From: Carcharhinus amblyrhynchos
Lineage: Eukaryota
Length of the DNA stretch: 64,000 nucleotides
Direction of reading: 5' to 3'
Assembly: GCA_965287045.1 (NCBI GenBank)
Contig: OZ336879.1
Span: 49,786,001-49,850,000, forward strand
In this document: piece by piece, positions 1-64,000 of the stretch
How positions within the stretch are numbered: position 1 is the first letter of the stretch
Layout of the letters: each line of letters opens with the position of its first letter
Position numbers and translations under genes: made by a program
Notes under the pieces: generated by a model
Told to the model about the DNA's origin: nothing
What the model saw: the letters and a program-made list of their open reading frames with translations, nothing else
Databases searched by the model: none

Positions 1-51
1 ACCGCTTTTTTCCTGTACTTCCAGTTCTCGGGGCTTGTTAGAGTGTAGTTT

Positions 52-112
52 ACTTCCGTACCGGAAGTTAGGCCAGGGGATTGTCATTAAGGGGGAGCAG
101 GGGGTATAAAAA
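52..112 (+). promoter_or_regulatory. Candidate Pol II promoter: inverted pair of ETS sites plus TATA box
   Basis: ACTTCCG-TAC-CGGAAGT perfect inverted repeat at 52-68; TATAAAAA at 105-112. Confidence 0.5.
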
Positions 113-205
113 TAGGGGTAGCAGCATAGAGCGGGCAACGGAGTGAGTGGGAACAGAGTGAGGAGGGCTTTGGCTCGCTGGGCTTAGGAGAGAGCAGGCT
201 TAGAG

Positions 206-214
206 AAGGTGAGT
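206..214 (+). other. Consensus 5' splice donor upstream of ORF1
   Basis: AAG|GTGAGT with GT at 209-210. Confidence 0.5.
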
Positions 215-254
215 GACAGATTTCTACCTTTGGGAGCTTACAGGAGGTTGGGAC

Positions 255-1148
255 ATGGCAGGGAATATAGGGAGGAATGTAAGTTGTGTCAGGTGCCACA
301 TGTGGGAGTTCCTGGTGGTGTCACGTGTCCCCAAGGTACACATCTGCAGTAAATGTTTGGAACTGCAGCGCTTGAGGGCCCGGGTCAGGCAACTCGAGGG
401 CCGGCTAGAAGATGCATCTCTAGTCAGGGAGAATGAGGAGATAATGGCTGGGAACCATGAGAAGGAGGAGGTCTCGAGGGCTGAAGAGAAGGGAGGATGG
501 ACGACTGTGAGGAGGGGAAAGAGGACGAAGAAGAGCAGTCAGGGTCCCCCAGCCTCCCCAAAGGCCCCCCAAGGTTCGTTGACAGGGGCACAGAAAGATA
601 GGCAGGAGGGGGAGACTAACTTAGAGGGACAGAAGGGGGCCGGTAAGGTGATAGTGGTAGGGGACGGGAGGGTCCGAGGTATCGATAGGAGGTTCTGTGG
701 ACAGAGGCGTGACTCCAGGATGGTGGTCTGCCTCCCTGGAGCAGGGGTAAAGGACATAACGGACAGGGTAGAAGGAATTTTGAAAGGGGAGGGGGCACAG
801 GCTGAGGTCATAGTACATGTAGGGGAGGGGGACATAGGAAGGAGCAGTAGGGTAGAGGTACGTAGGCAATTTAGGGAGCTGGGGGCCAAACTAAAGAGTA
901 GGACCTCCAGGGTGGCACTCTCTGGGTTGCTGCCTGGTACAAGCAGGGCAAAGAATGAAGAGATCATGCAGCTGAATGCATGGTTGAGGGATTGGTGTAG
1001 GGTAGAGGGCTTTACTTTTGTGGATCACTGGGAGGTGTTTAGGAGAGAAGGGCAATTGTACAGGAAGGGTGGGGAGAATTTGAACGGGAGGGGAACTAAT
1101 GTCTTAGCGGGGAGGTTAGCTAGGGTGTTTACGAAGGGTTTAAACTAA
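255..1148 (+). CDS. CR1 ORF1 protein: N-terminal zinc finger and leucine zipper plus SGNH/GDSL esterase-like domain
   Basis: CxxC-x16-CxxC (CVRC...CSKC) then LQRLRARVRQLEGRL coiled coil, WTTVRR motif, and SGNH-like blocks VVGD, LPGA, VHVG. First ATG is at 255 (ACATGG); the ORF track start at 213 is a GTG. Confidence 0.92.
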   Translation: MAGNIGRNVSCVRCHMWEFLVVSRVPKVHICSKCLELQRLRARVRQLEGRLEDASLVRENEEIMAGNHEKEEVSRAEEKGGWTTVRRGKRTKKSSQGPPASPKAPQGSLTGAQKDRQEGETNLEGQKGAGKVIVVGDGRVRGIDRRFCGQRRDSRMVVCLPGAGVKDITDRVEGILKGEGAQAEVIVHVGEGDIGRSSRVEVRRQFRELGAKLKSRTSRVALSGLLPGTSRAKNEEIMQLNAWLRDWCRVEGFTFVDHWEVFRREGQLYRKGGENLNGRGTNVLAGRLARVFTKGLN

Positions 1149-1177
1149 TATGGAGGGGGGGTGGGGAGGTGGCTGGG
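1136..1177 (+). other. Candidate -1 ribosomal frameshift signal
   Basis: In-frame X_XXY_YYZ heptamers G_GGT_TTA (1136-1142) and T_TTA_AAC (1139-1145) just before the ORF1 stop. The -1 frame is the ORF2 frame. G-tracts at 1152-1177. Confidence 0.55.
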
Positions 1178-4027
1178 AGAGAGTCGGGTGAAAGGAAAAG
1201 TATCAGGGAGAAGGAGGTTCCGAGGGACACTTGTGGGTTGAACTGTGTCTGTTTCAATGCTAGGAGTGTGACAGGGAAAATGGATGAGCTTAGGGCCTTG
1301 ATGTGTGTGAGGCAGTTAGATGTGGTGGCTGTAACAGAGACATGGTTAAGGGAAGGGCAGGACTGGCAGCTGAATGTTCCTGGGTACAAGTGTTTTAGGT
1401 GTGACAGAAGAGGGTTGAAGAGAGGTGGAGGGGTGGCACTGTTGGTAAAGGAAAGCATCGCAGTAGTGCAGAGGGAGGACAATATGGAAGAGATAGGGAT
1501 TGAGTCGCTGTGGGTGGAGTTGAGGAATAAAAAGGGAGAGATTACATTGCTAGGGGTGTACTATAGGCCACCCAACAGCCCAAGGTCAGTGGAGGAAGGT
1601 ATTTGCAGGGGCATTTTGGATAGGTGCAGGAAGAATAGGGTGGTTGTAGTGGGTGACTTTAATCTTCCTGGAGTGAATTGGAGGGGGCCTAGAGCTGGGG
1701 GTATGGAGGGAGAGGAGTTTGTGAAATGTGTTTTGGAAGGGTCTCTAGAGCAGTATGTAACTAGTCCGACTAGGGGAGAGGCTATACTGGATTTAGTGTT
1801 GGGTAATGAGCCGGGGCAGGTGGGAGAGGTAGAGGTAGGTGAACATGTGGCTAATAGTGACCACAAGTCCGTCTACTTTAGGATAAAAATGGAAAGGGAC
1901 GAGTGCCAGCCGAACGGGAGTGTGCTGAACTGGGGAAAGGCGAGCTATAGCAGGATTAGGAGGGAGCTGCAGGACACTGATTGGGAGGGACTGTTAGCTG
2001 GCAAGTCCACGGTTGGCAAGTGGGAGGCTTTTAAAGGCAAAATGAAATGGTTGCAGGGGAGGTATGTTCCGGTTAAGAGGAAGGATGGGAAAGGTAGCAT
2101 TAGAGAGCCGTGGATTACAGGGGGTATCGAAGACTTGGTCAGGAAGAAGAGGGAGGCATATGTTAGGTCGAAACGACTGGGTACAGAGAGTGTGCTGGAG
2201 GAATATAGAGAGAGTAGGAGGGAGCTAAAAAGGGGAATTAGAAGGGAGGAGAGAGGGCATGAAATGGCTTTGGCTGGTAGGATTAAGGAGAATCCAAAGG
2301 CATTTTATTCCTATATTAGGAGCAAGAGAGTAGTTAGAGGGAAAATTGGTCCTCTTAGGGACAAAAGTGGGGAGTTATGTATTGAGTCGGAGGGAATGGG
2401 GGAGCTCCTGAATGAATACTTTGCGTCGGTATTCACAAAGGAGAGGGGTTCGGAATCGTGCGGTCTGTTAGAGGGAGCTGAGGATCAGCTGCAGGAGATA
2501 TCTATTACGAGGGAGGAAGTGCTAGGGCTTTTAGGTAGCGTAAGGACGGATAAAGCTCCGGGGCCTGATGGTATTTATCCCAGGCTGCTTAGGGAGGTGA
2601 AAGATGAAATTGCTGGGCCTCTGGCGCAAATCTTTGTCTCTTCTTTGGACACAGGTGAGGTCCCAGAAGACTGGAGGGTGGCAAATGTGGTACCGCTGTT
2701 CAAAAAAGGTAGTAGGGATAACCCTGGGAATTATAGGCCGGTGAGTTTGACATCGGTGGTAGGGAAATTAATGGAAAAAGTACTTAGGGGTAGGATGTAT
2801 GAGCATTTGGAGCGTTGCGGTCTGATTGGGGATACGCAACATGGCTTTGTTAGAGGGAGGTCTTGCCTTACGAATCTGGTGGAATTCTTTGAGGAGGTGA
2901 CAAAAACAGTTGACGATGGGCAAGCCGTTGATGTCATCTATATGGATTTCAGTAAGGCGTTTGACAAAGTCCCTCATGGTAGGCTGGTAGAAAAGGTTAA
3001 GGCGCATGGGATACGAGGCCAGGTAGCTAGGTGGATTGAGAACTGGCTGGGCAATAGGAGACAGAGGGTAGTTGTGGAGGGGACTTTGTCCAGCTGGAGG
3101 CCAGTGACCAGTGATGTGCCGCAGGGCTCGGTACTGGGACCTCTCCTCTTTGTAGTCTACATAAATGACTTGGAAGAGAGCGTAGGTGGTGTGATCAGCA
3201 AGTTTGCTGATGACACCAAGATGGCAGGGTTGGTGGGTACTGAAGTGGATTGTCAGGTGATACAACAGGATATAGATAGGTTGGTGCATTGGGCAGATAG
3301 GTGGCAGATGGCATTTAATCCTGACAAATGCGAGGTGATGCATTTTGGAAGGAATAATATAGAGAGGAGCTATGTGATTAAAGGTAGACAAATTAGAAGT
3401 ATAGAAACACAGAGGGACCTGGGAGTGCAGGTTCACAAATCCATAAAGGTTGTGACACAAGTGGAGAATGTTGTCAGGAAGGCTTATGGAATGCTAGCCT
3501 TTATAGGAAGAGGTATAGAGTTTAAAAGCTGCCGTCTAATGCTTCAGTTGTATAGAACGTTGGTTAGACCGCATTTGGAGTACTGCGTCCAGTTCTGGTC
3601 ACCTTACTACCGGAAGGACGTGGAGGCTCTGGAAAGGGTGCAGAGGAGGTTTACCAGGATGTTGCCTGGCATGGAGGGGTTGGGTTACGAGGAAAGGTTG
3701 GAGAAACTGGGACTGTTCTCTTTGGAAAGACGGAGATTGAGGGGTGACATGATAGAGGTATATAAGATACTGAAGGGAATAGACAGGGTCAATAGTGAGA
3801 GACTGCTCCCTAGATTGGTTACGAATACAAGAGGACATGATTTAAGGGTGAGGGGGGAGAGGTATAATTTGGATATGAGAGGAAGGTTCTTTACGCAGAG
3901 AGCTGTGGGGGTATGGAACACGCTACCAAGTGGGGTGGTGGAGGTGGGAACGTTGGACTCGTTTAAGGTTCAGTTAGATAGGCACATGAGTGAAACGAGG
4001 ATGGAGGGTTATGGTAGGGGTTATTGA
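1169..4027 (+). CDS. CR1 ORF2 protein: apurinic-like endonuclease plus reverse transcriptase
   Basis: Motifs FNARS, VTETW, GGGVA, GVYYRPP, GDFN, LDLV, SDH (EN); KAPGPDG, YRPVSLTS, DFSKAFD, PQGSVLGP, FADD at 3203-3214 (RT); C-terminal TRGH. The frame is open from 1124 and the start codon is uncertain. One suspicious substitution, SGVPQG to SDVPQG, at 3113-3115. Confidence 0.97.
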   Translation: MAGRESGERKSIREKEVPRDTCGLNCVCFNARSVTGKMDELRALMCVRQLDVVAVTETWLREGQDWQLNVPGYKCFRCDRRGLKRGGGVALLVKESIAVVQREDNMEEIGIESLWVELRNKKGEITLLGVYYRPPNSPRSVEEGICRGILDRCRKNRVVVVGDFNLPGVNWRGPRAGGMEGEEFVKCVLEGSLEQYVTSPTRGEAILDLVLGNEPGQVGEVEVGEHVANSDHKSVYFRIKMERDECQPNGSVLNWGKASYSRIRRELQDTDWEGLLAGKSTVGKWEAFKGKMKWLQGRYVPVKRKDGKGSIREPWITGGIEDLVRKKREAYVRSKRLGTESVLEEYRESRRELKRGIRREERGHEMALAGRIKENPKAFYSYIRSKRVVRGKIGPLRDKSGELCIESEGMGELLNEYFASVFTKERGSESCGLLEGAEDQLQEISITREEVLGLLGSVRTDKAPGPDGIYPRLLREVKDEIAGPLAQIFVSSLDTGEVPEDWRVANVVPLFKKGSRDNPGNYRPVSLTSVVGKLMEKVLRGRMYEHLERCGLIGDTQHGFVRGRSCLTNLVEFFEEVTKTVDDGQAVDVIYMDFSKAFDKVPHGRLVEKVKAHGIRGQVARWIENWLGNRRQRVVVEGTLSSWRPVTSDVPQGSVLGPLLFVVYINDLEESVGGVISKFADDTKMAGLVGTEVDCQVIQQDIDRLVHWADRWQMAFNPDKCEVMHFGRNNIERSYVIKGRQIRSIETQRDLGVQVHKSIKVVTQVENVVRKAYGMLAFIGRGIEFKSCRLMLQLYRTLVRPHLEYCVQFWSPYYRKDVEALERVQRRFTRMLPGMEGLGYEERLEKLGLFSLERRRLRGDMIEVYKILKGIDRVNSERLLPRLVTNTRGHDLRVRGERYNLDMRGRFFTQRAVGVWNTLPSGVVEVGTLDSFKVQLDRHMSETRMEGYGRGY

Positions 4028-4070
4028 ATAAGGGTTAGAACCTCGGGAGACACCGGAAAGGCAGGCTTGT

Positions 4071-4101
4071 GATTAACGTTTTTGTCTTTTCACTCCGCAG
4101 G
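4071..4101 (+). other. Consensus 3' splice acceptor downstream of ORF2
   Basis: Branch-like GATTAAC (A at 4076), pyrimidine tract TTTTTGTCTTTTCACTCC, CAG|G at 4098-4101. Confidence 0.55.
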
Positions 4102-4229
4102 TGGAGGTCCACCTCGTTGTCAAACGAGGGGCATGCACACGGTGGGTTGTGCGTGGGCTGCTCCTGGAGGTTCCGGGAGTGGCCTAGTACTTCGTGTCGG
4201 TGTGTGTGCTTGATCCTGGACTGGTAGAC

Positions 4230-4410
4230 GGGCGCCGCAACAGCTCGGTGACTAGCACTGCTGGCTGTGCAGATACATGGATTTGGGCCTGTGTCTGTGG
4301 GAGTTTGTGCATTCTCCCTGTGGTTGCGTGGGTTTCCTCCGGGCGCTCCAGTTTCCTCCCACACCCCAAAGATGTGCTCTTAGGCTGATTGGTTTTACCA
4401 AATTGACACT
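4230..4410 (+). mobile_element. V-SINE (HE1-like) degenerate tRNA head and V-domain embedded in the LINE 3' UTR
   Basis: GGGCGCCGC...GACTAGCACTGCTG head remnant, then GGAGTTTGTGCATTCTCCCTGTGGTTGCGTGGGTTTCCTCCGGGCGCTCCAGTTTCCTCCCACA, matching free SINE copies at 7851, 23741 and 62125. Confidence 0.85.
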
Positions 4411-4844
4411 ATTCTCCCCTGAATCTGGTTAAGTCAGGGGTTCTATTTGTAGATACGCAGGGTAGAATAGGTGTAGGGTGATGCGGCGGCGCGGGCTTGT
4501 TGGGCCGAAGGGCCTGTTTCCCGTGCTGGGTTGTTCTTTGTTCTTTGTACTAAGTAGTAAACTCAGAACAGAGATGAAAGTGAGGAGGAGAACAAGAAGC
4601 AGAAGTAGAAGACAATGAACAAAAACATTAGTGGAGTCAGAGATGGAGAAAAATGTAAAATAAGAACTGAATAAAACAAGAGTGAAAGAGAAAAGAGTTT
4701 GGGAAAGAGTTGTAAAGATGGAGGAGACAGGCTTTTACTTTTTCAGATGTACTAAAGGCCAGAGGAGTGAGAGACTGAGAAAAACTGGGGGAGTAAGTGG
4801 AATCAGGATATTGAATTTGATGATCAGCCATGATACCTTGTGGC

Positions 4845-5012
4845 TAAAAATCATTAGCAATGGTTGCCACCCTCATCTGGAGGCATGTTTGGGACAAGTC
4901 TATTTTGCTGAACTACTGGCCTCCAACCAGTCCAGCGAATAGGTCCTCAATTAGGGGCAAGGAGTACTGGTCAGCACACAGCACTCGATTAAAGTACCCA
5001 CAGATAGGTACA
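4845..5012 (-). mobile_element. Gypsy-type RT fragment
   Basis: Translates as ICG..NRVLCADQYSLPLIEDLFAGLVGGQ.FSKIDLS, a Gypsy RT N-terminal motif. Confidence 0.75.
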
Positions 5013-5029
5013 GAACCATTAGATTTAAT

Positions 5030-5630
5030 ACTTGATTTGATCTGACTTTTATTATTGTCATATGTATTAGTATACAGTGAAAAATATTGTTTCTTGCACA
5101 CTGTTTGTAGTTAAGGAAAGGACAGAGTGCAGAATGTAGTGTTACAGTCATAGCTAGGATGTAGAGAAAGATCAACTTAGTGCAAGGTAAGTCCATTCAA
5201 AAGTCTGATGGCAGCAGGGGAGAAGCTGTTCTTGAGTCGGTTGGTAAGTGACCTCAGACTTTTGTACCTTCTTCCCAATGGAAGAAGGTGAAAGAGTATG
5301 TCCAGGGTGCGTGGGATCCTTAATTATGCTGGCTGCTTTGCCGAGGCAGCAGGAAGTGGAGACAGTCAGTGAATGGGAGGCTGGTTTGCATGATGGATTG
5401 GGCTGCGTTCACAACTTTTTGTAGTTTCTTGCAGTCTTGGGAAGACCAGGAGCCATACCAACCTGTGATACAATCAAAAAGAATTCTTTCTATTGTGCAT
5501 CTGTAAAAGTTGGTGAGAGTCGTAGCTGACATGCCAAATTTCCTTAGTCTTCTGAGAAAGTAGATGGTGGGCTTTCTTAAGTATAGTGTTGGCATGGGGG
5601 ATCCAGGATAGGTTGTTGTGATCTGGGCAC
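5030..5630 (-). mobile_element. Rex1/Babar LINE 3' fragment
   Basis: YFLRRLRKFGMS..TLTNFYRCTIE.IL..CIT.WYG..LQKVV motif; tail AATAAA followed by TCAAA-like repeats on the minus strand. Confidence 0.85.
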
Positions 5631-5889
5631 CTTTGCTAACCTTCTCAGTGTTGCAACAAATTACAATATGTTTTTGCTCTCTTGTTGGCTCTATCTCAGC
5701 TGTTATCAGTGGCTTAAGTAAGAAATTATTTTTGAGAATCTTGGTCAGTTCCTTGTGGGTTTTTCAGGATGGACAAGGCTTTGTAACAATGTAAAGGTTT
5801 TACACCCTACTATGCTTAAGGTGATTATCTTAAGTTAATCATGTTCACAGCCAGATAACATTGAAATCTCTCTTTGTCAGCATTCCAAA

Positions 5890-6022
5890 GGTGGGATTTT
5901 CCAGCCATGCTTGCCCCAACAATGGAAAATCCCACTTGAAGTCAATGGACCTTTGCATGGTCCACACGCCCCACCCCAACCCACTACAATTCCCGTGGCG
6001 GAATCAGCAGGAAAGTTCCCCT
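5890..6022. mobile_element. Short (~130 bp) MITE
   Basis: GGTGGGATTTTCC...GGAAAGTTCCCC termini; related copies near 31488 and 62802. Confidence 0.6.
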
Positions 6023-7850
6023 GCATGTTTCAATGCTTCCTTAGAATGCCTCTATGGAACCAAGTTTGCCCACCATTGCAGTTCCAGTTATTAAATCATA
6101 GCACTTTCTTTATTTTCCTCTTCTATCATTTCTTCTTTATTAATTTGTATTATTTGTCTTGTTGTTTTATTTTAGTTGGATCTGTAGTTTGGGGAAAAAA
6201 AACCTTTTCAAACTACTCTTTGGTGGGCTTCTATTCCCTAAACAAGAAGATTTTACTTGTAATTCCTATGTCTTTTGTAATGTTTTATTTGGACAAGTAG
6301 CTTCCCTTTTTGGATGTATAGGTCCAATCTCTCATCAGAGTGGGAGAATCCCGTTGAGAAGATGTAACCCCTATGAGCGAGATTCCATCCAGCCTCTAAA
6401 CGTAAGTAAACTCGTTTGTTTCAAGGCTACTCATGCTTTTTTACTTGCAGTGGAGGGTTTTTCAACCTGTTTCAGAGTCAAGGCTCTGGATTTATTTTCT
6501 TTTTCTTTTGTCTTTCCGACATTGATGATCCATTTTGTGCCAAAGTCACAACTGAGAAGAAAATCTTCAGAATCTTGTCAATTTTGGCTTAAAACCAATT
6601 TTGTTGCCAGTTTTTTCTTGTCATGTATGTGCAATTGTTTCTGACCACTTTGACAGGGCAAAGAATTTCTGAGATGCCACACTGGGCTATCTAAACAAAC
6701 CAGTAGATCTTTATTTACAAGGTATTGCCTGATTGAAGTCCAACATGGAAGTGAGATAAAAACTCACAAATGTCTCTGGTGATGTCACAGCATGTCACTT
6801 GACTAACCACATAGCAATGCATTACTTTAAAATACACAAAACTCATTCACTAACAGTCTCACATCTTACTTTCCCTCTGATATTGCCCATTACAGCATCT
6901 CCTGGGCCACAATGCAAAAATGCACCACCAAACTAACATTCCAAATCAAGTTTGTAAAACAGACCGTACAGCATTCCATGCAGAAGTCAACTATTCAGCC
7001 TTGCACTTTGCTTTAATGCCTGTCTTCACTATACCTTTACCTGTCCTAGTGCTCCTATGTAGTGCTAGCCCAGTGTCTCCATCATGATAGTAGAATGTGT
7101 GGTGCATAGTGTTTTAGAAAGTGCAATGTTCATTTTCATCACTTGAAGTACCCATACATATTTTTACCAGCAGAAAGAGTCTGCAGAAAGTATTGTGTTG
7201 ATCAAACAATTTTACATCTGGTGTTTCTGACTGTTTTATGTCCCAATAAATTCATTCTGGTAATGAGGATAATGCAAAATACAAAGCATTCTTTCCAGCT
7301 ATGAATCTTTTTTGAGGGTTTTGCCTATTTTCTGTAAAGAAGACAGCATTTCAAGCTGAAATATACTCAGACTGTGTCAAGTGCACATAAGCTGGGATCA
7401 AATAAATGGGAAAGCTTTTACAGATAAGGTTCATTGATGTTGCTGCTGCATATGGCAGTTTCTATGCCCAAATATAACTTTTTGAAGGACATTTCAATCC
7501 ATCATTTGTATTCCCACATTGCGAGAAGTGGCTGTGATGTTTCAAAGTCTTGATCACAAGTTTTGCAATCACAGATGACAAAAGGAGAAAGGCCTTACTT
7601 CTTCACAATGACAGTAAAAAATGGGAAGATACTTCTGACAGACTTACACCTGAGAAAAATGGCAGCTACGAGTCCAGAAGCATTTTCTCACCCAAGACAA
7701 ATCTGATTTCACACCCAAGACAAATGCAAAATATGAAACAATTATCTTGCAACGGATAAAGCAAGCTGCAAACAAGTCAAATAACCAATATCACATGCGG
7801 TTGAAGCAATCAGCAAACAAATGTGACTTTGGTGAGAATTAACTTGTTTA

Positions 7851-8170
7851 ATGGTGGCACAGTGGTTAGCACTGCTGCCTCACAGCTCCAGGGCCCTGAG
7901 CTTGTTTCCCAGCTTGGGTCACTGTCTGTGTGAAGTTTGCACATTCTCCCCACGTGCTTCCAGGTGCTCCGGTTTCCTCCCACAGTCCAAAGATCTGCAG
8001 GCTTGTTTGGTTTACCATGCTAAATTGCCCCTTAGTCCTGGGATGCATAGGTTGGAGGGATTAGTGGTGTAAATCTGTGGGGTTATGGGGCTAGGACCTG
8101 GATGAGATTGTTATCGGTGCAGACTTGATGGGCCTAATGGTCTCCTTCTGCACTGTAGGGATTCTATAAT
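7851..8170 (+). mobile_element. tRNA-derived V-SINE (HE1-like)
   Basis: TGGCACAGTGGTTAGCACTGCTGCCTCACAG head, V core, CR1-type tail ending GATTCTAT. Confidence 0.9.
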
Positions 8171-9226
8171 GTGTAATTATAACACAAAAAATCAATAATT
8201 ATCTTGAGGGCAAAAAACATTTGGGAAAGACAAAAAGCCATCAGAACTGTTAAATTAGCAAAATCATTATTGTTTTCAGAGTCCAGAGCTACTGAATTTG
8301 AGGCTGCCAAAAACCATACTCTATGTTCAAATGTTCATCGCTCACCTGTCAAGAAAGCAACAGCAATCTCAGAAACAGAGTTGCAATTTGTCTAATGAAT
8401 ATTTCCACTGTGATTCTGCTTATTCACACCAGGCAGATTGTCCTGCTACTGGAAAACAGTGTAAAGCTTGTGTAAAACTCAAGCACTTTGCTTGTGTTTG
8501 TCACTCATCAGCAAAATCAATAGTTAAGAGCACTGCCAACAGAGAGGTGACATATGTGCCTACCACAGCAAAAGGGCATGGGAATGTAGCCAAAATACAG
8601 GCAGATAACCCTGAGCATACTTCTGTTCTTGCTTTGAAACATGCAACCAGTTATGTGTCACAACGATCATCAATATAGATTGGGCATTGATACAGGAGCC
8701 TCTGTTAATGTCATGGGAGACAAAATGTTCAACAGAATTCAGGACTGTCCCATTCCCAGCAAACCAGGGACTACAAAAATTTTCCTTTAGAACAATGACA
8801 TACCACTGAAAATTCTCAGGACTGTTGAAATGCCAATCTCATTCATAGACGCCAAAACAAATGTTGCATTTTATGTTACGTGTAGAGAATGTGGCACACT
8901 TATCAGATTCCACATGCCAACAGATTTGTACATGATTATATGATTTCTATGCATACTAACAGCAATCTTGAATTGCATGCTACAGCTTCACTGGTATCAT
9001 CAGCAAACTGAAAGATGTTATAGGCAAATTGAATGTAGAGTTTAATGTGCCCCCAGTCATGATCAACAGCTGTGAATACCATTTCATGTTAAGGTGTGGA
9101 CTGAGAAGGAAGTTCAGCATCTACATGACCTTGACTGTATTGTGAAAGTCGGAAATGAGCCTATCCCTTAAGTCTCACCCATACGGGTTGTCAAGGAACC
9201 TAAAAGCAAGAATCATATCAGAATCA

Positions 9227-9442
9227 TGATGTGGAGATGCCAGTGTTAGACTGAGGTGGGCACAGTAAGAATTCTCACAACCCCAAGCTAAAGTCTAACA
9301 GGCTTATTTGTAACCACAAGCTTTCGGAGCACAGTTTCTTCACCGTGTAATCTTTCATCACCTGATGAAGGAGCAGCACTCCTAAAGCTCGTGATTCCAA
9401 AGAAACCTGTTGGACTTTAACCTGGTGTTGTGAGACTTCTTA
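9227..9442. mobile_element. Short inverted (hairpin-shaped) Penelope-like insertion with hammerhead remnant
   Basis: Begins GATGTGGAGATGCC and ends GTGAGACTTCTTAC; the two halves are reverse complements. Flanked by CATATCAGAATC / CATATGAGAATC. CTGATGA core at 9362. Confidence 0.8.
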
Positions 9443-9696
9443 CATATGAGAATCTGCATGGATATGCAGTCACCAAACGAAGATATACACAATAAATACA
9501 CATGGCACCAATAATTGATGACACCATACAGAAGGAGCTTGATGCTAAACACTTGGCTAAGTTTGACCTTAATGCAGGATAATCAAATCAAGCCAGCAAA
9601 ATAATTGAGGTATCTTGCAGCATTCTGCAGTACAAGAGGCTTAACTTTGGAATTAATTCAGTAGCTGAGATATTTCAGCATATGAAGGACTTGAAG

Positions 9697-9985
9697 GACA
9701 TGTTGAAGACCCTGGAGAAGATGTTATACCTTTGCCGCTCCAGGGAAGTACTGGACGACAAAGGATACTCTGTCTGCCACGTCCCGTGTTTGTCTTCTGA
9801 GGAAGTCGGTGCGGTTTTTTGCTGTGGCGTGTCGGAACTGTCAATCAGTGAGTGAAGCGCCATATCCTGATCCTATGAGGACATCTTTCAGCGTCTGAAA
9901 GCGTCTGTTGCTATCCTCACCTGAGCAGATCCTGTGCATACGGAGAGTTTGTCCGTAGGGGATGACGTACATGACACAAGTACAT
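9697..9985 (-). mobile_element. Penelope-like internal fragment
   Basis: Homologous to 15780-16005 (CAGGGAAGTACTGGACGACA...CTGAGCAGATCC). Confidence 0.75.
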
Positions 9986-11043
9986 GCATGGCTACAACAT
10001 CTTAAGAATGTAACCTCATTATGAAAAAAGAAGAGTTTATTCAATGAAAAAAGAATCAAATTTTTCAGTCATGTGTTCAGCGGTGAAGGAGTATCACCTG
10101 GTCCACAGGAAGTTGAAACGATTGCAAATGCTATGAATCCTACAAACGTGCAGGAAATCCAAACCCTACTAGGGAACATCCCTTCATTCCTGACCTTGCT
10201 ACACCACAAGCAATCTGATGAAAGAGACCACCAAGTGGGAGTGGGATAGGACACACAAACAGGCTTAACACCAGACCCAACAACAGTTATCAGCAAGTTG
10301 CATGAATGCCTATCTCAACCCTGAATGAACCACCCATCTTGTCCAGTTGGCTTAGCTGTAAAAAGATATAGGTAACAAACTCATTGACATTGCGATGGCA
10401 AGCAGATCACAAATGTTGCAATATTATCTGCACAGAAGGAACTACTCTCAATCACGCAGGGGATATTACATTTTCATCTCTATTTATACAGAAGCAAATC
10501 TGAAGTGATGATCAATCATAAATTATTTTTCAACAATCCACATAACAAGCCATCTACTTGAATAGAGTGTTGGATTCTCAAACTATAAGAGGACCAATTC
10601 CATATTGAACATCGACCAGGCAAACTCATCCAGCAGATTCTTTTCTGTGACATCCATTGCCATCAGTCAGTCTGACCATTCAGAGGAAAAAGCCTGCTAA
10701 ATACAATTTAACTACATAAGCCTAAAAACAGCTTAAAAAAATCACTAAAACCAGCTGACATCAAAATGCCAACAAAACAAGATAAGGTATTATAACTTCA
10801 TATGATGGCAATGGAATCATGAAATAGAAAGATGCGTTCAGAGAGTGTCTAAAAACAAAATTGCTCACAAGCTACAGTGTCTTCAAATGTTAGAAATTAG
10901 CTCATCCTTTCAATAACATCTGATCTTGGTGTTATGCAACAACTGCATTGTGATTCCACACTCATTGAGGGAATGTGATGCCGATATAGTACATGATGGT
11001 CACCAGAGAATTGTCAGAGCCAAACTCACTAGGGAAAAGACAT

Positions 11044-12074
11044 GGGCCGGGATTCTCCCAAAAACTACTAAGTTCCCAATATGTGGGATAATGGGAGTAA
11101 ATCACATTGGTTTTTTAGCATGATTTCCAGAATGAATCTACTACACTCTGTGCATCACAGAGTGCATCACAGTGTGACTCAGTCTGAAAATCAGGGAGCA
11201 GAGCCTATTCCCACTGAAAGGCCGGAGCATGGCTCTGAGGGAGCCACTGCACATGCGCCCATCTGTCAGCGCAGAGGTTGGTGCATGTGCAGCAGCACCC
11301 TATTGCCGGCCTCCAGATTGCTGACCAGCTCCACAAACCCCATTGTTGACCTCCTGCCCCTCACCCCCACCTCCTCACCCCTCCCAGATCACTGGCTTCC
11401 CAGACTTCCCTCGGCCAGCCTCTATGTCCCATCCCTTGGCAAGCCCCGATTTCCGTGACCCCCTACCCCCCAGCAGCCCTGACCGTCCCCCCATCCAACC
11501 CAGAAGGCTGACCCTATTACCCTTACTACCTCCCTCACCTAGTATCCCAAGTGCAGAGTGGCCATGGGTTACTCCCCCCAACAAATCGCTCCTCCCAGTA
11601 GGCCCTGCCCCAGTAGGCCCCACCCCTTGGCACTACCCAATGCCAGTGACAGTGCCAAGGTGCCCCTTGACTGTTCCAGTTTGCCCTTTGGGTGCCCAAG
11701 GGGCACTCCTCCTTTACCCCTGGAGGGGCCTCAATGGCCTCTCTGCCTTCCAGCAGGGTTGGGCCTCCTGTTTCCTGTTAATGGAGAGCAAGAGTAAACC
11801 CCACCGAAGTGAACCATTCGCAGCAAGGGAGTAGGGCGAAGATGCTAAAGGGCCAGACAATTCAGTCCCAGGCCTGCTAATCATATGGAAATGAAGATTT
11901 CCATATTTTAATCAACTTTGTGCCAATTTCTGGCATGGAGATAATTATGTGAAAAAACTTAGTGTTGGAGACGCATGGAGGCCATTAAGCCCAGCTGGAA
12001 GCCACGATGCCCTGCTGGTGTTGCCAAGCCAGCTACACAATTTGAGTGGCACAGTGGTCTGGGAGAATGATCCC
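11044..12074. mobile_element. Non-autonomous PIF/Harbinger-type element
   Basis: TIRs GGGCCGGGATTCTCCC / GGGAGAATGATCCC, 3-bp TSD CAT; splits the Gypsy integrase motif REKT|WFPG. Confidence 0.8.
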
Positions 12075-13004
12075 CATGGTTCCCAGGAATTGATCGCATG
12101 GTTGGACACAAAATCAGTGTTCACCATATCAAGCAATCACAGTGTCAGAATTTTGTGATACGCTCAAGTTGTCTGAACAAGTTCCAACACCATGGATTGA
12201 GTTTAACGTTGATTTTGTACACTGTGTACACTGGTGAACACTTATTCGTTATCACCGGTGCCTATAGCAGATTTACAATTGTGGAAATAATTACACTGTC
12301 TTCAATGAAAGCAGACATCCCAATGCCTGACAAGATATTCACCTTGTTTAGAAACTCTTAAACAGTGAGAAGTAACAAAGGAACCCTTTTTCAACAATGA
12401 CAAGTTCAGTAAATTCACAAATTATCTAGGTTTTACTCATCTAAAGATCGCATCACATTGGCCAAGAGATAACGAAGACGATACATGCATGCCTTGAGAG
12501 AAGTGATAGGTTCAGTGGCAGCTGGGAGCAAGTCATGAACAGAATGACTCTTGGTTTAACTACTTGCAAGCCTCCAGCCGCACTCACCTTATACACACCT
12601 CTTCCTGGGCTACTTCATGGAACTAATGATCAACATGGAACGATTGACAACATAAGGATCAAATAACTGTCAATGCAAAGTGAAACACAAAATTTAAGGT
12701 TATACCATTAAATCCAGGAAATAAAGTGCTTTTAAAATATGATAGTCAAGTAAAAAAGCAAACAAATCCCTTGTGACTTCTAACCATTTGCTGTGACCAA
12801 CACAAAAGAATCAATGATCACTGCTTGGTGTGGTTCTGAAACCATCATATTAAATGCATCATTCTTCAAAACACTGAAAGCAGCATTCATAAATATTGGA
12901 TCCAACATCAATATCACATATAAAAAATATGAGTTGAATGAGAGCACAAGTGATGTTAGTCAATATCCTACTCATGAGAGTAGACATCCAGGTTAATTGG
13001 TAAT

Positions 13005-13888
13005 GGGCGCAATTCTCCTGAGACAGGGCTAAGTGCCCGCACCAGCAGGGAAACTAGAGTGTTTCCTGCTGCCACTGGCAACATCTGTCAAGTGGAATTC
13101 ACCCACCTGATGGATGCTCATTCCTGCATTCCGCAATACATACCGACCAGACCAACTGTTCAGAGATTGGGCTCTCTTTTTAAAGGATGTCCCAATCTAC
13201 GCCGTCATAGAAAAGTCCCCCCTCCCTCTAAAATGGAAATGGTGCCCCACCCCACTGACTAGGGGAGCACTGCCAATTCCTCAGTCAAAAGGTGCATCCT
13301 CCACCTACCACTCAAATAATGGGTCACAAACCCCTCCCCCACACAACACACAGGCATGAGGGCGATTTAACCACCCCCCCAAGCCCACCCTCAGGTCCCC
13401 CATCAGGCTCTCTTTCAACTTCAAACTGTCATACAGGACCCTTCCCCCCTCAAATGCCCACTCAAGCCCCAGTTCATGTCACCTGCCTTGGTAGTGCCAA
13501 CAGTGCACTGCCTCTGGCACCTTAGCACTGACACCCTGGCCTGGTGCCTTGGACCACAAAGTGGGAGTGGGGGGGTGGTCACAAAGAAAGGTTCTGTGGC
13601 CATTTGTACTTCTACTACTGCCAGACTGCAGAGGGAGGATCTCCCAAGTGCCCTAGCGCACTCAGTTTGGGGCCAAGGGGTTGATCACAGCACTGTCCCC
13701 TGGGATGGGGGTCCTTTGGCTGCACTGCCTCTTCTCATCATGGCAAACCTGTAGAGCACTCCTCGCATGGTGAATTCAGGCAGTTCTGTGATGAACATAT
13801 TCATTCCTGCCTATCGGCTGTGAAAGCTTTAAAGTGGCCTGGTCACTTTAATCTCCAAGTCCCCTGGTCACCTGGCAAGCTTTTAAAT
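13005..13888. mobile_element. Harbinger-type non-autonomous element, left part, interrupted by Penelope
   Basis: Starts GGGCGCAATTCTCC; GC-rich GGCAC/GTGCC internal motifs as in other copies. Confidence 0.55.
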
Positions 13889-14285
13889 GATGTGGAGATG
13901 CCAGTATTGGACTGGGGTAGGCATAGTAAGAAGTCTCACAACCCAGGTTAAAGCCAACAGATTTATTTGGCAGCACAACCTTTTGGAGTCTCACTCCTTC
14001 ATCAGGTGAGTGAGGACTTGTATTCACAAACAGGACATATACAGACACCAACTCAATTTACAAGATAATGGTTGGAATGAATCTTTACAGTAATCTAGCC
14101 TTAAAGGTACAGACAATATGTATGGAGAGAGGGTTATGCACAGGTTAAAGAGAAGTGTATTTCTCCAACAAAGACAGTTAGTGAGATTTTGCAAGCCCAG
14201 GCAAGTCATGGGGTTACAGATAGTGTGACATGAACCCAAGATCTTAGTTGAGGCTGTCCTCATGTGTGCAGAACTTAGCTATCAG

Positions 14286-15280
14286 CCATTTATATAGATG
14301 ATCTGGAGGAGGGAACCGAGTGCATGGTGTCGAAATTTGCTGATGACATCAAGATTGGTGGAACAGCAAATTGCGCGGAGGGTGTGGAGAGTCTGCAGAA
14401 GGATCTAGATAGGCTGGGCGAATGGGCCAGGAACTGGCAAATGGAATTTAATGTTGGCAAATGTGAAGTTGTCCACTTTGGTAGGAATAATGGTAGGAAG
14501 GACTACTACTTACATGGTGAAAAACTGCAGCATGCTACGATGCAGAGGGACCTCGGGGTCCTTGTACATGAGTCGCAAAAACCCAGCCTGCAGGTGCAGC
14601 AGGTGGTCAGGAAGGCAAATAGGATGCTGGCCTTCATAGCGAGGGGGATTGAATATAAAAGTAGGGAGGTCTTGCTGCGGCTGTATAGGGCACTGGTGAG
14701 GCCGCAGCTGGAGTACTGTGTGCAGTTTTGGGCGTCGCACTTATGCAAGGATGTTTTGGCCTTGGAGGGAGTGCAGAGGAGGTTCACTAGGCTGATACCG
14801 GAGTTGAGGGGGTTGAGCTATGAGGAGAGGCTGAATAAACTAGGCTGTACACGTTAGAGTTTAGAAGAATGAGGGGAGATCTCATTGAGATGTATAAGAT
14901 GATGAATGGGATGGATAGGATAGAGGTGGAGAGGCTCTTCCCGCTCAGAAAGGACAGTAGGACTCGAGGGCACAGCCTCAAGATAAAGGGGGGGCGGTTT
15001 AGAACGGAGTTGAGGAGGAACTTCTTCACTCAAAGGGTGGTGAATCTCTGGAATTCTCTGCCCGTTGAAGTGGTGGAGGCTGCCTCACTAAATATATTTA
15101 AGATGCGGGTAGATAGGTTTTTGATAGGCAAGGGGATTAAGGGTTATGGGGAGAGGGCAGGAAAGTGGAACTGAGCCACGACAGATCAGCCATGATCTTA
15201 TTGAATGGCGGGGCAGGCTCGAAGGGCTAGATGGCCTATTCCTGCTCCTATTTCTTATGTTCTTATGTTCTTATGTTCTT
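14286..15280 (+). mobile_element. 5'-truncated young CR1 inserted in the Penelope element
   Basis: SKFADD..LEYCVQFW..TRGH ORF pieces at 14324-15174 with one frameshift; (TTCTTATG)n tail; TSD TATCAG at 14280-14285 and 15281-15286. Confidence 0.93.
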
Positions 15281-16850
15281 TATCAGTTCCTGCTCAGTGA
15301 TTCTGCGTTGTCATGTGTTGTGAAGGCAGCCTTGGAGAATGCTTACCTGAAGATCAGGAGCTGAATGCCCGTGACTGCTTAAGTGTTCCCTGACAGGAAG
15401 GGAACAGTCCCGTCTGGTGATTGTCATGCAGTGTTCATTCATTCATTGTCATAGCATTTGCATGGTCTCCCCAATGTACCATGCCTCATGACATCCTTTC
15501 CTGTAGCATATCAGGTAGACAAAGTTGGCCAAGTCACAAGAGCATGTACATGTACCTGGTGGGGGATGGTGTTCTCACGTGAGATGATGGCATCCATGTC
15601 AATGATCCGGCACATCTTGCAGAGGTTGCTGTGGCAGGATTGTGTGGTGTCGTGGTCACTGTCCTCCTGAAGGCTGGGTAGTTTGCTCTGGACAATGGTT
15701 TGTTTGAGGTTGTGTGGTTGTTTAAAGACAAAATGTGAGTGTGTAGGGATGGTCTTGGCGAGATGTTCATCTTCATCAATGACATGTTGAAGGCTCCGGA
15801 GAAGATGTCGTAGCTTTTCCGTTCCAGGGAAGTACTGGACGACAGAGGGTACTCTGTCTGTTGTGTCCCATGTTTGTCTTCTGAAGAGATCAGTGTGGCA
15901 TATTGGAACTATCGATCGATGAGTCAAGTGCCAAATCCTATTCTTATGAGGGGTCTTTCAGCGTCTGTAGGTGTCTGTTGTGATCCTCCTCATCTGAGCA
16001 GATCCAGAGGGACGCTAAAGAAGCCATCTTCTATGGACAAGCCCTTCATATACACAGGATCTCCGGAGTCTTCAACATGTCATTGATGAAGATGGACATC
16101 TCGCCAAGGCCATCCCACACCCCCACTTCTTGCCTTCAAACAACCGTAACCTCAAACCGACCATTGTCCATGGCAAACTATTAGTCTTCAGGACAACAAT
16201 GACTACGACACCACACAACCATGCCACAGCAACCTCTGCAAGACGTGCTGGATCATCGACATGGGTGCCATCATCTCACGTGAGAACACTATCCACCAGA
16301 TACATGGCACATACTCTTGCAACTTAGCCAACATTGTCTACCTGATACGCTGCAGGAAAGGATGTCCCAAGGCATGGTACACTGGGGAGACCATGCAGAT
16401 GCTACAATAATGGATGAATGATCACCGCATGACAATCGCCAGGCATGAATGTTCCTTTCCAGTCAGGGAACACTTCAGCGGTCACAGGCACTCAGCCTCT
16501 GATCTTCAGGTAAGTGCTCTCCAAGGTGGCCTTCATGACACACAACAATGCAGAATCACTGAGCAGAGACTGATAGCCAAGTTCTGCACACATGAGGATG
16601 GCCTCAATCAGGATCTAGGGTTCATATCACACTATCTGTAACCCCCACAACTTGCCTGGGCTTGCAAAATCTCACTAACTGTCCTAGCTGGAGACAATAC
16701 ACACCTCTTTAACATGTGCTTGGCCCTCACTCCATTCGCATTGTCTATACCTTTAAGACTTGATTACCTGTAAAGATTCACATTCCAACCATTATCTTGT
16801 GAATTGAGTTTGTCTCTGTATATGCCTGTTTGTCAACACAAGTCCTCACT

Positions 16851-16885
16851 CACCTGATGAAGGAGTGAGACTCTGAAAGCTAGTG
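16851..16885 (+). ncRNA. Minimal type I hammerhead ribozyme (Penelope-associated)
   Basis: CAC-CUGAUGA-A-GGAG(UGAGA)CUCU-GAAA-GC-UA-GUG: conserved core, stem II, palindromic stem III and 3-bp stem I. Confidence 0.7.
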
Positions 16886-17479
16886 CTGCCAAATAAACAT
16901 GTTGGACTTTAACCTGGTGTTGTGAGACTTCTTACTAGGCTTTTAAATCATAACAGCACTCCATTTTGCATCAAGGGTTTCCCTTTCTCCCTGTTAGAAG
17001 TGCAGGTGTGAACAAGCCTGTTTGAAGTCCCCTGATAGAGAGGTGAGGTCGCTTTCACCAGTGGGGAGATCCCCTTCTCCACAGCTGTTCAGTCAACCTC
17101 AATCTATTCACACAGTTTATTGAGCCTTCCTAGAAAGCTCAAGTGCTTTGAAACCTTCTTTATTTCATTGAAAACCTTTGATCTCTTTCAATTTCATAAT
17201 GCAGTGCTTTAAAGTAGGCTCTGATTGACAATTTAATGATTGTCTACTGAGCCTCTAGTCAGCTGTTTTTATTTACCTTTCTCTTGAAAGTTGAATTCTT
17301 CCCACCAGGAGTTAAAGCTGTTCCATAATCTTAGTTGACCTCCATTGTAGCTAGCCCATCACACAATGTGGCCTCACAGTGTCATCTACAGGCACAATTC
17401 CAATGGCCTCTGTAATCCACTCAGCTATTTTAATATGCTATTTATTTATTCTGCTCAAAGTTGAAATTAAAAATTAAAA

Positions 17480-18690
17480 TACTGAAGGAGATCATTTGGT
17501 CCATCACACCTGTACTGACTCCATACATAACTAGTTACTCTAACCCCAATCCCCTTTTGAAGTTTATTATTGAACATGCTTCCTCCATCCTTTACAGACA
17601 ATGTATTCCAGATAACAAAAAAAGGTCTTCTCATTCCTTTAGGCAATCATCTCCAATCTGTGTCATCTGGATCTGTTCACCCTTCAGTATAAAGTTTCTC
17701 CACACTTACTCTATTCTCCATACCTATTCAATGTCTTTTCAATGCCTCTGCTGAATCTTCCCTTAATCTTCGCTGCTCTAAGCAGACAATACCAGCTTCT
17801 TTAGTCACTCTATGTAACTGAAATCCCTCGTTTGTGGTGTAATTTTGGTAAACTTCCTCAGCCCCTCTCGAAGACCTTGGTATCCTTCCTGTTGTGTGGT
17901 GCCCAGAAATAGACACAATATTCCAGCAGAAGCCCAAAGGTAAATTGTAAAGGCTTATCTTATCTGTCTTTCTTTTGCACTTTGTGCCTCCGCAAAGGCA
18001 AATGGGTGGGGATTTTTTGCACAATCCATCGCAGAGGAAGATGTCATTGCCTGGTGGCTGGATCATCTGATCCCACCGTTGTCAACAGGGTTTCCCATTG
18101 AATGCACTCCTGTTGCTGAGAAACCTACAGTGGGGGTACACGTCAGCAAGACCAGAAGATCCCACCAACATTAACAGCCGAAAAATTCCAACCAATATTC
18201 CCATTTGCTTAGTTAACAGCTTCAATAATTTATTCCACTAACTTCAAAGATTTCTGTGTGTGACCCACCACTCCCACCTTTCCCCCACCGGCCCCTAGAT
18301 CCCCCTGTTCCTACACCCTCTTTAAAATTATATCATTTGGCATATATTGCCTCTTCTCATTCTTCCTTTCAAAACAAATCACATCACACTTCTCTGAGTG
18401 AAATTTAATCTGCAGTGTGTCTGCCCATTTTATCCTGAGACCTGATACAACCCTCCTCACTGAATATTCTATTTCCAAGTTTTGAAAACTTTGAAATTAT
18501 CCCTCAAGTGCACATAGATCCTATATAAATATCGATCATTATATATATCAAAAGGAGCAATGACACCAATACGAATTTCTGAGGGTGATACACTATATAC
18601 TTCCCTCCAGTCTGAAAAACAGCCATTCACCATGATTCTCTGCATTCTGTCCCATGGCCAATTTTGTATCCAAGCTACCAATACATTTAA
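17480..18690 (-). mobile_element. Old CR1 fragments interrupted by a short MITE (~18005-18192)
   Basis: Reverse-strand WIQNW..R.QR..VNG.FSDW and LEQRRLR motifs. Confidence 0.7.
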
Positions 18691-20677
18691 TAAACAATTT
18701 CCTTTCTCCACTTGGGCTTCTGCCCCACAAATCCACCATTCACTGATCAACGTCATGCAGGCTTCTGGCAATGCTGCCTCCTAAACTTGTCAGCAGGAGT
18801 GTGTATGGTTAGCTGCAGTTACATCTCTCAGATTTCCTCACCATTCCTTTGAGAAAAATGTTTCAACTCCATTTTGCACCTTCCCTGGGGTCCAAACTAT
18901 AGGAACTCAAGTGTTGCGGGTTTACTTAAAATGACATTTTTAACCTTAGCCTGACAGTTTGGAAAGCTGCTTGCTTTGAAGAGTTTCTCAATGTTTGAAA
19001 GAGACTTACTGCAAATTGCTCAATGGTTGGAGAGGGTAAGAGTGATTGGTGTCACCTTTGCGATATAAACCAAAACTGGACTCAATAATTAAATACAACC
19101 CACCTCCCCACCAATGTCTCCACCAACACCACCATCCATCTGAACATGGGTACAATGCTGGAAAATCCCATTTGGTAAAAAGAGTGATTTATTTAATTAT
19201 GCAAAAATAATGACCTCTCTGTAATTGCTGGCACATCTGGATAATTGCTGGCACATCTGGGTATCCCAATATTTGTAAAATTTGAATGACAGCATCGATC
19301 AGAATGTTGTCATCAAGCAATACATTTAAATTGTTAAGTTTCATTTAAACGTTTACAGATTTATGTTTACAAGTTTATAAGGCACTTGTGAAGTTTTACT
19401 CTAGGGCTCCTTCAGAAGAAAGTATTAAAACATATTTTTTCAAGGTTTTTACTAATAACCTTATTACACACAAACACACAATTCGTCAACAGAAAAAATA
19501 ATTTCTCGCCAGTGAAAAAAAGGCAGAGACAAAATAACATTAGGAATAACTATTAATCGAACATCCAATCATTTATTGCTGATATGTGTGTTAATATATG
19601 AAAGTCTCTTGCCAGGTTCATTTCGAATAACAGTCAAAATAAAGAGCACATCATCCAGGAAATATTAGAATAGGAAAGGTTTACTGTAAGTTTTTCTCTG
19701 ATCTGAGGCTATTGCTGGCGCATTCCTGCCACCAAGTGGGAACACATTGTTCCCATGCTTCTACCTCCTAGTGCTGCATAGCCAGAAAAGGTGTCCATGG
19801 GCATTTAATATAAAAGACGCAACCTGAAGATCAGCACAGCAGAGTTTTGACAGAAAATGATGCTTACAAAGTCATTGGGGTTAAGAGTGGATACGAGACA
19901 CTCGACCTGTATAAGGGGATCGCTAGGGTACTACCACAACTTTGCAGAAGTCTGTTATTGCTTTCTCTATTGCAGCAGCAACACAGATGCATGGATAGAA
20001 AATTCCCATGTCCTGATCTTCACTTTATGTGTTTGGTGAGGAAGAGCCAACTAGCGATAGTCCTATGAGAGGTGGCATTGAAGAGGAGAATCCTGCTCAT
20101 CAAATTATGCCAACACAGTGATGAATATTAGACGATGGTATGATATTTATTTAGCATTGAAAAAATATTTAGATAATCTCTTAAACTCTTGGATGAATGA
20201 CAGCAGTGTTTACTTTCAGCTGGTTTAAAAGCTGCAGTGGCACCACACACTCCAGAGACTTACGGTCATCCTTGACTTTTAATTTTTTACCAATGTTTGA
20301 TTATAATGCTATTAGGATACTCGTTATTTAATGGAAACATCTGAAGACCCACTTGCACTTCCCATTTTAGGAATGGCGCCAGTGCAGCTATCCCTTAAGT
20401 GCAAAAGAAGCAATAGAAGAGATGCTAGCCTGATGTCAGGCAACTATTTCAGTTAATATGATATTAATTTTAAAAACTTGCTCCGTGAATGTACACTGAA
20501 CACCTGTGTTAATCGCTCCTAACCAAATGTGTATTCAGTAGCACAAGGGACCCTTCATACATAGGATTATATGCACAGGATATATAGCATATACACAGGC
20601 CATTCTGCCCAACCAGCCCATGCTGGTATTATTGCTCCACTTGATCCTCCTCCCAACTTTCTTCATCTAAATCTGTC

Positions 20678-21125
20678 AGGGTGGTACAGTGGTTAACACT
20701 GCTACCTCACAGCACCAGGGACCCAGGTTCAATTCCAGCCTTGAGTGTATGTTTAGCATTTGCACATTTTCCTGTGTCTGTGTGTGCTTCCTCCGGATGC
20801 TCCTGTTTCCTCCCCTAGTCCAAAGACGTGTGGGTTAGGTTGATTGGCCTAGGTAAATAGCAGGGTAAATACAAAAAAAAGAGAATAAAACAGCACGGGA
20901 AACGGGCCCTTCGGCTCAATGAGCCCGTGCCGCCATTTTAAAATTATGAGTGCCCTCCTCTACCCATGACCTTTGTCTACACCTATTGGGGAAGATTGAG
21001 GGAAGACTAATTTAGGGACAATTTGTTACCTATACCTGGGGTTACAGGAGGGTAGGGCTTGGGTGGGATTGTTGGTGCAGGCTTGATTGGCCGAATGGCT
21101 TCCTTCTGCACCGTTGTGATTGTAT
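20678..21125 (+). mobile_element. V-SINE (HE1-like) with an antisense insertion at 20873-21031
   Basis: GGGTGGTACAGTGGTTAACACTGCTACCTCACAG head and V core; the SINE resumes at about 21035. Confidence 0.85.
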
Positions 21126-21299
21126 CATGATCTTCTATTCCCTCCTCTCTCATACATTTGTCTAGCTCCACCATTAATGTATCTACACTATTTGTTTCAA
21201 TTATTTCTCAAAGTAGTGAGTTTCATTGCGAAGGTCTCACTTTCCTGCCTCAACTCCATTATGTGGGTGGAGCTTAGCGCTAAAACGGCATCACCACTA

Positions 21300-22560
21300 C
21301 AGTTGTGCAGTAACCTATGAACAGCTAAGGCAGTGGCCACTAACCGTACTGCAACTCAAAACTAAGTTAACTCGAGAATTGCTGGAGGAAATTTGAATGG
21401 CTGTCAAAAGATTCAGATAACTTTAAAAATCCTGCAAAATGTTAGAAGATGACCACAACACTTCCAACACTCAATTGAAAGCAGTCAATCTCTGAATTTA
21501 TTTTGTTCCCACAAAGTTGCTAGTGTAGCTGCACACAGCACCCAGAAAATTCCCAGTTTTTAACACTGTATTCAAGGCATGTAGCACCAGAGGAAGTGTC
21601 AACGCAGAAAGCAAAAGCTCAAACAAATGATTTTATGTCATGAGCAGGCACAACAGAGGCCAGACCCTGAGGTACAGCATTCAAACCAATCAGGAGCACA
21701 TAGCAAATATCATCAAGGCAAAATACATAAAATATCCAGCCAAACTATATGGTCGGGTGATGAGAATGACCAGACCATCAATGTACAAACTGTGTAGACA
21801 TTCGTCGTGGTGAACATCAAAGAATGCATTGGCAATGTGGTACCAACAGAAACCTTTGCAATCATCCAGATTGTATAGACACAGATAAGAGATCAATGTA
21901 ATTTATAGGGATGCAGGTGCAGATATTCTTTCACTTCACACAATGAAAGCTATGTACACAGAAATGGCAACTGATGATTCAACCAGCCACTGCCAAATTC
22001 ACTGCATACAATACCTCAGAGATGCCATCCCTAGGACCCAAAACTCATCCTGGTCACCACAGATACATTATGTTGTGGACACCACATGTCCAGTGCTTTC
22101 AGGTCTCCCAGTGTACAAGGACCTGTGTCCTTGGTCATCATCCATGGGATTCCCAAGATAATGGCGAAGACCATCTACCACAAGAATACCTTGTCTTTAC
22201 ACTGGGAGAAGATCACTTAACTGTGCAATGCAAATCATCAGACAAGAGGCTGCACAAAGCTGTTTTAACCAAACACATATATTCATTCCAAACTTGCAAA
22301 CATTGCGCTGCAGAACCAATACGGAATTACTATTTGGCAGACAAGTGAGGGCAAACCCCCCCAGCTATCACTCATCGATATGCCTAGGTAAATGTGAGGC
22401 ATAACTCGAAAAACATAGGAAAGTGAAAGGTGCTTGTGACTGGCATGCGGGCAATGGACTATTCAAGCTGAAAATCAGGGAGAAAAACTGAGTCCAAAAC
22501 CCAACTGATGGCATTTGGAATCCAGCAGAACTCATCAGCATATGTCCAGTCCAGCACAAA
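21300..22560 (+). mobile_element. Highly degraded Gypsy-like gag/pol relic
   Basis: DAGADIL protease-like motif near 21910, YVVDT..PVL.GLP..KDL, and LHKAV..HY.IPTL-like RT start. Confidence 0.55.
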
Positions 22561-23740
22561 ACAAAGAACCAGTTGCCCACGTCCAAGTGAGGTGCTATTG
22601 ACTTACGACTGCTTTATGACGATCAGTGGAAGCACAACGGAATGTGTTTGGAGGAGTTTTGGGGAGCTGCTGCAAACATTTAGTGATGGGGAACAGCTCC
22701 TAGAGTGGGACTCCAGAAATGACTTCACCCTGATACACAACCCCAGTCAACATGGATAATTCCATTCAGCTAGAGGGGTCAGAAATACTCAACTAAGCCA
22801 TGTCGAGTCAGTTACCTTCATTGTCACCCTCAACTAGCACAGCATCTTCACACATAGTCAACACTGACCATCACTCATTCACATTGGCCTTTGCCTTCCT
22901 GTCATCAACAGTGCAAGGAAGATACAATGAAACTTCCATAAAGCAGATTGGCTAAAATGCACCAAAACCTCAGACTGCATCATTGCAACTATAGAAAAGT
23001 GTATCTTTTGCGACTTCTTGTTCATGTTTTCACTTACCGTCACTTTGCACCATTTATACTACATCGTGCACCGCATGACCAATGTTCAGTCTTCTGCATT
23101 TTCTTCTCCCTGCATTAGTTGCATTCCAACACTGGGGTCAATTGACATGGACAAATGCTCATGTGACTTTCTTTTAGAAAAGGCTGGTGCTGAGTTGATC
23201 CAGCAGAAAGAACCTTCCTGATGTGGAAACAAGACTTGTGTTCTAACCTATGCTCCTTATTTTTAAAGAATGTGGTAATCAAGGCATTTTGTTTGGTCAG
23301 GTGAAATTATTCTGGGAGCTGAAGTGCAGCTTGAATAATACTGAAATCTTCACCCTGTACAGTATTGCTCAGAGTCTCCCCCATCTATCATATACAGGTA
23401 TTATAAGTTAATTTGTCCAAAACAATGCTGCCTTTGCACGGCTGGAACCTATCAAGCTGAATCCCTTTGAAATACATGTTCATTGCTCACAGTTTCACTG
23501 GTTGTTAGATTTACAGGAACGTAATTCCCATGAATGGCAGACTTTACTGTGTATCTATTCACAATATACCTGCAGGAGAGACATATCATCACTTTTGTGG
23601 TGCCATTCACAAAACTGCTTGTACAGCCATGCTTCGTGACTATTGACACATCTACGTCATATGCTGTGATACAGAGAGTAAAGGAATATGAATCAGCATT
23701 AACCCCATAGCAGATCACGTCATCAAATCATCATGCCTGA

Positions 23741-24040
23741 TGGGTGGCACAGTGGTTAGCACTGCTTCCTCACAGTGCCAGGGACCCGGGTTCTATTCCT
23801 GGCTTCGGCCACTGTGTGTGGAGTTTGCACATTCACCCTGTGTCTGCGTGGGTTTCCTTTGGATGCTGCGATTTCCTCCCACAGTACAAAGATGTGCAGA
23901 TTAGGTGGATTAGCCATGCTAAATTGCCCCTTAATGTCAGGGAGACTAGCTAGGGTAAATGCATGGGGCTCTGGGGTTGGGCCTGGGTAGGATTATGGTT
24001 GTGCAGGTTCAATGGGAACCAACGATGCTATGATTCTATG
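23741..24040 (+). mobile_element. V-SINE (HE1-like)
   Basis: tRNA head with A/B boxes, V core, ATTCTATG tail. Confidence 0.9.
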
Positions 24041-25194
24041 AAATGGTACTAGGGCTCAATTTCACCCATTCTAGTCGGAATTGTTGAAGCTTCACTTGTC
24101 ACCCTGGAGCAACCCAAAAATCACTGACATTAAAACACCCACCAATCACCCAGAAACACGTTGCCAGCTATCTGCTCAATGGACATCACTGGAAAAGGAA
24201 ATAAAGAGCGTCACCCGGAATGAATTGGAAAACCAAATGCCAGTAACATGCTGAAAATGACAGTCCTGATCGCTTCAAGATCACAAAACTGGAGGAAGCA
24301 TTAAGGGACCTGAAATGTGGAAAAGCAGCAGAATATGACAACAATGCTGCAGAGTTCCTGAAACAACTCTGCAGACCTTATTTTACCACTCTGATTCTAA
24401 GTGCCGGACAGGCTTGAAATTGGAAGTGTTTCAGTGATTTTTAGTCCCGTTTTCAGGCACCCCCATGTGCACTCTTGACTCACCGATATTTTTGCAGCAG
24501 AGTGCATATCAGTGAGTCAAAATCACGCTGCACAAGCCTGTGGGTGGGGATTAATGAAACCCTGCAGCTCCAATCGGCATCTCCAACTGCGCACGCACAG
24601 AAAAAATATGATAGAATAATATTCCTCTGCCACATTTCTCATGGGCCGGATGATGCGTCCCCCAACCCCCACAGACATTGTCCCATCCCCACAACATTAC
24701 TGACCTCCCTGATCCCCTGCACCCTCCCACCATCCAGACCGATCATGCCTCCTTTCCCCCATCGATCTCAGGCGGAGTGGCAGTGGACACCCCTTCCCCC
24801 CCCACTGATCTTGGGCAGAATGGCAGCAGACACCGCCCCTTTCCCTCCACTGATCTCAGACAGAGAGATCCACCCTCTCCCCTCCACCTTAACGATATCA
24901 GGCAGATTGATCCCCCTTCTCCCCCCACCCCAGACCCTCCCACTCAAGGCCCCCATCTCCTCCAGACTCTGATGGCTGTGTGACACCTCCCTCTCTCTCC
25001 CCTGTCCTCAATCATTGAGGCACTGATCCACCCCCCAGCCCCTCCTCCCCGTCAGCATACCTGCAAGTGCTCACTTGCCTTCCTTTCAATGCTAACAAGC
25101 AAATTGCATGGAACTTGCTGGAATGCTCTGCCAAACTGCCTGCAGCTGATCTGCCCTAATGAGGGGCAACTAGGCACTCCTGGATGAAATAAGC

Positions 25195-27300
25195 ACATGA
25201 CCAGCTCCCCAAATCGCTGAAGGTGACTTGGGGAGGCTGCTGGATGCAATAGAGGCGAGGTGAGACACCCTCTTCCTCCCTGGAAGATGCAGACCCAGGG
25301 GGGCTGATGGAAATGCAGTCCAAGAGGCAGTCACTGCAAGAAGATCTATGACCTCATCTGGGTAGCAACAATGAATGCTTAACCCCATCTAGCATCTTTC
25401 CCCAAATCTCCCCCATATTATCCCATCTCCAGCACTCTGCATGTTTCCAGCCCCTGACCCCCAGCACCTCCTTCCTATCCTCCCCAAGAGCCCCACTGCA
25501 CTTGTCCTCTCAGGGTCACCACCTGATACTCTGCAAGACTCACACCATCATTTCTTTTATGGCTCCTTCTGTCCCCACAGGGGAAAACTGACCAGAACGC
25601 CAGAAGAGGGCGAAGACAGGGGGTGGTGAGGCAGGCGTCTGGGTGCTCAGCCCCTTTGAGGACCGGATACTGGAGCTATCAAGAGAAGGGGAGATGCAGG
25701 CTATCGGCGACAGCATAGTCAGGCTGGAGTCAAAAAGTGAGCACCCTGTCACTATTCCACTCAATTTGAGGCAACCTCTTGGGGACACAAGTATCGGGCA
25801 TGAGGGGCAAGGTTTAAAGGAGATGTACGAGGTATGTTTACTTGCACAGAGAGGGTAGTGGATGCCTGGAACTCGCTGCCGGGGAGGTCATGGAAGCAGA
25901 TACGATAGTGATCTTTAAGGGGTGTCTTTACAGCTATGTGAATGGGATAGGAATAGAGGCAGATAGTCCCCGGAAGGACAGAGGATTACAAATCAGATGA
26001 GCAGCTTGGTTGCTGCAGGCTTGGAGGGCTGAAGGGCCTATTCCTATGATGTAATTTTCTTGGTGCTTTGTTCCATGTTCAATTGAGAAATGTGAATCAT
26101 GTGTTTTTCATCCCGGATTCCTCTCTCTCCCTTGCACTTAATCTTGTGTCCTATGTTGCAGGGTCAGGAGCAGACGCACCGGGACCATCTGGCCTCCAGG
26201 CCCCTCCTTGTCAGGCTTCAGCTGCCACTCACAACTCACCGTCCCAGATACTGACACGTCGGTGTGTCCAATTAGTGTTGAGGCTTCTGGATCATTCCCT
26301 GGTGAGCACAACACATCTGCTGATGTACATCGGGTAGAGAAGGGCCTGCTAGAGCTGAGGACTCAGCTGGCCCCAGGCTACATGCTGGGCCTCTCCCTCA
26401 GCTGCTGGAGATGCAGCAACAGATCCAGGGAATGTAGGAGGGGCTGATGGCCACACTGGACTGACTGTGAGGCTGTTGGAAGGAATCCCAAAGCTTTCAG
26501 GTGGACCAGCTATTGCCTGACTTGCATGATTCCCAGGCTAACACTTCAAGGGTGGTGTCTGTAGTGGAAAGCCTGGGGCAGGGGATCCTTACCATGAGTG
26601 GCAGGCTCCAAGCGATGGCTGAGTCACAGCAGGCCACAGCAGAGTCTCAGATGGCCATGGCAGAGTCTCAGATGGCCATGGCTGAGTCACAGCGGGTCAC
26701 AGATGAGGCACTGGACAGGCTTCTCAAGATTCTGCAGCCCATGGCTTGAGAGGCTCGAGAGTTTGCAGGAGACTCAGCAGTACAGCGCTGAGACACAGCG
26801 GGCTACAGCAGCAGCCCTTGAGAATGTGGCCCAGTCACAGAGGGTCATGGCTGAGGAGTTGCAGAGCATGGCCCAGTCTCAGAAGGCACTTGCTGCGGCC
26901 ATTGACATGTGGCCCTCCGATTCAGGAGGCCATCACAGAGGGCGTAGGATGCGGGTGGTCCTCTAGGACTGACAGTGCCAGGTGATGCTGGAGCTTCTAG
27001 CAGAAGCACTACCATCCCATGGAGTGGCCTACGGGCCCACGGGAACCCTAAGGGACGAGGATGGGATCGATATCATGCTAGAGCCTTCCAGCCAGGATAT
27101 TGTGGCTGTGGCTACATCTTCTGACTCTGCCCTTCCTGACATGGGGCCATCTCAGGGACAGCGGGATGAAGAGAGTGTCATGGAAATATCTCAGACACTG
27201 GAAGCCAGCTAGGGCCCTCAAGGTCCAGAGCCTCCAGAAAACGCCCACCACGTGCATCACAGGCAATGGGGCAAGGAATTTGGGGGTGTACCCACAGGCA
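25195..27300 (+). pseudogene. Harbinger Myb/SANT-like accessory gene relic, multi-exon
   Basis: GDLGRLLDAIEAR.DTLF; AKTGGG..VLSPFEDRILEL; acceptors at 25580 and 26161, donor at 25737; heptad repeat MAESQxA. Confidence 0.7.
25790..26070 (+). mobile_element. CR1 3' fragment within the Harbinger intron
   Basis: GCCTGGAACTCGCTGCC...GGGCTGAAGGGCCTATTCCTATGATGT tail. Confidence 0.8.
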
Positions 27301-27306
27301 CACCGC

Positions 27307-28205
27307 CTAGCGACTGAACCGCCTGGTGATCAGAGCTTCCCTAGCTGCCCTCGCATGCCTCATTCGAGCTGCCAGCCCTCCAGCGCCTGGGTGGAGTTCC
27401 TTGGTGTGCTCCTCTTCCTCCTCCTCCTCCTGCTGGTCAGCCTCTTTGCCAGCGATTCCCAGCTGGTCAGCCTCCAAGCCCTCCTCCTCCTCCTCCTCCC
27501 CCAATAGGTCATCTCTCTGCAGAGCCAGGTTGTACAAGGCACAACGCACAATGCGGGAAGAGACCAGAGGGCTGTATTGGAGGGCCCCACCAGATCGGTC
27601 CAGGCACCAGAATCTCATTTTGAGGAACCCAATGCACCTCTTCAATATCGCGCTGGTGGCTACATGGGCCTCATTATAGCGGGTCTCCGCCTCAGACACA
27701 GGCCTCTGCACAGGCATCATTAGCCATGTCTGAAGCGGGTAACCCATATCACCCATGAGCCACCCTGCAGCCTGGGCTCCTCCTCGAATACCTCCGGGAT
27801 GTCCGAGCTTCTGACAATGAAGCTGTCGTGCTTGCTGCCTGGATGCCTTGCGCAGACGTGCATGATATATAAATTATGGTCACACACCAGTTGCACATTC
27901 AGTGTGTGGAACCCCTTTCTGTTGATGAATCTTCGTGGATTCTGTAGGGGGACATTGGGAGCGATGTGTGTGCAGTCGATGGCTCCCTGTACGTTAGTCA
28001 TCCCCGCAATGGCTGCAAACCCTGCAGCCTGGGCTTCCTGCTGGGCCTGGTCCAGGTTAAATTTAATGTACTGCCCAGTCCAGGCATACAGGGCTTCAGT
28101 GACCTGCTTGACACAGGTGTGCACAGCTGACTGGGAAATGCTACATACATCTCCGCTAGGGATCTGGAAGCAGCCAGTCGTAGAAAAGTTAAGAGCGGCT
28201 GTCAA
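27307..28205 (-). pseudogene. Harbinger (HARBI1-family DDE) transposase, frameshifted and N-terminally deleted
   Basis: AALNF.TTG.FQ, GAIDCTHI, NRKGFHTLNVQLVCD, PGSKHDSFI, GDMGYP, YNEAH, IGFLKMRF.CLD. Confidence 0.92.
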
Positions 28206-30265
28206 TCTGACAGCCTCCGAGAGTGGGTGTCCCCTTCATCTCTGGGTGCCAAGTCCTGCAAGACGACTGTGTCCATTTTCAGGCCTTGATAATGGGAGAA
28301 CAAGTGCAGAGGTGGGCACGGATTGCTCTACTGGCCTCATGCCTGACTTTAACAAGTTTTTGTGCCTGAAAATGGGCAGAACTTGATGGTAAAATCGGGC
28401 CCTGCCTGTGCCTGGCTTTTTCAGTTCTGCACAAGAATAATCAGCTCAAGGTGTGGCATACGGCAAAAATCAATGCCATGCCAAAACCTGATAAAATACC
28501 TGAGTATCTTATCCTGCAACACACAGCTCCAGAGGTAGAGAGAGAGAGAGACCATCCTTAGTGTTGACCAAGCTATTTTTTGTTGGGGACGTGGCACATG
28601 TGATCTAGTGCTGGCACTTACCACCTCCATCAAAAATGGCTTCCAGAAGAACCGGAAGACATGCATAGTGCTACTAGAACTCACAGCTGCTTATGGTAGA
28701 GTGTGGCACACAGGTCTGCTCCTAAAGCTGTCCAGAGTTCTTCCATGCTAGGCCTGGACAGTTGTCAAAACACTGCTTCACAACAAACGATACAGGGTCC
28801 ACGCTGGGCAAGGGGGATGTCTATGGGAAAGGCTGGCTAAAGCACAGGGCTCAGTGCTAGCCCCAACCCTATTCAACATATAGGCAAATGACCTGTCAAC
28901 CACCATATCCTACAAATTCATCTATGCTGATGACATCTGTTGTGCCACTCAAGCTTCACCCTTCTATGCTCCACAGCACATGGCATCACACATTGAATCC
29001 ACCTCTAAAACCATATCCAGTGTATTCCACCTCTACGATGCCAGTGGCAAAAGAGAATTGTGTATCTACATGACTGGCAGAGATTAAAGCATGATCCCAA
29101 CTCAGCACACTTGGGAGTGACTCTAGATAGGACTTTGTCCTTCCAGGAACATCTTAAGAAAACAGCAGCAAAGATCAAAACCAAAACTAATCTCCCAACC
29201 AAACTCGCTGGATCTATATGGGGTGCTGCGTCACACCAATCTGGACCTCAGCATGTGCCCTATCATGCTCTGCAGCAGAGTACTGTGCATCTTTCTGGAA
29301 AAAGTTATCACTAACATTTCTCGTATTATCAACTGAATGCCCATAATAATTCAACATCCTTGTCTGGCTTCCTGTTCTGACAAACATCACCCTCTCATGC
29401 ATTCTACAATTGACAAAAACTCAAAAGCTGTTTGAAACCATGCGTGCTGCAGCTCACCTACCGCTCAATGATGAGCTGTTCAACTTACCCACTGCCTGCC
29501 TCGCACTACAGAGCCTCATATGGAGCAACCATCCTGAACAAGGTCTATCAGCAAATATTCTTTAGATCAAGAAATGGGAAAATGGGAAGTCACAAGCAAG
29601 TTCCTTGTGACAAACTCCATCTGTCAAATGGCAGGCTTTGAAGTACGCTGGCAAAAACGGTCCTTGCAAAATATAGTTCGGACCAGTCAGAGCCACTGTG
29701 TAGCCAATCCCATCAATGGGGCCTAAATACAAATCCCTTATGCTCTTACGGAGAGACACAAACAATGGTGCACATTGGAAAATTGTCCCTTCACTGACTA
29801 AATGGCAGATAATCACCTTAAACTCAGCAAATGAGGAGGATTGGGCTTGGCTTCAGGGATTCGTTCATATTCACTGTATAAAATATAAAAATACTAAAAG
29901 CTCTCTCTGTGGGGCTGCCTAGCAGGCATTGCTGTGAACCCTCCCAATGCCTCCCTACATTGCCTGCAATCCTTAACTGGATCACAAAAATGGAGGTGAC
30001 CATAGTTTGTCACCTCCTGGAAGATCTCCCCTGCCAGTGTACCATTTACCCAATCAGACTGCTATCCAAATGTGGTCCAAAAGCTTGAAGCCTTTATAAT
30101 TGCTGAAAATTCAGCTCGCTGTATCCAAGGAAACTGTAATGGCATTTCTTTTAATTGAATCATTCTGATAACAGCCTGAAGTCCATAAAAGGTTAAAAAA
30201 AATCAGATTTTGCATGGACTCATAAATTTACCTTCTATTAATTTGGTGCTGTCATCTGGAAATAA

Positions 30266-30371
30266 TGCAGCACCAGGTTAAAGTCCAACAGGTTGGATCT
30301 GTTGGACTTAACCTGATGTTGTGAGACTTCTTACTGTGTTTACCCCAGTCTAGCGCCGGCATCTCCACATC
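30266..30371. mobile_element. Tiny hairpin-shaped Penelope-like terminal insertion
   Basis: CAGGTTAAAGTCCAACAG / CTGTTGGACTTAACCTG inverted arms, ends GGCATCTCCACATC; CATCTGGAAATAA duplicated at 30253-30265 and 30368-30380. Confidence 0.75.
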
Positions 30372-30384
30372 TGGAAATAAACCA

Positions 30385-30980
30385 GGGGTGGTCAGTAATA
30401 ATAAAAGAAAAGGTAATGCATAAGCCGATGGAATATTTGGTTTTATGACAAAAGGCATAGAACATAGAAATTGAGCTGTAGTGGTAAATTTATCTAGGGT
30501 ACTCGAGTTAGACATTTTGTGCCGTTTTCGACTCCTCACCGAAAAAAAATGTGGATGCAACAAAGGGTGTACAATGTTTTCACAAAGATATTGTCAAGGC
30601 TGAAGGAATATATAAACAAAGAAAGAATTGAAACATTTTCAAGTGCTTTATTTCAAACAGAAAGGAAACAGAATGATTTAATAAAAATGTTTTAAGTTAT
30701 GACACTTCAGAATGAAGTAGCTAGGAACATGGTGATGGGTCTTGAACAAACAGCAAATTGATGGAAAATTAGATTTAAGAGATTTAGGGTGGAAAGAAAA
30801 TACAATTTTCTTTCTATAGAATCAGTGGAATGCAGTACCAGAGGTAAGCAACACAGAGATCATGTCAAATTTAAACATGCATTATACTGGTGACAGAAGG
30901 AAAGAGGCAAAAAGGATAGGTCGACTCATGGAATTAGGACAATGGTACCTGTGGAGGATAAACACCAACACAGTCAAATG
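30385..30980 (+). mobile_element. Ancient CR1 3' fragment
   Basis: Degenerate K.N...GF..KGIE and LY..L..P.L remnants with an amniote-like CR1 3' end. Confidence 0.5.
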
Positions 30981-31144
30981 TCTAATTTTGAACTTTCATG
31001 TAATTCTATTTAATTAAGTAGAGCTAAGTCCACAAGACCTTCTCTGTGGCTATGCCAGTGCAGTGTTTTATATGATAAAAAGGTAATTGAAATCCAAGTC
31101 ACGTTACCGGAGATCCCACTGAAGTTCAATAAACGTTGAGTAAA

Positions 31145-32563
31145 GATTAAAAATGCAGCCACTAAGCAGTCCATTTGTTTATACTCTTGCTTCCTATTTG
31201 AATGTTGAGCCTCTCGAAGGTGACTCGCTCTCTGATCAATCTTTGGCTGCTTCTATCAACAGTGCTGGTTTATGAAGAAAGGGATGATCAGGATCCCAAT
31301 CAGAGGCGTTGGGTCTGAGGGACACTCTTCATCCCATTAGGTAAAACCTGATTTTAAATTTAATGTCAAATGTATTCCGAGTTTTCCTCACATTCTGCTT
31401 TCTAATGCTCCTGATATCTAAACACTGGGCTGTGCCCTAACACTGTGTGGAGACAAAGTGCTCAGATCCAATCATTCCAAATAATACAGGTGGGATTTTC
31501 AAGCCATGTAAGCCCCAAGACCGGAAATTTCTGTCCGAGGTCAACAGACCCTTGAGTTTTCCCCTGAATTTTCTGTTTTGCCCACTGTGATTCCCACAGT
31601 GGATGGGACAGGATAATTTAATCACATAACTGGATCTCTTCTATAAAAAACTTTTTCTAAAAATTAAGGTTCCTACTACTTTTGCTATAGGAAAGAATAT
31701 TTAAATAATTGTATTTAAAGTGAGAAACAACTCAATTTGAATTTTGAGATTTTACATTTTTAACACAATATAAAGGGAATTTTAATTATTTTCAAAAATC
31801 TGATTTCTTTTTGCAACTTATATTGTAGCCTGCCTTAAATTTGCACACATGAACAAGCATCTACCAACATAAGTTACTTTTTAGGAAGCTTTTCGAGCTA
31901 CTGATAAATGTTCACATCAGCACATTTAGCAATATTAATTGGAAGTGTAAAATTCTAATCTGACGGCACAACTTCCCTCATTCTTGAAGGGTAAACATTG
32001 GCTAATGTAAGACCAACAACTACTTAGCATTTGAAATGGGATGGCACGATGACACAATGGTTAGCACTACTACCTCACAGTGCTAGGAACCTGGGTTTGA
32101 TTCCCAGCTTGGATCACTATCTGAGTGGAGTTTGCACATTCTCCCCACACCTGCGTGTGTTTCCTCTGGGTGCTCTGGTTTCCTCCCACAGGCTGGATGG
32201 ATGGATACATTGTCCATGTTAAATTCTCCCTCTGTGTACCTGAACAGGCACTGGAGTGTGGTGACTAGGTGATTTTCACAGTAACTTGATTGCAATGTTA
32301 ATGTAAGCTTACTTGTGATACTAATAAATAAAATTTAAATGCAAATGTCATTAAAATCAGATTTTACCTGGTGGAATGAAGAGGGCCCCTTGGATCCTGT
32401 CCTCTCTGTCTGGGATCCTGCTCACCCCTTCCTTCATAAACCAACATTGGTTGAAGAAGCAGCAAAGACTGATCAGGGAGATAGTCACCTTTGAGAGGCT
32501 CAACATTCAAATAGGAAGCAGGACAATAAACAAATGGACCACTTAGTGGCTGCATTTTTAATC
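31145..32563. repeat. Inverted repeat, ~213-bp arms (31145-31357 and 32351-32563)
   Basis: GATTAAAAATGCAGCCACTAAG...GCTTCCTATTTGAATGTTGAGCCTCTC is read back as its reverse complement at 32495-32563. Confidence 0.9.
32037..32335 (+). mobile_element. V-SINE variant with GATTTTCACAGTAACTT...AATAAA tail
   Basis: tRNA head plus V core; same tail as 53387-53690. Confidence 0.85.
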
Positions 32564-33499
32564 ATTATCCAAAACCATCGTCCCAAAAGTGACTGACACT
32601 TCATTCAAACCCTTTCCCAGTTCCAGTCTGGAGCAGCTGACAGCAGTTATTGTGCTTCAAACTTACAGTTCCCGTGATGCCTTGCAGATGCCTCATTTGC
32701 CCACAAAAGTCTATACCAGACCAATTAAAAATCTTTCTGGCATTGTAGGGTGAAGACAGATGGGTTCCATGTAGATTAGTTACCTGGAATGGGATACAGA
32801 GCACCAGTCTATAAAATATGCACCAATACTTACTGCTCCCCAAGAGCAAACTGGTTGCCAAGCTCTAGCTGAACAGACTGACTTTTAGAACCATCCTCTC
32901 TGGATCTGTTTCTATATTTCACTGTCTCTTTTCCATTTCTCTATTTTTTCTGGTTTAAACGTGTGTTTCAGGAGTTTGAAGGGATGGAAACTCATTATTA
33001 TGAATCTCTGGTGGTCCTTGTGATGAGTTCGTCTCACATTACCCAATCTGGCTGCAGGATGCTGATAGGTGCCAGATGGCTTTGATTCTAGGTTTTCTGC
33101 AAACACAACAGCAGGCGCTGGAGTTATTTTTTCCAGAGCTTGACAGCCTTTCTCCTTCTCTTTACAAATTATTCTCCACTATCTTCACCTTGATCTTCCT
33201 TAATTCTTCTCAACATTTTTCTCTCTTTCAGCACTAATTAGTAAGGCAAGAATTCTCAAGTCATTGTAATCGACTCTCTGGCTGGATCCTGGTCCCTCTC
33301 CCACCCTGCCACCCTGTCTCCCACATCATCAAGCCCAGGATGACTGTGAATGTGTGGCTTCGGCCGAGACCTGATTCCCTGTTCAATGATCCACTCCAGG
33401 TCAACTTCCTTTTGCTCAAGTCAAACTCCTACCATGCTTCATCCTTCCTGAACTGCTCCTGTTGGGGATTCTGACACTCACTCTTCGTTACCCACTCTT

Positions 33500-35850
33500 T
33501 TTCCATTTTCACCTTCCTGACCACTCCAGGGACCATTGTTGGCATGGCTTTAGAGAGAGCCACCACTACAGCATGAGAGAGATGTCAATGGTGGCTGTGG
33601 CAGTGGGCAAGCATGGGTCTGGAGCCAGGGTGAGGAGCAGAGGCCTCAGCTGACATTGCAGGGACTCAACCAGAATCCGATATTGCTATGCATTGCTTGC
33701 TGATAGCTCAGCTATCTGGTTCAGATTGGTGCCCCTGCAGCCACCAACCAGCCTGGGGCCCCTCTATTGATGGGGCCTTATGCCTAGCCACCATGTGTTT
33801 CATTGTAAGTCCACCTCTGCATTGTAGCATGGCTGTGGAGCCTGATGGTAGACTATCATGGTTTTCCATAGTGTAAACAAGAATAGGTTCTCTGTTTTTG
33901 TTGGCCTTTTATCCTTTGGTGCCTGTATTCTAAACTGCTCAAAGGATATGTTACAACTTGAGAGAAATCCTCATGTAGTTTTCTTGTGTGTTTTTCTCCC
34001 AGTTTATGGTGGATGTTACAGTTCCTGAAGTTTCCTTTCAAGAGTGCTTGAACTTTAATCTCAGCCCACCTTGCGAGTGCTATCCGGGCTTAAGTTGTGT
34101 GAACATTACCATCTTGGAGGTTTTACCTTCTTACATGCCCACTCCATCTGAGTTGGGCTTAGTTGTGAAAGTATATTAGTTAATTTGTTAAGATAACATG
34201 TTGTATAAAACAAGTACAATCATTTAAATGGGTGCCCATGTGAGAAATTATGTCATCAGAGGATCTGAAAGTGACAACGCAGGTGAATAAGGTAGTCAAG
34301 AAGGCATACAACATACTTGCCTTCATCGGAGGGGCCATTGAGTATAAAAACTGGCAGGTCATGTTGCAGCTGTACAAAACCTTAGTTAGGCCTTGTTTGG
34401 AATATTGTGTTCAATTTTGGTCACCACACTACCGGAAGGAGGTGAATGTTTTGGAGAGGTTCACCAGGATGTTGCTTCATCTGGAATGTATTAGCTAGAG
34501 AGATTGGATAAAACCGGTTTGTTCTCACTGGAACAATAGAGGCAGAGGAGTGACCTGATAGAGGTTCACAAGATTATGAATGGCACGGACAGAGTGGATA
34601 GACAGATGATCTTTCCTGGGGTAGGAAAATCAAGTACTAGGGGACATAGCTTTAAGGTGTGTGGGGAAAAGTTTAGAGGAAATGTGCAGGACAAGTTTTT
34701 TACACAGACTGGAATGCCCAGGGAGGTGGTGGGAGCAGATACGAAAGGGGCATTTAAGGGGCATCTAGACAAATACATGAATAGGATGGGTATGGAAGGA
34801 TATGAACTCCGTGAGTTCATATGGTTTTAGTAAGGAGGAGAAATACCAACCATGCGCTGGAAGGCTGGCAGAGCAAATGAAGCATGCAAGGGCAGCAGGG
34901 GAGGCCCTCATCACCAGGTGGTTCACTCACTAGGGTTTGTGTCTGTGGGTTCCACCCCTGCACCCCCCACCTCCCCCTGAAGATCCTTCTATCTCCTGTA
35001 ACATTGTTACACCAGAGTGGTGGGCCTGGGTAATCTGTGTCAATAGTTTTTTGGCAGGCAGGAGGATGATGATGACTCGCTAAGCACCATTATGATGATG
35101 TCCTGGTGCAAACAAGTCTGACTCCTACCTGGGATCCACATGCACGCTGGCACCTGGGTCCACATCTGTGCAGTGGGCAAGTGATCTGAAACCCCCATAT
35201 AGAGCCCTGGGCTGGGTGGGTGGGGGACAAGAGGGATTGCTCAGGGGGTCTGCGGAACCAATAGCTTCCTTTTCTCAGTGACACAACATTGAGGGGCCTC
35301 CCCAACTGACATCAATATGAAGCATCCTTCTGGCAATCATCAATGGAAGAGAATTCCTATCTGAGCCAAATCTGAGACAAATTAGTCACAGATGGGTGGT
35401 GAAAAACAATCTATTTGCAATAAAGGTACTAAAAATTTGATGTTCTAACATAAAAACTTGTGAACAGAAAACATTAAGGTGCTTAAATATCTTTCTAACT
35501 AGCATAGCTGTAAAGATGCCCCTTAACGGTCATTATGAAATCTGCATCTGCGAACTCCCCGGGCAGCGAGTTCCAGGCACCCACTACCCTCTCAAGGGAG
35601 GGGGAGACATGGGCTGTCAGTGACACGATGGTTGGGCTGTCATCAAGACATGAGCACCTGTCATTCCTCCACTCACTTTGAGGCAACTTTTCACAGGCAC
35701 ATGATTCAGGTGTGAATTTAAAGGAGATATACAAGGCCAGCTGAGTCCTCATCTCCGGCAGACCCCCGCATGCCAGGACGTTCCCTCCTCACTCTGATGT
35801 ACATTATCAGATGTGTCGTGCTCACCACAGAATGACCTGGCAGAGAGTTA
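33500..35850. mobile_element. Scrambled Harbinger transposase relics with a CR1 insertion
   Basis: KHARAAGEALITRWF at 34880-34930 matches the C-terminus of the 27307 ORF; minus-strand CRR..RLS N-terminal motif near 35750. Confidence 0.55.
34200..34830 (+). mobile_element. CR1 3' fragment
   Basis: KKAYNILAFI..IEYK..LQLYKTLVRP.LEYCVQFWSP, TRGH. Confidence 0.9.
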
Positions 35851-36049
35851 TCTGTCTTGAGAAGGACAGATCAATCCGTTCTTCCCGAACACTTCTGTTT
35901 TTTGTCAGATCTGAATATTCAGTTGCTCCTGACACCAAACCAGCCTTAATGAACTTTCAAACTGAAGCCCCCAGTTTCTCAGCTTTCATACAAAGGACAA
36001 ATCTAAATTTAAGAAGGAACAGCAGTTTTCAGGAGGACTGCAGAATTTT

Positions 36050-37490
36050 ATTTGTTTTGATTTGATTTGATTTATTATTGTCACATGGATTAATATACAG
36101 AGAAGTTTTGTTTTTTGCGTGCTAGACAGACAAAACATACCATTCATAGAGAAGGAAAGGAGAGAGTGCAGAATATAGTTTTACAGTCATAGCTAGGTTG
36201 TGGAAAAAGATCAATTTATTTCAAGGTATGACCATTCAAAATTTGACAACAGCAGGGAAGAAGCTGTTCTTGAATTGGTTTGTATGTGACCTCAGAATTT
36301 TGTCTCTTTTTCCCAAAGAAAGGAGGTGGAAGAGAGAATGTCTGAGCTGCGTGGGGTTGTTATTTATGCTGGCTACTTTGCTGAGGCAGTGGGAAGTGTA
36401 GGCAGAATAAATAGATGGGAGGCTGGACTGCATGATGGACTGGGCTATATTTTTTAGTCATTCGTGGGACATGGGCGTCACTGGCTGGCAGCATTTATTG
36501 CCTATCCCTAAGAAGGTGGTGGTGAGCTGCCTTCTTCACCGCAGTCCATGTTCTATGGGTTGACTTACAATGCCTTTAGGGAGGGAATTCCAGGATTTTG
36601 ACCCAATGTATGCCTCCTAGTTCTAATTCCGTCCACGAATGGAAACAACATCCTGCTTCTATCTTTTCTATTCCCTTCATAATTTGATATGTTTCTATAA
36701 GATCCCCTGTCCTCCAGTCTTCTAAATTCTAATGAGTATATCCCCGGTGTACTCAATCTCTTCTTATAAGCCAACCCTCTCAACTCTAGTGAATCTCCTC
36801 AGCACCCGCTCTGGAGCCAGTATATTCTTTCTCAAGTAAGGAGAACGAAACTGTACATAATACTCCAGTGAATTTCCAAGTCAGGATGGTGGATATCTTG
36901 GAGGGGAGCTTGCAGGTGATGGTGTTCCCATTTATCTGCTGCCCTTGTCCCTCTAGGTGGTAGTGGTCGTGGATTTGGAAGATTCTGTCAAAGGATCTTT
37001 GATGAATTGCTGCAGTCCATCTTGTAAATAGGGTATGCACTGCTACTACTGAGTGTCGGTAGTGGAGGGATTGAATGTTTGTAGATGTGGTGCCAATCAA
37101 GCAGACTGCTTTGTCTTTGATGGTGTCAAGCTTGTTGAATGTTGTTGGAGCTGCATCCATCCAGGCAGGTGGGGAGTATTCCATCACACTCCTGACTTGT
37201 GCCTCGTAGATGGTGGATAGGCTCTGGTGAGTCAGGAGATGAGTTACTCGCTGCAGTTTTCATGATCCTTTGTAGTTTCTTACAATCTTGGGCAGAGTAG
37301 GAGCCATACTAAGCTGTAATACAACCAGAAAGAATGCTTTCTATGGTGCATCTGCAAAAGTTGGTGAGAGTTGTAGCTCATATGCCAAATTTTCCCAGTC
37401 TCCTAAGAAAGTAGAGACATTGGGGGGGCTTTCATAACTATGGTGTTGGCATGGGGGACCAGGACAGGTTGTTAGTGATCTGGACACGTA
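36050..37490 (-). mobile_element. Rex1/Babar fragment split by a second LINE (36450-37257), which itself carries an antisense CR1 piece (36610-36870)
   Basis: Rex1 sequence homologous to 5030-5630 on both sides; MEYSP.AWM.AAPTT..KLDTI.DKA motif in the middle. Confidence 0.8.
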
Positions 37491-37499
37491 AAATGGTTA

Positions 37500-38362
37500 A
37501 CATCTAAGATAGGTTAAATGGATGGGCAAGGGTCTGACAAATGGAGTACAATGCTGGTAAATGTGAGGTCATCCATTTTGGTAGGAATAACAGCAAAATG
37601 GACTAACATTTAAATTGTAAAGAATTGCAGCATACTGTTGCGCAGAGGGACCTGGGTATCCTTGTACATAAATTGCAAAAATTTGCAGGTACACCAGGTA
37701 ATTAAGAAGGGAAATGGGATTTTGTACATCATTGCTAGAGGGATGGAGATAAAAAACAATGAGGTTATGTTGCAGCTGTATAAGATGCTCATGAGGTCAT
37801 ACCTGGAGTAATGTGTACAGTTTTGTTCTTACTTGAGAAAGGATATACTGGCTCTGGATGGGGTGCTGAGGAGATTCACTAGGTTGATTCTAGAGTTGAG
37901 AGGGTTGGCTTGTAAGAAGAGACTGAGTAGACTGGGGCTATACTCATTAGAATTTAGAAGATTGGAAGAGGGGGGATCTTATAGAAACATATCAAATTAT
38001 GAAGGGAATAGATAAGCTGGAAGCGAGGAGGTTGTTTCCATTCGTGGGTGGAACTAGAACTAGGAGGCATAGCCTCAAAGTAGGGGGGAGCAGATTTAGG
38101 ACTGAGTTGAGGAGGAACTTCTTCGCCCAAAGGGTTGTGAATCTGTGGAGTTCCCTGTCCAGTGAAGCAGTTGAGGCTACCTCATTGATTGGTTTTACGG
38201 CAAAGATAGATTTTTGAACAGTAAAGCAATTCAGGATTATGGTGAGTGAGCGGGAAAGTGAAGCTAAGTCTGCTGAAAGATCAGCCATGGTCTTACTGAA
38301 TGGGGGAGTAGGCACGAGGTACCAGATGACCTACACCTCTTAGTTCGTATGTTCTTACGTTC
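37500..38362 (+). mobile_element. CR1 3' fragment
   Basis: RRFTRLI.EL, RTELRRNFF.QRVVNLW, decayed TTCTTATG tail. Confidence 0.9.
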
Positions 38363-40225
38363 AATAGAAGAAGGGGTCTTCAATGCTCCCCAGGGGATTT
38401 GAGTGCCTGTCTTTGGATATCCTACTTGGTGGAATGGAAGATTGTATATTGTAGCTTGCAGGCAGTCTTAATTAGCTTAATAGGATTTCAGATTATTGTT
38501 TTTTTTAAATCCAGCCAGAAGAAGAAGAATTAGAAATTGTATCTTTTTAATAGTGTATCCTCATAGCACCACTCTGAATAGAAAGTAGAAAATACCATAC
38601 ATATCTACAGGATAAGATTAAAGTTTAACTATGACAAGAACAAAACTTGTCCTATAACTGAACAAATCAAAGCTTGTAGAAACCACCATAATAAGGTGGC
38701 TCTGCAACATCCGATAACAACCTATTATCTACTCAATAATCCAACTTCTTAAGCAAATTAATTAACTTGTAATACAAATAGGAAATGGCATTTTACATGG
38801 TTCTCCCATTTGACCACCATTAACGTTGACAGGGGAGTAAGTAAAATCTCAGGAAAAATGGGACATGAGCACAAGATGTTTGACTGTTTCTGAATTGTCA
38901 GGTTTTTGCCAGCTGTGTCAGATTTTTCGGTGCTGTTGTTGTTATACATTTCTAAGTTGATAAGTAACATTGATGAGATGATAATTAAGTATATGTGCTG
39001 AGCCAGTTTGGTAGTTACTGGGGCAAGAGCTTTCCTTACAACAAATTAAAATTGACAATAATTAACTCAATAGTGCCAATGTCTAAAACAGCAAAGAGCT
39101 TAAAAAAAAGTTCTACTTCTGTGACTGAGCCTAAATGTCAAATTCCTATTCTGCATTCACAGTATGCTTTGGCTTGCAGACATTCAACTGATGAACTAAC
39201 AAAGGAGTAAGCTAAGTGAGGGTGAACAAAATTTACAACTCGTACCAAAGCCAATTTAATTAAGAAAGTTGAACAAGTAACTATCAAAAAATAATAGATC
39301 AATTGTTCTTGTCACTTACACAAGTTTAATTATGGCATCACAAACTGAGTGCAAGTAAGGACACTTGATTTTCTAAAAATCCTATCTTGCTATTACATTT
39401 TTATCCTGTACCAGTAAAGGATTAATATTATCACTCACCATTAGTTACGCATCACTTGCAATGTGACACACCAGAATCACTTCCAACATTCCAAGTTAAT
39501 CCCATGAAATAAAAATCCACTACTGCAGATAGGACCAATTGAAAACTAGTCTTATCATTGGCAGAGAGACTAACTGACAAAATACTCAAGGGATTACTTC
39601 ACGTCTGCTATTATTATCTCACTGCTTCCAAACAAATACTTTGGCATGTGTCACTGCTTCTTGGATGCACATTGCAATCCTTTTGGGCTACAGTGTGGAG
39701 CTGCAAATCAGTCATTATAGCCAAGCTGCTGCGCACTGATACTTTAATTAACGAATTATCGTTCCAAATATGTGACCATTCTATATAAAATTTACTGAGA
39801 CATTGAGTAGTCACTGGGCTGATTATCGGGAAATTATATATGATTGTCCACAATTTTCCATCCACTGTAATGAAAGGTTCACCCACGATCTTTCCTATGC
39901 ACCCCAAATAAATTCTTAGAACTGAAACAATGCTTAAAGCGCACATTTGGTTTCTTTCACTGTTTCTCAACATTCTTAGTTTCCAATGCTAGTATGAACC
40001 AGCAGAAAAATCAAAATAATTCATTGAGGCATGGTAAAAAATTGGACTGGAATCCACGTTGAAGAGATTTGGATTGGTATTCGATGTGTCTTATAAATGG
40101 ATTACTGGTGAAAGAGAGACTCAGAAATAGGTCAGATGTTGCAAATACCCAAAAGAAAGTCTGTAAACATTGCCAGAAGTCTGGAATAAATTGTAATCAA
40201 GCAAGTTCAAAATTAAAGGCCGGAT

Positions 40226-40546
40226 AACATAAGAACATAAGAACATAAGAAATAGGAGCAGGAGTAGGCCAACTAGCCCTTCGAGCCTGCCCCGCCATTC
40301 AATAAGATCATGGCTGATCTGTCGTGGCTCAGTTCCACATTCCCGCCCTCTCCCCATAACCCTTAATCCCCTCTCTCATCAAAAACCCATCAACCCGCGT
40401 CTTAAAAATATTTAGCGAGGCAGCCTCCACCACTTCAACGGGCAGAGAATTCCAGAGATTCACCACCCTTTGAGTGAAGAAGTTCCTCCTCAACTCCGTT
40501 CTAAACCGCCCCCCCTTTATCTTGAGGCTATGCCCCCTAGTCCTAC
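40226..40546 (-). mobile_element. Young CR1 3' end, same subfamily as 14286-15280
   Basis: (CATAAGAA)n tail; near-identical to 14960-15280. Confidence 0.92.
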
Positions 40547-42816
40547 TAAAGTGAATCTTCTGGAGAAGTTTTACTTCAAAACAGGGAAAAGGGCAGGTGT
40601 CCAATTTCTGTTCTGCCAAACATGTTACATAACTAACAATGGAAACAAATCTGTATGTTTATGAGATGCACAGCAGAAAAGTTGCTGAAGTATAGCTTTG
40701 TGCGCTTGCTCATAAGCTAATCAGGCTATCTACATTCCTCTACCATTGTAGACATTGAATGATGTTAGCAGTAAAATTACTGTTGACAAATTTTCTTACG
40801 TTAATAGCCAATGCAAACTTTTTTCCTGTAATCCCTTCCAGTTGAAAACAATAATCAAGAATAGTTATCTTGAATAAATTATGACAAAGAGACCCAAGAA
40901 ACAAACATTTTTAAGCCCTGATGTAACTCGGTGTTCTAACCCATATGTAGTTGGACTACTTGATGGTGTGTTTTGTTTTATCAGCAACTTGTATTTCTAT
41001 ATATAATATTGTCATAGACAGGATGGAGGAGTTAATTAAAATAACATTAATTTCTCCTCTCATTAATCGTCTGTACAGAAAAGTGTTTTGATTTTTTCCT
41101 CTTTATAAACAGTGGTGCATTTCCTCAACTTCTTTGTTTTTGTATGTTCCAATTATATATAAATAACCCCACAGCAAACTCCAGAGAGGATGAATTCAAA
41201 GAGTTAGTTAGTTTATCTGCATACATTCAAAACACAGGAGGAAGGATTGCAGCATTGCCCTCACATCAGACAATAGAGAGAGACAGAGAAAGAAAAGGAT
41301 TTACAGTACAGAGACATTAATATTGGCTTATGTGGGTACCGGAGTTCAGATCAAAGTCCAATGAGTTATTCTTATATGGGGGCCAATGGGCTGAAAATCG
41401 ATGCTGTAGAATTAAATTTTCTGGTGGTGTTGATTTAACAAACTGAGATAGGCATACAGAGTTGAATCAGTCTTGTAGGCACTGGTACAGAATTTCTAGG
41501 ATAAGTAGTTTTATTTGAATTATTATTGTCACGTGTATTGGTGTACAGTGAAAAATATTGTTTCTTATCTGCTATATAGACAAAGCATACCATTCAAGCA
41601 ATGTAGATGAGGCCAAATGTTTTACCTGGGCAGAGCTCTTTGTCTGTGAGGCTGTTAGTCTGATGATAAAGACAAGACTGAGAAATTCAACTCACGATGT
41701 CACATGAACTTCACCTCTCCACCCAGTCTCCCACAATGGATATGTGTCCATTGTCTGAAATCCTGCTGAATTTTGAAGATTGGTAAACGTTTCAGTCATT
41801 AAGAATTGAAAGGAAGTTTGCTGGGCCTTTTGTCATGACAGATCATCAATAAGAAAGCAACAAAACTACTGAATTAAATTATAGAAACCTTTAACTCTTC
41901 CAATACCATAGAGATTTTTTCAGTTTGCAATTCGGCATTTAAGCCACTTACATAAAAATATTTATAGTATTAATGAACAGTACTTTAGTACTGAGTATTG
42001 TCCTGTAAATTAAAATCATACTGTAGAAAATATTCTGGCCATGATTCACTGGGACCACGAGCCACAAGCAGGGATTCTGATGGCCCTATTGAATCAGCTG
42101 TCGGGCCTAAACTGGGGATTCCCAGCGGATGGCAAACCCGTCGCAATACTCCCAACCCATCTTACCACCCTGATTAGATTCCCACCCACTTTGGATGAAT
42201 ATTCATCTGTGAGAAGCCCACTGGCCGGGCTTTGGTCCAGGCCCTGTCGAAGATGGACCTGGCACCTTGTACTCTGAGGAGATAGAGACGTAAGTGCTAT
42301 GCTCCTCTGTCACTACTAGGCTGCTAAGTGAGCGTTCTCCAAGGGACCTAGGGATTGGGTGGGCTTGGGCTGGGGGGAAGGGGTTGATCTCAGGACTCTG
42401 CCCTGTGATGGTGGTCTAATGGCTACACTTGCCCTTGTTGCCTTGGGGAAGGCAGTGATCACTTTTAGGATGGCGATTTCAGACATCATTCTGGGGTAAG
42501 GTTTTCATTATTGTCCCTGTCCTTTAAAACATTGAAATGTGGTAATTCCTTTGATATCCATGCCTCACGGCCACTTGGAGCTCTTCAAAATCACTGCAGC
42601 ACTGCATTCAACATTAGGGATTGGTCTGGGTGTTAAAAGAATTATTTAAAGTGATATTTTGGAAATGACCTATGCTGGAGATCCCCTTGCTTTCTCTCAT
42701 AACCCACAGCTGCTCTAAAACCCATTTGAAATGCTTTGCTGGTCACTTTCACTGGGGAATTACCTCTGAACGTTGAGAGGTATCTGAATACTTTAAGGTG
42801 GTTTGATTGACAGGCA

Positions 42817-43583
42817 TGGATTACTTACCCATTAGAAAAGAGCCTTGTTTGTTTTTCTTCCCCTTCCCGGCTAAATGGATTTTGAGTGCTTTGTAAATAT
42901 TGCAGTTGGAAAAGAGAAAGTGAAACCGAGGAAAATATCCAACCTGTCAATCAAAGATTGAAGAGCTATAAACATTGAGGTTTGGAATAAGGACAGCAGG
43001 ATTGACAGTGTCGCTTCATATTGACTGATCTTTCTGTGTTTTAACAAATGGGTTTTCTAACAGCTCAGGCTTTTTTTGCCATCCTCAGCCCTAGAGTTCA
43101 AGTTGCCCCTGCTCACTTGGATGACCTCACCTTGCTGCTGGCTCAGGCTATAGTACGGCCTCACCCATGGTTTCCCAGCCCTCCTCAGCACTGGCTTGTG
43201 GGTAAAGTTATCCCTGCTGCTGCTGTCCTTGACCATGACAACATTGGCTTACCTTATCGCTGTCTCTGGCTGCCTGCTCAGCTATCTGGCCTCGCTTCAC
43301 ACTTGATTACTCAGCCCGTCTCAAGTCACCTTGAGGGGGGGAGGCCTCCTCACTTCATCCTCAGCTCATTGCCCAATACTTGATTCAAAACCCCCTCCCT
43401 GCTTCCCTCAAAAACTAGCAGCTCTTCCTCCTTTGCCCTCAGACCCCTTAAGGTAAGCTCATTGACACTGTCAGGCTACCTGCCTGACAATCTGGCCCTC
43501 TCAGGCCGCTGGTCCTTGTCAGAAATTTTTGCTGTTTTTTAAATATTTTTTGATATCCATCCATCCTAGTCAACCTTGACTGG

Positions 43584-43621
<38 letters not shown>

Positions 43622-44321
43622 CAAAGGTTCTGTTGGCCTCGACAACTGTCAGCCAGCGCCTGAATCCTTGCTTGGCACTCACAGGCTTGCTCCCCCCAAG
43701 TCAATCTTGATAACCTTGCTGTTGGTTAAGGCTGCCTGTCTGGCTGTCCAGCCTGCTCAGCCCTGGGTTAGAAATTTGGCTGCTTCTTTTTAATAAAAAT
43801 AATTTTCAGGCGAGGGGCTGAGACAGTCTGGGTAATCGAGTGTGAGGTGAGGCCAGATAGCTAAGCAGGCAGCCTGAGACAGCAATAAGATAAGCTAAGG
43901 TTGTCACGACGAGGACAGCAGCAGCACGGCTAACTCTACCCCCCGGCCGGGGCTGAGGAGGGTTGGGAAACCATGGGTGAGGCCGTACCGTAGCCTGAGC
44001 CAGCAGCAAGATGAGGTCATCAAGTTGAGCAGGGGCAACTTGAACTCCAGGGCTGAGGATGGCAAAAAAAAGCCTGAGCTGTCAGAAAATCCTTTTGTTA
44101 AAATACAGAAAGATCAGTCTATATGAAGTGACACCATCAATCCCAAGTACTGTCCTTATTCCAAACCACAATGTTTAAAGCTATTCAACCTTTGATTGAC
44201 AGGTTGGATCTTTTCCTTGGTTTCACTTCCTCTTTCCCAACTGCAACATTTTCAAAGCACTCGCAATCCATTTAACCATGAAGGGAAAAACAAGGCTCTT
44301 TTCTAGTGGTTAAGTAATCCA
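42817..44321. repeat. Long inverted repeat, ~505-bp arms (42817-43323 and 43819-44321) around a ~495-bp spacer
   Basis: Colinear reverse-complement match along both arms, e.g. CAGCTCAGGCTTTTTTTGCCATCCTCAGCCCT vs AGGGCTGAGGATGGCAAAAAAAAGCCTGAGCTG. Confidence 0.93.
43585..43619 (+). repeat. Poly-G homopolymer (~35 nt)
   Basis: Read directly from the sequence. Confidence 0.9.
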
Positions 44322-44546
44322 AATCATCAGCACCTCTCAATGATCTTGGATAATGTTTTCCCACTCTAAGGGGACTTCACCAATCTGAACCCAATGTTGC
44401 TTTGCATTGCCTGCTGATGGACTCAAGAAACACAAATGAGCCTATCAGCAAATTCAGTTATTAGGCTCTGACTGGTGCCCCCAATGAGACAACCTTCCAC
44501 CCCTTCACCACCCATTGTGTCGGCCTTGTGCCAAGGGATGTATAGA

Positions 44547-44908
44547 GGAGGCGATGACCTAGTACTATTATCATTAGACTATTAATCCAAAAACTCAGCT
44601 AATGTTTTGGAGGCTTGAGTTTGAATCCCACCACAGCAGATGGTGGAATTTGAATTCAATAAAAAAAATCTGGTATTAAGAATCTACTGATGACCATGAA
44701 ACCATTGCCGATTATCAGAAAAGTCATCTGGTTTGCTAATGTCCTTTAAGGAAGGAAATCTGCCATCTTTACTCAATCTGGCCTACATGTATCTCCAGAG
44801 CCATAGTAATGTGGTTGACTCTTAACTCCCCTCCAAGGGCATCTAGAGATGGGCAATAAATGCTGGCCCAACCATTGATGCCCATCTCCCACGAATGAAT
44901 TAAAAAAC
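44547..44908 (+). mobile_element. tRNA-derived SINE with GGGCAATAAATGCTGGCC...ATGAAT LINE tail
   Basis: A/B box head (TTTGAATCCCACCAC); second copy at 57095-57432. Confidence 0.85.
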
Positions 44909-45104
44909 ATATGTTTCATTGTAAGTCTGCTGCTTCTGAGTACAAGACCACACTCTCAACAGATGGGAAGCAACAGCAGAAAAATGCTGATTGGTTCAAG
45001 GCTATATCACTGTGATGGAACCTCTCATTGAAGCCAAGCAGTCCAAGCTCACAAATTACAAGACAAATCCAAGAGAAACTCTAAGATCCCCTGGATCTTC
45101 TGGG

Positions 45105-45710
45105 GACCATATCCCTCTATTCCCATCCTATTCATGTATTTGTCAAGATGCCCCTTAAAAGTCGCTATCATATCTACTTCCACTACCTCCCCCAGCAACA
45201 TGTTCCAGGCACCCACCACCCTCTGTGTAAAAAATCTGCCTCATACATCTCCTTTAAACCTTGCCCCTCGCAACTTAAACCTGTGCCCCCAGTAATTGAG
45301 TCTTTTAAGTATCCACTCTGTCCATGCCTCTCATAATCTTGTAGGCTTCTATCAGGTCTCCCCTCAACCTCCGTCATTCCAGTGAGAACAAACCAAGTTT
45401 CTCTAACTTCCCCTCATAACTGATGCCCTCCATACCAGGCAACATCCTGGTTAATCTTTTCTTGACCCTCTCCAAATCCTTTAAATCCTTCTGGTAGTGT
45501 GGCAGCCAGAATTGAACACTGTATTCCAAGTGCTGTTCTAAAAGCTGCAATGTGACTTACCAATTTTTAAACTCAATGCCCCAGCCAATGATGACAAGCA
45601 TGCCAAATGCCTTCTTGATTACCTTCTCCACCTACATTACCACTTTCAGTGACCTGTGTACCTGTACACCAAGGTCTTTTTGCCTATCAATACTCTTAAG
45701 CGTTCTGCCA
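45105..45710 (-). mobile_element. CR1 3' fragment
   Basis: Reverse complement of the 34200-34830 type. Confidence 0.85.
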
Positions 45711-46365
45711 GAGCTTTCAGTTTCGCTTATGGCAATCAGATGATAGGTTTGTTTTTGTTTTGGGCTTTCAGATTCATTTTGGGAATTGCGTTGGAGATAG
45801 TTTAGCAGCAAGGTAAGAAGCCATCTCTCTCTTTTTCTCTCTCTCTCCTTATTCTTCTCTTTGTTTCATTCTGAAACTATTATCAGTAAGTTGAAGGGGA
45901 GGCTTATTGCCATCCTGGCTAGAGAACTGTGTTTTGGGAAACAGATTCGACTGCAACCTCTTCTGAGTTTCTTCACAAGGAATTTTCAGCATTCGGCTCA
46001 GGAGGCTTGATTCCTGTAACAAATGGGCATTAACCTATGCTGTATTGTGCTTGTTTAGAGGGTTTTGTGTATTGGGTGCTGGCTTTGCTTGGAACACATT
46101 AGAGATATTCCTTAAGAGCTGTACATTATCGTGTTTTTTTGTGTTTCTTCTTTGTAATTGTTAAAAATTCTTGCTAAGTGTCTTACTATACATGTCAACA
46201 ATATCCTTAATTAAACTTTGCTTTTGATAAAAACTCCTCGTGGGTCAGTTGAATCACACCCGAAGTGAAACCTCTTGTGCTCATCCTAGCCAAATTCAAC
46301 ATAAAATGTTACAGGTCAGGTGAGCTTCATAGATCACCTTGAAATATCCAGCCTGACTGGTAACA
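45711..46365 (+). mobile_element. Probable LTR remnant
   Basis: Non-coding, polyA-signal-like motif, ends ...GGTAACA just before MITE sequence resumes. Confidence 0.4.
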
Positions 46366-48056
46366 CTGCCCAAGGGGCATCCCCCTTGCCCTTGGCCTCA
46401 TTTGGGGAGCCTCAATGGCCTCCAATTCTACTGGCAAGGCCAACCCGACCGTTCCCCATTCATGGGGAGCAAGTGTTTTCCTTGCCAGAGAGAACCTCTC
46501 CCAAAGAAGCCATAAAAGCAAGTGAGCCCGGACGATTGATTACCAATTGGACACATGCAAATACACATTTAAATATATTTAAGTAAATTATTCAGCTTCT
46601 CAATGGAAATGGGTGAGGGGCTGAGCACACCGGAAATCTGGTTCCGATAAGACCCCGAGAGCTGAGAAATTGGGCACGATCCTGATTTCTCAGCTCTCAT
46701 GCGATTTTACCCACTCACTCTGGCCATGGGTGAGATGGGCCGGTAAAATCATGGCCTTTGTGTTATTATACATCCTACCTCACAGAATCAATTAAATGCT
46801 GAAAAGATGTAAGATATATCTTTGGACAAGTTATTCAGTGTGTATGCATTTGAAGAACAGGTTACATTTCTAAGAGCATAGACATTCACATTGGTATTTG
46901 GTGAAATTAGGTAACTTTGCACACATAATAACATGCTCATCTGTGGTTACACATGGTGTTTGTGTATCTGTATAAGATTCATTTATGTATGTATCTATTT
47001 GATGTGATATTCATCGGAAGTGAAAATTATTCCAGAGAAAATCTTTTCAAGCAAACACATCATAAGCACCCACCTGGAGCTGAATCACATCTGGCCTTCT
47101 GGTCATAATAGATTTGCCTGGGTGGCACATATGGTTTTTCCATTTCCGATATTGCTCCAGGGACCTGATCAATTTGGTCACTAACTGAAAAGGCATTTCA
47201 AATTACATAAGAGTTGAACCCTGTAGAGTTCATTAATTCTTATCTGGCCTCCAAATTGTTTGAGGTCATCCTTTGAATTTAAATGAAAGACTTGCAAATT
47301 AGCCTGATGTTGCACATTACACTTGAATAATGCAACAGTTTAAACTAAAAACAAGGTTAGAAGTCATATGTTATTTTGTTTTAGTGCATAATTAGACACA
47401 ACTTAAAAAAAAGCTCTATAGCTGTAATTCAGATTGATTTCCCCTGTAAAGAAAAAGAACCAGAAATCAGATTGCCACTTTTTTGGGTCTGGGAAAAGGA
47501 TTTGTGACCTGCCTATGCCCGTTCAGATTGAGGTGAGAAGCACACAAATTTGGTCTACCCATTTCACCTGAATGATTTTAACAATGGGCTGAGCAGAACC
47601 CACACTACTCTCTTCTTAAATGTTGCCTGTACAATCAATGACTCCACCAACAACATTGTCGTTGCCTGTCAGCTGGCCAGCCAAGACTGCTGCCATTCAA
47701 CACTGTCCAAAGCCAAGCGTCAAAGGCCCAGAGCAGCTCAACAGCTTCTGCGAGGCCATCTGCCTTGCTGCAGCTAATGAGGTAGCACTTAACAACACCA
47801 GGACAGGCACTGAGGGAATGTGCAAAGTTAATTTCTGTAGTATAATTGATTGTGTTGTATAGAGGTATGTAACTTCGCCAGGCTTCTTTCTTAAAGAGAA
47901 ATTTCTTTGAAAAGGAGACTGCACTGCTGAAGTGAAGGCTACTGGTCAATGGGAGTGGAAGACTGCGTGCAAAGGAATGGTTCAGCTGACAAGGGAGAAG
48001 GGTTCCCAGATTCAGTGCACATGTTGAGAGCACATACAATGCAGAAGAGAGATGAT

Positions 48057-50240
48057 GGGTGGAATCTAATTCTGCTCCCGAGAGTGGGAAATGTGAGTGG
48101 CAGCGCTAAATTATGCGGCAGATCAAATGTCAGTTTCCCAAAGGCAGGATGAAAGTTGGAATTTAAGTTGGTGGCAGATTAAAATTGGATCATGATTCAC
48201 AAAGGCAGTCAGCTAGAATCCATTTTTAATGCATTAGCATGTCTGACATTTTCATTAAATCTATGATCACCAGATGAAATTTTACTTTTGCAATTATATT
48301 GCCTTAACATGAGAAATGAATGCCTTCAGATTGACAACTGGTTAAAGGTGGTGTGCAGCAGGCGAGGTAGTCTTCTGGTGGACTTGGAGTGAGTAGGAGC
48401 TGCTTTTCTTATATGTGGAGCTTATTTGGATAAGAGGCAGGATGCTGAGCTGTTGCATTGAGCTCAGGAAGTGGCTGTCCAGGGAAGTCAGGGCATGACT
48501 GGCCATAGAGGGAGGGAAGGTCATGGTGGTCGAAGAAGGGTCATGGGGGTACAGAGGGAGAGAGTTTGATGACAGGGGGAAGATCAATCTCTAAGGTAGA
48601 TAAAGGATGATAGAGAATACATAAAGGGTGATTGAAGGCAGGCCAGTCGGGAGTTTGGGAAAGATGAGAGGCCAAGTCTAAGTACATGGAGTGAGGATCA
48701 AAGATAACAATGGGCAGGTTGAGGGTGATGGCGGCAGGTTCAGGGTGCCAAGAGGGTCGTGAAGGATAGCAGGATGGTGATGAGGGGTATCTTTAGTTTG
48801 ACATACAGTTGATTGAGTTTAGGGTGAATTAGGGAAGATGAAAGGTGACTGAAAGATGATGGAAAGTGATGGCTTGCAACTCCAGTATCAGAATGGAAGT
48901 ATCCTGTGACAACCAGAAGAGGTGGCTGGAGACAGATTGAAGGAGGAATTGACCCTATTGGGGTGTATGGAAACCAGAATGTGTTCAACATATAGCAACA
49001 GAGCTCCCATTGGTCTTCAGTCACCAGGTCAGGAAAGAAGGCCAAATAAGCTGCGCTGCCTCGATCTTTACCAGCCTTCTGTCTGCAGGTATCTTCAGGC
49101 AGGCAGAACTTGTCTTGTGTACCCAGTGTTTTTTGACACTGTGGAGGAGGAGAAGACAAGCAGGGATTAGCCCAGGACCAGGCACAGCAACTGCCACAGA
49201 GGCCACAAGGGACAGCAAAAGAGAGTCCACAGCTCACGGTGCTGTGAAACAAGAGCCAGTGCGACACTGAGCAATGACGCATAATCAAATATACAAGTGG
49301 AGTAATTACCTGTCCATTTGCTACGTTAAAAACAACTGAAGATGCCACAGCAGTCAGTCACTGACCAATGCTATCTCCTGATCCATAGAATAGGAGGCAA
49401 TCCTTTGTCAATTAAAGGAATGAGTCACCACAGCCTTGAATGTCTTTGCCACTTGGTAATTGGAGTGGTCCACTGGGAGACATAAGTGGCATCTCCCAGT
49501 CAGCCACAAACAGATACATAAGGCAATCTATGTTCAAAAGGGATGATGATTTCATTCAATTCACCGCACACAGCCCAGAGCTGTTGATTCAGCTACAAAA
49601 CTAGATTTACCAAAGTATAAAGGGCAATTGATTGCACACATTCAGCCCTGAAAGCTCCCTGTGAAAAGCCAGCAGCGTTCAAAAACTAAAAGGGGTCTCT
49701 CATTCCATCAGTGTGCAGCTGGTTTGTGATCACTGGAAATGAATCCTGCAGTCTGCTCATTTCCCAGGGAGCTCTTATGCCTTATACATTCCCACTGACT
49801 CTCAGGCACCTCAATAACAACTGGGTTAAAGGAGCTACTTTCAGAAGACCTGCCTCATGACACCTGTATAGAACTCACAAAACCCCGTGGCAGAGAGATA
49901 TAATGCCATCTATGGCTCCACAGAATAGCAATAAAACAGACCAGTGGATAGCTGAAGATGAGCTGCCTGAACCACGCAGGCATCGTGATGCAGTACATCC
50001 CACAGAGAGACTCTCAGATCATTAGGATCTGCTACACCTATATGACCTAATGCAGTGTAAGCATAAGAAATTGCCAACTGGGGAATGGGGGAGCTAGATT
50101 CATCCTCAGACAACGATGAAGGGAAAAAATCAGAAGACCCTGAGGTGTTGTATGGTATGGTTCCAGCTGCAGATGCCAGAGCAACATGCCAGTTAGGCCT
50201 GTGACATCTTCAATGAAACACAATTTCAGCCAGGGTGAGG
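48057..50240 (+). mobile_element. Old Harbinger relic with transposase remnants
   Basis: VTTALNVFAT, AIDCTH.ALKAP, SISVQLVCDH, FPGSS, RYNAI at 49420-49920. Confidence 0.75.
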
Positions 50241-50834
50241 CCCCTGCAGTGTCCCACTGGATGTGCCACCAGATCCATGTTACAGAGCACTCAGGGACTC
50301 TGAGTTACTGTGGTGACATACACTTCTACATGCATGACCTAGTTTGAACCTATGGGTAGTGATGGTAGAAGGTCCAACCTTCTTTTTATTGCATGATTGC
50401 AGTCAGGCTGCAGACACCAAGGTAGTGCTAGAACAGGCAAAGGCAACAATAAAACAGGCACTAAAGGAATGCAAAGGGTAATTAGCTCAAGATAACTGAT
50501 GATCTTTTCTGCTGGTGACTTTTATTGCTGGATGTTAGCCAAGGGATTGTGGTGCGAGGGAGTTTCCAATGGATATGAGAGTGGAGAATAGACAACTGTA
50601 AGCCTATAGACTGTTGTAAGCATGAGCACAAATGACAAAGCAGTGAAAATCAGGGATGCATAATAGACTAGATTGAAGAAACAAGGAGATTATAGAAGAT
50701 TGACGGACTGGTGTAGATTACAGAGATTGGAAGGGCAAGGTGATAGAGGAATATGAAAGTGGGGATAATAATTTTAACGCATAGCCAGAAAAAGAAGCAA
50801 TGTAGGTCAGCAACTAAAGGGGTATATAAATTAG

Positions 50835-51620
50835 AGGTGTGCAACAATGCTGTTGTCAGGGGGACTTCAATGTCTGTGTAGTCTGGGCTTACTAAATCTG
50901 CGTTAATAATGTGGAGAATGAATTCATGGAATACTTAAAAAATAGTTTTCTAGATCATTATGCAGAGAAACCTACTAGATTATTTTGGATCTAATATTAT
51001 ACAATGAGACAGCGTTAAGTAATAACCTTGTTATAAAGGGGACTCTAAGGAAGAGTGACCGTGATATGACAGAATTCTATACTGAGTTTGAAAACAATTT
51101 AATTAAATTCTCAAAAAAGATTCTAATCTAAACAAAGCAAACTACGTAGGTGTGAGAGGGAAGCTGGTGACAATAGATTGACAAGCTAAATTAAAAGCTC
51201 TGTCAGAAGACAAACAATGGCTATCATTTAAAGAATGAATACATTGTTTGTAACATGTATGCATTTTTTTAGATCTTATGGCACAGAGGTGACAACTCTA
51301 TCTCTGGGCCAGAAGCGCTGGGCTCAAATTGCACTTCAGGACTTGATGGCCACAGAAGATGCATTCATAACATGATCAAACAGGTTGATTATCAGCCAGT
51401 AAATTTGTCTGCTATGCCTGATGGCAGGCAGTAAGAGCAGGAGAGTTTCCTGGTCCCCCGTACTACAGAAGGCAATGGCAAACCACTTCAATATATTGGC
51501 AAGCGTAAGTATGGAGGTGGCCACGGTCACTAATGCCTTCTTAAAACTTGATATCAGAAGGTGATGGATACATTTCCTTAAGGCATAAAAACCCCATAGG
51601 AAAAGTAATCCAAAAAAGGC
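50835..51620 (+). mobile_element. Old CR1 endonuclease-region fragment interrupted by an RTE-tailed SINE (~51275-51570)
   Basis: GDFN, ILDLIL, SD motifs; the SINE has GAAGGCAATGGCAAACCACTTC, an RTE/BovB-like 5' motif. Confidence 0.6.
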
Positions 51621-53386
51621 TAACGGGAAGAGCTAAAAATCGGCACCGAAAATTTCCATCCTTATCCTCGTCCATGATTTTCCGATGCCACTGAAACTGA
51701 ATGGAATTTCAGCTGGAACACCAAATTCTCCATTTTCTGTTCCAGTCAGGTAGGCATGACCAGATCAGAGAAACCCACCCAGTATTAGATCAAAAGCAAA
51801 AGACTTATATCACTTCCAAGTTGAGTAAATCAGAGATTGAGGGGATTTTAGAAATGTCTTTACCTTTCAGAGATATGATGATTTATAGGGCAAACTTGTA
51901 ACGCAAAAACTTTATAGTGTTTTGAAGAAATTCTGAGGACATCAAAGTTTAAATAGCTGACTATAATTTTGAAATGAAACCAGCCTTCGTGCCAGTCTAT
52001 ATCTTCTCTAGAAATGTCTGCCATGCATAATCTGGGTAAAGATCCAACATTATTGAATTCCAGCCATAACACTGCTTGGTAACACTCCAATTATGCATAT
52101 TTATGCAGGGTAATACATAAATCAGCTCCATCAGCTGAAAATTAGAGGCAAAACCATACTAATTACACAAACATAATATCTTTATTATAAGGTAAGGTAA
52201 TATTTGAGAAATACTATATATTTCTGGTATTTTCATCAGAATTTTCTACATTGATATAATCCTGCACATCTTCAATGAGACAGGAACTCTGCCCATACAT
52301 GATCCTAGTAGCTTTTCCAAGATTGGGAATGTCACCAAGCTCCCAGCAGGATTTGTGTTCCTGCAGTGGAGCCTGCCTCATACAATATGCCTAAAAGCAT
52401 ACCCTGGGGTGGCTAAAAAAGTGTGCAACTTATTTTTGATTTAAATCTTAAAGGGAATGGCAGATAAACTGATTACCAAGTGATGCTATCATATTTGGAC
52501 AAACATATTCTCCATCCTCATCATTTCTATTCTGATGGCCATTGGGGATCATCAATAGATCTCTCCATGAGCCTTGTAGAGTTTAAGGTCCCTTATTAGA
52601 CGAGTGGAGGCTCACCCAATAGGGAACAAGCAGCAGTAGGGGAGGGGGAGTGGTTTAAAACCAGCTGGCTCCACTCAGGTCAGCCGTCGAAAGATTCCGG
52701 AGCTTGACATGTATGCTGTAGCCTCAGAAGGGTGCTTTATGCACATTATAAATAAAGAGCATTGGTGATGAAAGACTGGCTCAGCCAGGTTATTATAGTT
52801 TCCAATGGAAAGTCCCAGAAGTGATAGAGCTGCATAGTGAGCTGTTAGAAGTACGAAGAATGACAATACAAGTAGGAAAGGAAAATTGTGTGCAGGTTGA
52901 ATGTTAACAAACGAGGAAGTAGAAAATTAAGTGCAGCGTAAACTAGAAAATTGCAGAAAACTGGAAATTTGGCTATGAAAGTGGCTGTGATTTTTCAATA
53001 ATGGCATTAAAAACATTTCCAAATTAGACATCGACTGAAATTAGAAAACATTAACTGAAATTTTGGTGCTATTGGATTACTAATGATTTAGATTCAATTT
53101 TGTAATAAACACATTCTCTACACAAATGCAATCTTTAGACCTGTAAGAACCAGAAGAAATAAGAGATTGCATTATAAGTATTAAAAACATAATGTTAGTT
53201 TAGATAAGAAGTCCATTCAATTTCCAGCATCAGTATCAAGCCATTCCTATTATTTTTAATACAAGCCATTTTAATCATACTCTCAAGAGTTTCTTTTATG
53301 ATTAAAATCTCTCTGCTTTATAAAGTTTTGCCTTTTTTTAACTTTATCCAACTTTAGGCAGATAATCCATCAAGCTGCTCATCTGA

Positions 53387-53690
53387 GGGCAACAGGTGGC
53401 ACAGCTTTTAGCACTGCTGCTTTACAGTGCTAGGGGCCTGGGTTCGATTTTTGGCTTGGGTCACTGTCTATGTAGAGTTTGCATGTTCTCCCCATATCTG
53501 CATGGGTTTCCTCCGGGTACTCTGGCTTCTTCACACAGTCCGAAAGATAGGCTGGTTAGATGCATTGGCCATGCTAAATTCTCCCTTAGTGTACCTGAAC
53601 GGGCGCAGGAATGTGATGACTTGGGGATTTTCACAATAACTTAATTGCAGTATTAATGTAAGCCTATTTGTGACTAATAAGTAAACTTTG
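53387..53690 (+). mobile_element. V-SINE variant
   Basis: tRNA head with GGTTCGATT B box, V core. Confidence 0.88.
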
Positions 53691-53929
53691 CTTTTGAATT
53701 TTCTTTGAATTATTTCTTCTTAAATTAGTGAAGACTTGATAGCTGGTTAAAACTTCTAAAATTATATCATGCTAATTGTGAGCTATTCGCGTTTCCTTCT
53801 GTATATAATCTTACTGCTTATTTACTCTGCAATTTCTTACCCTCTTCAGGACTCAGGGAGAGCAGAGGGCGAGGAGAAAACAGTGATGCAAAAATGTAGG
53901 GACAATGCAAATGATGAGAGGAACAATAA

Positions 53930-54067
53930 AGGTCAGAATTCTCCAATGTTGTATGCCACACCACTGTTGCCAGCGAGAACTGAGAATTTGGTGCTCAGCC
54001 AAACCTCCAGTCACAGCAGTGGGACTGAAGAAGCCCAGCTACGAGCAAGGTCAGAGAATCCCAGCCA
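53930..54067. mobile_element. Short MITE
   Basis: GGTCAGAATTCTCC...GAGAATCCCAGCC termini. Confidence 0.6.
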
Positions 54068-54268
54068 AAATCAGGCTGCCAAAGTGTGGGAATATCCAAG
54101 TTGGACATTCACAAAACACTAGGAGGAGCACTGAGATTTAGAAACATTGAAGAACATTCATTACTTGCAGAGATCAAACCTTAATTAACAGGTAATTAAT
54201 ACACCAAACTGAAGAAGAGGTATTTTCTCATTAACTACTGAGCACAATCGAGATACATCTGTAACTAT

Positions 54269-55034
54269 GGGCCCCATTCTTCCATCCCGCGCACATGTTT
54301 TTTGGGATGGAAGAATCGTGTCTCGGCCATTTTGCAGGATTCACGCATGCGTTCCTGACACATGCGAGTCTCGCACAGTCGGGACTGTGTTGGAAACCGG
54401 TGGGAAGAGTGGTAAGTCGTTTGAATCTGCTTTTAATGTATCTTAAATCTCATTATCAGGCCCTTCTCTGGGTCTGAAGGCATCTCCCACCCCGCCGGGG
54501 GTATGTCACTTCAGCGGGGTTTAGGGTAGCTCCCCACTTGCAGGAAACTAGCGGGAAACTCCACAGGAGTGAAGGGGGGGGGGGCAATCTGGGGCCCCAG
54601 GAGTTCAGGCAATGGGGGGGTGCCCCCTGAGCATGGGCACCCTGGCAATGCCAATGCCATCCCATGCCCTGGCACTGTCCAAAGGTAAAGAGGCCATGCC
54701 CGGGGAGACCTTGGCACTGCTCATCAAGCATCAAGCAGTGCCATGTGGGTGGGACCTGGAGACAGGAACTAGCAGGCAGGGGTGGGGCCTAGGGAAGGGC
54801 GGTACCCATGGGTGGGGCCTATAGTGGGCAGGGCCTAGGGGCAATCGATGGGAGAGGGAGGTCCTGCTGTCACCGGCATGAATAGACTCCGCCCCCAAGC
54901 TTTTAATGATATTCACAATTGTGACCTCGACAGTGCAGAGTGTGGAAGATTTGAGTCTGAAGTTGAACTGAGAAAACAGTCGTGAGTTACCCCAGTTTTC
55001 TCACCAACTCAGCGCTTTTTGGAGAGTTGGGCCC
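54269..55034. mobile_element. Harbinger-type non-autonomous element
   Basis: GGGCCCCATTCTTCC / GGAGAGTTGGGCCC TIRs, TSD TAT. Confidence 0.78.
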
Positions 55035-57094
55035 TATATTTGTTGTATATTACACTTCTGGCAGGTGTATAGCATTACCAGAACTCATTTCTTCCTGCTT
55101 ACACTTGGTCAAAATCTTCAGTTCCATCCAAAAATTGTTCCACTTCACCAGCGAGGCTCACTACAGTGACTCCATATCTCTTAAATCTCCAAAGGTCCCT
55201 TTCTTTTTGAGTAAAGAGCCAACTCTCAACTGGCATATACTATGAAAATAGTTCATTCTACTCCACAGGAGTAGCAGCTTTATTCCTCCACACAGCAATA
55301 ATTCCTTTGTCTTTCACTTTCTGTCTAACAGAGTAGGTTCCCCTTCAGATACGGTGGTAAAGTGTAGAAACTGTCACCTGATATTTTCAATCAGACAACC
55401 ATTAACAATAGTTTTCTGTTTCCCTTTGTTCCTCCATAGTTGCCAGATTACATAGGCCTGCCTCTGGATGGAGGTTTTGAGTGTAACCTCCCCACCCCTC
55501 CACCCCCCAACCCAATTTAGAACATTCTGTTTCACCCTAAGTTAAATGAGTTTTTTTTGAAACATAACCATCTTGTGAAACCTAAAGTTCATAAACAATT
55601 TGGAACAATTTGGCTGGAATCTTCTAGCCCTTCACACCAGTGGGATCTTTCAGTCCAATGGCTTGCTGTTTCGTATCCCTTTGATTTGTAATGAACTCAT
55701 TTCCTCACCCCCTAAGTCGATATTGGAAGATTTTTAATTGTTAGGATTGATAACATTTAACATCTTAATTTCTTCTGGCTTGGTGGCTTTGACAAAATAA
55801 TTTTTTCCCTCATTGTAAAATGCACCTTTAATGGGAAGAGTGCAACAACATAACACAAGAAGCTTCATGATAAATTCTGCATTAAAATTATCTCTGAAGA
55901 GAAGAAACCAGGACAGTGGAATTCAGTGGTTAATCAAATAGGTAAACAATAAGTCTTGTGCTCTTAGCATTTTCATGGTAGTACATTTACTGAAATTTAA
56001 AAGACAAAATGCTCAATATAAATATCAACTAATTGACAAAACTTCGTAGTTGATTGATCTGTTGTTCATATTTTAATAAGTTGTTTTGCTTTATTCCATA
56101 ATCCAAATCATAAAATGTATCTCTTGTGCATTTTTGTGTATTTTTAAGACTAACCTTGGTATTACCTAATTAACACTTTGTGATTTGCTCTGTTGTCCCT
56201 AATGTCTTTCAGCTGTGTGCCTATTCTAATCATAACCTTGGCCCTTCACCTAAAATTCTTAATTAATGTAACCTATGTTCAGAGATAAAAGATCAGCAAT
56301 GATACAGGCAAGTCTTAACATTTGGGCAATTCAAACAGATATGTACATAGGTACATACGTAAATATATATTACATCTTTGTAAATATATATCAAAGTATA
56401 CATATAAGTAGAGATATATATATATATAATCAAATAGGACAACATTTTTTTTCAAATTTAATAAATGTTAATTCTCCGTGGAATAACTACGCCAGGCTGG
56501 TTTTGTTGACTGCAACTTCAAATCAATGTTGACACTCGTTGAGCCTTAGTAGCTATCACAGGAAAGATTATACTATTCATAGAATAACGAAGTAGCAATC
56601 ATGCTTAGAAATATGCAAATTGAACCAAATGAAACTGCCTATGCCTCTAAAGTCACATTGGTTCAAAGTGAGAATATGTACAAGCATGACCCTTCAAAAT
56701 TTATTATTGTGACTAGTAATGCACTTCAGAATTCATTTTTACAACACTCCAGGCCTATATTTTGCATTTATAGTCCAAAAAGCTGTGACACAAGAAATAA
56801 GAGCAGGAGTATGCTACTTGGCTTATCAAGCCTGCTCCACCATTCAGTGTTATCATGACTGACCTTAGGCTTCAACTCCAATTTCCCACCCACTCCCCAT
56901 ATCCCTCAATTCCCTGACAAACCTAAACTTTGTCTATCCAAACCTTACATATATTGTCAATGATGGAACTACCACAACCTTCTGAGTTAGAGAGTTCTCA
57001 AGATTTACAACTCTTTAACTGAAGAAATTTCTCATTATTTTAGTCCAAAATGATTGACCCCCTTATTCTGAGACTGTTCCCCACGTGATCTGAG

Positions 57095-57432
57095 GGAGGC
57101 GATGGCCTGGTGGTATTATCACAAGACTATTAATCCAGAAACTCAGCAAATGCTCTGGGGATCTGAGTTTGAATCCCATCATAGCAGATGGTGGAACTTG
57201 AATTCAGTAAAAGGTATCTGGAATAAAGAATCTGCTGATGACCATGAGAACATTATTGGTGATCAGAAAAAAACCATCTGGTTTACTAATACCCTTTAGG
57301 GAAGGTCTGGCCTACATATGACTCCAGAGTCACAGCAATGTGGTTGACTCTTAACTGCCCTCAGGCAACTAGGGATGGGCAATAAATGCTGGCCAGCCAA
57401 CGATGCTCATGTCCCATGAATGAATAAAAAAA
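57095..57432 (+). mobile_element. tRNA-derived SINE, same family as 44547
   Basis: Colinear with 44547-44908. Confidence 0.85.
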
Positions 57433-57454
57433 CTCATAAGCCAGTAGAAACAAT

Positions 57455-58565
57455 GGGGGCGATTCTCCCAAAAGTGCAGAATTGGTGGGAAAACTATTCT
57501 AACTCCTGACTGTTCTGACAGTTCAGCTTCTCACCTGAATCTCCACACTTTATGCATTGCAGAGGTCCCAGTCGTGATTATCATTAAAAACCCAGGGGGC
57601 GGAGCCTATTCACACGAGAGTCTGACGGTTCTGGAACTCTGCGCATGTGCAGTGGCCCCAAACTGTCAAACTCCCATTTGCTGGCCAGATCAATCCCTGG
57701 CCAGCCTGGGAGCCCTGCAGTGCTGCCTCTCCAACACCCCCCCCCCCCCCCCCACAGCCTGATCACAGCCCCCACAGCAATTCCTGGGCCAGCACTGCCT
57801 CCCACCACCATCCTGGTGTGCCTCAATGCCCAGACCCCAACCCCCAGCAGTTCAAGTGTGGCAATCTCCCACACCCTTCACCCTGGCAGACCCTCCACCT
57901 CACTGACCTCCGCCCCCCGCCAGGTCAGATGCAGGCCCTTCCCCCAGCTGACCACGACCACCACCCCCCACAGCCCACCCCAATCATTGCCCTCCTTCCA
58001 TCACAGACCCATCCCAGTGCAAGTGGCTGTGGGGCCCCCACCCCCACCGATTGCCCCGCGGCCTGCCCACAGTAGACCCTGCCCCCTTGGCAGTGCCCGA
58101 TGCCTACTGGGCAGTGCCAAGATGCCCTCTGGGCATGGACACTTTGCCCCTTTAGCAGTGCCAGGGACACATGCTAGCATTGCCAGGGTTCCCATGCCCA
58201 ATGGGCACCACCCCTGCTGTCTGGCCCCTGGGGAGTCCTAATTGACCCACCATCCATTCCGATGGGTCTCCCGCTAGTTCCTCAGACGTGGGGAGCTAGT
58301 CTGAACCCCACCACAATGAAATACTCCCGGTGGTATAGGAGATTCAATTGGGATCTGAACGGTCCCAATAATGAACACAGGTACATATTCTAAATACAGG
58401 CGGGAAAGATTGAAATTACTCCGGTTTCCAGTGACTGCTCGCCAGCTCTGGGAGATGTGCATGCATTCCCAGCACATGCGCAAATCCCCATTCAAAGCTG
58501 CGGACGCGCGTGTCCCGCCACGTCCCACTAGTAAAGTTGTGGGTCACAGTGGGAGAATCGCGGCC
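57455..58565. mobile_element. Harbinger-type non-autonomous element
   Basis: GGGGGCGATTCTCCC / GGGAGAATCGCGGCC TIRs; related to 11044-12074. Confidence 0.8.
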
Positions 58566-59419
58566 AACCTCTCAATGTCTAGCCTGTAAGGACTTTTCAG
58601 AATCTTGTATGTTTCCATAAGATTGCCTTGCGTTATTCTAACTCCCAGAGAATATTGGCCCAATTTACTCAACCTCTCATCATTAGCTAATCCTCTTGTC
58701 CCAAGGGTGGATTTCATGGACCTTCCCTATGCTGCCTCAATGCAATCATATCCTTTCTTACATATGGAGACGAAAGTTTCACACTGTACTTCAATAGTGG
58801 TCTCAGCAAAGCCCTGCCCAATTGCAGCAAGACTTCTTTATTCATGTACTTAATCCCCTTGTAATAAAGGCCAACATGCCAATTGCCTTCTTAATTGCCA
58901 CTAAACCTACCTGCTAACTTTGTAGGGTCCTTGTGTGTATGGTACACCAAAATCTCTCTGAACGTCAACATTAAAAGCTTCAGGCCTTTAAAAACATCTG
59001 TTTGTCTATTCTTATGAGCAAAGTGAATAACTTCCCATTTCCAATATTGTATTACTTCTTCCCCCTTATTTTCTAATTGTTTAACCTGTCTATATCTCTT
59101 CACACTTCTCTGTATCCTCCTCACAACTTACATATCCACCTTGCTGATTTGTCAGCAAACTCAGATACAATACTTTCTCTTCATTTGAGTCATTTGTGTA
59201 GATTGTAACTAGATAGACTGTTAACATGAAAGGAGCTGGTGATGCAAAATTGATAACTGTGGATATCTTGTCTGCCTCTGGCAGTTCTATCCCTGTAGGA
59301 GATTTTGAAAACAGGATTCCTTGAAACAGAAGGAACATCTCTGAGACTGCATGTCTCACCTACAGAAGCAGATCTTCATCATCATTGGCAAGCAACTGTG
59401 GGTGAGTCCATAGGTAAAA

Positions 59420-61390
59420 TTGGCAGCATATTGATGTTGCAAGTACTGAAGACTTGTGCTCCAGAACTAGCCACACATCTAGCCAAATTGTTCAAGTGTA
59501 ACTACAACACTGGCATCCATTTGGTAATGTAGAAAATTGCCCAGGCATGTACTGTCATCAAATCCAACCAAGCCAATTATCACTCTATTTGCCTATTCTC
59601 AATCACCAGCAAAGCGATGGAAGGTGTTGTCGACAGTGGGACTTACACAGCAAAACTGATCAGTTCTAGTTTCCCCTCTGTGCTCCATTGATAACCCTGA
59701 GTTGATATCCTAATATTTTCTATCAGGGCCACTCGAATCCCATTACAATGTTTGTCCAAACATGGACAAAAGACCTAAACTCAAAGTGAGATGCGAGTGA
59801 CTATCCTTGACATTAGGGCCATGTTTGACCAAGCATGGCATCAAGGAATCCTAGCAAATCTGGACTTAATGGGAATCAGGAGAAAAACCCTCAACTTCTT
59901 GGAGTGATATCTGGCACAAAGGAAGATATTTGTAGTTGTAACAGGAAATTACTGCAGGAGTTCCTCAGGCTAATGCCCAACTATCTTCAGCATTTTTATC
60001 AATGGTCTTCCTTCCATTATAAGGTCAGAAGTGGGATGTTCTCTGATGATTGCATGGTGTTCAGTACCATTCATGACTTCTCAGACACTGAAGCAATCTG
60101 TGTCCATATGCAGCAAGACCTGGACATTAACCGAGCTTGAGTTGATAACTGGCAAGTAATATTCATGCCAAACAAGTGCCTGCAGTGACCATCTCCAACA
60201 AGTGAAAAATAACAATCTGCCCTTGAAATTCAATGGCAGTACTGTCACTGAGACCTTCACCATCAACATCCTGGGGCTTACTTTCAACGGGAAATTGAAC
60301 TGGACCAACCATATAAGTTCTGTGGCTCCAAGAGCAGGTTAGAGGCTGGGAATCTTGAAGAGATTCCCCAAAGTCTGTCCACCATCGACAAGGTACAAAG
60401 TAAGGAATCTGATGAAATACTTGCTGGAATGAATTCAGCTCCAACAACTTTCTAGAAGCTGGACACCATCCAGGACAAAGCAGCCCACTTGATTGGCATC
60501 CCATCTACATTGCTTCAAATTCACTCCATCCATCACTGACACACAGGGCCTATTTCACAATTTTGATTCTAATTGCTAGGTGGACTTGAAACTGGGAGTG
60601 TTTCAGACCTGACTTTTAGATCTGTTCTGAGGCACCTCTACATGCATCCTGGGCCCTATATTACCACTGTTATGCAAAGGTTTGGTAAAGTTGGGCATGA
60701 GGCGAGTAGCGCAATCTGTGCCTGCCTCCGTACCAGTTCCCCCTTTACCAAGGCCCGAAAATGGCTGCAATTGGGACCGCACCTGAAATGGGCATGACAG
60801 CTATTTAAATGCATTTGACTGCATTTAAATCGATTTAATGGGCTGCACGCTCAACTTTACCGGCACTCCCCCTTTTCGCCCATCCAGAATCAATGTGAAA
60901 CAGATGTGCTCCAATTCGGGCATGTCAGTTAGCGAGGAGGAAAGTGCCCAGTGTCTGACAGCTCTCTGCTTGATGTCGGTTGGGTTGCACAATGTGATGG
61001 TAAAATTTGGCCCACAATCGTAGCAGTAAGAGCCATTTACCAGATGCACTGGAGGAAGTCACCAAGGCTCCTTTGACAACAGCTTCCAAACCTGTAATAT
61101 CTACCACCTAAAAGGGCAAAAGCGACAGATTCATAGGATCACCACCACCTTCAAGTTCTCCCCCAAGTCGCACAGCATCCTGACTTGGAACTTCATCACC
61201 ATTCTCTCACTGTCACTGAGTGAATTTCATGGAACTCCCTTCCTAACTGCACTGCGGGCCTAAAATACATAGTCTGCAGCAATTCAAGAATGCAGATCAC
61301 CATCACCTTCTCACAGCCTTTTAGGGATGGACAATAAATGCTGGCATAGCCAGAAATGCTCACATGCTATGAATAAATCAAAAAAAAAAG
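59420..61390 (+). mobile_element. Degraded CR1/L2-group LINE (second family), interrupted by a MITE
   Basis: LKTCAPELA..LAKLF, FD..WHQG, FSDDC, KLDTIQDKA; tail GGACAATAAATGCTGGC...ATGAAT plus poly-A. Confidence 0.8.
60546..61013. mobile_element. Harbinger-type MITE related to the termini of 24373-28402
   Basis: GGGCCTATTTCACAATTTTGATTCTAA / TGGTAAAATTTGGCCC, TSD ACA. Confidence 0.72.
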
Positions 61391-62124
61391 TTTCTGTTTC
61401 TATTTGATCTCTCTAGCATTCCATTTTTGTTCTTTATCTTATTCCGATAAATAAGAAATGGCACTGAAATAAATCATCTGAGCCTGCAATTGAATTGTAG
61501 TAAAATGAAATGATTACTGCAGCTTTGAGGGAACTCTTCCCAATAGAAGAGAACCTTTCTGGCCTTTAACACATAATTGAAATAGGTGAGATTAGTGCAC
61601 AGCGCAAGCATTTGGGAAAACCACAGGCTTTCTTCCTTAATACCTGCCACTGCCAATAATTTGAACACATAATGAGTCTCACACACTCTGTGCAACAGAA
61701 TGCACCACAGCAGGCAACCAGGTCGGGAAATTGTGATAAAGTATGGAGCGGATGGAACAGAAGACCATATCTGAACTCTTGATTTTCTACCTACTGGCAT
61801 AATCCCTGCTGGGAAAAGCACTTTTGCTGACAAAAATTTCCAGGTTCAAAACAGACTGAAGAATAAACATTTTTTTTGTATAGGACTTGTAATAAAGTAA
61901 AGAGACAAAACTAAGAAATGTTTGAAAGTCAAAGACAAGATAATGGAATATTGCCCAAAAGCGTGGTCAAAGGATTTTGGATGAAGCATCTTTGGGGCTC
62001 ATATCCTTCCCATACAATCCTGCCCCCCACCTTAAACCTGAGGGGAATTTTTAACACTTATTTGTCAGGTGAAACAAACCAAACTAGCAGCACTTCCATC
62101 TGAAAGGATGCCAAGGATATAAAT

Positions 62125-62485
62125 AGGGCAGCACGATAGCACATGGCGGAATGGTAGCACAGTGATTAGCACTGCTGCTTCACAGCTCCAGAGACCTGGG
62201 TTCGATTCCTGGCTTGGGTCACTGTGTGGTGTTTGCTTATTCTCCTCGCGCCTGTGTGTGTTTCCTCCAGGTGCTCTGGTTTCCTCCCACAGTCCAAAGA
62301 TGTGTGGGTTAGGTTGAATGACTATGCTAATATTGCCCCTTAGTGTCCAGAGATACGTAGGTTAGAGGGATTAGTGGATAAATATGTAGGGATATGGGGA
62401 TGGGGCCTGGGTGGGATTGTGGTGGGTGCAGACTCGATGAGCCAGATGGCCTCTTTCTGCACTGTAAGTTTTCTATGATTCTATG
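62125..62485 (+). mobile_element. V-SINE (HE1-like)
   Basis: Head with a partial duplication, GGTTCGATTCC B box, V core, TTCTATGA tail. Confidence 0.9.
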
Positions 62486-62801
62486 AGATGACCTCAGTAC
62501 CTATTCTTAACCTTCTCATGTGCATCACTACTATTTAAGTAGCGTTGAAAATATCCATTTTGTAAGGAGTTCCAGTATAGTTTCTCTAAAATTCTGCTAT
62601 CTGCAGTGCCATAGAAAGACATATATTTTTTAGTTTTATTGACCAACTCCCCCCCCCCACTGCAAATTCTAGAGGTGGGGCGAAAGTCACTGCCCTTAAC
62701 ATTAAGGCAGCACTTCAGTACTTTACAGGTGTTACGATTCTATAGTAATGTTTATGCCATAAATTCCCTTTGACTGATGCAAAGGAATTGCACAAGATTT
62801 T

Positions 62802-62927
62802 GGGAGGGATTCTGTAGCTGCACTCACCCTAAAACCGGAGAATCCAGCCCAAGGTCATTGGACCATTGTGTGGTCCACCCCCTGCCCACTACAATTTCTG
62901 TGGCTGATGGGACTGGAGGATTCCCCC
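62802..62927. mobile_element. Short MITE
   Basis: GGGAGGGATTCT...GGATTCCCCC termini; family of 5890-6022. Confidence 0.6.
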
Positions 62928-63781
62928 CTTCATGTTTTAACCTTTTATTGTAGCAAATACACTAAAATCAACAGTACTTAGTCAGCAGCCAATACATCAA
63001 ACTACAGAAAAGGTATTCCTTATTAACTTTGTATCACAACTAAGAACCCCACGCAATATGTATACATGAAACCAGACTTTCTGCAGAAATATAGAGGGAT
63101 TCTTGGCGGGCAGGACCTGAAAATTTGGAGAGAGACCAAAAGTTGGGTTTCTGCCAGCAGGAAAACAGGCTGGAATTTTCCCCTTAGCACTTTCATAGTG
63201 AGCTGATGGCAGGTTGGATTTCCCGCTGATACATGCCGGGAACACTATTTGCATACATTAGCATGTCATGAATACTCATTAAAGATAACAGTCACTGGAA
63301 TTACTTTCGCCCTACCAATTACTGGGTATAAGTAGCAGTCCACCTTCTCTTTGCTCCTCCCTTTGAGATGAGTGCAACATTCAAAGCTTCCTGGCAACAA
63401 CACTGTTTTAGGTCATCCATGATGGTAAAGCTGATGTGTCAGGCCTGACAAGTAGTGGGCTGCTCATGCTGGTTTCTGTGAGTATAGAGTTGGGTTTCTT
63501 ACGGTGGACAGCATTCAATGTGTGCTGCAGATCTCAGACAGACTCCAACATACCGATTTGAATGGTAGGGGTTTGGGGGGACATTGACAGGGACATGAGG
63601 GTGAAAGGCACAAGTGGGGGTTAGGGAGATGACAGGCAAAGGAGAGATTGGGCATGGGAAATTTGGAGCCCAACAGGAAACTGCTCCAATCACTCAATGT
63701 TCAGTTGGTGGACAATTATCAAATGCAGATCTTGCATGTTTGTGCTGGATACTCTGGGCGTTCCCATGACTTCTACATACT

Positions 63782-64000
63782 GGGCCTGATTTTACCATTT
63801 TTATTGTAAGTGCCGAATCTGGGTGTAATGTAAATCAAATTTAGAAATCTGCTTTCAGGCGCCCCCAAAAGCTCTCAGCCATCTCCAGTCCCGTTTGCGC
63901 TGTGAGCGGGGCTTAGCACGGCCGAAATGATCGGAGCTCTGAACTGCGCATGCACAGTTAGAAAAAAAAATTGAAAAAGCACAGCTGTGTCAGATCACTC
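63782..64000. mobile_element. Left end of a Harbinger-type element, truncated by the window
   Basis: GGGCCTGATTTTACCATTTTTATTGTAAGTGCCG, homologous to the 24373 terminus. Confidence 0.75.

Follow-up and report, generated by a model that had tools for sequence, protein, structure and literature searches.

A splice acceptor conserved behind ORF2 of a shark CR1-type LINE, rare ORF-less spliced copies, and the possibility of a built-in brake

LINEs are generally treated as intronless, and the known spliced L1 copies use sites inside the 5' UTR or ORF1. An element at the start of a window of 64,000 nt from Carcharhinus amblyrhynchos raises the question of whether the whole coding region of a LINE can lie within a single intron and, if so, what such an intron might do. 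The first-pass annotation of this locus had pointed to a donor, AAG/GTGAGT (the slash marks the splice junction; GT at 209-210), and to an acceptor behind ORF2 with a branch-like sequence, a pyrimidine tract and CAG/G at 4100. All these signals are present in the sequence, as is the purine-rich interval described between them (64% purine over 215-4027).

Positions 1-4548 of the window are a non-LTR retrotransposon, a young CR1-type LINE, all of whose features lie on the plus strand; the CR1 name is given from anatomy. The 5' end of the element is located 64 nt upstream of window position 1, beyond the view of the first-pass annotation. ORF1 (255..1148, ATG at 255) encodes 297 aa of the SGNH/GDSL esterase type, with matches to Pfam OSK and Lipase_GDSL_2 and to the PDB entry 4c1b ('ORF1-encoded protein'; E 4.5e-18). 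The open frame of ORF2 (1124..4027, 967 aa from stop to stop, TGA at 4025-4027) encodes an endonuclease and a reverse transcriptase, matching Exo_endo_phos (AP endonuclease) and RVT_1 (reverse transcriptase). This frame is open across the ORF1 stop (1124-1282), and its earliest ATG (1280) falls within the endonuclease match, so that translation of ORF2 likely starts at a non-AUG codon or is coupled to that of ORF1. The CR1-type tail (4491..4548), a stem region followed by TTCTTTG repeats, is the 3' end common to all copies. An AP endonuclease/reverse transcriptase ORF2, an esterase ORF1, a tandem-repeat 3' end without poly(A) and frequent 5' truncation are all features of the CR1 group.

The genome harbors ~3,000 close copies of the window LINE (3,107 candidates; 2,963 exact copies of the acceptor 18-mer), and both frames are open in 13 of the 39 near-full-length copies of the young family. 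The remainder of the window (4549-64000) contains pieces of CR1 families that are more distant, along with short tandem repeats and, at 43585, a run of 35 G. Elsewhere, a full-length copy (L044/L074; G000:C1:110,998,900-110,999,100) is preceded by ~100 nt of 18S-rRNA-like sequence, which we take to be the 18S rRNA 5' end; this arrangement is possibly an rRNA-LINE chimera generated by template switching. Old copies are found at a regular spacing of 19-75 kb at G000:C1:5.33-5.51 Mb, C17:54.03-54.07 Mb and C22:43.76-44.03 Mb, which suggests tandem segmental duplications.

The sequence ahead of ORF1 belongs to a promoter repeat. In other copies, monomers of ~200 nt are arrayed in tandem; a monomer contains ETS-like motifs and a TATA box, with an initiator-like start ~30 nt beyond, and the 5' starts are clustered, with 51 of 61 copies beginning within 7 nt of one point, ~30 nt past the TATA box. 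The motifs and the clustered starts suggest that the monomer functions as a promoter. Every monomer opens with an exon of ~40 nt and then a donor, D0; of the 32 monomers scored, 29 have GTGAGT at D0. The promoter motifs sit 3' of D0 and hence inside the intron. For the window copy, the first exon and D0 lie 64 to 24 nt upstream of the window's first base (GT of D0 at G000:C10:49785977), and the monomer body occupies 1..135, inside the large intron, with ETS-like motifs (CTTCCG/CCGGAAGT, 53-68) and TATAAAA (105-111). Within 5-25, the window copy has CCAG where most copies have CCGG, with loss of an ETS-like motif; this change makes the most pyrimidine-rich acceptor-like site of the element, 47 nt past D0.

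Direct traces of splicing across the coding region are present in the genome. Twelve copies (11 with two mismatches allowed, plus L204) have the D0 first exon joined base-exactly to the acceptor at 4071..4100. The first one recognized, L155, begins with the end of the D0 exon joined to the start of the last exon; targeted probes gave 4 copies, and 11 once two mismatches were allowed. Eight of the 12 are strong, with 16-46 nt of the first exon: L264 and L267 are complete, running from the initiator through the entire first exon, the last exon and the tail, and six others retain 16-29 nt. In the weaker ones (L204, L265, L266 and L268), the first exon is represented by only ~8-15 nt that include mismatches. 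Duplications of the target site, 5-7 nt long, were recognized by eye around L258, L259, L261 and L264, of which a script recovered only L261. The tail motif was found in all 11 fossil rows obtained with two mismatches allowed, L260 stopping short of the repeats. In group B, the exon end is followed by GTGAGT in 16 of 18 relatives and the remaining 2 are spliced, while group C has 1 spliced copy among 66 short-exon rows (of 82). D0 is separated from the acceptor by 4.1-4.3 kb in uninterrupted unspliced copies. Both ORFs thus lie within a usable intron, and an ORF-less spliced RNA has been retroposed. Whole-ORF splicing, as proposed by the first-pass annotation, is in all likelihood borne out, with the correction that the fossils use D0, 24 nt upstream of the window, rather than the donor at 209.

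The fossils occupy dispersed positions in the family tree, which means repeated origins and no amplification. In an exon-2 tree of 125 last-exon sequences, in which the label of L102 is erroneous, L266 was filtered out and only 12 of the 114 young rows are included, the 12 rows labelled as spliced need 12 changes, at least 7 of them forced by well-supported branches, and 0 of 200 bootstrap trees group the spliced copies. Their placement indicates that the fossils are independent products of successive masters. As in the SpIREs of human L1, the deletion ends exactly at GT/AG with a branch and a tract, the copies show a tail, variable 5' truncation and target-site duplication, and they originated repeatedly and independently. 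The marks of an amplifying SINE are absent, as the promoter is in the intron, the B box is decayed and the copies form no clade. A microhomology of 4 nt (G/GTG) is present at the junction. In five other internal deletions the ends are private and do not fit GT-AG, which makes splicing much the better reading of the recurrent junction; that splicing occurred and left dead-end copies is very probable. No clear case of host-exon trapping followed by retroposition was found among the 30 of 49 loci examined. In the most distant family, at 76% identity, there was no spliced copy among 6 non-intron starts, and the first exon of that family was not found.

The acceptor comprises GATTAAC (4071-4077) with a branch-like TTAAC, a pyrimidine tract at ~4079-4097 and CAG/G with its AG at 4099-4100. 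With 16 pyrimidines in 20 nt, the tract ranks second among YAG sites (503 AG sites in total), and at least 17 pyrimidines occur in only 6 of 500 shuffles, a rough bound because the bar is one above the site's own 16. Conservation of the acceptor is stronger evidence than these shuffle scores. Of 154 copies extending from ORF2 into the last exon, 145 have the pattern intact. The 154 fall into five sequence groups with mean identities of 97, 90, 86, 80 and 76%, the last of which is one copy; the exceptions are accounted for by deletions, point changes and failures of the pattern to match. The branch-like TNA, the tract and YAG/G are kept although the upstream sequence and the first bases of the exon turn over, and substitutions in the tract remain mostly pyrimidine. 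The spacer from the stop to the AG ranges from 73 to 168 nt across subfamilies, with the acceptor kept. In more distant CR1 families examined at the same loci, the tail follows 27-66 nt after ORF2 without such an acceptor in nearly all rows with the tail motif found. As these families mostly have no acceptor and a short spacer, the long 3' UTR is a lineage-specific gain.

Downstream of the acceptor, the last exon starts with a long predicted RNA hairpin (4129..4211; z -4.9 and -3.2), in which 98% of cells are paired and a two-sided change is seen in only 4 of 46 pairs; it matched no Rfam family (one weak hit, E 1.8). A captured SINE follows at 4230..4405, with a decayed tRNA-like head, whose B box is missing by eye, and a central domain that may be of the V-SINE/HE1 type. 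This domain is 75-85% like an abundant tRNA-headed SINE of the same genome, and the captured SINE is suggestive of a shark or ray. No long-range pairing between the 5' UTR and the 3' UTR was found. For the young subfamily, the idea that 5' ends are in excess at the acceptor, as from a cap or an internal promoter, was considered and rejected, truncations being even over nearby positions. Four young truncated copies (L104, L105, L106 and L109) have GAG as their first bases, immediately ahead of the exon start, 3 of the 4 after an apparent 3-4 nt duplication; they possibly carry an extra untemplated G.

The frequency of spliced copies has changed over time. The fossils are rare, with 7 among 1,945 exact older exon starts, or ~0.4% of older copies, and every one of them belongs to older groups, 72-84% identical to the last exon of the window. 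None of the 2,963 young exon starts is spliced (p = 0.0015 against the older ones), and counting by first exon gives 0 spliced against 333 unspliced first exons in the young subfamily vs. 3 of 84 in the older ones (p = 0.008); these counts are pattern matches that include tandem monomers and duplicated loci and are not fully independent events. The young subfamily retains an intact acceptor even though it has no fossils. Its pyrimidine tract falls in a predicted stem (4055..4091), the predicted unpaired fraction of the tract being 0.4 in young and 0.6-0.7 in older elements; this stem is a prediction only, not stronger than shuffles (z -0.56). Folding is also context-dependent, the young tract being more paired in both contexts and the CAG in one only. 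Pairing of the tract is thus a possible cause of the absence of young fossils, as a weakly supported lead. As for the window copy, its own transcript would lack D0, since D0 is upstream of its only promoter, and its subfamily is without spliced copies, which tells against the earlier proposal that this one locus makes both a LINE mRNA and a SINE-like RNA.

Transcript data have little bearing on the matter. The 11 presumed-RNA data sets cover only 0.24-0.33 of words. No donor-acceptor joint was found among the 15 of 43 joints listed for the contigs of runs X1, X2, X4 and X6, and the contigs of runs X1, X4, X6 and X7 have zero joints on L095, which possesses both donors and the acceptor; neither result is evidence either way, contigs dropping rare forms. 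A rise in depth of ~6- to 37-fold past the acceptor was set aside as a sign of splicing, since divergence between subfamilies confounds it, as does, in X1, the insertion of a truncated copy into a host 3' UTR. At L101 (G000:C11:18,633,703), run X1 carries a truncated copy that is absent from this genome; the reading frame before this site apparently resembles a UDP-glucuronosyltransferase C-terminus.

The reading that we favor over its rivals is that the acceptor serves the element to attenuate itself. That this lineage carries, behind ORF2, an acceptor through which its RNA is at times spliced across both genes as a built-in brake is in our judgment an even call, and the braking function taken by itself falls a shade below even. 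A master copy with at least two promoter repeats would start its RNA at the initiator of a repeat, as the clustered 5' ends suggest, and the unspliced RNA would be the productive mRNA. Joining of the cap-proximal D0 to the acceptor would remove ~4.1 kb, comprising ORF1, ORF2 and the promoter for later generations. The product, ~490 nt long, would keep the tail and, as it codes for nothing, would be copied in trans by the proteins of another RNA. Because the promoter lies within the intron, this product is likely a dead end, and the promoterless spliced copies did not amplify. Splicing in germ-line cells would have produced the fossils, and the acceptor might persist as a regulated off-route, with splicing in cells where transposition is wasted and retention of the intron in the germ line.

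Tissue-specific splicing and a benefit to the element are suppositions of this reading. A single AG change would abolish this mRNA-destroying site, yet the site persists even where fossils have ceased. That a non-coding acceptor is kept through a long ladder of subfamilies though its use destroys the mRNA points to selection on the transposon for splice-site function. The most complete form of the proposal holds that the whole coding region and promoter lie in one conserved intron forming a regulated off-switch, spliced in the soma and retained in the germ line, with germ-line leakage tightened in the youngest subfamilies and a route opened to ORF-less bipartite LINE derivatives; we put it forward only tentatively and with some doubt.

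The alternative that survives best takes the acceptor as a processing signal, which would define the last exon and aid the unspliced mRNA in its 3'-end formation or export, while the cap-proximal donor would recruit U1 and full splicing would be a rare leak. A terminal 3' splice site is coupled to 3'-end formation, and the scarcity of fossils among older copies and their absence among young ones, with the acceptor still intact in the latter, fit such a role. Human L1 likewise retains a rarely used donor, according to the SpIRE study (Larson et al. 2018, PMC5860796). On the other hand, the other CR1 families of this genome, with their short distance from ORF2 to the end and mostly without acceptor, imply that CR1 in general needs none, and splice sites alone gave a reporter no protection from HUSH silencing (PMC8770142). 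We consider this explanation unlikely, albeit a serious one; evasion of HUSH by means of splice sites is disfavored by the same study (PMC8770142).

It is improbable that the acceptor was acquired along with the SINE-bearing 3' UTR and has since been kept as a relic, by descent or some overlapping constraint, splicing being an accident. The 3' UTR is a lineage-specific capture and the downstream hairpin is conserved too, which would suit a relic, but the branch, the tract and YAG/G persist in the 76% family, where neighboring sequence is unalignable, despite a spacer change of 95 nt, and the pyrimidine bias of changes in the tract also argues for retention of the site itself.

Most improbable among the readings that involve splicing is the original one, by which the donor at 209 (D1; 206..214), downstream of the last promoter, is joined to the acceptor and the SINE-like product founds new families. 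D1 is the sole 9/9 consensus match among 356 GT sites; the match by itself is not beyond chance, since a perfect donor also appears in 103 of 500 local shuffles. It would be the first donor of transcripts from the last promoter, at which only 4 of 55 aligned 5'-complete copies start, so that few fossils of this donor are expected anyway. No copy joins D1 to the acceptor, in 2,963 young or in 1,945 older exon starts. A probe for the purine-rich exon end ahead of the exon start gave 0 matches against the 2,963 total, and a looser one gave 9 rows, 8 of them truncations with unrelated flanks and 1 a chance match. In the older subfamilies, the D1 exon end precedes 0 of the 49 non-intron starts among the 1,945, L193 showing a lone, ambiguous 8-nt resemblance, and all 6 matches of a donor-side search are mutated donors. 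The conservation across the family that the first-pass annotation had called for is seen for the acceptor and not for D1, which is lost in several subfamilies: among the first 100 of 305 copies in the list, 28 lack its GT through at least two different changes, and copies without D1 retain the acceptor. As the existing spliced copies lack a promoter, form no clade and never amplified, they lend no support to a source of new SINEs, and this reading is largely refuted at the DNA level. In the oldest subfamily (L348-L357), the interval from D1 to the ORF1 ATG contains another pyrimidine tract, plus a CAG immediately 5' of ORF1, possibly a 5' UTR acceptor reduced in younger copies; 0 of 18 first exons are joined to this CAG. 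Finally, it is hardly credible that template jumping or recombination at the microhomology of the junction generated the short copies by deletion, a process proposed for the CR1-derived SIDE Persaeus (PMC6740152), as the identical base-exact GT-AG join recurs across subfamilies with different exon sequences and insertion sites, and the five other deletions never recur.

If the acceptor indeed is a brake, it raises the question of whether LINEs limit themselves. An acceptor present on thousands of copies may also trap host transcripts, and other ORF-less bipartite elements may likewise end at splice sites. Whole-ORF splicing in a CR1 was not reported in the literature searched, which was mostly without subscription papers, supplements and Repbase notes. 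In retroviruses, which have genome-length and spliced RNAs, and in the P-element and gypsy, control of splicing sets activity. The choice between retained and spliced RNA is alike in the shark element, but its spliced form is non-coding and inactive.

The closest known system is that of the human L1 SpIREs, in which spliced LINE RNA has been retroposed using acceptors in the 5' UTR or ORF1, as described by Larson et al. (2018, PMC5860796). The shark copies resemble them in the single cap-proximal donor, the loss of the promoter, a share of ~2% or fewer of copies, their dead-end fate and shifts in use between subfamilies. They differ in that the acceptor is of a CR1-type element and lies after ORF2, overlaps no coding sequence, removes both ORFs and makes mobility wholly dependent on trans action. 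ORF-less bipartite non-autonomous LINEs of the RTE, Ingi, Vingi and R2 types (Kojima 2018, PMC5786205) and Persaeus, derived from an insect CR1 (PMC6740152), have the parental 5' end joined to the 3' end, no ORFs and a retained tail. Internal deletion is the origin given for both, and the string 'splic' does not occur in either paper. Such elements amplify as families, whereas the shark copies join at splice sites, are made afresh and show no amplification. The introns of TART are in its antisense RNA, according to PMC1636488. HE1, a V-SINE, has HER1 as its LINE partner in sharks and rays, as stated in PMC4824008 and PMC3747384. The last exon described here is like it in having a tRNA-like head, a central domain, putatively a V domain, and a CR1-type tail; here, in the reverse of a SINE borrowing a LINE tail, a SINE with a decayed head resides inside the 3' UTR of a LINE.

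What the first reader, a model, noticed from the sequence alone, without database searches (positions are those of the whole stretch)
1121..1290. Virus-like -1 programmed frameshift signal joining CR1 ORF1 to an AUG-less ORF2
Seen: ORF1 ends AAG GGT TTA AAC TAA. This holds two overlapping, correctly phased X_XXY_YYZ heptamers, G_GGU_UUA and U_UUA_AAC; the latter is the coronavirus slippery site (established). The ORF2 frame is exactly -1 and is open from 1124, upstream of the heptamers. ORF2 has no in-frame ATG until 1280, which is after the first endonuclease motif (FNARS), and the ATG at 1150 is out of frame and stops quickly. About 6 nt downstream come G-tracts (GG-A-G7-T-G4-A-GG-T-GG-CT-GGG), at the spacing expected of a stimulator, possibly a G-quadruplex. 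Inference: ORF2 is made as a Gag-Pol-like ORF1-ORF2 fusion, unlike the termination/reinitiation used by L1.
Basis: partly seen in the sequence, partly recalled or inferred. Interest (0 to 1): 0.8.

Follow-up and report, generated by a model that had tools for sequence, protein, structure and literature searches.

The report
Conserved frameshift site in CR1 LINEs
In all ten families of a jumping gene (CR1 LINE) examined in this vertebrate genome, the first gene ends on the same seven-letter slippery sequence and the second gene carries on one base back, often with no start codon, so the second protein is likely made by ribosomes slipping back one base, as in retroviruses.

Summary
Observation confirmed. 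Window 1-4549 is an intact CR1 LINE. ORF1 (esterase) ends U_UUA_AAC-UAA at 1139-1148, and ORF2 (endonuclease + RT) runs in -1 through it. The heptamer sits in phase at the ORF1 end in 167 of 197 distinct copies from ten families. The codon before it and the stop type vary, yet NNU, UUA and AAC are fixed, although UUA is 12% of Leu codons and AAC 30% of Asn codons. ORF2 keeps -1 phase across linkers of 37-120 codons. In the window's family 29 of 29 copies have no AUG before the first endonuclease motif. Distant relatives end in other slip-compatible dipeptides, and the one DNA obtained reads G_GGA_AAC as predicted. Best reading: -1 programmed frameshifting giving an ORF1p-ORF2p fusion (0.8, inferred, no translation data). 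Corrections: AUG 1280 is ACG in 24 of 28 copies; G_GGU_UUA is not conserved. The G-rich element is conserved but forms no hairpin, and a quadruplex pattern fits only about half the families. No CR1 report in ten paper searches; key 1990s papers were unreadable; a review asserts -1 frameshifting for Dictyostelium TRE LINEs. This scan noted the same signal before in other genomes.

The parts
1..254 (+). 5' UTR of the CR1 element (the element begins some tens of nt before the window starts)
   Evidence: Sister copies L143, L144, L146, L148, L149 align from window base 1 to about 4550 at 97-98%
255..1148 (+). ORF1, 297 aa: Cys-rich N-terminus, likely coiled coil, SGNH/GDSL esterase; ends ...KGLN-stop
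   Evidence: (Lipase_GDSL_2, OSK); profile matches PDB 4C1B 'ORF1-encoded protein', E 1.8e-33
1124..4027 (+). ORF2 frame (-1 relative to ORF1), 967 codons: APE endonuclease and reverse transcriptase
   Evidence: (Exo_endo_phos, RVT_1)
1139..1145 (+). Slippery heptamer U_UUA_AAC, the conserved candidate shift site
   Evidence: 167 of 197 distinct copies, exact and in phase; all 10 families
1136..1142 (+). Overlapping second heptamer G_GGU_UUA; canonical in form, family-specific, not conserved
1146..1148 (+). ORF1 stop directly after the heptamer (TAA here; TAA, TAG or TGA by family)
   Evidence: 163 of 167 exact-heptamer copies have a stop next; stop types
1152..1177 (+). G-rich element, candidate stimulator; core GGGG at +11..+14 (1156-1159) and G at +19 (1164) after the heptamer in 10 of 10 families
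   Evidence: no stable local hairpin; no Rfam match
1148..1252 (+). Low-conservation linker in the ORF2 frame between the shift site and the first endonuclease motif
   Evidence: Motif at codon 37 here; 41, 45, 46, 52, 62, 120 in other families
1253..1267 (+). First endonuclease motif FNARS, upstream of every in-frame AUG of this family
   Evidence: segment under purifying selection in the -1 frame
1280..1282 (+). In-frame ATG of this copy; ACG in most sister copies
4028..4549 (+). Long 3' UTR (about 520 nt) shared by full-length copies of this family
548..571 (+). C-rich stretch in ORF1 complementary to the G-rich element (weak lead for long-range pairing; a second one lies at about 4341-4380)
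   Evidence: cross-family test weak

Best explanation
ORF1 of this CR1 LINE ends on a conserved U_UUA_AAC heptamer with a stop right after it and ORF2 open in the -1 frame, and ORF2 is likely translated by -1 programmed ribosomal frameshifting there, which would give an ORF1p-ORF2p fusion. Shown: the site, its phase and its conservation. Inferred steps: (1) ribosomes translate ORF1 until UUA is in the P site and AAC in the A site; (2) most go on to the stop and release the 297-aa ORF1p; (3) a minority slip one base back, both tRNAs re-pairing on UUU AAA, and read on with CUA into the linker, endonuclease and RT, giving a predicted 1257-aa fusion with junction ...TKGLN/LIWRGGG...; (4) the pause is likely supplied by the G-rich element that starts 6 nt downstream, helped perhaps by the adjacent stop. 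The element works by G content at fixed positions, not by a local Watson-Crick hairpin. I rate a two-tier or intermolecular G-quadruplex about 0.4, a bound protein about 0.3, long-range pairing about 0.15, stop or sequence context alone about 0.15. The element encodes no recognisable protease and the linker shows no 2A motif by eye, so the fusion would stay intact and tether the RT to ORF1p assemblies at a fixed low ratio.
For: (a) With positions set by an HMM that excludes the last five ORF1 residues, 167 of 197 distinct own-genome copies carry TTTAAAC exactly in phase; 12 more carry it offset by an indel; of the other 18, 16 differ by one base. (b) Ten multi-copy families (BLAST-based identity between families at most 78%) all have NNT-TTA-AAC-stop while the residue before Leu varies (G, A, T, S, R) and the stop is TAA, TAG or TGA. 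(c) Of 44 amino-acid-conserved ORF1 columns, only one Asp and the terminal Leu and Asn use a single codon in all ten families; the other ten Leu columns use 3-5 codons. TTA is 12% of Leu, AAC 30% of Asn, third-position T 27%. (d) The first endonuclease motif is in -1 in 127 of 179 copies, 119 of them open from the heptamer, with linkers of 37, 41, 45, 46, 52, 62 and 120 codons. All 11 fetched copies whose frame of 700 or more codons starts at the junction start in -1. (e) In families 1 and 2 the -1 frame is usually closed one codon before the heptamer (14 of 14; 15 of the 33 listed), which pins entry to the site. (f) No in-frame AUG before the motif in 29 of 29 family-3 and 11 of 23 family-7 open copies; first Met at codon 173 in L201; that segment shows pN/pS 0.20-0.50, uncorrected. 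(g) Of 92 of 150 cluster representatives with an intact-looking esterase end, 59 end in a slip-compatible dipeptide (48 LN, 9 GN, 2 KN) against 4.9% background; the residue before LN is one with an NNU codon in 102 of 103 homologues; GN is always preceded by Gln. (i) Three database proteins read through the site as ...FKL..., the -1 frame. (j) The motif appears at the ORF1 end in 16 published CR1 consensus rows from sharks, rays, chimaera, coelacanth, bowfin, frog and crocodilians (PMC13343379 supplement). (k) Form and spacing fit the definition in PMC3542737; a quadruplex 6-8 nt after UUUAAAC gave about 7% frameshifting in vitro in PMC3919603.
Against: No ribosome, reporter or peptide data. 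No local stimulatory fold: window z +0.35 over 90 nt and +1.88 over 1100-1300; z from -1.5 to +2.0 in 13 other copies. The two-tier G-tract pattern is present in all copies of families 3, 9, 2 and 10 but in only 5 of 34, 2 of 7, 0 of 5, 0 of 5 and 1 of 3 copies of families 7, 12, 4, 6, 11, and occurs at 8.5% of random ORF2 positions. 52 of 179 copies have the motif in 0 or +1; in family 2 frame 0 (13) slightly outnumbers -1 (12), though the -1 length is the modal one (11 of 35; other lengths at most 4 each) and 23 of 44 shifted copies owe it to indels in the first 30 nt after the stop. The youngest family-9 subfamily has an in-frame AUG 5 nt after the stop. Families are related by descent, so they are not ten independent trials; several representatives are near-identical, 2 of the 92 are mis-hits, and 27 end in incompatible residues. 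The heptamer swap rests on one DNA sequence whose contig ends before ORF2. The supplement search was led by the motif and saw only the first 400 nt of each row, so it shows presence, not frequency.
Confidence: 0.8

Rival explanations
1. Termination-reinitiation at a non-AUG codon overlapping or following the ORF1 stop (L1- or SART1-like coupling). ORF2p would be a free protein, and the heptamer and G-tract would be signals that hold the ribosome.
For: SART1 uses UAAUG, which also places ORF2 in -1 (passage in PMC3708506). L1 ORF2 tolerates other sense codons at its start (passage in PMC1965478). The codon overlapping the stop is AUA or AUU in 5 of 10 families. Family 9 has an AUG five nt after the stop. 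UGGGA, which I recall as the calicivirus reinitiation motif, fits the commonest letters at +17..+21 in about 7 of 10 families.
Against: The overlapping codon is GAA, GAU, AAU or GUU in the other five families. This reading does not predict a canonical X_XXY_YYZ in ORF1 phase, a fixed U in a codon whose amino acid varies, or a swap to G_GGA_AAC. The UGGGA lies downstream of the stop, whereas the viral motif lies upstream (recalled).
Confidence: 0.12
2. The terminal Leu-Asn is a protein constraint or simple inheritance, and ORF2 starts at a downstream AUG or near-cognate codon such as GUG 1169.
For: The residues close the last helix of the esterase; the families share ancestry; families 2 and 9 and older family 7 have an in-frame AUG in the linker.
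Against: A protein constraint cannot fix UUA and AAC while ten other conserved Leu columns use 3-5 codons. Linker AUG positions differ between families and are absent in family 3. Endonuclease motifs upstream of the first AUG are under purifying selection. Relatives end in GN, KN or FF+1 instead.
Confidence: 0.04
3. The motif acts at DNA or RNA-processing level (TATA-like internal promoter or splice signal) and yields a separate ORF2 message.
For: TTTAAA resembles a TATA box, and CTAAT resembles a branch point (both recalled consensus forms).
Against: Neither needs phase-locking to ORF1 codons. TAG families lack the branch-point form, and no pyrimidine tract follows. A shorter message would still lack an AUG before the endonuclease motif in family 3. 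G_GGA_AAC is not TATA-like.
Confidence: 0.04

Closest known systems
Retroviral Gag-Pol and coronavirus/arterivirus ORF1a-1b -1 frameshift signals (definition read in passages of PMC3542737)
   Same: Canonical X_XXY_YYZ in upstream-ORF phase; downstream ORF in -1 encoding the polymerase; a conserved element 5-9 nt downstream; structural protein in excess over the fusion (predicted).
   Different: Host is a non-LTR retrotransposon. No local stem-loop or pseudoknot was found. The stop follows the heptamer directly. No protease is recognisable, so the fusion would not be processed. That U_UUA_AAC is the coronavirus site is recalled; PMC3919603 calls it an efficient slippery sequence.
Dictyostelium TRE5-A and TRE3-A (APE-type non-LTR elements)
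   Same: A figure legend in PMC5911963 says both require a -1 frameshift for ORF2.
   Different: The two cited references are, by title, element descriptions from 1992 and 1998; the 1992 paper was not held and I did not try the 1998 one, so I cannot say whether a slippery site or an assay stands behind the statement. Different host kingdom; that they lie in another LINE clade is recalled.
L1 and SART1 ORF2 translation (termination-reinitiation)
   Same: Bicistronic LINE RNA; ORF2 made at low level; SART1 ORF2 also lies in -1.
   Different: Those ORF2s have an AUG and give a free protein (passages in PMC3708506 and PMC1965478); here several families have none before essential motifs and a slippery heptamer is fixed.
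Synthetic G-quadruplex-stimulated frameshifting (PMC3919603; abstract and passages)
   Same: UUUAAAC followed at 6-8 nt by G-tracts.
   Different: Those were engineered three-tier quadruplexes; the paper and the 2016 review PMC5009743 say natural cases were not known. The CR1 tract fits at best a two-tier or long-loop form, and only in some families.
Vertebrate esterase-type CR1 LINEs (PMC13343379; ORF1 esterase structure PDB 4C1B)
   Same: ORF1 SGNH esterase, ORF2 APE + RT, 3' end with short tandem repeats.
   Different: That paper's main text has no occurrence of frameshift, overlap, slippery, start codon or translation. This family also has an unusually long 3' UTR.

Membership tests
CR1-group LINE with esterase ORF1 | ORF2 with APE endonuclease followed by reverse transcriptase | tested here: met
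   Pfam Exo_endo_phos and RVT_1 above curated cut-offs
CR1-group LINE with esterase ORF1 | ORF1 with SGNH esterase domain | tested here: met
   OSK above cut-off, Lipase_GDSL_2 E 5.5e-06 below cut-off; profile match to PDB 4C1B E 1.8e-33
CR1-group LINE with esterase ORF1 | Dispersed copies, 3' end in short tandem repeats, no LTRs | tested here: met
   40 of 40 scored copies at 98-100% among 3114 candidates; shared 3' end with (TTCTTTG)n-type repeats and unique flanks
CR1 clade as against L2 or Crack | Placement in an RT phylogeny | not tested
   No RT tree was built; the assignment rests on junction and ORF1 likeness to rows labelled LINE/CR1 in the PMC13343379 supplement
-1 programmed ribosomal frameshift signal | X_XXY_YYZ heptamer in the phase of the upstream ORF | tested here: met
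-1 programmed ribosomal frameshift signal | Downstream ORF in -1, open through the site, coding-constrained, without its own conserved start | tested here: met
   caveats: AUG in one subfamily, scrambled frames in old copies
-1 programmed ribosomal frameshift signal | Nucleotide conservation beyond what the protein needs | tested here: met
   codon level; heptamer swap; one DNA
-1 programmed ribosomal frameshift signal | Local stem-loop or pseudoknot 5-9 nt downstream | tested here: not met
   No stable fold; no Rfam match at E<=1; pseudoknots were not modelled explicitly, but the G-rich, C-poor flank offers no local partner strand
-1 programmed ribosomal frameshift signal | Some other 3' stimulator at that spacing (quadruplex, protein site, long-range duplex) | tested here: inconclusive
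   Position-fixed G element in 10 of 10 families; quadruplex pattern in about half; long-range pairing weak
-1 programmed ribosomal frameshift signal | Measured frameshifting or a transframe product | not testable with these tools
   Needs a reporter assay, ribosome profiling or mass spectrometry
SART1-type stop-start coupling | AUG overlapping or next to the ORF1 stop, conserved | tested here: not met
   Overlapping codon is ATA, ATT, GAA, GAT, AAT or GTT by family; ATG in 1 of 34 family-2 copies and not among the commonest codons elsewhere

The most novel reading that the evidence does not exclude
CR1 LINEs across jawed vertebrates, and a wider group of esterase-ORF1 LINEs, make their reverse transcriptase as an unprocessed Gag-Pol-like ORF1p-ORF2p fusion by -1 frameshifting, switching between slippery heptamers (U_UUA_AAC, G_GGA_AAC, A_AAA_AAC) across lineages, and the stimulator is a G-rich element that is a natural G-quadruplex or another non-Watson-Crick signal, a kind not known from natural sites in the papers read.
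Probability: 0.35. Interest if true: 0.9.

Novelty: new variant of a known kind. Interest (0 to 1): 0.74.

Why it matters
How a LINE translates its second ORF is settled only for a few elements, and there by reinitiation. CR1 is described as the dominant retrotransposon group in most vertebrates (abstract of PMC13343379). If it frameshifts, its RT is born fused to the ORF1 esterase, which would explain cis-preference and stoichiometry directly and would change how ORF2 starts are annotated in every CR1 consensus. It also gives a short, exact, testable cassette, many near-intact young copies, and a candidate natural frameshift signal with no hairpin or pseudoknot.

Tried and rejected
Local hairpin or pseudoknot stimulator: not found. 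Long-range pairing of the G element with C-rich stretches: strong single duplexes exist (-29 to -36 kcal/mol against shuffled means of -22 to -25), in the 5' UTR for families 7 and 9 and elsewhere for others, but partners are not at one homologous place, the cognate partner ranked first in only 2 of 10 families (mean residual -1.25 kcal/mol, permutation p 0.03, kinship not corrected), and the apparent compensatory change in family 7 is one subfamily event with about six exceptions: kept as a weak lead only. G_GGU_UUA as the main site: rejected, not conserved. More DNA for GN/KN-type elements: the metagenome scan gave one locus; viral scans gave one unrelated locus and three blanks; both prokaryote-genome scans were blank; the GN family was not found in the own genome with P0152 (best 36-40% identity); a search for long fused GN-type proteins gave one unrelated bacterial protein. 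Own-genome searches with P0064 and P0034 at strict cut-offs were empty. Sequencing runs: no RNA holder listed; contigs of four runs covered the junction, none of the 40 best-supported differences shown lay in 1136-1148 (111 more not shown), and the few joints were low-depth; not used as evidence. Literature: ten searches and term look-ups in PMC13343379, PMC4120745, bioRxiv 788562, PMC4255032, PMC5135761 and the first 300,000 of 449,034 characters of PMC5009743 found no report of frameshifting in CR1. Five papers were not held, among them the 1997 turtle CR1 description, which from recall may discuss the ORF overlap. The ORF1 tree is the quick version; the careful search did not finish.


Full report
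What the locus is. Window 1-4549 is an intact LINE on the + strand. ORF1 (255-1148, 297 aa) carries an SGNH esterase; ORF2 (frame 1124-4027) carries an APE endonuclease and a reverse transcriptase. The genome is 2.9 Gb and the closest named ORF1 homologues come from sharks and rays, so the host is likely a cartilaginous fish. The family is young: the 40 scored copies are 98-100% identical over the junction.

Observation. Two details change. ATG 1280 is ACG in 24 of 28 printed copies, so the family's usual first in-frame AUG is 1301, further inside the endonuclease. The second heptamer G_GGU_UUA is family-specific.

Conservation in this genome. I collected loci with the junction DNA and with ORF1 proteins of different families and located each ORF1 end with an HMM that leaves out the last five residues. 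Among 197 distinct copies, 167 have TTTAAAC exactly in phase and 163 of these have a stop next; 12 have it offset by an indel; of the last 18, 16 are one-base variants, one has two changes and one was out of view. The copies fall into ten multi-copy families. In all ten the last codons are NNT-TTA-AAC-stop, while the residue before Leu and the stop type vary. The codon control is the key test: of 44 amino-acid-conserved columns in the last 150 ORF1 codons, only one Asp and the terminal Leu and Asn use a single codon across all families, and the other ten Leu columns use three to five. TTA is 12% of Leu codons, AAC 30% of Asn codons and third-position T 27% in these elements (that call used positions snapped to a loose motif, and repeats the count unsnapped). 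The constraint is on the nucleotides, and it covers exactly the seven letters that tandem slippage needs.

ORF2 phase and start. The first endonuclease motif lies in -1 in 127 of 179 copies (119 open from the heptamer), in 0 in 31 and in +1 in 21. The exceptions concentrate in old families. Of 44 shifted copies aligned to an in-phase relative, 23 are shifted by an indel in the first 30 nt after the stop, 12 elsewhere and 9 by both. In family 2 the -1 length is modal (11 of 35) though frame 0 collects 13 copies from several lengths; the four family-10 copies each have a private indel; most family-1 copies share one deletion and lie on one contig. All 11 fetched copies whose frame of at least 700 codons begins at the junction begin in -1. 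Linkers are 37, 41, 45, 46, 52, 62 and 120 codons, so several length changes all kept the phase. No in-frame AUG precedes the motif in 29 of 29 family-3 copies and 11 of 23 family-7 copies, and the motif segment is under purifying selection in that frame (pN/pS 0.20-0.50). Against this, the youngest family-9 subfamily has an AUG five nt after the stop; its intact sister L158 has TTG there.

Beyond this genome. ORF1 homologues from sharks, rays, coelacanth, Xenopus, turtle, lizard and bird end in X-L-N. In 103 such proteins the residue X lacks an NNU codon once, against about 20% expected. Among 92 of 150 cluster representatives with an intact-looking end, 59 end in a slip-compatible dipeptide against 4.9% background; 27 do not, including two small clades. 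One 21-row clade (SH-aLRT 95, quick tree) mixes QGN, SKN, EN, LN and FF+1 endings, which would be G_GGA_AAC, A_AAA_AAC, G_GAA_AAC, U_UUA_AAC and U_UUU_UUY. I noted the prediction first; the only DNA obtained, L122, reads CAG GGA AAC TAC TAG. That is one sequence, perhaps a one-in-five match by chance, and its contig ends before ORF2. In the supplement of PMC13343379, 16 of 23 hits for TTTAAACTA lie at CR1 ORF1 ends, most followed by a G-tract, one at an apparent Crack ORF1 end and six elsewhere; species were read from the row codes by recall, and only the first 400 nt of each row were searchable.

The downstream element. GGGG at +11..+14 and G at +19 after the heptamer are the commonest letters in 10 of 10 families, including third codon positions of a codon whose amino acid varies. 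No local Watson-Crick structure is favoured, and Rfam has no match. The tract is the top G4Hunter peak of the window's element and lies above the 94th percentile in all 14 copies scored, but a four-tract pattern is missing from most copies of five families. Long-range pairing with C-rich stretches is possible in single families but weak as a general rule. The element is real; what it does is open.

Mechanism. Most likely a minority of ribosomes slip back one base on U_UUA_AAC and make a 1257-aa ORF1p-ORF2p fusion, while most stop at the next codon (lengths). The fixed 5' U argues for tandem slippage and not only a P-site slip at the stop, although both give the same peptide. Confidence 0.8. 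The main rival is AUG-independent reinitiation (0.12): it shares the -1 geometry of SART1's UAAUG but does not account for the codon-level pattern or the heptamer swap.

Known and new. The signal meets the sequence definition of a -1 site in PMC3542737 (passages) except for a local stem-loop or pseudoknot. A review legend states that Dictyostelium TRE5-A and TRE3-A need a -1 frameshift, so the idea is not new for LINEs. For CR1, ten searches and six term look-ups found nothing; the 2016 frameshifting review names HeT-A and TART among non-LTR elements and has no CR1 hit in the part held. Older CR1 papers were not held, so prior mention cannot be excluded. Papers were seen as follows: search listings for all; abstract and passages for PMC3919603; passages only for PMC1965478, PMC5009743, PMC3708506, PMC3542737, PMC4120745, PMC4255032, PMC5135761, PMC5911963, PMC5006619; term counts for bioRxiv 788562; passages and supplement rows for PMC13343379. 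This scan noted the same kind of signal in other genomes; I read those notes after my own tests, and they are not evidence.

Verdict. A real, strongly conserved recoding-type signal in a major vertebrate LINE group; a new variant of a known kind; interest 0.74, held down by the lack of any translation data, the unresolved stimulator and possible prior mention.

Noticed in passing
window 4028-4549: This family's 3' UTR is about 520 nt in five full-length sister copies, against roughly 100 nt in three other families. A segment at about 4283-4400 also occurs five times elsewhere in the window at 70-80% identity (23804, 62222, 32127, 7914, 53456), and the last 65 nt once (20934-20870). It looks like a captured V-SINE central domain (name recalled, not tested); no Rfam match.
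   Followed up: partly
5' UTR of families 7 and 9 (for example L150 and L201, about 1020-1120 nt before the ORF1 stop): A shared C-rich motif complementary over 10-13 nt to the post-slip G element; it could equally be a promoter factor site.
   Followed up: partly
window ORF1, about 660-670 and 825-835: The window family's esterase has DGR where relatives have DS(I/M)VR, GEGD where they have GTND, and KGGEN where they have DGLH, so the catalytic residues look lost in this family though the frame is intact.
   Followed up: no
G000 contig C46 (L031-L035, L037, L039, L044, L161, L162): Many family-1 copies on one 4-Mb contig; the eight aligned share the same one-base deletion in the linker, which suggests local duplication of one dead copy.
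   Followed up: partly
P0017, P0052, P0073; L067: Single copies in which an indel fuses ORF1 to ORF2 in one frame; no family with a fixed fusion was seen among those sampled.
   Followed up: no
P0029: A shark-type CR1 ORF1 is filed in NCBI under Pseudomonas aeruginosa on a 4-kb contig, likely contamination.
   Followed up: no
window 14279-15150, 34265-34803, 36654-36868, 37508-38211, 40353-40547, 45106-45709, 58565-60179: Truncated, decayed LINE ORF2 fragments.
   Followed up: no
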